DNA from: a virus
Lineage: Duplodnaviria; Heunggongvirae; Uroviricota; Caudoviricetes
Direction: 5' to 3' (one strand)
DNA: 15,995 nucleotides
Virus record (IMG/VR): IMGVR_UViG_3300048573_000051
Coordinates: 1-15,995 of that record
The position numbers and the translations under genes were made by a program. Positions 1 to 15,995 of this stretch are shown here, piece after piece (positions within the stretch are counted from its first letter, which is position 1; every line of letters starts with the position of its first letter). Below the pieces are notes generated by a model. That model was given only the letters and a program-made list of their open reading frames with translations, made no database searches and was not told where the DNA came from.

Positions 1-123
1 CGCTTATATAAGCTTGCACTTATATAATACGCACGTTCAAATAAGCTAACGCTTATATAAGCTTGCACTTATATAATACGCACGTTCAAATAAGCTAACG
101 CTTATATAATACGCACATTCAAA
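1..123. repeat. 49-bp tandem direct repeat (2 full copies plus a partial, diverged third), palindrome-rich
   Basis: Unit CGCTTATATAAGCTTGCACTTATATAATACGCACGTTCAAATAAGCTAA at 1-49 and 50-98; 99-123 is a truncated variant. No unique spacers. May extend beyond the window start. Confidence 0.95.
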
Positions 124-135
124 CAAAGTCATCAA

Positions 136-906
136 ATGAAAATCAAACCAACAAAACCAGTTTCAAGCGTTATCTACAACGGCCCTTCATTAATTGACGG
201 TTCGCCTATTGTCGTGATCGCCATCATGCACAGTGGTAACGTAAAAACCGGGAACATGATTCAGACGCACATCATCAGGCAAGACATGAGCCCCATGCAA
301 GCTAGCAAAATAGGTGCGGATTACAGTGTATGCGGCGATTGTATGCACAGGGGGACGCCTACAAATGACCCGGCAAAGAAGACGGCACAGGGTCGGACTT
401 GTTATGTAAACCTAGGGCAAGGACCAAACCAAGTTTTTAAGGCTTTCACGGCAGGTAAATACCCCACGGCAACGACTGAACAAATAACCGCCATTGGGAA
501 CGGGCGCATGGTGCGACTGGGAACATATGGGGACCCCGCAGCAGTACCCGATACCGTTTGGGATGCGCTACTACTGAAGGCTGAAGGACATACAGGCTAC
601 ACGCACCAGCACAACGCCAAGCAAGCGCCCGATTATCGCCGCATGATGTACAGCGCCGACAATGCGCTAGAAGCCAGCAAAGCACACGCCAAGGGTTACA
701 GAACTTTCAGAGTTATCCCGGTGCAGGACTATAAAGAAAGCGGAAAAACGGCGCTTATGTCTAATGAGGTACTCTGCCCAGCAAGTAAAGAAGCAGGTTT
801 TAAAACGACTTGTAACGCTTGCAAACTGTGCACCGGCTCAACGCTCAAAGCTAAATCGGTGGCTATCGTAGCACATGGCACAAGTCGAAACAACGTAAAA
901 GGGTAA
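136..906 (+). CDS. Cys-rich phage protein, probable Fe-S / radical-SAM-like fold (256 aa)
   Basis: Seven Cys: CxxC (66,69), C89, then C214 and CxxCxxC (226,229,232); motifs RLGTYGDP and GYTHQ. Resemblance to GP88/DUF7227-like phage proteins is from memory, not a search. Confidence 0.6.
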   Translation: MKIKPTKPVSSVIYNGPSLIDGSPIVVIAIMHSGNVKTGNMIQTHIIRQDMSPMQASKIGADYSVCGDCMHRGTPTNDPAKKTAQGRTCYVNLGQGPNQVFKAFTAGKYPTATTEQITAIGNGRMVRLGTYGDPAAVPDTVWDALLLKAEGHTGYTHQHNAKQAPDYRRMMYSADNALEASKAHAKGYRTFRVIPVQDYKESGKTALMSNEVLCPASKEAGFKTTCNACKLCTGSTLKAKSVAIVAHGTSRNNVKG

Positions 907-909
907 CCA

Positions 910-1017
910 GTGATCAAAATCATCTTATACATTATCGGCGGTCTTTATCTGACATTGTGGGCGGCATGTTTTGCAGTTTACCTAATGACACGACTAAGGC
1001 ATAAACTCAGAGGTTAA
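910..1017 (+). CDS. Small single-pass membrane protein (35 aa; below ORF-track cutoff)
   Basis: GTG start 3 nt after the upstream stop with AGGGT upstream; (M)IKIILYIIGGLYLTLWAACFAVYLMTRLRHKLRG = hydrophobic helix plus basic tail; ends just before a terminator. Confidence 0.6.
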   Translation: MIKIILYIIGGLYLTLWAACFAVYLMTRLRHKLRG

Positions 1018-1034
1018 ACGGGTGGATTAAAACG

Positions 1035-1070
1035 GGTGGTATATCGGAAGGTGTGCCGCCTTTTTTATTT
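1035..1070 (+). terminator. Rho-independent terminator
   Basis: 11-bp stem GGTGGTATATC/GGTGTGCCGCC (4 G-U pairs, so it works only on +), GGAA loop, then TTTTTTATTT. Confidence 0.85.
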
Positions 1071-1604
1071 GCGGTTTTATGTCGGTGGCTTATGCGCTAG
1101 GCTCAAAGGTGGCTTAATTTAAACGCCAATGACACTATTCAAGCCGTGAATAATGCACAAATCAATTATATGTTTTATGAATATAAGGGTATAAAAAAAA
1201 TTCTCCCTGCCCGTACTATCATTGGTGGTTGATCATAGCTCAAAATGAATACAGAATACAATCAAACGATGTAAACATGAGATATAACGAAAGGGTATAT
1301 CAGATATTTTAAAATCGTAGTATTATTATAGAGTAGTAGTTAGGCCCACATCAAGCACCCATGACTTACAGCAATTACAAAACCTTGGCCCGATTACCCA
1401 ACATTTCAACAACAGATAAATCAAAGTTAAATCAAAGCTGTAACAAGTGCTCAAACAACAGCTTAAATTTGCAATCGTAGCGTTCAGAGCATCAACAAGC
1501 AGCTTAAAACCTGCATAGAAGCCCTTAATTTGTATTGTGCATAGTAAGAGCAGGGTACTACTATAAAGCTCTTAAATCGCGTTTAAAGCATTAGATATTT
1601 ACCC

Positions 1605-1640
1605 AAAGAAAAATCCCCAAGGTTGTTACACCAAGGGGAT
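1605..1640 (-). terminator. Rho-independent terminator of the phoH-clpP operon
   Basis: On minus: ATCCCC-TT-GGT-GTAACA-ACC-TT-GGGGAT then TTTTCTTT, a few nt after the clpP-like stop. Confidence 0.75.
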
Positions 1641-1646
1641 AAAATT

Positions 1647-2324
1647 TTAATTTTTAGTTTTTGTCTTCTTAACTGCAGATGTACTTTCTTTCTCTGCAGC
1701 TTTCTCGCGTTTTTCTTGTAGTTGTGTTCTGAGTTCCAATCTGCGCACGATCTCCTCAGAATCAAACCACATCTCTTTACCCATAATGACTTCTTCAAGC
1801 TCCTTATCGGTGAGGAAATCCTTATAGACACTGTGCATTAACGTCCTGACTTGTTTATCTACGAACGAAGCGTGTGAAATAACATCAGATTGCTTACCAA
1901 AAGCACCAAACGTAGCAGAGTGTACCATCATTGTAGCGTAAGGCGATACACTGATACTTGGTGCAGCTAGAGCAATAAGAGAAGCTGCCGATGCTGCTAC
2001 ACCTTCAATACTAGCGTGAACATCTGCATCTGTATCTTGAATAGCGTTAATAATGGCAATTGCACCGTCCAATTGACCACCATAACTATTAATACTTAGG
2101 ACTACAACATCACCTTCACTCAAAGACTCAATCCCTTGAAGTACTGTGCGATAATACTTTGGTTCTCGGATATTTTCATCTAGAAATACTTTAATACAGC
2201 GGTCTGTGCGTGTACTTTCAAAGTAAGGTAAATACTGTGAACCTCTTGTACTACCTTCAGATTCATCGTCATCATCATTACGAGCTAGTGAAGGGATATT
2301 TTTAAATTTATTGAGATTTCGCAT
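1647..2324 (-). CDS. clpP: ClpP-like serine protease (S14-type fold)
   Basis: INSYGG oxyanion motif, GVAASAAS catalytic Ser, MMVH catalytic His, EMWFDSEE; strong SD AAAGGAG. Confidence 0.85.
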   Translation of the reverse strand: MRNLNKFKNIPSLARNDDDDESEGSTRGSQYLPYFESTRTDRCIKVFLDENIREPKYYRTVLQGIESLSEGDVVVLSINSYGGQLDGAIAIINAIQDTDADVHASIEGVAASAASLIALAAPSISVSPYATMMVHSATFGAFGKQSDVISHASFVDKQVRTLMHSVYKDFLTDKELEEVIMGKEMWFDSEEIVRRLELRTQLQEKREKAAEKESTSAVKKTKTKN

Positions 2325-2335
2325 TGGTTACTCCT

Positions 2336-2902
2336 TTATTGACCATGATTTTGTGTATAACCTAAACCTTGTAGATTCAGTTCTTTAATTTTTTGTTGAC
2401 GATAAAGACAAGCCTTGACTTGCGCTTCAAGAATACCATACTTAGATGCTGAAAAAGACTTAGTTCTCTTTAAACCTTGTGCGTCATACCATGTAGTCAC
2501 AAAAGTTACACAGCGATAATTTTTATGATCTAAATGAACTCCTGTAAAATTTGAGCTATTCTTTGAAGATTTTTTCCTATTTCTACAGTTCATTTCCGAA
2601 GGTATAATTCTAAGATTGGTCAAAGAGTTATCACTTGGGTTCCTATTAATATGGTCTACAACATAACCTTTTGGTATATTTCCAAATGCTAATGTATATA
2701 CAACATTGTGTAACGAATACTTACAACTTTTAAATTTTACTTTCCAATATTCATCTAGATAACCTGCATTATCACCTTTACTTGCGTATTTACGACCTAT
2801 GCCATTTCCCATAAAACGAGCAGTATTCCAAGATACACCACTGGGACTTTTATCATCTAAAGAAAAGAATAACGCTAATTCTTCAATATTGTATCTAGAC
2901 AT
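2336..2902 (-). CDS. Free-standing HNH homing endonuclease with AP2-like C-terminal DNA-binding domain
   Basis: LHNVVY...VVDHINRNPSDNSLTNLR HNH motif; FTGVH...FVTTWYD...KRTKSFSASKYG..EA AP2-like domain; ATG overlaps the phoH TAA at 2902. Confidence 0.85.
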   Translation of the reverse strand: MSRYNIEELALFFSLDDKSPSGVSWNTARFMGNGIGRKYASKGDNAGYLDEYWKVKFKSCKYSLHNVVYTLAFGNIPKGYVVDHINRNPSDNSLTNLRIIPSEMNCRNRKKSSKNSSNFTGVHLDHKNYRCVTFVTTWYDAQGLKRTKSFSASKYGILEAQVKACLYRQQKIKELNLQGLGYTQNHGQ

Positions 2903-3678
2903 TATCGCCCTTTCTTAAATTGTTTATCTTGCTCTGCTTGAGAAATAATAGCAGTACCTTTAGAGTCTTCAATGATTTCTTCTTCAAAAGCAATTACGAA
3001 TTCTTTAGTCAAGCCTGAACGTACAATCTCATCCCTTGTAAAACCAACAAACGCTGTATCTGGAATATTATACTTTTTGATAATTTTTTCTAGGTACACC
3101 AGACCAGTCATTCCATTTCTTACATCTGATTGCATTTCTGCATTATCACCGCAAAAGACAATCTGAGAGTCGTTACCTACACGAGTAGTCAATGCTTGAA
3201 TCTCAGGTACATACAGGTTTTGACTTTCATCTACAATGATGATGCTGTCATTCCAGCTTCTACCTCGGATAGTCTCCAAGCTACAAATCTCAATAGTTTT
3301 ATTCTTCAGATGAATTTCTGTAGTAGCTTTACCTAAGTAGTCTTCAAAGTAGTCAATCATCTGTTGGTAAAACGGCAACAACTTCTCTTCTGCTGTACCG
3401 GGAAGAAAACCAATGCTTCGACCAGCCAACGGTTGGTATGCACGAATCAGTACAACCTTTTTAATATCACCGTAGTGCAATTTCTTAGCTGCATGGTGAA
3501 TAGCTAACAAAGTTTTACCAGTACCTGCACTGCCTCGTGCTACTACCAAAGTATTATACTTTAGGGCTTCCAATAGTTCTTGCTGTTTGTCATTCATTGC
3601 AAACAAAGGTGGAAACTGTACTCTTGCAAACTTCTCTTTTTGTACACGTTGTGATTGTACTTTTTGATTTCTTTTCAT
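2902..3678 (-). CDS. phoH: PhoH-family ATPase
   Basis: Walker A GSAGTGKT, IGFLPG, IRGRSW, IIVDESQN, VFCGD..Q.D and IVRSG motifs. Confidence 0.92.
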   Translation of the reverse strand: MKRNQKVQSQRVQKEKFARVQFPPLFAMNDKQQELLEALKYNTLVVARGSAGTGKTLLAIHHAAKKLHYGDIKKVVLIRAYQPLAGRSIGFLPGTAEEKLLPFYQQMIDYFEDYLGKATTEIHLKNKTIEICSLETIRGRSWNDSIIIVDESQNLYVPEIQALTTRVGNDSQIVFCGDNAEMQSDVRNGMTGLVYLEKIIKKYNIPDTAFVGFTRDEIVRSGLTKEFVIAFEEEIIEDSKGTAIISQAEQDKQFKKGR

Positions 3679-3712
3679 AAATCCCCTTTTACTACTTAGG
3701 ATATATTAATAA

Positions 3713-3741
3713 TAATACCTCAAGGGTTATCTTAAGGTATT
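3713..3741. terminator. Intergenic hairpin upstream of phoH (possible terminator or processing site)
   Basis: AATACCT...AGGTATT stem with inner AAG/CTT; AT-rich flank but no clean U-tract. Confidence 0.35.
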
Positions 3742-3759
3742 GGATGATAATATCAAATA

Positions 3760-4017
3760 TTATTCTTTAGGTTTACGACCACGTTTAACTTCAGTATTAA
3801 CTACAGGTGTTTCTTCAGTATTATCTTCAGTTACCAATTCGGTTGGACCTTTAATTTTAGGTTGTGCTTTAACCATACCTGTAACTAGCATTGATCCAAA
3901 TGCAGTTGGGAACAAATCGTTAGATTCAAAGTCAAATCGCCAGCCTTCAATGATACTTTGCTCTACAGCTTGACAGAACTCATATAAGCTATAAGTTTCA
4001 ATTCTCTTAATTTCCAT
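3760..4017 (-). CDS. Hypothetical protein (85 aa) with acidic linker and C-terminal KRGRKPK (AT-hook-like)
   Basis: SD AAGGAG, first gene after a consensus promoter. Confidence 0.75.
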   Translation of the reverse strand: MEIKRIETYSLYEFCQAVEQSIIEGWRFDFESNDLFPTAFGSMLVTGMVKAQPKIKGPTELVTEDNTEETPVVNTEVKRGRKPKE

Positions 4018-4064
4018 AAATACTCCTTATTAAAGTTAAACTCAATGCTTGCTGAGTTAGGTCA

Positions 4065-4093
4065 ATTATAGCACAACCAACTATGCAAGTCAA
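4065..4093 (-). promoter_or_regulatory. sigma70 promoter for the minus-strand operon
   Basis: TTGACT-17 nt-TATAAT with extended -10 (TGTGCTATAAT) on minus. Confidence 0.85.
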
Positions 4094-4115
4094 CACAAAT
4101 ATTTTTAAATAAAGC

Positions 4116-4144
4116 TTGACAAACGCAAAAACGTATGCTACACT
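4116..4144 (+). promoter_or_regulatory. sigma70 promoter, divergent partner
   Basis: TTGACA-17 nt-TACACT with TGn extended -10. Confidence 0.8.
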
Positions 4145-4154
4145 AAGAATATAC

Positions 4155-4353
4155 TAACGTATATAACTACAGTTATACATCAGTTAAACCTATGTTATAA
4201 CGTATATTACTATATCTGTAACCTTTGATGTTATATCTAATAGTACTATAGATAGTAACATTAGATGTTAACGTTATTTAATCCTATAATAAAAGAGATA
4301 TAAATAACTTAAGTATAATATATGTTATAACGTATATAATAACTACAGTTATA
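4155..4353. repeat. AT-rich non-coding region with direct and inverted repeats (candidate replication origin)
   Basis: TATGTTATAACGTATAT at 4191-4207 and 4321-4337; TAACGTATAT at 4155-4164; AACTACAGTTATA at 4165-4177 and 4341-4353; no long ORF in the ORF track. Confidence 0.7.
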
Positions 4354-4592
4354 TATTAACTCTTTTCTTTTGGCTACGCCCGATAGCTTGTCCTCAAGCC
4401 GGTTGGCTCTCTTGCAGAGTGCATGTTGAACCTTGCAGCTAACATAGCTCATGCAAAACCTTCAGCAAGGCATCTAAAACGCTCTACAAGGCTTCAATTT
4501 TAAGTTGCCTAGGGATGTGTAGCCTGAAGGTACGAAACGAGCGTATAGGCCGTTTAATCGTAAACATGAACTAACCTTATGATGGTGCAAAT

Positions 4593-5084
4593 ATGAACAT
4601 AATTGAATTGAAAGAAACTATTGATTATGATCTCTTCGCAGGAGCCTTCTATTTACTAAAGAACAACTGCAGATATAGAAGAATATTTCCAAACGAAGAT
4701 GGTTATATCATATTTTATAAAAATAGTAAAAGATTAAAATTTAAAGCTAATAAGTTAGCAATTGAGTTTGTGCAAAATATTGATGTGCAAAAAGATAAAG
4801 TAGTATTGCACAAAAACTTAGATGATACTGATTATAGATATATTAATTTAAAACTAATATCTAAGAAAGTGCATAACACAATTAAAGAAGCACATAGGAA
4901 TTTATCTGGTGCTTTAAAGCTCCAGCCTCATGCAAAGGATGTCTTCTCTTATGTTTTAACTTGGAAAGAAAACTCCAAAGATAAAATCTTAGTTGTGCAA
5001 GACATAGTAATAGCCAGAAGGTTATATACAAGGTTGCAACTCAAATATGCTAAGATTTTAAACAAGTTCTGTGTATTTGATTGA
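4593..5084 (+). CDS. Degenerate HNH-like protein (163 aa)
   Basis: ANKLAIEF...VVLHKNLDDTDYRYINLKLIS aligns by eye with the HNH pattern (AHRL..E...VDHINGD.TDNR.ENLRLV), with several conserved residues substituted. Confidence 0.6.
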   Translation: MNIIELKETIDYDLFAGAFYLLKNNCRYRRIFPNEDGYIIFYKNSKRLKFKANKLAIEFVQNIDVQKDKVVLHKNLDDTDYRYINLKLISKKVHNTIKEAHRNLSGALKLQPHAKDVFSYVLTWKENSKDKILVVQDIVIARRLYTRLQLKYAKILNKFCVFD

Positions 5085-5092
5085 TATTTCTC

Positions 5093-5121
5093 TTGAAATT
5101 TACGTATTCGTGTGCTATAAT
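5093..5121 (+). promoter_or_regulatory. sigma70 promoter upstream of candidate ncRNAs
   Basis: TTGAAA-17 nt-TATAAT with TGTGC extended -10; no plus-strand ORF follows until 5407. Confidence 0.85.
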
Positions 5122-5126
5122 CAAGG

Positions 5127-5222
5127 CTTCTATGTAAATTAAGTTATAGACTTTACGTAAATTGCACTATTAAGCGGTGCAACCCTGCGCAAAGACATTA
5201 ACAACTTAACCCTACATAGAAG
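5127..5222 (+). ncRNA. Candidate ncRNA domain 1: long rod hairpin with two identical AA/CCC internal loops
   Basis: Nested pairings 5127-5136/5213-5222 (10 bp), 5139-5145/5203-5209 (7 bp), 5151-5159/5186-5194, 5162-5168/5176-5182; starts at the predicted +1. Confidence 0.7.
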
Positions 5223-5232
5223 TAAACCTTCA

Positions 5233-5336
5233 TATGTTAGTCTAATTGCCCTTTCACTCCTTTCAGCGTTAGATGCTTCGGTATGAGCTGGACTAGTAAC
5301 CAGCACTAACACACAGTTAGTTCTTGCACTAACATA
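5233..5336 (+). ncRNA. Candidate ncRNA domain 2: five-way junction
   Basis: Closing stem 5233-5241/5328-5336 encloses four hairpins: 5242-5272, 5273-5284 (cUUCGg), 5287-5304, 5305-5321. Confidence 0.7.
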
Positions 5337-5352
5337 AATTTGTACACCATAC

Positions 5353-5382
5353 TTGACAAAAGACATTACTTATGTCTATAAT
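5353..5382 (+). promoter_or_regulatory. sigma70 promoter of the tRNA cluster with an operator-like inverted repeat
   Basis: TTGACA-18 nt-TATAAT; AGACAT-N5-ATGTCT at 5361-5377. Confidence 0.8.
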
Positions 5383-5406
5383 GAAGAAACACAATAAGAA
5401 TACCCT

Positions 5407-5607
5407 ATGAAATGCGTAATTTGTAACCAATACTTCAAACGTTCAGTCTTTAACCAGACTTTTGAATGCGATGCATGTCAAGCGATTGTATTAGATGAAT
5501 TTGATTCTGAAATGCAAGTTGAAGTGGAATTGCTAAGGCATCCTTCAGGTAAAACTCAAGCTGTTATCTATGATGATATGAACGATGATACCGGGGATTC
5601 AATTTAA
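5407..5607 (+). CDS. Small zinc-ribbon protein with acidic C-terminus (66 aa)
   Basis: CVIC...CDAC; D/E-rich tail; directly after a promoter; weak SD. Confidence 0.7.
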   Translation: MKCVICNQYFKRSVFNQTFECDACQAIVLDEFDSEMQVEVELLRHPSGKTQAVIYDDMNDDTGDSI

Positions 5608-5610
5608 TAT

Positions 5611-5684
5611 AGCGGGTAAGGTGGTCACTACTGCAGTCTCATAAGCTCGCAGCATCACTGGTTCGAATCCAGTACCCGCTTCCA
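5611..5684 (+). tRNA. Atypical tRNA with CAT anticodon (Met/fMet-like; Ile2 not excluded)
   Basis: Acceptor AGCGGGT/ACCCGCT, T-arm ACTGG-TTCGAAT-CCAGT, loop CTCATAA, encoded CCA; shortened D-arm and bulged anticodon stem. Confidence 0.75.
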
Positions 5685-5691
5685 AATTTAA

Positions 5692-5766
5692 GCTACTATC
5701 GTCTATCGGTTAGGACATCTGGTTTTCATCCAGACAAGCGGAGTTCGATTCTCCGTAGTAGCTCCA
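5692..5766 (+). tRNA. tRNA-Glu(TTC)
   Basis: GCTACTA/TAGTAGC acceptor, TCTGG-TTTTCAT-CCAGA anticodon arm, TTCGATT T-loop, CCA. Confidence 0.93.
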
Positions 5767-5775
5767 GAGCAAAAT

Positions 5776-5918
5776 AATGGAACTGGTAGGATCATCCATT
5801 CAACGGTTGTTAGTGACGATGGGGGCTATCGGAACTTTCAAATAAACGTGTATTCCGCAACTACGTTAAAAGTTCGGCTGCTCAATCGCCAACGGAAAGA
5901 GCATAAGGTTACAGTTGG
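5776..5918 (+). ncRNA. Candidate pseudoknotted ncRNA between tRNA-Glu and tRNA-Asn
   Basis: Hairpins 5776-5800, 5817-5831, 5832-5875 (inner 5845-5867), 5879-5903; loop CCAAC (5889-5893) complementary to GTTGG (5914-5918). Confidence 0.5.
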
Positions 5919-5926
5919 ATAAATTT

Positions 5927-6002
5927 TGGCATATAGCTCAGTTGGTAGAGCGTGAAACTGTTAATTTCAATGTCCGTGGTTCGAGGCCACGTATGCCAGC
6001 CA
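5927..6002 (+). tRNA. tRNA-Asn(GTT)
   Basis: TGGCATA/TATGCCA acceptor, AGCTCAGTTGGTAGAGC D-arm, TGAAA-CTGTTAA-TTTCA, G73, CCA. Confidence 0.95.
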
Positions 6003-6008
6003 AATAGT

Positions 6009-6084
6009 GTATCTGTAGCTCAATTGGCAGAGCATTGGATTCCAAATCCAAGGGTTAGTGGTTCAAGTCCATTCGGGTACGCCA
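6009..6084 (+). tRNA. tRNA-Trp(CCA)
   Basis: GTATCTG/CGGGTAC acceptor, TTGGA-TTCCAAA-TCCAA, GGTTCAAGTCC, G73, CCA. Confidence 0.93.
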
Positions 6085-6089
6085 AATAT

Positions 6090-6180
6090 AGGTGATTGGT
6101 TGAGAGGCCGAAAACAGCGGATTGCTAATCCGTAGGGTAGTAATACTGCCCCGTGCGTTCGAATCGCACATCACCTGCCA
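6090..6180 (+). tRNA. tRNA-Ser(GCT)
   Basis: AGGTGAT/ATCACCT acceptor, GCGGA-TTGCTAA-TCCGT, long variable arm GGGTAG/CTGCCC, TTCGAAT, G73, CCA. Confidence 0.93.
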
Positions 6181-6186
6181 ATAAAA

Positions 6187-6262
6187 CTGAGTGTAGCCTA
6201 GATAGTCAGGCACTTGATTTGGGGTCAAGACCACGGGTATGCGAGTTACCCCATTCAGACCA
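6187..6262 (+). tRNA. tRNA-Pro(TGG) with non-canonical D/T loops
   Basis: CTGAGTG/CATTCAG acceptor, CTTGA-TTTGGGG-TCAAG, T-loop TGCGAGT, A73, CCA. Confidence 0.85.
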
Positions 6263-6319
6263 ATCTTTGTTCTCCATTTGCGAATGGCGAATGCGCTATA
6301 TTAGAATAGCAAATAATTA

Positions 6320-6405
6320 GGATACGTATACCGTTAAGGAGACGGTCTGGTCTGTAAAACCAGCGCCACATGGCTCGTATGGATCGTTACCATAAGTATC
6401 CACCA
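6320..6405 (+). tRNA. tRNA-Tyr(GTA) with atypical T-loop and D-stem
   Basis: GGATAC/GTATCC acceptor, CTGGT-CTGTAAA-ACCAG, variable arm GCC/GGC, T-loop ATCGTTA, A73, CCA. Confidence 0.85.
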
Positions 6406-6409
6406 TAAA

Positions 6410-6666
6410 CCGTTCGAGAGATAGCTTATGCTATTACGGGAAGTAGCAAGGGGTGCGACTTACGCTATAAGTTAAAACGCACACTTACATTAAAGAACTC
6501 TACCTTAGGGTCCGAAGTAGCCTCGGTTTTAGGCGTCCCACGAATCTGTTGCGTGGTAACACGGAGTTTAGAAGCTTCGGGTAAGCACCGCCAAGTGCTT
6601 ACGCAAAGGATACAGCGTACTCATCTGCGGTAGATACGAAAAGGCTACTCGGGAGTCGTAACCCGA
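6410..6666 (+). ncRNA. Candidate large structured RNA between tRNA-Tyr and terS
   Basis: Multiple hairpins; 7-nt loop AGTAGCC (6516-6522) exactly complementary to GGCTACT (6643-6649); no ORF-track entry. Confidence 0.6.
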
Positions 6667-6684
6667 ACTAACACAGGAGAATAT

Positions 6685-7026
6685 ATGTTCGAAAAAGGTA
6701 AATCAGGTAATCCAAACGGTCGTCCTAAACGGTCAGACACTTCGGATAAACCAACTAACCGTGAGCTAAAAGAGCGTGAATTAGTCATGCTACTACGTAA
6801 GATCAAACCTCACGTAGCTGAAGCTATTGTGCAAGCGGCTAACATCATGAAGAACGCAGAAGCCAGTCACCAAAACCAGTTAAAAGCTGCAACTATCCTT
6901 TTGGATAACTATCGCAGATTAACCTTGGACATGTACGATGGCGAAGAGCAAGCCGATGAAGCTGGCGTGGAAGTGCAGCAAAATAATGCAGCAATTTTTA
7001 GCTTGAAAGTTGTTAACGAAGATTGA
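6685..7026 (+). CDS. terS: Probable terminase small subunit
   Basis: N-terminal FEKGKSGNPNGRPK (DUF5681-type motif common in TerS), helical core, SD CAGGAG, position upstream of terL. Confidence 0.7.
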   Translation: MFEKGKSGNPNGRPKRSDTSDKPTNRELKERELVMLLRKIKPHVAEAIVQAANIMKNAEASHQNQLKAATILLDNYRRLTLDMYDGEEQADEAGVEVQQNNAAIFSLKVVNED

Positions 7027-7032
7027 TTTTAT

Positions 7033-7098
7033 ACAACAGCTAGGTTGGCCCACCGAAAAGACGATTACTCACCGTCCTGCTGATTGTTTATTGTGAGT
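7033..7098 (+). promoter_or_regulatory. Candidate structured RNA leader (3-way junction plus pseudoknot) upstream of HNH
   Basis: CAGC/GCTG, TTGG/CCGA and GACG/CGTC stems; loop ACTCAC (7067-7072) complementary to GTGAGT (7093-7098). Confidence 0.55.
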
Positions 7099-7114
7099 TT
7101 CATTGGAGAATGAA

Positions 7115-7603
7115 ATGAAGAATTGCAAACGTTGTAATCAAGAGAAAGACTTATCTGAATTTTACAAAGCGAAAACATCTAAAGATGGTCATCAATCGCA
7201 CTGTAAAGACTGTCATAGTAAAACGAATAGTCAGAGATATTACGAAAAGCATGAAGAAAATCGTGCGCGACTTTCAAAGTATTATTTAGATAACCACGAA
7301 AAAGAAAAAGCTTCTCGTAGGGAGCACTATCAAAAGAACAAATCAACATATCTATTTAACTTTTATAAAAGAGAGTATAGATTAAAAGAGGCTACACCTA
7401 ACTGGTTAACTGCTGAAATGCTGTCTGAAATAAAAGACATTTACGCAAGAAGGCAGGAAATATCTAATGTAGCGGGTGTAGAACATCACGTAGATCACAT
7501 TGTACCAATTCAAGGCATTGATGTTTGCGGTTTGCACGTTCCTTGGAATCTTCAAATATTGACCGCAGAAGAAAACTTAAGGAAAAGTAATAAGTATGAG
7601 TGA
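7115..7603 (+). CDS. HNH endonuclease with N-terminal Zn finger (likely start ATG 7115 rather than TTG 7103)
   Basis: CKRC...CKDC; HHVDHIVP...VCGLHVPWNLQILTAEENLRKSN; GGAG at 7105-7108 lies 6 nt before ATG 7115; 8-nt overlap with terL. Confidence 0.88.
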   Translation: MKNCKRCNQEKDLSEFYKAKTSKDGHQSHCKDCHSKTNSQRYYEKHEENRARLSKYYLDNHEKEKASRREHYQKNKSTYLFNFYKREYRLKEATPNWLTAEMLSEIKDIYARRQEISNVAGVEHHVDHIVPIQGIDVCGLHVPWNLQILTAEENLRKSNKYE

Positions 7604-9065
7604 ACAAATAATTATCGGACCAGCAAGTAAAAAGCAAGAGTTATTTTTAAACAGCGATGCAACGATTACTTTAGCAGGGGGTGCTGCAGGTTCTGGTAAA
7701 ACTTATACTGCTCTTCTTATTGCACTTAAATTTATGCAAAATCCCAGAGCAACTGGAGTTATCTTTCGTAGAACTTCTAAGATGCTAACTGCTCCCGGAT
7801 CAATCTGGCATGAAGCTGTGCATTTGTACACTAGTATTTACCCTAATCTTAGGATTCGATCTAGAGAGCTTGAGTTAATTTTCCCAAATGGTGCATTACT
7901 TAAATTTAGTCACATGCAACATGCAACCAACGCCTTGGATCACAAAGGTGGTCAATACTCGTTGGTAATCTTTGACGAAGCAACAGACTTTGAAGAAGAG
8001 ATGGTCGTTTATTTGCTATCTCGTATGCGTAATGCTTACGTAGATTATAAACCGCAGATGTTTTTAATGACGAACCCCGACTACAATTCATTTTTAAGAG
8101 CTTGGTTAGAAGATTACTATCTAGACCCAAACACGGGTATTCCACTCCCTGAAAAAACAGGGCATAAACGTTATTTCTTTCGTCAAGGCAACACTATGCT
8201 TTGGTATAACAGTTTAGCCGAAGCTGAAGCAGCACATGGTGCAGGAGATGAGTCCGGTATTTCATCGTTTACATTCATTGGTGCAACCTGCCGTGATAAC
8301 CCTCCACTACTTAAAGCACAACCAGATTATATCAGCCGATTGATGTCCCTTCCTCGCGTAGAGAAAGAAAGACTACTTGATGGCTCATGGTTTGCTCGTC
8401 AAGAGTCCGCTGGTCTGTTTAAACGCGAGTGGGTCGGTCTTGTAGATCATGCGAACGGTAGAGCTAGAAAAAGAATTAGAGCTTGGGACTTTGCGTTTAG
8501 TAAACCCTCAGAGCAATATCCTAATCCTGACTGGTCACGAGGTGTTCTAATCTCTAAAGACCCGAACAATCTTTACACAGTAGAAGATGTAGTATCTTTG
8601 CGCGACAGAGTACACGAGGTAGAAAAGCTGGTTTTCGAAACTGCTCTTCGTGACGGTCAAGACGTAACTATCAGTATTCCATTGGACCCTGCTGCAGCCG
8701 CTGGAGCTTACGCTAAAGATTTACAGCGCAAGTTAGCTGAAATGGGTTTTCACGTAAGACTAACAAAACCTGTTAAGTCTAAGATTACTCGTTTTGCTCC
8801 TTTCTCAAGTATAGCACAAGCTGGATTCGTAAACGTAGTAAAAGCTAACTGGAATAAAGATTTCTTTGATGAACTAGAAGTGTTCGATGGTGATCCTAAA
8901 AAGAAAGATGACCAAGTTGATTGCTGCTCAGATGCAATGCTGTTGTTAAATAAAGATACTCAGCTACCAGTATTTTCACTACCAGATTTTACAGGTAGTA
9001 ACCCTTTCGATGGAAGCATCACAGGCTCCAATATTCCTACATTTCAAAGTTCATTAGTTTCATAA
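7596..9065 (+). CDS. terL: Terminase large subunit
   Basis: Walker A GGAAGSGKT, Walker B LVIFDEAT, MTNP coupling motif, RNase H-like nuclease AWDFA...DDQVD. Confidence 0.95.
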   Translation: MSEQIIIGPASKKQELFLNSDATITLAGGAAGSGKTYTALLIALKFMQNPRATGVIFRRTSKMLTAPGSIWHEAVHLYTSIYPNLRIRSRELELIFPNGALLKFSHMQHATNALDHKGGQYSLVIFDEATDFEEEMVVYLLSRMRNAYVDYKPQMFLMTNPDYNSFLRAWLEDYYLDPNTGIPLPEKTGHKRYFFRQGNTMLWYNSLAEAEAAHGAGDESGISSFTFIGATCRDNPPLLKAQPDYISRLMSLPRVEKERLLDGSWFARQESAGLFKREWVGLVDHANGRARKRIRAWDFAFSKPSEQYPNPDWSRGVLISKDPNNLYTVEDVVSLRDRVHEVEKLVFETALRDGQDVTISIPLDPAAAAGAYAKDLQRKLAEMGFHVRLTKPVKSKITRFAPFSSIAQAGFVNVVKANWNKDFFDELEVFDGDPKKKDDQVDCCSDAMLLLNKDTQLPVFSLPDFTGSNPFDGSITGSNIPTFQSSLVS

Positions 9066-9080
9066 TTAAAGGAGCCATTA

Positions 9081-10556
9081 ATGGCGCGTAAATCACAAAA
9101 TAACTCAGTACTAAAAGCCGTAGATGATACGCCAGATCGTTTCAAGTTAAGTGAATCAGGTTATCTTGGTTTAAACGTCTTCAACGGTGTCTCTAACGAT
9201 GAACTCAAAAGAGAATTAAACTTTCCCAATAACGTAAACACCTACAAGCAAATGTCTTATCACGCTACGATTAACTCTGCGTTGACACTGTTTGAAAATA
9301 TCGTTGGTAAGGCAGACTGGAAATTTAAACCCACTAATGACGCTACTCCAGAAGAACTAAAGCAAGCTAAGATCGTTAACGAAATGATGCAAGACTTGAC
9401 AGATCAAACTTGGAGTGAATTTATTTGTGATGCAATGTCTGCCAATATGTATGGGTTTTCTGTGCATGAAAAAGTATACCGCAGACGCTTAAAATCTAAT
9501 GGTTCTAAATACGATGACGGTATCATCGGTTGGAAAAAGCTACCTATTCGCAATCAAGAGACAATCGAAAAGTTTATCTTCAGCGAAGACGGTAATGAAG
9601 TCAAAGGTGTAAAACAAAACCTTTCAGCTATTTCTGATGTATACAATCGTTACTCAAGTCGAACAAATAACGAAGTAATTTTACCTCGTAGCAAGATCAT
9701 GCTGTTTCGTGCAGGTAAACATAAAGGCGATCCTTTTGGTAAATCCATGCTTCGTGATGCATACCTAGCTTGGCGGTTCCTAAGTGTTATTGAAGAGATC
9801 GAAGCTAACGGTGTAGCCAAAGATTTAGCTGGTTTACCAGTACTGAAGTTGCCACCTCAATATCTCTCTTCAGATGCTTCTCCAGATCAAAAAGCAATTC
9901 GCGCTTACTATGAAAACGTAATGCGTAATTTGCAGTTGAATCAACAGTCTGCTTTGATCCTACCACAAGCACACGATCCTGACACAAAGCAACCTCTGTT
10001 TGAACTTGAGTTACTATCTCTAAACGGTAGTAAGGCAATGGATACCTCCAAGATTAAAGAATACTACAAGAACTTAATCTTGACTGCGCTATTTGCTGAT
10101 ATTCTTGTTCTAGGTCAATCTGGTGGTGGCTCTAACGCTTTAGGTCAAGTTAAAAACTCCTTATCTGCTACTGCTGCAGAAGCGATGCTTAAAAAGATTC
10201 GTGATGTAATTAACGATGATTTGATCAAGCAAACTTACGAGTTAAATGGTTGGGATACCTCTCGCATGGGTCACATGGACTTTGACAACCTAGAGATCGA
10301 AGACCTAGAAGCATTCTCCAAAGCTGTTCAGCGTTTCGCTAGTACGTCAGTTCTTGAAGTTGATCGTGCTGTTCTAAATAGAGTACGTGATTCTATTGGT
10401 GTAGATGCACTACCTGATGATGCAGAGCCTAATAAAGATTATCTACCTGAGATGACCTCTCGAAGTGGCGATGGTTTTAAAACTGCAGGTGAAGGTACAG
10501 CAACTTCTCCATCTGGTGCAGATACCAGTTCTGGTAACTTAGAGAATGCTGCGTGA
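9081..10556 (+). CDS. Portal protein
   Basis: 491 aa directly after terL; YGFSVHEKVY, GDPFGKSMLRDAY..W, KDLAGLPVLKLP segments typical of portals; SD AAAGGAG. Confidence 0.85.
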   Translation: MARKSQNNSVLKAVDDTPDRFKLSESGYLGLNVFNGVSNDELKRELNFPNNVNTYKQMSYHATINSALTLFENIVGKADWKFKPTNDATPEELKQAKIVNEMMQDLTDQTWSEFICDAMSANMYGFSVHEKVYRRRLKSNGSKYDDGIIGWKKLPIRNQETIEKFIFSEDGNEVKGVKQNLSAISDVYNRYSSRTNNEVILPRSKIMLFRAGKHKGDPFGKSMLRDAYLAWRFLSVIEEIEANGVAKDLAGLPVLKLPPQYLSSDASPDQKAIRAYYENVMRNLQLNQQSALILPQAHDPDTKQPLFELELLSLNGSKAMDTSKIKEYYKNLILTALFADILVLGQSGGGSNALGQVKNSLSATAAEAMLKKIRDVINDDLIKQTYELNGWDTSRMGHMDFDNLEIEDLEAFSKAVQRFASTSVLEVDRAVLNRVRDSIGVDALPDDAEPNKDYLPEMTSRSGDGFKTAGEGTATSPSGADTSSGNLENAA

Positions 10557-10938
10557 CGAGTTTTGCGAGACAAAGCTCTTGCAGCGTGAACCTGAAAAAG
10601 TAGCTGCAGTTTACTGGTTGCACCTAAAAGATCACACTGACGTTTTCACACAAGGATACGTTGGTGTGACTACTCGATTAATCGATATTCGCTTCAAAGA
10701 GCACTGTCAGAAATTCAGCAGTTCTTACAATCCTTACAATCCGTTGCATTTAGCTTTTGCACAATACGGGTTAGATGCGATTGTAAGAACTCGCTTGTGT
10801 GTATGTGATGTAAACAAAGCGTATGAGATTGAAAAGATATTTCGTCCGTTTGAATACACGGGATGGAACACTGCAGAAGGTGGTAAACTATCTAAAGCTG
10901 CTTATAATAGTATTCGTTTTAAATCTTACTTGAATTAA
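10546..10938 (+). CDS. GIY-YIG endonuclease (catalytic domain only)
   Basis: AVYW...GYVGVT...RFKEH, Glu in AYEIEK, WN..EGG; 11-nt overlap with the portal gene. Confidence 0.8.
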   Translation: MLRDEFCETKLLQREPEKVAAVYWLHLKDHTDVFTQGYVGVTTRLIDIRFKEHCQKFSSSYNPYNPLHLAFAQYGLDAIVRTRLCVCDVNKAYEIEKIFRPFEYTGWNTAEGGKLSKAAYNSIRFKSYLN

Positions 10939-10958
10939 TCTTAATTCTATGATATAAT
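10930..10958 (+). promoter_or_regulatory. sigma70-type promoter for virion accessory genes
   Basis: TTGAAT-17 nt-TATAAT with TGn extension. Confidence 0.65.
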
Positions 10959-10969
10959 AGTCTACAAAT

Positions 10970-11001
10970 ACCCTGAGTTAATCTCAGGGTTATTGTTGTT
11001 T
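10970..11001 (+). terminator. Hairpin (terminator or 5'-stabilising stem)
   Basis: ACCCTGAG-TTAAT-CTCAGGGT then TATTGTTGTTTT (interrupted U-tract). Confidence 0.55.
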
Positions 11002-11015
11002 TAAAAGGAGAGAAT

Positions 11016-12413
11016 ATGCAATGGTCTACAGATAACGTGCCAGAATCAATAAAGAGTAAGTCTTTAAAACTAAAGGAGTTATTTGTAAAGACAGCCAATG
11101 CTTCTCTTGACAAAGGTTTCTCAAAAGAAGAATCAATCTTTGCTGGAACAAACGCAGTAAAAATAGAAGAACGTAAAAATCAACCTGCAAAAGTAAAAGC
11201 ACCTAAGAAGCCTTCGCATGTAGAATCCCTTAGAAGTTACACAAATCCATTTGAGGTTGTATCTAAAGCTGAAATCCCAATTGAAGTACCTACAGTAAAA
11301 GCTGCAGAGTTTGATGCAGAAGGTAGACTTGTTATTCTAATGTCCGATGGTAGACGAGTAGTTACTAAAGGTAAAGCAGTAGAACAGCACATTGATCAAA
11401 GAATTGGTGTAAGTGTAAATCCTGTATTTGATCATATTCAAATGAACACTACTGCAAATTATACCGCAGAAGATTATCTTCCCGGTATGATGACTTGGAA
11501 TGAATTTGAAGATTGTTTAGATATTGTACAATCTGATGGTTCTATATTGCAGGTAGGTCTTGAGCAATACATTGAAGTTATCAACGCAACAGATCAAACC
11601 TTGACAAATGGTTCTGTTGTAAGATTCTCAGGTGTCTCCCTAGACGAAATTCCACAAGCAATGCCTTTGGTCGCAGACGGTAGCACACCACCGTTGTATT
11701 TAATTGGTGTTCTTACCAATAGTATTCTTCCCGGTCAACGTGGACGAGCAACAGTCTTTGGTAAAGTGCGCAATATTGATACTACAGGTGCTTCTGTAGG
11801 AGAATCATGGCAAATTGGTGATTTACTTTATGTACACCCTTTGCAAGCAGGTAAATACACCAAAGTTCAACCCACTGCACCAAACTTAGTTATTTCAGTA
11901 GCTGCAGTATTAAAGGTTGACTCTACACAAGGTAGAATTTTAGTAAGACCTACAATTTTCCCTAGATTGTTTTATGGTACTTTTTCAAGTTCAGCTACAC
12001 AAGCACCTGCGCTAATTAATACACCTTATGCTGTGCATTTTGAAACTACAGAAATTTCAAGTGGTGTTATCATAAATAACTCAAGTAAAGTTACTACACA
12101 ATATTCAGGTTTATACTCTTTTGATTTCAGATTACAATTAACATCTTCAAATTCCTCTCAAAAGAACATATACATATGGACTAGGAAAAATGGTGTAGAT
12201 GTTCCAAAGAGTAATTCTAAGATTACATTGGTGGGTAACGGCATTGAGGTTGTACCTTCTTGGAGTTTTTCTATAAGTATGCAAGCTGGTGATTATTTTG
12301 AGTTAATGTACGCTGCAACAGATATTGCAGTATCAATCAATGCCCCTGCTTCCACCTCCTTTGCACCATCTACACCCTCTGCTACCTTACGTGTAAGTCA
12401 GATTAATCTATAA
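11016..12413 (+). CDS. Multidomain putative virion protein: ChaB-like N-terminus, decoration/cement-like middle, C1q/TNF-like C-terminus
   Basis: W..NVPESIK...LFVKTANASLDKGFSKEESI...AVK (ChaB-like); IGV....I.PG..G..TVFG.V..IDT...GD.LY; YGTF...SGLYSFDFRLQL...W.RKNG.DV...AGDYFELM. Confidence 0.6.
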   Translation: MQWSTDNVPESIKSKSLKLKELFVKTANASLDKGFSKEESIFAGTNAVKIEERKNQPAKVKAPKKPSHVESLRSYTNPFEVVSKAEIPIEVPTVKAAEFDAEGRLVILMSDGRRVVTKGKAVEQHIDQRIGVSVNPVFDHIQMNTTANYTAEDYLPGMMTWNEFEDCLDIVQSDGSILQVGLEQYIEVINATDQTLTNGSVVRFSGVSLDEIPQAMPLVADGSTPPLYLIGVLTNSILPGQRGRATVFGKVRNIDTTGASVGESWQIGDLLYVHPLQAGKYTKVQPTAPNLVISVAAVLKVDSTQGRILVRPTIFPRLFYGTFSSSATQAPALINTPYAVHFETTEISSGVIINNSSKVTTQYSGLYSFDFRLQLTSSNSSQKNIYIWTRKNGVDVPKSNSKITLVGNGIEVVPSWSFSISMQAGDYFELMYAATDIAVSINAPASTSFAPSTPSATLRVSQINL

Positions 12414-12425
12414 TAGGAACAATAA

Positions 12426-12782
12426 ATGCAACCAGCACACATTGATTTGGAAGTCTACAAAGGTTCGACTTTTGTAAAAATTATCCAATGGAAAACAGGC
12501 ATTCCAACAGCAGCGGTTAATCTTACTGGTTGTACTGCTAGAATGCAACTTAGAAAAGCTGTAAATGACACTACCGTATTAGATAATCTTAGTACAGAGA
12601 ATGGTAAAATTGTAATTCATGAACCTCTAAACGGTAAGTTTAAAATTGTCATTCCTGCTGCAGTATCCAGTGCATATACTTTTACCAGTGCAGTTTATGA
12701 CTTGGAAGTCATCTTTACTGATCAAACGGTTACTAGAGTTATCGAAGGCTGCTTAACTGCAGCACCAGAGGTGACACGATGA
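12426..12782 (+). CDS. Virion beta-sandwich adaptor protein (BppU-N/LtfC-like)
   Basis: LEVYKGSTF, VNLTGCTARMQLRK, VYDLEV...VTRVIEG....PEVTR pattern typical of fibre-attachment adaptors. Confidence 0.6.
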   Translation: MQPAHIDLEVYKGSTFVKIIQWKTGIPTAAVNLTGCTARMQLRKAVNDTTVLDNLSTENGKIVIHEPLNGKFKIVIPAAVSSAYTFTSAVYDLEVIFTDQTVTRVIEGCLTAAPEVTR

Positions 12783-13066
12783 CAACAGACGTTATTGTAG
12801 AAACACAATATGATACAATAATTGTAGACGATTCTCAAGATACTGTTTTAGTTGAAACTCCCGGTGAAGTTACAGTTATTACTACAGCCGAGCAAGGTCC
12901 ACCCGGTGCAGACGGTGCATCTGGTATTCAAAAGATTGATGAAGCTTTGGATGTCAATGTATCAAACAAATCAGATGGTTCGGTACTGATCTACTCAAGT
13001 TTAACTCAAAAATGGGTAGCCACAAAAGAACTAACAAACCAGAACATCGAATCTGGACACTATTAA
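12779..13066 (+). CDS. Small fibre-associated protein with short collagen-like segment
   Basis: QGPPGADGASG; LDVNV...DGSVLIY...KWV; ATGA overlap with the upstream gene. Confidence 0.65.
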   Translation: MTTDVIVETQYDTIIVDDSQDTVLVETPGEVTVITTAEQGPPGADGASGIQKIDEALDVNVSNKSDGSVLIYSSLTQKWVATKELTNQNIESGHY

Positions 13067-13078
13067 TTAAGGAAAATT

Positions 13079-15361
13079 ATGGCTTCTATCGTAAGAATTA
13101 AACGCTCAGATGTAGCAGGTAATCCTTCTACTCTTGGTCAAGGTGAATTAGCCTATTCTGCGTTACCAGATAACGGTAGTAACGGTGGTGATCGTCTATA
13201 CGTAGGTATGGGTACAGAGACTGCAGGTAATGCAGTTAACCACGTTGTTATCGGCGGTAAATACTTTACAGATAAACTCGATCATACTCCCGGTACAGTT
13301 ACACCTTCATCTGCGATCATCGTTGATGCCAACGGTAAGATTGACAACCTCAAAGTAGACAACATTGAAATTGATGCTAACACGATTAGCTCAACAAACC
13401 TAAACGGTAACGTAAACATTGCACCAAATGGTTCAGGTTCTATTGTTCTAGATGGTCAATCTTGGCCTCAAACGTCCGGTACAAACGGACAATATTTAAA
13501 GACAGACGGTTCAGGTCAAACCGTGTGGAGTAGTCCACCTTCAGGTGATTTCACTATCCAAGGCGACTCAGGTAGCGATTTATTCAGTAATGGCGATACC
13601 CTGATCTTTTCAGGTACAGATGCAATTGACACTGTAGTAACCGATAATGAAGTTACAATTTCTGTAAAAGATGCAAGTAATACTCAAAAGGGTGTAGCAA
13701 GTTTCAATACTACAGATTTCTCTGTAGCAGGTGGTGCTGTCAGTATTAACCACGAACACATTCAAGATGTAGTTGGTACAATGGTTAGCTCCAACGTAGA
13801 AACTGGTATTTCTGTTACTTACGATGATACGAATGGTAAATTAGATTTTGCAGTTAATAGTCCTGTCATCACCATCTCTGGAGATGTAGACGGTACTGCT
13901 ACGATGACCAATTTGGGTAACACAACCATTGCTGTTATACTAGATACAGTGAACTCCAACGTAGGTACATTTGGTTCTTCAAGTGCAGTTCCTGTTGTAA
14001 CTGTAAACGAAAAAGGCTTAGTAACTGCTGTAAGTACTGCAGGTATTTCAACTTCATTCACTATTGCTGCTGATACTGGTACTCCTGATGTTTTCAACAA
14101 TGGTGAGACACTATCAATTGTAGGTGGTGAAGGTATTGATACCAGTATCAGCGGTGCAACTAATACAATTACAATTTCTGCTGAAAACGCTTCAGACACC
14201 AATAAAGGTGTAGCTACTTTTAATGCAGCTAACTTCTTGGTAACTTCTGGCGATGTTATCCTCAAAGACGCAGGTGTTACAAACGCAAAGTTAGTTAACT
14301 CCAGTGTAACCGTAGGTACTTCGAACGTAGCACTAGGTGCAACGATTACTTCTTTAACTGGTCTAACTGAAGTTCAAGTAGATAATTTAAACCTTAACGG
14401 TAACTCCTTAACCGCAACTGACGTTAACGGCAGTGTCGTATTGGTCCCTAACGGTAACGGTGTAGTTGATGTTTCAGATTCCCGTATTACTGGTGTAGCC
14501 GATCCTGTCAATGCAACAGATGCTGCCAACAAAGTTTACGTAGATAATGCTGTCACTGGTTTGAGTTTTAAGGCTGCTGTTAATCTTTTTGCTAATACAA
14601 ACATCGCATTAACAGGTAGCACTTCAACATTGGTTATTGATGGTCACTCTGCCTTAGATCAAACTGACAACGGTTATCGCATTTTACTTACTGCACAGAC
14701 AACAAACTCTGAAAACGGTATTTATGTTTATGCAGATAACGGTACAACTTACACACTATCCCGTGCTGCTGATACAGATGTTTACACCGAATTAGATGGT
14801 GCTTCAGTCTTCGTTGTAGAAGGCACTACATACGCTCAAACAGGTTGGGTACAAACTAATCATTATTTAACTAGCTTTGCAGGTCAAACTTGGGTTCAGT
14901 TCTCAGGTTCCGGTGCATATGTAGCTGGTGAAGGTTTAACATTAACTGGTACAACTTTCGATGTAGGCGCTGGCGCTGGTATTGCAGTAACTGCTAACGC
15001 TGTATCTCTTGCAGACTCAGTTGCAGGTAACGGTCTAGCATTTAACGCAGGTGTAGTAAGTGCAGTTGGTACTGCTAATAGAATTGCAGTGAGCGCAGAC
15101 GCAATCGATATTGCTTCTACATACGTAGGTCAAACCAGTATCACCACATTAGGCACTATCTCAAGTGGTACTTGGTCTGCTGATACCATTGCTACTACCA
15201 AGGGCGGTACAGGCTTGACAACTTACGCAACTGGTGATATACTGTATGCTTCTGGTTCAGATACTCTATCTAAATTAAGTATTGGAACTAACGGTAAGGT
15301 GCTGCAAGTAAATGGTAGCGGTGTTCCAGTTTGGGCTGACATTGATGGTGGTACATACTAA
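13079..15361 (+). CDS. Long virion fibre protein (760 aa), Mtd-N-like N-terminus, internal repeats
   Basis: IVRIKRSDVAGNPSTLGQGELAYS; G/T/S/N/V-rich beta repeats; duplicated modules; ends IDGGTY. Confidence 0.8.
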   Translation: MASIVRIKRSDVAGNPSTLGQGELAYSALPDNGSNGGDRLYVGMGTETAGNAVNHVVIGGKYFTDKLDHTPGTVTPSSAIIVDANGKIDNLKVDNIEIDANTISSTNLNGNVNIAPNGSGSIVLDGQSWPQTSGTNGQYLKTDGSGQTVWSSPPSGDFTIQGDSGSDLFSNGDTLIFSGTDAIDTVVTDNEVTISVKDASNTQKGVASFNTTDFSVAGGAVSINHEHIQDVVGTMVSSNVETGISVTYDDTNGKLDFAVNSPVITISGDVDGTATMTNLGNTTIAVILDTVNSNVGTFGSSSAVPVVTVNEKGLVTAVSTAGISTSFTIAADTGTPDVFNNGETLSIVGGEGIDTSISGATNTITISAENASDTNKGVATFNAANFLVTSGDVILKDAGVTNAKLVNSSVTVGTSNVALGATITSLTGLTEVQVDNLNLNGNSLTATDVNGSVVLVPNGNGVVDVSDSRITGVADPVNATDAANKVYVDNAVTGLSFKAAVNLFANTNIALTGSTSTLVIDGHSALDQTDNGYRILLTAQTTNSENGIYVYADNGTTYTLSRAADTDVYTELDGASVFVVEGTTYAQTGWVQTNHYLTSFAGQTWVQFSGSGAYVAGEGLTLTGTTFDVGAGAGIAVTANAVSLADSVAGNGLAFNAGVVSAVGTANRIAVSADAIDIASTYVGQTSITTLGTISSGTWSADTIATTKGGTGLTTYATGDILYASGSDTLSKLSIGTNGKVLQVNGSGVPVWADIDGGTY

Positions 15362-15379
15362 ATCATGTATTTGATTAAT

Positions 15380-15406
15380 GGGCGGTTTTTACCGCCCTTT
15401 TCTTTT
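15380..15406 (+). terminator. Rho-independent terminator
   Basis: GGGCGGT-TTTT-ACCGCCC followed by TTTTCTTTT. Confidence 0.9.
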
Positions 15407-15426
15407 CCCTTTATTAAGGATTGCAA

Positions 15427-15995
15427 ATGCCAAGTAAGATTATATTAAAGAAGTCTTCAGTAGCTTCTAAAGTACCCGTTGCAGGTGATTTAGATTTCGG
15501 TGAATTAGCTATTAACTATACTGACGGTAAGTTATATTTCAAAAAGGCAGATGGTAATATTGACGCTTTTTCAAAAGGTTCTGAATCTTCTGCAGGTGTT
15601 GCAATCTCTGAGTCTGCACCTCCGAGTCCAAGTCCGGGTACGTTATGGTGGAATTCTGCTACAGGTAATCTTAATATATTTTTTGATGATGGTAGTTCTT
15701 CACAGTGGGTAAGTGCAGCAGGTGTCTCTGAGATAATTAACATAGAGGGATCGGGAAGTGCTACAAGTGTAAGTCCTTACTCTAATGAATATGTGGTAAC
15801 AGGAACTACAACTGATGCTAACGAAACAGAAATATTTGTAAACGGTGTTTTAAACTCTAGAATTCCAGTTGCACCTGACACAGTTTGTGCATATTCTATC
15901 GATATTGTAGCCAGAAGAACAAATGCAACAGGAGGCTATGCCTTTTTCCAATTAAAGAGTGCAGCAAGTAACACAGCCAGTACGGTTTCAAACGT
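15427..15995 (+). CDS. Second fibre-like virion protein, 3'-truncated by the window (absent from ORF track)
   Basis: AAGGA SD, ATG 15427, open to the end: MPSKIILKKSSVASKVPVAGDLDFGELAINYTDGKLYFK...PSPGTLWWNSATGNL...; Mtd-N-like start. Confidence 0.85.
   Translation, partial: MPSKIILKKSSVASKVPVAGDLDFGELAINYTDGKLYFKKADGNIDAFSKGSESSAGVAISESAPPSPSPGTLWWNSATGNLNIFFDDGSSSQWVSAAGVSEIINIEGSGSATSVSPYSNEYVVTGTTTDANETEIFVNGVLNSRIPVAPDTVCAYSIDIVARRTNATGGYAFFQLKSAASNTASTVSN

What the first reader, a model, noticed from the sequence alone, without database searches (positions are those of the whole stretch)
5093..7098. RNA-dense cassette: tRNAs interleaved with several unrecognised structured RNAs, feeding into the packaging genes
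About 2 kb under two consensus promoters carries 7 tRNAs plus at least four non-tRNA folded segments, with no obvious terminator before terS. Stable non-tRNA species inside a phage tRNA cluster have precedent (T4 species 1 and 2 RNAs), but these folds match no family I can recognise. They could be released by tRNA-processing nucleases and act as a translation-control or anti-defence RNA toolkit.
Basis: partly seen in the sequence, partly recalled or inferred. Interest (0 to 1): 0.72.

Follow-up and report, generated by a model that had tools for sequence, protein, structure and literature searches.

The report
Phage tRNA array framed by structured RNAs
This 2-kb, mostly non-coding stretch of a freshwater phage holds seven tRNA genes plus at least three genuinely folded, conserved RNAs; they are four unrelated kinds of element, not one tRNA-linked toolkit, and two of them are uncatalogued RNA families found even in relatives with no tRNAs.

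Summary
Window 5093-7098 is 27% coding. It has two conserved consensus promoters, 5 clear and 2 sub-threshold tRNAs, no predicted terminator, and conserved non-tRNA segments.

Comparison with about 45 related phage loci shows four different things:
1. M0 (5126-5330) is a ~200-nt RNA starting at promoter P1. Compensatory changes occur in 39 of 45 pairs, and the loop UCCUUU never varies.
2. A ~176-nt RNA (6499-6675) lies directly before the terS-like gene, with compensatory changes in 29 of 39 pairs.
3. M1, M2, X1 and X2 are truly embedded among the tRNAs. M2 has weak structural support; M1, X1 and X2 have none.
4. 7033-7114 is a divergent Rfam int-alpA RNA. It is the leader of a mobile homing-endonuclease cassette, a pairing this scan has already noted in many other genomes.

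M0 and the terS leader match no Rfam family. Both also occur in Curvibacter phage P26059A, which has no tRNAs nearby. They therefore form a conserved frame around a hypervariable slot that collects tRNAs, small modules and endonuclease cassettes.

The functions of M0 and the leader are inferred only. The layout is a new variant of a known kind (T4 RNAC/RNAD, PAK_P3 ncRNA1/2).

The parts
5093..5121 (+). Promoter P1 (TTGAAA-17-TATAAT with extended -10 TG)
   Evidence: Consensus scan, 11/12. Both hexamers are conserved in 18 of 19 related loci (A4).
5126..5330 (+). M0: ~200-nt two-domain structured RNA beginning at the P1 start site (paired core 5128-5304). Its apical loop carries the invariant anti-Shine-Dalgarno-like CUCCUUU (5257-5263).
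   Evidence: On a structure-blind MAFFT alignment, 97.7% of cells are paired, 20 of 45 pairs are compensatory, and 0 of 500 shuffles reach this. With 33 sequences found by model R3, 39 of 45 pairs are compensatory. The loop is invariant in all 33. Invariant G:U pairs place the RNA on the + strand. The minus-strand ORF 5139-5366 is not conserved. No Rfam hit.
5353..5382 (+). Promoter P2 (TTGACA-18-TATAAT)
   Evidence: 12/12 match. Conserved as TTGACA or TAGACA with TATAAT or CATAAT in relatives.
5407..5607 (+). orf66, a small conserved protein with two CxxC pairs and no known family
   Evidence: ORF list. Homologous in 31 loci by blastn. No Pfam or PHROG hit.
5611..5684 (+). tRNA-Met(CAU)-like gene, non-canonical (short D arm, bulged anticodon stem), encoded CCA
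   Evidence: Rfam tRNA 25.8 bits, below the cutoff of 29. Found only by relaxed ARAGORN. 94-100% identical in 16 loci. Cloverleaf-like minimum-energy fold.
5692..5766 (+). tRNA-Glu(UUC)
   Evidence: ARAGORN and Rfam, 56.4 bits.
5767..5842 (+). X1: 76-nt insert between tRNA-Glu and M1, present in only 2 other loci
   Evidence: blastn. Fold z-score -1.3, no structural support.
5843..5926 (+). M1: 84-nt module lying flush between tRNA-Glu and tRNA-Asn. Sequence is nearly invariant; structure is unproven.
   Evidence: Present in 15-16 loci, always abutting tRNA-Asn (0-2 nt gap). 90% column identity with 0 compensatory pairs. Fold z-score -0.15.
5927..6002 (+). tRNA-Asn(GUU)
   Evidence: ARAGORN and Rfam, 65.2 bits.
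6009..6084 (+). tRNA-Trp(CCA)
   Evidence: ARAGORN and Rfam, 65.1 bits.
6090..6180 (+). tRNA-Ser(GCU)
   Evidence: ARAGORN and Rfam, 52.7 bits.
6187..6262 (+). tRNA-Pro(UGG) with a non-canonical T loop
   Evidence: ARAGORN only. No Rfam hit even at E<=10. The T loop reads UGCGAGU in the sequence.
6263..6319 (+). X2: 57-nt spacer with two small hairpins, present in only 3 other loci
   Evidence: blastn. Fold z-score -1.5. A weak promoter-like site lies at 6278-6307, 9/12.
6320..6405 (+). tRNA-Tyr(GUA)-like class II tRNA with T loop AUCGUUA and encoded CCA
   Evidence: Relaxed ARAGORN only. Clean cloverleaf minimum-energy fold, z -2.06. Limnohabitans phage DC31 has an annotated tRNA-Tyr in the corresponding place.
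6406..6492 (+). M2: ~80-nt module that follows tRNA-Tyr by 2-3 nt. A bulged hairpin plus a possible H-type pseudoknot.
   Evidence: Model R2 finds it in 18 loci. In tRNA-less L016/L023 it follows orf66 directly. 93% column identity. The pseudoknot model is 98.6% paired, but only 2 pairs are compensatory, both from the same 3 sequences. Hairpin 1 is re-paired in the divergent L009 copy.
6499..6675 (+). terS-leader RNA: ~176 nt, seven covarying hairpins plus a weak 4-bp closing helix. It ends 9 nt before the terS start codon.
   Evidence: Model R1 finds it full-length directly upstream of terS in 35 loci. 96.7% of cells are paired, 29 of 39 pairs are compensatory, and 0 of 500 shuffles reach this. 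Also present in DC31 (110.6 bits) and Curvibacter phage P26059A (66.3 bits). No Rfam hit.
6685..7026 (+). terS-like gene (DUF5681), assigned by family and by its position before terL
   Evidence: Pfam PF18932, 33.3 bits. PHROG 3900, function unknown. Homologs in 41 loci.
7033..7114 (+). int-alpA-type leader of the HNH cassette. Three-way junction 7033-7087. P3 loop ACUCAC (7067-7072) pairs with GUGAGU (7093-7098). Small hairpin 7099-7114 presents the SD GGAG (7105-7108) in its loop.
   Evidence: RF02996 scores 33.6 bits, below the cutoff of 35.8. Homologous copies score 51.5, 41.6 and 39 bits. P1, P2, P3, the pseudoknot and the SD hairpin all covary in 18 copies.
7115..7603 (+). HNH homing-endonuclease gene inserted between terS and terL (absent at this site in DC31)
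   Evidence: PHROG 1035, 2340 and 2255, endonuclease VII / HNH. DC31 has terS directly before terL. Start codon ATG 7115 with SD read from the sequence.

Best explanation
The stretch is a composite, co-directional non-coding region of a virulent freshwater phage related to Limnohabitans phage DC31. It has a conserved frame and a variable slot.

The frame reads: promoter P1, then M0 RNA, then promoter P2, then orf66, then the slot, then the terS-leader RNA, then terS. The slot sits between orf66 and the leader. In different relatives it holds 0 to about 14 tRNA genes, the small modules M1 and M2, homing-endonuclease cassettes and even ordinary ORFs.

Shown here:
- M0 and the terS leader are + strand structured RNAs under strong purifying selection for their pairings.
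- Both exist with or without tRNAs.
- The fold after terS is a divergent int-alpA RNA that travels as the 5' leader of unrelated homing-endonuclease genes.

Inferred:
- Host RNA polymerase starts at P1 and P2 and reads through, since no terminator is predicted.
- RNase P and the tRNA 3'-end nucleases cut out the tRNAs, which would also free M1 and M2 because they abut tRNA ends.
- M0 acts through its invariant CUCCUUU loop by pairing with purine-rich Shine-Dalgarno-type sequences.
- The leader acts in cis on the packaging operon, in mRNA 5'-end protection, processing, or protein- or ligand-dependent control. It probably does not act by simply masking the terS ribosome site, because an endonuclease cassette can sit between them.
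- The int-alpA leader limits HNH translation through its loop, decoy and SD pairings and the SD hairpin.
For: Layout across 43 loci: M0 occurs in 33 loci and the leader in 35 or more, while each tRNA, M1 (15-16 loci) and M2 (18 loci) come and go. L016, L023 and L039 have no tRNA but keep M0, orf66, M2 and the leader.

Curvibacter phage P26059A (TerL 50% identical; terS-like 61% identical) has M0 at L112:4890-5090, a small ORF, the leader at 5359-5552 and then terS, with no tRNA in 6 kb.

Covariation:
- M0: 20 of 45 pairs on a structure-blind alignment and 39 of 45 with distant members; slid controls pair only 29-39% of cells.
- Leader: 29 of 39 pairs; slid controls pair 30-37%.
- Invariant or frequent G:U pairs in both place them on the + strand.

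The M0 loop UCCUUU is invariant in 33 of 33 sequences. AAAGGAG is the SD of the portal gene, the 11016 gene and a minus-strand gene in the window.

The leader stays with terS when three ORFs (1.65 kb) separate it from M2. In L004/L005 an int-alpA+HNH cassette sits between the leader and terS.

All 18 aligned int-alpA copies plus the duplicate-locus copies listed are followed by an endonuclease-type ORF (start found 2-27 nt after the matched stretch). Pfam confirms HNH_3, PDDEXK_5 and T5orf172 (HNH only weakly); two ORFs tested got no family. Their stems, pseudoknot and SD hairpin covary.

Precedents: T4 RNAC/RNAD are stable late RNAs of unknown function (PMC9697503). PAK_P3 ncRNA1/2 are processed, abundant RNAs, and ncRNA2 follows tRNA-Tyr (PMC10914365; annotation). 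T4 has segB inside its tRNA cluster and RBS hairpins on endonuclease genes (PMC2988022).
Against: No transcript ends, processing sites or abundances were measured. The metatranscriptome contigs that cover M1, M2, leader+terS and the int-alpA leader come from relatives, and DNA carry-over cannot be excluded.

Read-through from P1 and P2 into terS is assumed only because no terminator was predicted, and the terminator scan is simple. Late, phage-specific promoters would not be seen.

M1 has no structural support and could be a DNA-level element. M2's structure rests on 2-3 independent changes.

The leader's closing helix is only 4 bp with one compensatory pair. It may therefore be a string of separate hairpin modules rather than one domain.

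The alignments made with the models lean towards the model structures.

In the window's own int-alpA copy the loop pairs contiguously with the decoy but only 3 bp with the SD region. A bulged 3+3 pairing was seen by eye only.
Confidence: 0.6

Rival explanations
1. All the non-tRNA folds form one toolkit of small RNAs that tRNA-processing nucleases cut from a single tRNA precursor, and they act in trans on translation or against host defence.
For: M1 and M2 abut tRNA ends by 0-3 nt in many loci. T4 RNAC/RNAD and PAK_P3 ncRNA2 show that such species can accumulate. Three of the seven tRNAs are non-canonical, which would suit nuclease-resistant replacement tRNAs; that link is my inference.
Against: M0 lies upstream of the tRNAs, at a promoter start. 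The leader and M0 persist in relatives with no tRNA. The leader stays with terS, not with the tRNAs. The 7033-7114 fold belongs to an endonuclease cassette. M1 shows no covariation.
Confidence: 0.12
2. The terS-leader RNA is a sensor such as a riboswitch or a protein-binding leader, or a processive antitermination element. It would gate expression of the whole packaging operon in response to a cellular or phage signal. M0 would be a promoter-proximal RNA that modifies RNA polymerase, as the HK022 put RNAs do.
For: Seven covarying helices are joined by invariant single-stranded junctions and loops, which is typical of RNAs with a specific tertiary fold or ligand. The position at the head of the terS, terL and portal genes is constant. 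M0 starts at the P1 start site. Comparison with put RNAs and riboswitches is from my own knowledge.
Against: No alternative terminator or anti-terminator pairing, and no pairing that hides the SD, is conserved. No terminator is predicted downstream. No Rfam riboswitch or leader hit at E<=10. No extra pseudoknot helices were found in an all-pairs scan.
Confidence: 0.15
3. The conserved non-tRNA segments work as DNA rather than RNA: promoters for phage-modified polymerase, a pac or terminase recognition site next to terS, or homing and recombination sites that shuffle tRNA modules.
For: M1 is nearly invariant without any covariation or thermodynamic signal. Endonuclease cassettes insert exactly at module borders. 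pac sites often lie in or near terS (my own knowledge).
Against: For M0, the leader and the int-alpA leader, dozens of compensatory changes plus many G:U pairs (which would be C:A on the other strand) point to a + strand RNA. Double-stranded DNA sites do not need helix-preserving double changes.
Confidence: 0.08

Closest known systems
Rfam int-alpA RNA (RF02996; typed 'Gene; sRNA'). By my recollection it is one of the candidate RNAs of Weinberg et al. 2017, PMC5737381. That paper's main text does not mention it and no supplement is held.
   Same: Window 7033-7099 aligns over the whole 71-position model. It has the closing helix, CUAG, hairpin, GAAAAG, second hairpin and CCUG. Homologous copies in relatives pass the curated cutoff at 51.5, 41.6 and 39 bits.
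   Different: The window copy scores 33.6 bits, below 35.8. Here the RNA is the 5' leader of free-standing homing-endonuclease genes rather than of int or alpA genes. It also carries a covarying loop-to-downstream pseudoknot and an SD hairpin that lie beyond the Rfam model. Its function is untested.
Phage T4 RNAC and RNAD (species 1 and 2 RNAs) in the T4 tRNA cluster
   Same: These are non-tRNA RNAs encoded in a phage tRNA region. They are stable, late and of unknown function (PMC9697503). M1 and M2 sit among tRNAs in the same way.
   Different: Sequence or structural relatedness was not tested, because no T4 model or sequence was compared. M0 and the terS leader do not depend on a tRNA cluster at all.
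Pseudomonas phage PAK_P3 ncRNA1 and ncRNA2 (Chevallereau 2016; Putzeys 2024, PMC10914365)
   Same: The gene order is the same: divergent promoters, small ORFs, sRNA1, promoter, small ORF, tRNA-Tyr, sRNA2 directly after tRNA-Tyr, further tRNA. Both RNAs are abundant, arise by processing, and are confirmed by Northern blot.
   Different: No hit of models R1, R2 or R3 in the searched stretch of the PAK_P3 record, 83000-88097. They are therefore analogous at best, and the functions are unknown on both sides.
T4-type control of homing-endonuclease genes by RNA hairpins at the ribosome-binding site, and segB inside the T4 tRNA cluster (PMC2988022)
   Same: Free-standing endonuclease genes sit between tRNA genes and between essential genes. 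An RNA structure involves the SD just before the start codon (here).
   Different: Here the leader is a portable ~85-nt three-way junction plus pseudoknot shared by unrelated nuclease families. The SD lies mostly in the hairpin loop rather than buried in a long stem.
GOLLD and ROOL large RNAs
   Same: They are ornate RNAs often found near tRNAs and in phages or prophages, possibly co-transcribed with the tRNAs (PMC5737381).
   Different: They are several hundred nucleotides long and catalogued in Rfam. No Rfam hit was found here at E<=10. M0 and the leader are 176-205 nt.

Membership tests
Rfam int-alpA (RF02996) | Covariance-model score at or above the curated gathering score (35.8 bits) | tested here: not met
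   The window copy scores 33.6 bits, E 1.4e-4 in a 2.4-kb search. It is not reported at gathering threshold.
Rfam int-alpA (RF02996) | Homology to sequences that do pass the family threshold | tested here: met
   L006:4349-4415 scores 51.5 bits, L016 41.6, and L004/L005 39. All align with the window copy in A6 and share CUAG, GAAAAG and CCUG.
Rfam int-alpA (RF02996) | Three-way junction (closing helix plus two hairpins) kept by compensatory changes | tested here: met
   The closing helix and both hairpins change on both strands among the 18 copies. This was read from the alignment, not counted with the pair-count tool.
tRNA (RF00005) for the Met-like gene 5611-5684 | Score at or above 29 bits, or detection by ARAGORN at default settings | tested here: not met
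   25.8 bits. Found only with relaxed ARAGORN. Acceptor stem, T arm, CUCAUAA loop and CCA are present.
tRNA (RF00005) for the Tyr-like gene 6320-6405 | Score at or above 29 bits, or detection by ARAGORN at default settings | tested here: not met
   No Rfam hit at E<=10. Relaxed ARAGORN only. The minimum-energy fold is a class II cloverleaf with a GUA anticodon and CCA.
tRNA-cluster stable RNAs of the T4 RNAC/RNAD kind | Encoded between tRNA genes on the same strand | tested here: met
   M1 lies between tRNA-Glu and tRNA-Asn, and M2 lies 2-3 nt after tRNA-Tyr, in many loci. This is not true of M0, the leader or the int-alpA fold.
tRNA-cluster stable RNAs of the T4 RNAC/RNAD kind | Accumulate as discrete stable RNA species during infection | not testable with these tools
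   Only assembled contigs from RNA libraries were available. They show presence, not ends or levels.
PAK_P3 ncRNA1/ncRNA2 | Sequence and structure homology | tested here: not met
   Models R1, R2 and R3 give no hit in PAK_P3 83000-88097. Only the gene order is alike.
T4-type RBS-hairpin control of homing-endonuclease genes | A conserved hairpin that includes the SD directly upstream of the endonuclease start codon | tested here: met
   Most of the 18 copies fold a small hairpin (-2.3 to -7.4 kcal/mol; two are weak or fold differently, -0.1 and -2.5) with the SD in the loop or 3' arm. The stems differ between copies. An effect on translation was not tested.
Any catalogued RNA family, for M0, M1, M2 and the terS leader | An Rfam 15 hit | tested here: not met
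   cmscan of 4900-7300 at E<=10 reports nothing over 5122-5406, 5767-5926 or 6263-6684 apart from tRNAs and chance-level hits that overlap tRNAs.

The most novel reading that the evidence does not exclude
M0 and the terS-leader RNA are two new classes of functional phage RNA with active roles. M0 would be an abundant early decoy whose invariant 16S-tail-like CUCCUUU loop binds Shine-Dalgarno sequences and so reprograms translation, either shutting off the host or delaying the late genes. The ~176-nt leader would be a sensor, or a packaging-linked RNA acting on TerS or the terminase, that times DNA packaging.
Probability: 0.12. Interest if true: 0.85.

Novelty: new variant of a known kind. Interest (0 to 1): 0.6.

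Why it matters
Phage genomes are densely coding. A 2-kb stretch that is nearly three quarters RNA genes and conserved from Limnohabitans phages to a Curvibacter phage therefore points to RNA functions still missing from phage biology.

Two uncatalogued RNA families can now be defined, each with a covariance model, a clear consensus structure and a fixed genomic address: the P1 start site, and the head of the packaging operon. Both occur in a cultured phage-host pair (Limnohabitans phage DC31 and strain DCL3), so their roles can be tested directly.

The frame-plus-slot view also explains how tRNA sets, small RNA modules and homing-endonuclease cassettes are exchanged among related phages.

Tried and rejected
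- Megablast of the region against 50,697 phage records found nothing. Only blastn and tblastn found DC31.
- The genome search with RF02996 on the phage's own 59-kb record returned no match, although cmscan gives 33.6 bits. This is taken as a filter effect.
- RNA-library contigs from four freshwater metatranscriptomes of four studies cover parts of relatives: M1 (5846-5941, 5859-5919), M2 (6398-6487), leader+terS (6521-7067) and the int-alpA leader (7034-7126). They are assembled contigs, DNA carry-over cannot be excluded, and parts without cover mean nothing. They are not used as evidence of expression.
The loop varies freely in relatives (AGUCACC, AGUCCCU, UUGACGUA and others), while GGCUAC is the covarying 3' strand of a local hairpin. 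The repeated GAAGUAGC is specific to the window.
- An all-pairs scan of the leader alignment found no stacked extra helices.
- My cross-control for the int-alpA pseudoknot was only modest: own loop and tail 5.7 bp, other types 4.6 bp. The loop types share CAC and G:U pairs were allowed.
- The minus-strand 75-aa ORF inside M0 is not conserved.
- Hairpins resembling the leader's last hairpin (loop ..UCGUAA) do not recur elsewhere in the genome in any meaningful way. No paralogs of any module exist in the 59-kb record.
- No int-alpA-like leader precedes the HNH-like ORF 4593-5084.
- The exact leader motif is absent from 185,579 bacterial species genomes. The 18-mer of M0's last hairpin gave 5 hits, about what chance predicts by my estimate. 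Model R3 scored them at most 18 bits, two matching only the 18-mer itself.
- Single-sequence folding energies of X1, M1, X2, M2 and the int-alpA leader are unremarkable, z -0.15 to -1.6.

Full report
**What the window is.** The window is bases 19-16013 of a 59,456-base IMG/VR viral contig estimated at 74% complete. Its large terminase is 93% identical to that of Limnohabitans phage DC31 (PQ492658.1). It is about 50% identical to that of Curvibacter phage P26059A and 46-47% identical to the terminases of several Pseudomonas phages. Searching IMG/VR with the terS-like protein gave 41 related loci, L003-L043. These, with DC31 (L001) and later P26059A (L111 and L112), are the comparative material.

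**Checking the observation.**
- ARAGORN at default settings finds five tRNAs: Glu, Asn, Trp, Ser and Pro. Rfam passes four of them.
- The Met-like gene scores 25.8 bits against a cutoff of 29. The Tyr-like gene and tRNA-Pro get no Rfam hit even at E<=10.
- Both weak genes fold as cloverleaves with an encoded CCA. The Tyr-like gene has T loop AUCGUUA, and tRNA-Pro has T loop UGCGAGU. Three of the seven are therefore non-canonical.
- P1 (5093-5121, 11/12 with an extended -10) and P2 (5353-5382, 12/12) are the two best promoter-like sites. No + strand terminator-like site lies in 4400-7700.
- The count of promoter-like sites is not above shuffles. However, both promoters are conserved in 18-19 relatives.
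- Only orf66 (201 nt) and the terS-like gene (342 nt) are coding, which is 27% of 5093-7098. tRNAs take 554 nt and 909 nt are other non-coding sequence.

**The non-tRNA sequence is modular.** blastn of the gaps against the related loci shows sharply bounded pieces, 84-100% identical, that occur in different combinations and positions. I mapped tRNAs and pieces in 43 loci and found a constant order:

M0, orf66, [variable slot], leader, terS.

The slot holds anything from no tRNA (L016, L023, L039) to 14 (L031, L043). It also holds M1, M2, endonuclease cassettes and, in L008/L010/L011, three ordinary ORFs spanning 1.65 kb.

**M0 (5126-5330).**
- It starts at the P1 start site.
- On a structure-blind MAFFT alignment of 19 sequences, RNAalifold gives 45 pairs, of which 20 have compensatory changes.
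- The pair count shows 97.7% of cells paired, with 0 of 500 shuffles reaching the observed covariation. Slid controls pair only 29-37%.
- A covariance model (R3) finds full-length copies in 33 loci, including DC31 and P26059A. With these, 39 of 45 pairs are compensatory.
- The apical loop of the second domain carries UCCUUU in all 33 sequences, mostly as ACUCCUUUCA.
- Invariant U:G and G:U pairs place the RNA on the + strand.
- The 75-aa minus-strand ORF across it is not conserved.
- AAAGGAG, the exact complement of the loop, is the Shine-Dalgarno sequence of the portal gene, the 11016 gene and a minus-strand gene in the window. Such purine runs are generic SDs.

**The terS-leader RNA (6499-6675).**
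- The alignment of 17 homologs already shows multiple compensatory changes in each of seven hairpins.
- Model R1 finds full-length copies ending 10-30 nt before terS in 35 loci.
- 96.7% of cells are paired, 29 of 39 pairs are compensatory, and 0 of 500 shuffles reach this. Slid controls pair 30-37%.
- The outer closing helix is only 4 bp with one compensatory pair. Whether this is one closed domain or a row of hairpins stays open.
- An all-pairs scan found no further stacked helices.
- The RNA stays with terS when ORFs rather than tRNAs precede it.
- In L004/L005 an endonuclease cassette lies between it and terS, inserted exactly after its 3' tail CUAAUUUAUA.
- L017 and L020 carry a duplicated last hairpin next to the terS ribosome site.
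- The exact core motif occurs in 32 IMG/VR contigs of this clade and in no bacterial species genome.

**Independence from tRNAs.** Curvibacter phage P26059A has M0 (79 bits, L112:4890-5090) in the gap before a 73-aa ORF. The leader follows (66.3 bits, 5359-5552), and then a terS homolog 61% identical to the window's. There is no tRNA in the last 6 kb of that genome. The two best-supported RNAs are therefore not products of a tRNA array. They frame the place where arrays accumulate.

**M1, M2, X1 and X2.**
- M1 (5843-5926) always lies directly before tRNA-Asn and 1-3 nt after tRNA-Glu, or after X1. Its central 45 nt are invariant in 12 sequences. It has no compensatory pair and a fold energy no better than shuffles.
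- M2 (6406-6492) follows tRNA-Tyr by 2-3 nt in 12 loci. In tRNA-less L016/L023 it follows orf66.
- M2's first hairpin carries a conserved six-base bulge and is fully re-paired in the divergent L009 copy.
- An H-type pseudoknot in M2's second half is compatible with all sequences (98.6% paired). It is backed by only two compensatory pairs from the same three sequences.
- X1 and X2 occur in only 2-3 other loci and have no structural support.

**The fold after terS (7033-7114).**
- Rfam int-alpA aligns over its full length at 33.6 bits, just under the cutoff of 35.8. Homologous copies in relatives score 51.5, 41.6 and 39 bits.
- In the related loci the element occurs up to three times per locus, between tRNA genes as well as after terS.
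- All 18 aligned copies, and the duplicate-locus copies listed with them, are followed by an endonuclease-type ORF whose start was found 2-27 nt after the matched stretch. Pfam confirms HNH_3, PD-(D/E)XK and T5orf172, and HNH only weakly. Two of the eight ORFs tested got no family and one got only a zinc ribbon below cutoff.
- The 18 copies show compensatory changes in the closing helix and both hairpins.
- The second hairpin's loop is complementary to a site about 20 nt downstream in all 18 copies, in four different sequence versions.
- In 14 of 18 copies that loop is also complementary to the SD region over 6-7 bp (7 bp in 11 of them). The window's own copy manages only 3 contiguous pairs; a bulged 3+3 pairing was seen by eye only.
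- A small covarying hairpin presents the SD immediately before the start codon.
- DC31 lacks the HNH gene at this site, so the leader plus HNH is an inserted mobile cassette.
- Notes of this scan report the same int-alpA-before-endonuclease arrangement in many other genomes. I checked the decoy and SD idea from those notes here, and it holds for most copies.

**Comparison with what is known.**
- T4 has RNAC and RNAD, stable late RNAs of unknown function (PMC9697503). By my own knowledge these lie in its tRNA region.
- T4 also has the homing endonuclease segB between tRNA genes, and RBS-sequestering hairpins on endonuclease genes (PMC2988022).
- Pseudomonas phage PAK_P3 shares the gene order: promoters, small ORFs, sRNA1, tRNA-Tyr, then sRNA2. 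Its two RNAs are abundant processed species confirmed by Northern blot (PMC10914365). None of my three models hits the searched stretch of the PAK_P3 record.
- GOLLD and ROOL are much larger tRNA-associated phage RNAs (PMC5737381).

**Expression.** Contigs from four freshwater metatranscriptomes cover M1, M2, leader+terS and the int-alpA leader of close relatives. They cannot exclude DNA carry-over and show no ends or levels, so I do not count them as evidence.

**Verdict.** The cassette consists of four unrelated kinds of element:
- two uncatalogued, strongly covarying RNA families (M0 and the terS leader) that form a conserved frame;
- small modules truly embedded among tRNAs (M1, M2), with weak or no structural support;
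- a divergent member of the catalogued int-alpA family serving as a homing-endonuclease leader;
- a tRNA set with three non-canonical members.

The mechanisms of M0 (anti-SD pairing) and of the leader (cis control or protection of the packaging mRNA) are inferences. They should be tested in the cultured DC31 system.

Noticed in passing
L016:5123-5357 and L022:4431-4639: Group I introns (Rfam RF00028, 73.1 and 64.3 bits) lie downstream of terS in two related contigs. In L016 the intron splits the terL match into two pieces. The window's terL has none.
   Followed up: no
window 5290-5313 and 6652-6675: M0 and the terS leader end in the same kind of module: a 5-bp covarying stem, an 8-nt loop ending in GUAA (AUAAGUAA and ARUCGUAA), then ACUAA(U/C). 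blastn shows 83% identity over 24 nt (alignments). It could be a shared protein-binding or processing signal.
   Followed up: partly
window 5305-5345; A4 columns 240-320: After M0 comes a run of GCACUAA(C/U) motifs that can form alternative UUAGU/ACUAA hairpins. The copy number varies from one to four between relatives.
   Followed up: no
own genome C1:50174-50898, outside the window: A second tRNA cluster lies on the minus strand (Val-AAC, Arg-ACG, Arg-UCU).
   Followed up: no
L017:1799-1880 and L020:448-530: An ~86-nt insertion between the leader and terS contains a second copy of the leader's last hairpin plus CUAAU, placed next to the terS ribosome site.
   Followed up: no
L010:2218-3817 (also L008 and L011): Three + strand ORFs, one of them a 350-aa glycine-rich protein, are inserted between M2 and the terS leader.
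   Followed up: no
window 4593-5084: The ORF just upstream of P1 is weakly HNH-like (PHROG 99, E 3.6e-5; Pfam HNH_3 below cutoff). It has no int-alpA-type leader.
   Followed up: partly
L083:3302-3440 (PAK_P3 record about 86301-86439): By eye, the PAK_P3 sRNA2 region has a tRNA-like acceptor stem and T arm around a long insert, with a CCGG-AUCGUAAG-CCGG hairpin reminiscent of the leader's last loop. Unannotated tRNA-like remnants lie further upstream.
   Followed up: no
L005:3370-3385 compared with window 7027-7040: The endonuclease cassette's 5' border (UUUAUAC before ACAGCUAG) is the same after the leader's tail in L005 and after the terS stop codon in the window. This suggests a short shared insertion site.
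   Followed up: no

Follow-up and report, generated by a model that had tools for sequence, protein, structure and literature searches.

The 96 nt at positions 5127-5222 of the window (the whole stretch of 15,995 nt that was analysed, which comes from a 59-kb IMG/VR virus record) form a single rod on the + strand. This rod is a genuine structured RNA domain, new and well supported, and it contains two copies of an internal-loop module that was previously undescribed. Judging from the predicted ends, it would be the 5' domain of a non-coding RNA, or of an operon leader, of roughly 185 nt. A total of 38 distinct full-length rods were found in about 50 viral or metagenomic contigs, and the phages that carry them are a clade of virulent freshwater phages on Comamonadaceae (Limnohabitans/Curvibacter-type) hosts.

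The preliminary description of this DNA had proposed a 96-nt rod of four stacked helices. Its letters and coordinates were confirmed on re-reading the window sequence, and the four-helix structure was borne out by RNAfold as well as by covariation in the 38 distinct homologues. The minimum free energy (MFE) of the predicted fold was -26.7 kcal/mol, compared with -11.4 +/- 2.8 kcal/mol for dinucleotide shuffles (z = -5.44), and none of 200 shuffles was as stable. From the base to the tip, the rod consists of helix P1 (10 bp, 5127-5136/5213-5222), module A (5137-38/5210-12), helix P2 (7 bp, 5139-45/5203-09), a central bubble of 5x8 nt (5146-50/5195-5202), helix P3 (4+4 bp, 5151-54/5191-94 and 5156-59/5186-89), module B (5160-61/5183-85), helix P4 (7 bp, 5162-68/5176-82) and the apical heptaloop AUUAAGC (5169-75). 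A linker, UAAAC (5223-5227), whose conserved form is nAA(C/U)C, joins the rod to the 3' domain. The 5' strand of helix P3 reads CUUU, a mismatched A and CGUA, and in the RNAfold structure this helix is interrupted by the A5155/C5190 mismatch. The central bubble is open in the centroid structure, varies in sequence and is the least conserved part of the rod.

In the window, each module opposes AA to CCC, and both modules have the form 5'-UA[AA]U / 5'-A[NNC]UG, with a U.G wobble at a distance of one pair and with the AA and the last C invariant. Two identical AA/CCC loops had been reported initially; the part of that claim which stands is that the same module occurs twice with an invariant AA, while CCC turned out to be merely the commonest version of a family NNC. 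The long strand measures 3 nt in all 38 rods and takes the forms CCC, ACC, GAC, AAC, CAC, GUC and GGC, so that the first two bases vary and the third, C, is fixed (38/38 in each module). Its first base can be C, A or G in either module, and two outer loops have U there. The AA of the short strand was present in 38 of 38 rods in module A and, by script, in 37 of 38 in module B, where the sole exception (L073) is a parsing shift. When each rod was folded as a single sequence, the MFE structure showed a 2x3 loop at the inner module in 32 of the 38 and at the outer module in 26. The GUA/UGC of helix P3 beside module B is nearly invariant: the three pairs concerned (G-C, U.G and A-U) are almost constant, and only the G-C pair changes, to A-U or U-A.

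The spacing of the modules is also conserved. On the 5' strand, the distance from AA to AA is 23-24 nt in 36 of the 38 rods, and in the two exceptions (L092 and L014) the central bubble is enlarged by an insert of 12 or 13 nt. The approximately 21 stacked layers between the modules correspond to about two A-form turns, from which we infer that the modules face about the same side of the rod; a fixed spacing of this kind would fit a two-site platform. At the tip, the UUAA of the heptaloop is invariant (38/38) within the pattern N-UUAA-R-M, the observed forms being AUUAAGC (20 rods), AUUAAGA (11), AUUAAAA (5) and UUUAAGC (2). This UUAA is self-complementary and agrees, as a sequence match only, with the YUNR U-turn. 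It was also observed that the last base of the heptaloop (5175) and the first long-strand base of module B (5183) change together, being C/C in 16 sequences and A/A in 9, which is probably a clade effect. Elsewhere in the phage genome, further copies of the module occurred at shuffle level only, so that they mark no regulon.

The loci were gathered by a pattern scan of viral contigs and by two scans anchored on flanking proteins and not on the RNA, and the rods among them were confirmed with a covariance model, R1, built for the rod; a metagenome scan added nine further stretches, eight of which are rods according to R1. The window itself matches R1 with 96.9 bits (E = 6e-20). All members share the architecture helix P1-module-helix P2-bubble-helix P3-module-helix P4-heptaloop, with a sigma-70 promoter directly 5' and a domain with a CUCCUUUC loop 3', and each genome carries one copy of the rod. 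Two cultured phages are included, Limnohabitans phage DC31 and Curvibacter phage P26059A (E = 9e-8 for the rod of the latter). The window is syntenic with DC31, and the intergenic region that bears the rod aligns as DNA although it is non-coding. The rod has been retained in both cultured phages despite an intergenomic similarity between them of only 9.9% (PMC12195039). In prokaryotes, a search with the strict two-module pattern through 185,579 bacterial and archaeal species (one genome each) revealed no rod; a single pattern match in a Bacteroidota MAG is due to chance, given that it is devoid of helix complementarity.

The evidence for the structure is also comparative. With a MAFFT-only alignment of 15 sequences, RNAalifold gave the same rod, with compensatory changes in 13 of the 26 pairs, 96.4% of the cells able to pair and a covariation score of 0.503 (slid controls, 0.04-0.08); none of 500 shuffles reached this score. 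The homologues fetched by means of the zinc-ribbon protein encoded downstream constitute a set without selection on the RNA sequence. The 37 distinct rods obtained in this way showed 93.8% of the cells paired, compensatory changes in 19 of 26 pairs and a score of 0.574 (slid controls, 0.055-0.081; 0/500 shuffles). Over the rod alignments, the values were 94% of the cells, 19-20 of 26 pairs and a score of 0.57-0.58, versus 0.06-0.10 after sliding. Most of the compensatory changes sit in helices P1 (7/8 modelled pairs), P2 (5/7) and P4 (5-6/7). Loss of the loops and pairings in homologues had been named in the preliminary description as what would speak against the rod; both were kept in the 38 distinct homologues.

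The G-U pairs had been taken to favour the + strand, and this was also corroborated: among the 36 distinct homologues having letters at those positions, the U5158.G5187 wobble was kept in 34 and U5168.G5176 in 29. Since the opposite strand would have C.A mismatches at these places, the conserved wobbles identify the + strand as the one that folds. The rod is thus a + strand RNA structure under selection, whose helices may change provided that the pairing stays. As regards coding capacity, neither strand has a reading frame that traverses the rod in almost all of the homologues (a span of 38 codons is open in one pair only). A 75-aa minus-strand ORF at 5139-5366 was discarded because it is not conserved, with frame-shifting indels in the homologues.

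The rod is preceded by promoter P1 (5093-5121, + strand), which consists of a -35 box TTGAAA (5093-98), a 17-nt spacer and an extended -10 element TGcTATAAT (5113-21), that is, 11/12 matches plus the TG. Five bases separate the end of promoter P1 from the rod, and transcription is predicted to start at about 5126-5128, on the first paired bases. The placing of the rod at a promoter +1, as originally suggested, is therefore supported by a near-consensus extended -10 promoter directly 5' of it. The distance between promoter P1 and the rod is fixed across the homologues with the exception of DC31, where the rod is not at +1 because a 29-nt insert (L002:3192-3220) separates it from the -10 box; this insert could form a small hairpin of its own. 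Upstream lies a gene for 163 aa (4593-5084), a weak relative of HNH_3/phrog_99 homing endonucleases, whose stop codon is found 8 bases before the -35 box of promoter P1, inside the upstream block that is conserved. P26059A has two other genes between this relative and the RNA.

Downstream of the rod, the same RNA continues in a 3' domain (5228-5309, + strand), with co-varying helices, an unpaired CUCCUUUC (5257-64) and a terminal hairpin of 5 bp (5287-91/5300-04) followed by ACUAA, so that the RNA would reach approximately position 5309. The 3' domain is present at every aligned rod locus (29 distinct sequences; in L034 the loop is without CUCCUUUC), and the rod never occurs without it. The converse is not true: two rod-less relatives, L107 and L108, keep the 3' domain, with hairpins that have CUCCUUUC loops and with the terminal hairpin. 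Inspection of these loci (L107:2200-2420 and L108:1590-1770) showed that the promoter is retained together with the terminal hairpin and that in L107 the place of the rod is taken by a pair of hairpins, both of them with a CUCCUUUC-type loop. Given that L107 and L108 keep the 3' domain without the rod, the rod is best regarded as a 5' extension that one clade has added to an older RNA, dispensable for the core role of that RNA. By mutual information, the loops of the rod and the 3' domain showed no Watson-Crick covariation with each other, the top pairs being all nested helices or clade effects. An alternative pairing of the 3' strand of the rod with the next helix is possible in the window; on inspection, it was found not to be conserved.

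Between the 3' domain and a second promoter (5305-5345 in the window), the homologues present between 0 and about four hairpin units, which have GCACUAA at their end, and the number of these units differs even among close phages. Promoter P2 (5353-5382, + strand) is a perfect sigma-70 match, with TTGACA, 18 nt and TATAAT, and is found in most of the genomes, being absent from L008 and L017. It is overlapped by the inverted repeat AGACAT-N5-ATGTCT, which looks like an operator for a DNA-binding regulator; in homologues, a different inverted repeat, TGTAGA-N4-TCTACA, was observed at the same position.

The constant downstream neighbour of the RNA is a small acidic zinc-ribbon ORF (5407-5607, + strand, 66 aa). 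The rod is upstream of it in 47 of the 49 loci having this ORF, the other two being the rod-less L107 and L108. The protein has the pattern CxxC-x14-CxxC followed by an acidic tail, with Y9, K11, F15, P46 and G48 invariant; neither Pfam nor PHROG gave a matching family, and the AlphaFold model of the protein was poor (pLDDT 62). With 5 K/R against 13 D/E, so acidic a protein is unlikely to bind RNA and is a poor candidate for the partner of the rod. The zinc-ribbon ORF is followed in the window by a tRNA array (tRNAs at 5692-6262) and then by packaging genes. Just before the array, the sequence at 5611-5681 is tRNA-like, with a CAU anticodon; its 25.8 bits are below the Rfam tRNA gathering score of 29, and ARAGORN did not call it. 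In P26059A, the RNA and the zinc-ribbon ORF are located just before the terminase and structural module and a tRNA array is not annotated, so the tRNAs are not the constant partner of the RNA. No intrinsic terminator was found on the + strand from 5127 to about 10970, the first one being near 10970.

To explain the rod, we favour, at about even odds, a two-site docking platform, a role already suggested in the preliminary description, that would also close the 5' end of the RNA. The helices need only pair and the unchanging unpaired bases are duplicated at a fixed spacing, a combination typical of specific recognition. According to this model, the RNA would be transcribed by the host sigma-70 RNA polymerase from the strong promoter P1, and the fixed unpaired bases would serve as contact surfaces. 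The two modules, lying on about the same face of the rod, would dock a protein of host or phage origin, either as a dimer or as two monomers, or else one protein with two domains. In addition, the predicted burial of the 5' end in helix P1 would allow the rod to shield the RNA from 5'-end-dependent decay. As an add-on to a more widely conserved 3' domain, the rod would tether or stabilise that domain and would not carry the core function. Several points weigh against the docking platform: the modules match none of the described protein-binding motifs that were compared, conserved unpaired A's suit RNA-RNA (A-minor) contacts equally well, the constant neighbour protein is strongly acidic, and two related lineages manage without the rod. 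A bolder proposal, which we consider possible but rather doubtful, is that the rod and the CUCCUUUC-loop domain make up one phage RNP device of an undescribed kind. In that device, the twin modules would trap a dimeric host factor involved in translation, RNA decay or transcription, or would ride RNA polymerase, and the other domain would present a copy of the ribosomal anti-Shine-Dalgarno sequence; the RNA would then be a host-takeover RNA and not a simple leader.

Other explanations have to be weighed against the docking platform. The rod could belong to a cis-acting, polymerase-modifying leader like HK022 put or nut. As it emerges, the rod, alone or together with the 3' domain, would bind RNA polymerase, which would then resist Rho or pausing along a long untranslated stretch that comprises the tRNA array and further non-coding RNA, and on into the genes for packaging and structure. 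In agreement with this, the rod is promoter-proximal and heads a rightward unit whose + strand has no intrinsic terminator between 5127 and about 10970; the untranslated RNA downstream, tRNAs included, exceeds 1 kb; in P26059A the RNA comes just ahead of the terminase and structural module; and only transcripts from promoter P1 would carry the rod, promoter P2 having its operator-like inverted repeat. On the other hand, the consensus promoter P2 of most genomes makes the downstream genes transcribable without any leader, there is no terminator that needs to be overcome, and rod-less relatives exist, so that we regard a leader of this type as unlikely. We assign the same low probability to an RNA-RNA role, in which the A's and the heptaloop would dock on the 3' domain, or the RNA would self-assemble through UUAA, or a U-turn would seed pairing with a target. 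Such a role would agree with the invariance of the YUNR-like, self-complementary UUAA and of the AA bulges, and with the fact that the rod is always accompanied by the 3' domain. Against it, the mutual information analysis showed no Watson-Crick covariation between the rod loops and the 3' domain, a conserved complementary segment was not found within the RNA, and a kiss of four pairs, all of them A-U, would be weak.

A little less probable still is that the rod is an RNase III processing signal, with the upper stem, bubble and lower stem of T7 early RNAs, or a plain 5' stabiliser without a specific partner. Its approximately 32 paired positions do form two stems flanking a central bubble, and helix P1 is predicted to bury the 5' end; yet generic recognition leaves the invariant AA, C, U.G wobble and UUAA unexplained while the helices vary, and the bubble, the place of T7-type cuts, is conserved least of all and can accommodate a 13-nt insert. 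We give very little credit to the idea that the rod mimics a known site as a decoy, whether the thrS C-loop, the S8 site or, at the tip, an anticodon arm like that of tRNA-Leu(UAA). The asymmetric loop with a 3-nt long strand and S8-like strand sequences would speak for mimicry, as would a 7-nt loop whose second base is U and whose bases 3-5 are UAA; however, the modules depart from the C-loop signature and from the S8 hallmarks, as detailed below, and no module-like site was found in the known helices of the rRNA of the E. coli rrnB operon. Finally, a chance fold or a DNA-level signal without function has practically no probability: only the AT-rich context would suggest it, and it is refuted by the covariation, with strand-specific G.U pairs, and by conservation across very divergent phages.

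The interest of the rod goes beyond the phages in which it was found. Few structured RNAs of phages have a known mechanism, and this one is small, shows strong covariation and has a clear anatomy, with two module copies at a fixed spacing and an invariant loop. Moreover, two cultured phage-host pairs bear it (DC31 on Limnohabitans sp. DCL3 and P26059A on Curvibacter sp. IMCC26059), so that its function is open to direct experiment. If a partner were found, the rod would define a new RNA-protein recognition motif and would show in what way abundant freshwater phages employ RNA to handle their hosts; even without a partner, it is a clean new RNA family for Rfam.

Comparison with known RNAs was also carried out. 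Over 5127-5222, Rfam 15 gave nothing at the gathering threshold or at E <= 10, its only matches being tRNAs and two chance snoRNA matches. Inspection, with Rfam equally silent, indicated no fit to the k-turn, the 11-nt tetraloop receptor, UAA/GAN, SRP RNA, Y RNA, T-box stem I, the MS2-type operator, the NAD+ riboswitch or the hairpin ribozyme. The rod resembles 6S RNA in being rod-like with a central bubble and paired ends. Nevertheless, 6S RNA is a rod of about 180 nt with a large conserved bubble, whereas the present rod has 96 nt, a variable 5x8 bubble and no Rfam match, and its conserved parts are the side loops and not the bubble. The HK022 put RNA, of about 70 nt, forms two hairpins, and lambda nut is composed of boxA and the small boxB hairpin; like them, the rod belongs to a phage RNA that folds just 3' of a strong promoter heading a long operon, but in most genomes a second promoter bypasses the rod element. 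The U1A polyadenylation-inhibition element and the thrS operator contain two recognition copies per RNA, which bind two protein subunits. The same two-site logic is the one proposed here for the rod, although the sequences are unrelated and U1A is eukaryotic.

The modules had been likened to the C-loop (23S rRNA, the thrS operator, viroid loop 26), with which they share an asymmetric loop in a hairpin stem and a 3-nt, often C-containing long strand. The sequences did not support that label, for the short strand of the modules has 2 nt (the invariant AA), the first base of the long strand is variable and its last C is fixed. In three dimensions, C-loops are also defined by two base triples that the long-strand bases make with the flanking pairs, and by a higher helical twist. 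Described C-loops have one unpaired short-strand base and usually C as the first long-strand base (PMC9516175; C-50 construct in PMC2441787). The rod is thus unlike them in its AA short strand, in a conserved C that is last and not first, and in one closing pair, which is U-A and not A-U. It should be mentioned that the C-loop of viroid loop 26 is the recognition site for the protein VIRP1 (PMC9516175). The binding site of S8, in helix 21 of 16S rRNA and in the spc operon mRNA, where it is a translational operator, resembles the modules markedly in the sequence of its strands: the rod has U-AA-A-U / A-NNC-UG where S8 has U-AA-G-U / A-UAC-UG (PMC4176348). Both have an odd-numbered asymmetric loop, and the UAAA / CUG of the modules would, depending on the register, be compatible in sequence with adjacent A's beside an A-U pair, as in the A595-(A596-U644) arrangement of S8. 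The hallmarks of the S8 site are an invariant A642, the G597-C643 pair and the (G597-C643)-U641 triple or an isosteric set (PMC4176348). At the position equivalent to A642, C was found in 18 of the 25 outer modules and in 22 of the 25 inner ones; where S8 has G597-C643, the modules have an invariant A opposite an invariant C; and the stem above the module has 7 bp and not 5, so the S8 site was rejected as an identification.

Concerning genomic context, phage non-coding RNAs beside tRNA genes include the species 1 and 2 RNAs of T4 and GOLLD/ROOL, and their function is unexplained. The nearest parallel in layout is sRNA1/ncRNA1 of Pseudomonas phage PAK_P3, which also lies beside tRNA genes and in the same order, namely sRNA1, promoter, small CDS and tRNAs (PMC10914365). 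Homology with sRNA1 (85348-85430) was discarded, since it gave no R1 match and its GC-rich sequence is unlike that of the rod. Furthermore, ncRNA1 arises by processing of a 3' UTR and lacks a separate start site (PMC10914365), whereas the present RNA is predicted to follow its own promoter. The PAK_P3 region at 85348-86578 (L111:1349-2580) contains, in this order, sRNA1, a promoter, the small CDS, a second promoter, a tRNA, sRNA2 and a tRNA, with sequences unrelated to ours. The layout shared with PAK_P3 suggests a recurring design of phage cassettes.

Follow-up and report, generated by a model that had tools for sequence, protein, structure and literature searches.

Comparative analysis shows that the region immediately upstream of the terS-like gene in this phage specifies a conserved, pseudoknotted RNA of about 180 nt on the + strand (6496-6674; 185 bits with covariance model R1). 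As far as sequences have been searched, it belongs to a wide, unannotated family that is restricted to phages, with a single copy in the genomes of many uncultured ones. On balance, we consider that it would be an autonomous, processed and stable ncRNA composed of seven helices (P1-P7) and an H-type pseudoknot, and an analogue of the T4 species 1/2 RNAs. We infer from sequence comparisons that the RNA is stable, is excised from a longer transcript and acts in trans. It is probably neither a switch for terS nor a packaging RNA.

A conserved RNA between a tRNA array and terS

The window, the whole 15,995-nt stretch of DNA that was analysed, is part of a 59-kb Pakpunavirus-like IMG/VR phage record. 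The closest cultured relative is Limnohabitans phage DC31, a freshwater Pakpunavirus whose TerL is 93% identical, and the TerL of Curvibacter phage P26059A is about 50% identical. The + strand carries two promoters, a tRNA array, a 422-nt gap, a terS-like gene, an HNH gene, TerL and a portal gene, in that order. The promoters are of the consensus sigma-70 type (5093-5121, 11/12, with TG; 5353-5382, 12/12) and lie upstream of the tRNA array; no terminator-like site was found on the + strand between them and terS. The array (5611-6262) encodes tRNAs for Glu, Asn, Trp, Ser and Pro, and includes a sub-threshold tRNA-like stretch (5611-5681). Reading of the sequence added a tRNA-Tyr(GUA)-like gene on the + strand (6320-6405) with a 3' CCA and the non-canonical T loop AUCGUUA. 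This gene was missed by both ARAGORN and Rfam and stands where DC31 and one IMG/VR relative (L004) have tRNA-Tyr.

The 422-nt gap before terS is without ORFs. A Shine-Dalgarno sequence (SD; AGGAG, 6675-6679) precedes the start codon at 6685, and the terS-like gene (6685-7026, + strand) encodes a protein of 113 aa with DUF5681 (phrog_3900). The terminase system is ordinary, with the terS-like gene, TerL (phrog_979, E 1e-157) and portal all present. For annotation, the RNA family indicates that the long and seemingly 'empty' stretch ahead of terS in these phages is probably an RNA gene rather than a terS switch or pac site.

A reading of the window from its sequence alone (the sequence-only reading) had proposed a single RNA of about 260 nt upstream of terS. 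The core of about 180 nt proved to be real, and the remainder is a separate unit. This module A (6408-6482, + strand) contains two hairpins (6410-6439 and 6453-6482) and starts right after the CCA of the tRNA-Tyr-like gene. It is very uniform where found, absent from DC31, L009, L023, L025 and others that retain the core, and kilobases distant from the core in L218 and L235. As judged from these relatives, the 260-nt stretch is composed of two units, an optional module A and the conserved core.

Conserved helices and a pseudoknot on the + strand

The region by itself offered few clues to the RNA. Its folding energy is not above chance (z-scores of -0.77 and -1.17 for the + and - strands, respectively), and we dropped this measure as evidence. 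Rfam returned no match in the window at the gathering score and none for 6263-6684 even at E <=10. Neither ARAGORN nor Rfam detected a cloverleaf or tmRNA in 6406-6684. With an unremarkable energy and no Rfam match, relatives were needed to settle the question.

A search with the terS-like protein identified 41 IMG/VR loci with a true terS-like homologue. Their upstream regions align over about 180 nt immediately 5' of terS and are variable farther upstream. We drew a structure of eight helices by hand and scored it on an unbiased MAFFT alignment (A3) that comprises 23 distinct sequences. Standard pairs occupy 96.2% of 865 cells, compared with just 33-40% when the 3' partners are slid by 1-3 columns. 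Double compensatory changes occur in 29 of the 40 pairs (3-11 when slid), and none of 500 shuffles equalled the observed values. RNAalifold independently recovered the same local helices.

The pairing can also be assigned to a strand. The alignment contains 70 G-U cells and 4 A-C cells, and the paired fraction falls from 96.2% on the + strand to 88.6% if read on the - strand, so the pairing belongs to the + strand. This fits an RNA transcribed together with the tRNAs and terS, and the covariation argues against a site that would be read in duplex DNA.

The core begins with P1 (6497-6500/6508-6511), a covarying stem capped by the 7-nt loop UACCUUA, which hardly varies among family members. P2 (6512-6517/6521-6526) also covaries and has one A-C mismatch in this window, where relatives form a stem of 6-7 bp with a tiny loop. 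The junction J2/3 (6527-6537) leads into an invariant GGCGUC(C) at 6532-6538, and about half of the relatives insert an additional covarying hairpin, P2a, in this junction. P3 (6538-6542/6552-6556) presents the 5' strand of the pseudoknot in its loop (6546-6549) and is followed by J3/4 (UAACA, 6557-6561). P4 (6562-6567/6574-6579) shows double changes in all six pairs, and the 8-bp P5 (6581-6588/6595-6602) carries the loop CGCCAA, of which GCCAA is conserved.

The 3' part of the core comprises J5/6 (6603-6629), which contains the 3' strand of the pseudoknot, and the helices P6 and P7. P6 (6630-6633/6645-6648) has double changes in all four pairs, an additional covarying pair (6635/6642) and the loop ACGAAA. 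P7 (6649-6653/6662-6666) abuts P6 with zero bases between, and its loop ends in a conserved GUAA. A 3' tail, ACUAA (6667-6671), is common in the family but not universal, and some relatives have a U-run or a terminator in its place. We also considered the P6 and P7 loops as T-loop or GNRA motifs and discarded this, as the covarying pair 6635/6642 does not fit.

The pseudoknot was pointed to by a mutual-information scan and by direct reading, both of which linked the P3 loop to a segment of 4-5 nt in J5/6. In this window, CUGU in the P3 loop (6546-6549) pairs with ACAG (6612-6615), which lies directly 5' of a conserved CGU. Relatives display eight versions of this pairing, namely CUGU/ACAG, CUGA/UCAG, UUGU/ACAA, CAUA/UAUG, CUAA/UUAG, GUAA/UUAC, UUUG/UAGA and UUAU/GUAA, the last two of which include G-U pairs. 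Of 17 distinct combinations, 13 have a P3 loop that matches the J segment of its own RNA; the other four come from variant architectures mis-aligned by the model. The background is lower, with 33 of 250 cross-class cases (13%) fitting. The anchor rule was set after the pattern had been seen. We conclude, on strong but post-hoc comparative evidence, that the P3 loop and J5/6 form a real pseudoknot.

Every complementarity named in the sequence-only reading is present in the window, including hairpins at 6410-6439, 6453-6482, 6512-6526, 6538-6556, 6581-6602 and 6650-6665, and the last of these indeed ends 8 nt before the AGGAG at 6675. Conservation separates them. The hairpins that correspond to P2, P3, P5 and P7 are conserved and covary, and P1, P4 and P6 had been overlooked. 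A hairpin at 6616-6638 is unsupported; the bases on its 3' side make up the 5' strand of P6. Most of the local hairpins thus recur among relatives, and the long-range pairings that had been proposed do not.

The most prominent of these long-range pairings was a 7-bp pseudoknot between AGTAGCC (6516-6522) and GGCTACT (6643-6649). It can be drawn in this sequence but is not conserved and clashes with P2 and P6. GGCTAC (6643-6648) is the 3' strand of the covarying P6, and in relatives most of AGTAGCC is part of the P2 stem. L004, with a terS of 92% identity, has AGTCACC in place of AGTAGCC and an unchanged version of the supposed partner, which breaks two of the seven pairs. Likewise, AACTC (6496-6500) and GAGTT (6564-6568) are complementary here, yet the pairing is not conserved and clashes with P1 and P4; ACTC is the 5' strand of P1 and GAGTT that of the covarying P4. 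The motif GAAGTAGC does occur twice (6440 and 6514), but the second copy exists because P2 of this window departs from the common form. It is particular to this window, and competition between the two copies is not conserved. Given the clash with covarying helices and the lack of conservation, the proposed pseudoknot and two-site switch are chance features of one sequence. The suggestion of a translational switch had been built on these two features and loses this basis; a role in cis on terS may still be exerted in another way.

Other contacts and resemblances were considered and set aside. RNAalifold proposed a closing pairing between the P1 loop and the 3' tail (UUAG/CUAA), and contacts between the P1 and P5 loops or between GGCG and CGCC can be drawn; their partners are invariant or uncompensated, and we do not claim them. 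The motifs ACCUUA and GGUAAC and a shared 9-mer suggested mimicry of the 3' domain of 16S rRNA. This idea was ruled out by a local alignment score of 20 against a shuffled mean of 19.8 +/- 2, and one shared 9-mer is expected by chance. Complements of the conserved loops, taken as base-pairing targets, are not enriched in the window.

The sequence-only reading had also raised, speculatively, a role in packaging, with phi29 pRNA as the precedent for loop-loop pairing. The RNA lies directly upstream of terS, and its length of about 180 nt resembles that of pRNA, as would suit either a pRNA-like molecule or a DNA-level pac/cos signal read by the terminase. We nonetheless regard both as extremely unlikely. 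The RNA has no match to the pRNA model, and it accompanies a conventional terS-like/TerL/portal system, a different type of packaging from that of phi29, which uses a pRNA-dependent motor and no small terminase. Its loops show no covarying intermolecular pairing: complementarity of 4-5 nt between the P1 and P5 loops exists in only part of the family, and the A/G change in P1 has no compensating change in its partner. The excess of G-U over A-C cells and the compensatory changes indicate pairing in RNA and not a site in duplex DNA. Family members also occur far from packaging genes, among them those in the replication modules of T4-like phages and those in tRNA arrays.

Range and gene neighbourhoods of the family

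Covariance model R1 gives scores of 35-210 bits to the terS-linked relatives. A first DNA pattern used on IMG/VR was too loose and returned mostly chance matches; a strict pattern for the 5' domain retrieved 86 IMG/VR stretches. R1 recognized 63 of 79 newly fetched loci at E <=0.001; it misses additional members, of about 120 nt, that have diverged too far. The family falls into size classes of approximately 100, 120, 137 and 170-200 nt, which share P1 (loop CCUUAG), P2, an optional P2a, GGCGUCCG, a short U-A-rich segment ending in AC, P6 and P7 (GUAA). In 11 short forms (100-140 nt), which keep P1, P2, P6 and P7, 94.9% of cells are paired compared with <=44% for slid partners, and double changes are seen in 11 of the 20 pairs.

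A single copy of the RNA is present in this record, DC31, a T4-like genome that is complete at 163 kb, two 99-kb contigs and a contig of at least 208 kb. The single-copy records, about five in number, reach down to a 76-kb Pakpunavirus. The RNA has two cultured carriers, Limnohabitans phage DC31 and Curvibacter phage P26059A.

In six relatives, no Rfam family matched over the RNA at E <=1, and a blastn search of GenBank phages with the intergenic region and two short-form members returned no match. The RNA was not found in the terminase regions of Pseudomonas Pakpunavirus and Otagovirus phages. It was also not found in the T4 tRNA region by a full-model R1 search, which yielded only a 10-bit local hairpin in rnaC. 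At least 120 pattern matches in bacterial genomes are chance matches in GC-rich DNA, and a model search of three Burkholderiales-type MAGs and a 151-genome family sample (154 genomes in all) did not recover the RNA. The RNA family is previously undescribed in that it is without an Rfam entry and no description was found in the literature searched; one catalogue of 10,006 unnamed viral candidates could include it (PMC10690425). It is a candidate for a new Rfam family.

The neighbourhoods of the RNA are diverse. In three size classes, represented by the clade of this window, L226 and L251, a terS-like gene (phrog_3900) follows the RNA. In T4-like phages it lies between regA and hsp20 (L107, L217, L219, L206 and L208), and a T4 late-promoter box, TATAAATA, is found 6 nt upstream of the RNA in L207, L216, L217, L225 and L276. 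Other members are embedded in tRNA arrays (L210, L256, L209, L245, L257 and L270), where tRNA-Asp ends 0-7 nt before the RNA and the next tRNA begins 12-81 nt after it. In L243, a permuted tmRNA lies 310 nt from the RNA, and in L204, L240 and L264 the RNA stands between an endonuclease gene and a tail-fibre gene. Where the RNA lies outside tRNA arrays, an ORF in the same orientation always begins within about 5-200 nt of it. These downstream genes are mixed, and the RNA is followed by terS-like genes, hsp20, a 96-aa ORF with a tail fibre, a regulator-like gene, tRNAs or a terminator.

The regular presence of a co-oriented and close downstream ORF in most members raises the possibility, which we consider doubtful, that the RNA works in cis, as a 5' leader or 'punctuation' element that controls the stability, processing or translation of the attached mRNA. 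Such an element could shield the 5' end from RNase E, provide a processing site at the ACUAA tail or bind a phage protein near the SD. In the clade of this window there is no terminator, P7 lies 8 nt from the SD, and the RNA is physically the 5' leader of terS. The recurrence before terS-like genes in three size classes and the placement of T4-like members between a late promoter and hsp20 would also suit a leader. Furthermore, L018 and L021 carry a second P7-like hairpin with an ACUAA tail beside the terS SD, and L037 has a different hairpin followed by a second GGACUAA tail at the same place. These duplicated 3' ends could mean that the 3' end matters in cis.

Other members do not behave as leaders. 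Some of those in tRNA arrays have no downstream ORF. In L211, a 12-bp terminator begins 1 nt after the RNA and is succeeded by a new promoter, and in L257 a terminator follows after 3 nt. HNH genes are tolerated between the RNA and terS (L005, L006, L175 and L194), the downstream genes are mutually unrelated, and the conserved fold leaves the SD untouched. In the T4-like relatives, the interval from the RNA to hsp20 contains a weak ROSE-like match (in L219, ROSE_3 at 24.3 bits, below the gathering score of 43, E 0.87), whereas the ROSE model has no match on the RNA itself in L219 and none in the window; hsp20 may thus have its own leader element.

The same mixture of neighbours bears on a ligand- or signal-sensing riboswitch whose conserved core would be an aptamer for the downstream gene. 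Conserved junction nucleotides, a pseudoknot, a position upstream of genes in the same orientation and a variable 3' context (ACUAA plus SD, U-run or terminator) are all features of such an element. It is nevertheless very unlikely here. No known class was matched, and terS, hsp20, a tail-fibre operon, a regulator and tRNAs share no common theme. The terminators that follow the RNA show no evident alternative pairing with it, and the P7 beside the SD belongs to the conserved core itself.

Adjacency to tRNAs is frequent at the level of the locus and less so at the level of the nucleotide. Of 62 distinct members, 42 have tRNAs within the fetched locus and nine start within 12 nt of the 3' end of an ARAGORN-called tRNA (spacing to the CCA of -2 to 8 nt). 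In several independent lineages, the 5' end of the RNA lies 0-8 nt after the CCA, as might be expected of a self-processing ribozyme that cleaves itself close to the 5' (or 3') end and so frees the tRNA array from downstream RNA. The many invariant unpaired nucleotides and the pseudoknot in an RNA of 100-190 nt would suit a catalytic core. There is also a precedent in the theta ribozymes, HDV-like ribozymes of gut phages that occur at tRNA 3' ends, with 58% tRNA-associated and the rest isolated (PMC10879173). We judge self-cleavage to be quite unlikely. No Rfam ribozyme family, including the HDV model, was matched, and new self-cleaving classes are a priori rare. Theta ribozymes have a minimal HDV fold and cleave within 1 nt of the tRNA end, whereas the spacing to the CCA varies here and most members are not beside a tRNA. 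The fold is a row of local hairpins, with a local P1 and its 7-nt loop, and not the nested double pseudoknot of HDV-like ribozymes.

A probable stable RNA of the tRNA cluster and its counterparts

Since the 1970s, phage tRNA clusters have been known to include small stable RNAs (species 1 and 2 of T4). To our knowledge, none of them has a known function. The family described here is a good entry point to this question, with its well-defined structure, heavy covariation, pseudoknot and many invariant unpaired bases. Its single-copy spread over unrelated phage lineages and its two cultured carriers make the old question directly testable.

The autonomous, stable ncRNA that we favor agrees with the option of an independent ncRNA that the sequence-only reading had listed among others. 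Several features of the family point to it. The RNA is a covarying single-copy element of unrelated phages, it occurs in varied neighbourhoods and within tRNA arrays, it has its own terminator or late promoter in some members, and it tolerates inserted genes on its 3' side. Its loop sequences are moreover conserved across phage lineages with unrelated proteins.

We suggest that the RNA and the tRNA array would share a polycistronic transcript initiated at the 5093 and 5353 promoters, and that the host RNases responsible for maturation of the neighbouring tRNAs would release the RNA from it. It could then persist as a stable species that acts on its own. The invariant loops and junctions (CCUUAG, GGCGUCC, GCCAA, ACGAAA and GUAA) would most likely be presented to a conserved protein or RNA partner. 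According to this proposal, the RNA lies before terS because the tRNA array ends there, not because terS is switched.

A more far-reaching reading, which we hold to be unlikely, is that the family represents a new catalytic or defence-countering class of RNA in diverse freshwater phages. It could be a self-processing ribozyme that punctuates the transcripts of tRNA arrays, or a folded decoy that neutralises a host factor targeting phage or host tRNAs.

The closest counterparts in position are rnaC and rnaD of T4 (species 1/2; 139 and 119 nt), which likewise are small, differ from tRNAs and close a phage tRNA array on its own strand. In T4, rnaD and rnaC come after the last tRNA. They begin 2-7 nt after the preceding RNA gene, and the T4 array has a homing endonuclease gene within it. 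The function of the species 1/2 RNAs is unknown (PMC4933390). They are not homologous to the RNA described here, as indicated by the single 10-bit R1 hairpin in rnaC. rnaC has a T-arm-like hairpin at its 3' end that this RNA lacks, and the present family adds a pseudoknot and a much wider distribution.

Other structured phage RNAs differ more strongly. GOLLD and ROOL are ncRNAs of unknown function that are often found near tRNA genes in phages and prophages (PMC5737381). They measure about 600-800 nt compared with 100-200 nt here, come from other hosts and habitats, and share no Rfam match with this RNA. The cabRNA of staphylococcal phages is a structured RNA from the terminase region (PMC10686824). 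Compared by description, it differs from the present RNA, which is intergenic and also found in other contexts.

As a separate observation, the P7 loop that ends in GUAA resembles the anticodon loop of tRNA-Tyr, and the RNA often abuts tRNA-Tyr or tRNA-Asp.

Module A and the tRNA array

Module A (6408-6482, + strand) is a two-hairpin element separate from the core RNA, the conserved pseudoknotted RNA directly upstream of terS. It is very uniform and always starts just 3′ of a tRNA CCA. The two elements have an AAGAAC-like lead-in in common and are far apart in L218 and L235, two of the IMG/VR loci of relatives (L-numbers) that carry the core RNA.

In the window, module A is preceded by an 86-nt tRNA-Tyr(GUA)-like gene (6320-6405, + strand) whose variable arm is long and whose CCA is encoded; neither ARAGORN nor Rfam calls it. 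Its T loop reads AUCGUUA, so that positions 54 and 58 look swapped. This odd T loop recurs in L005, L020, L028 and L035; a canonical tRNA-Tyr occupies the equivalent place in Limnohabitans phage DC31, the closest cultured relative, and in L004. Elsewhere in the array, a tRNA match at 5611-5681 (+ strand) is sub-threshold (25.8 bits vs a cut-off of 29), and its place is taken in DC31 by a tRNA-Thr. The unannotated 160-nt gap between tRNA-Glu and tRNA-Asn (5767-5926, + strand) may hold further RNAs.

HNH endonuclease genes and TerL

Three HNH endonuclease genes of the window (2336-2902, − strand; 4593-5084, + strand; 7103-7603, + strand) span 5.3 kb. The last lies between terS and TerL, a position without an HNH gene in DC31, where terS and TerL are spaced by 10 nt. 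In relatives, HNH genes are inserted at other junctions around the core RNA. TerL (7596-9065, + strand, 489 aa) matches phrog_979 only from profile position 146 onward; the window protein has nothing that corresponds to the ~145 positions of the profile before that.

Duplicated 3′ ends and a P5 insertion

Some relatives carry extra 3′ parts of the core RNA. In L018 the complete RNA is followed, before the terS SD, by a second P7-like hairpin with an ACUAA tail (L018:1799-1876), and L021 has the identical sequence. L037 carries, upstream of terS, an extra hairpin of another kind and, after it, a second GGACUAA tail. These may be recombination scars, or may hint at a cis role of the 3′ end. The P5 loop tolerates insertion, since L023 and L027 carry a ~27-nt extra hairpin there, immediately 5′ of the retained GCCAA motif.

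Neighbors in T4-like relatives

The complete 163-kb T4-like genome L243 encodes a permuted (two-piece type) tmRNA (L243:936-1237, − strand; RF04321, 89.8 bits) 310 nt upstream of its RNA copy. In L219, the RNA and hsp20 are separated by a UUCG hairpin and by an RBS region that is conserved and contains UUGCU (L219:3609-3667, + strand), with equivalents in L107, L217 and L225. The match of this region to ROSE_3 is weak (24 bits), and the phage hsp20 could have an RNA thermometer here.
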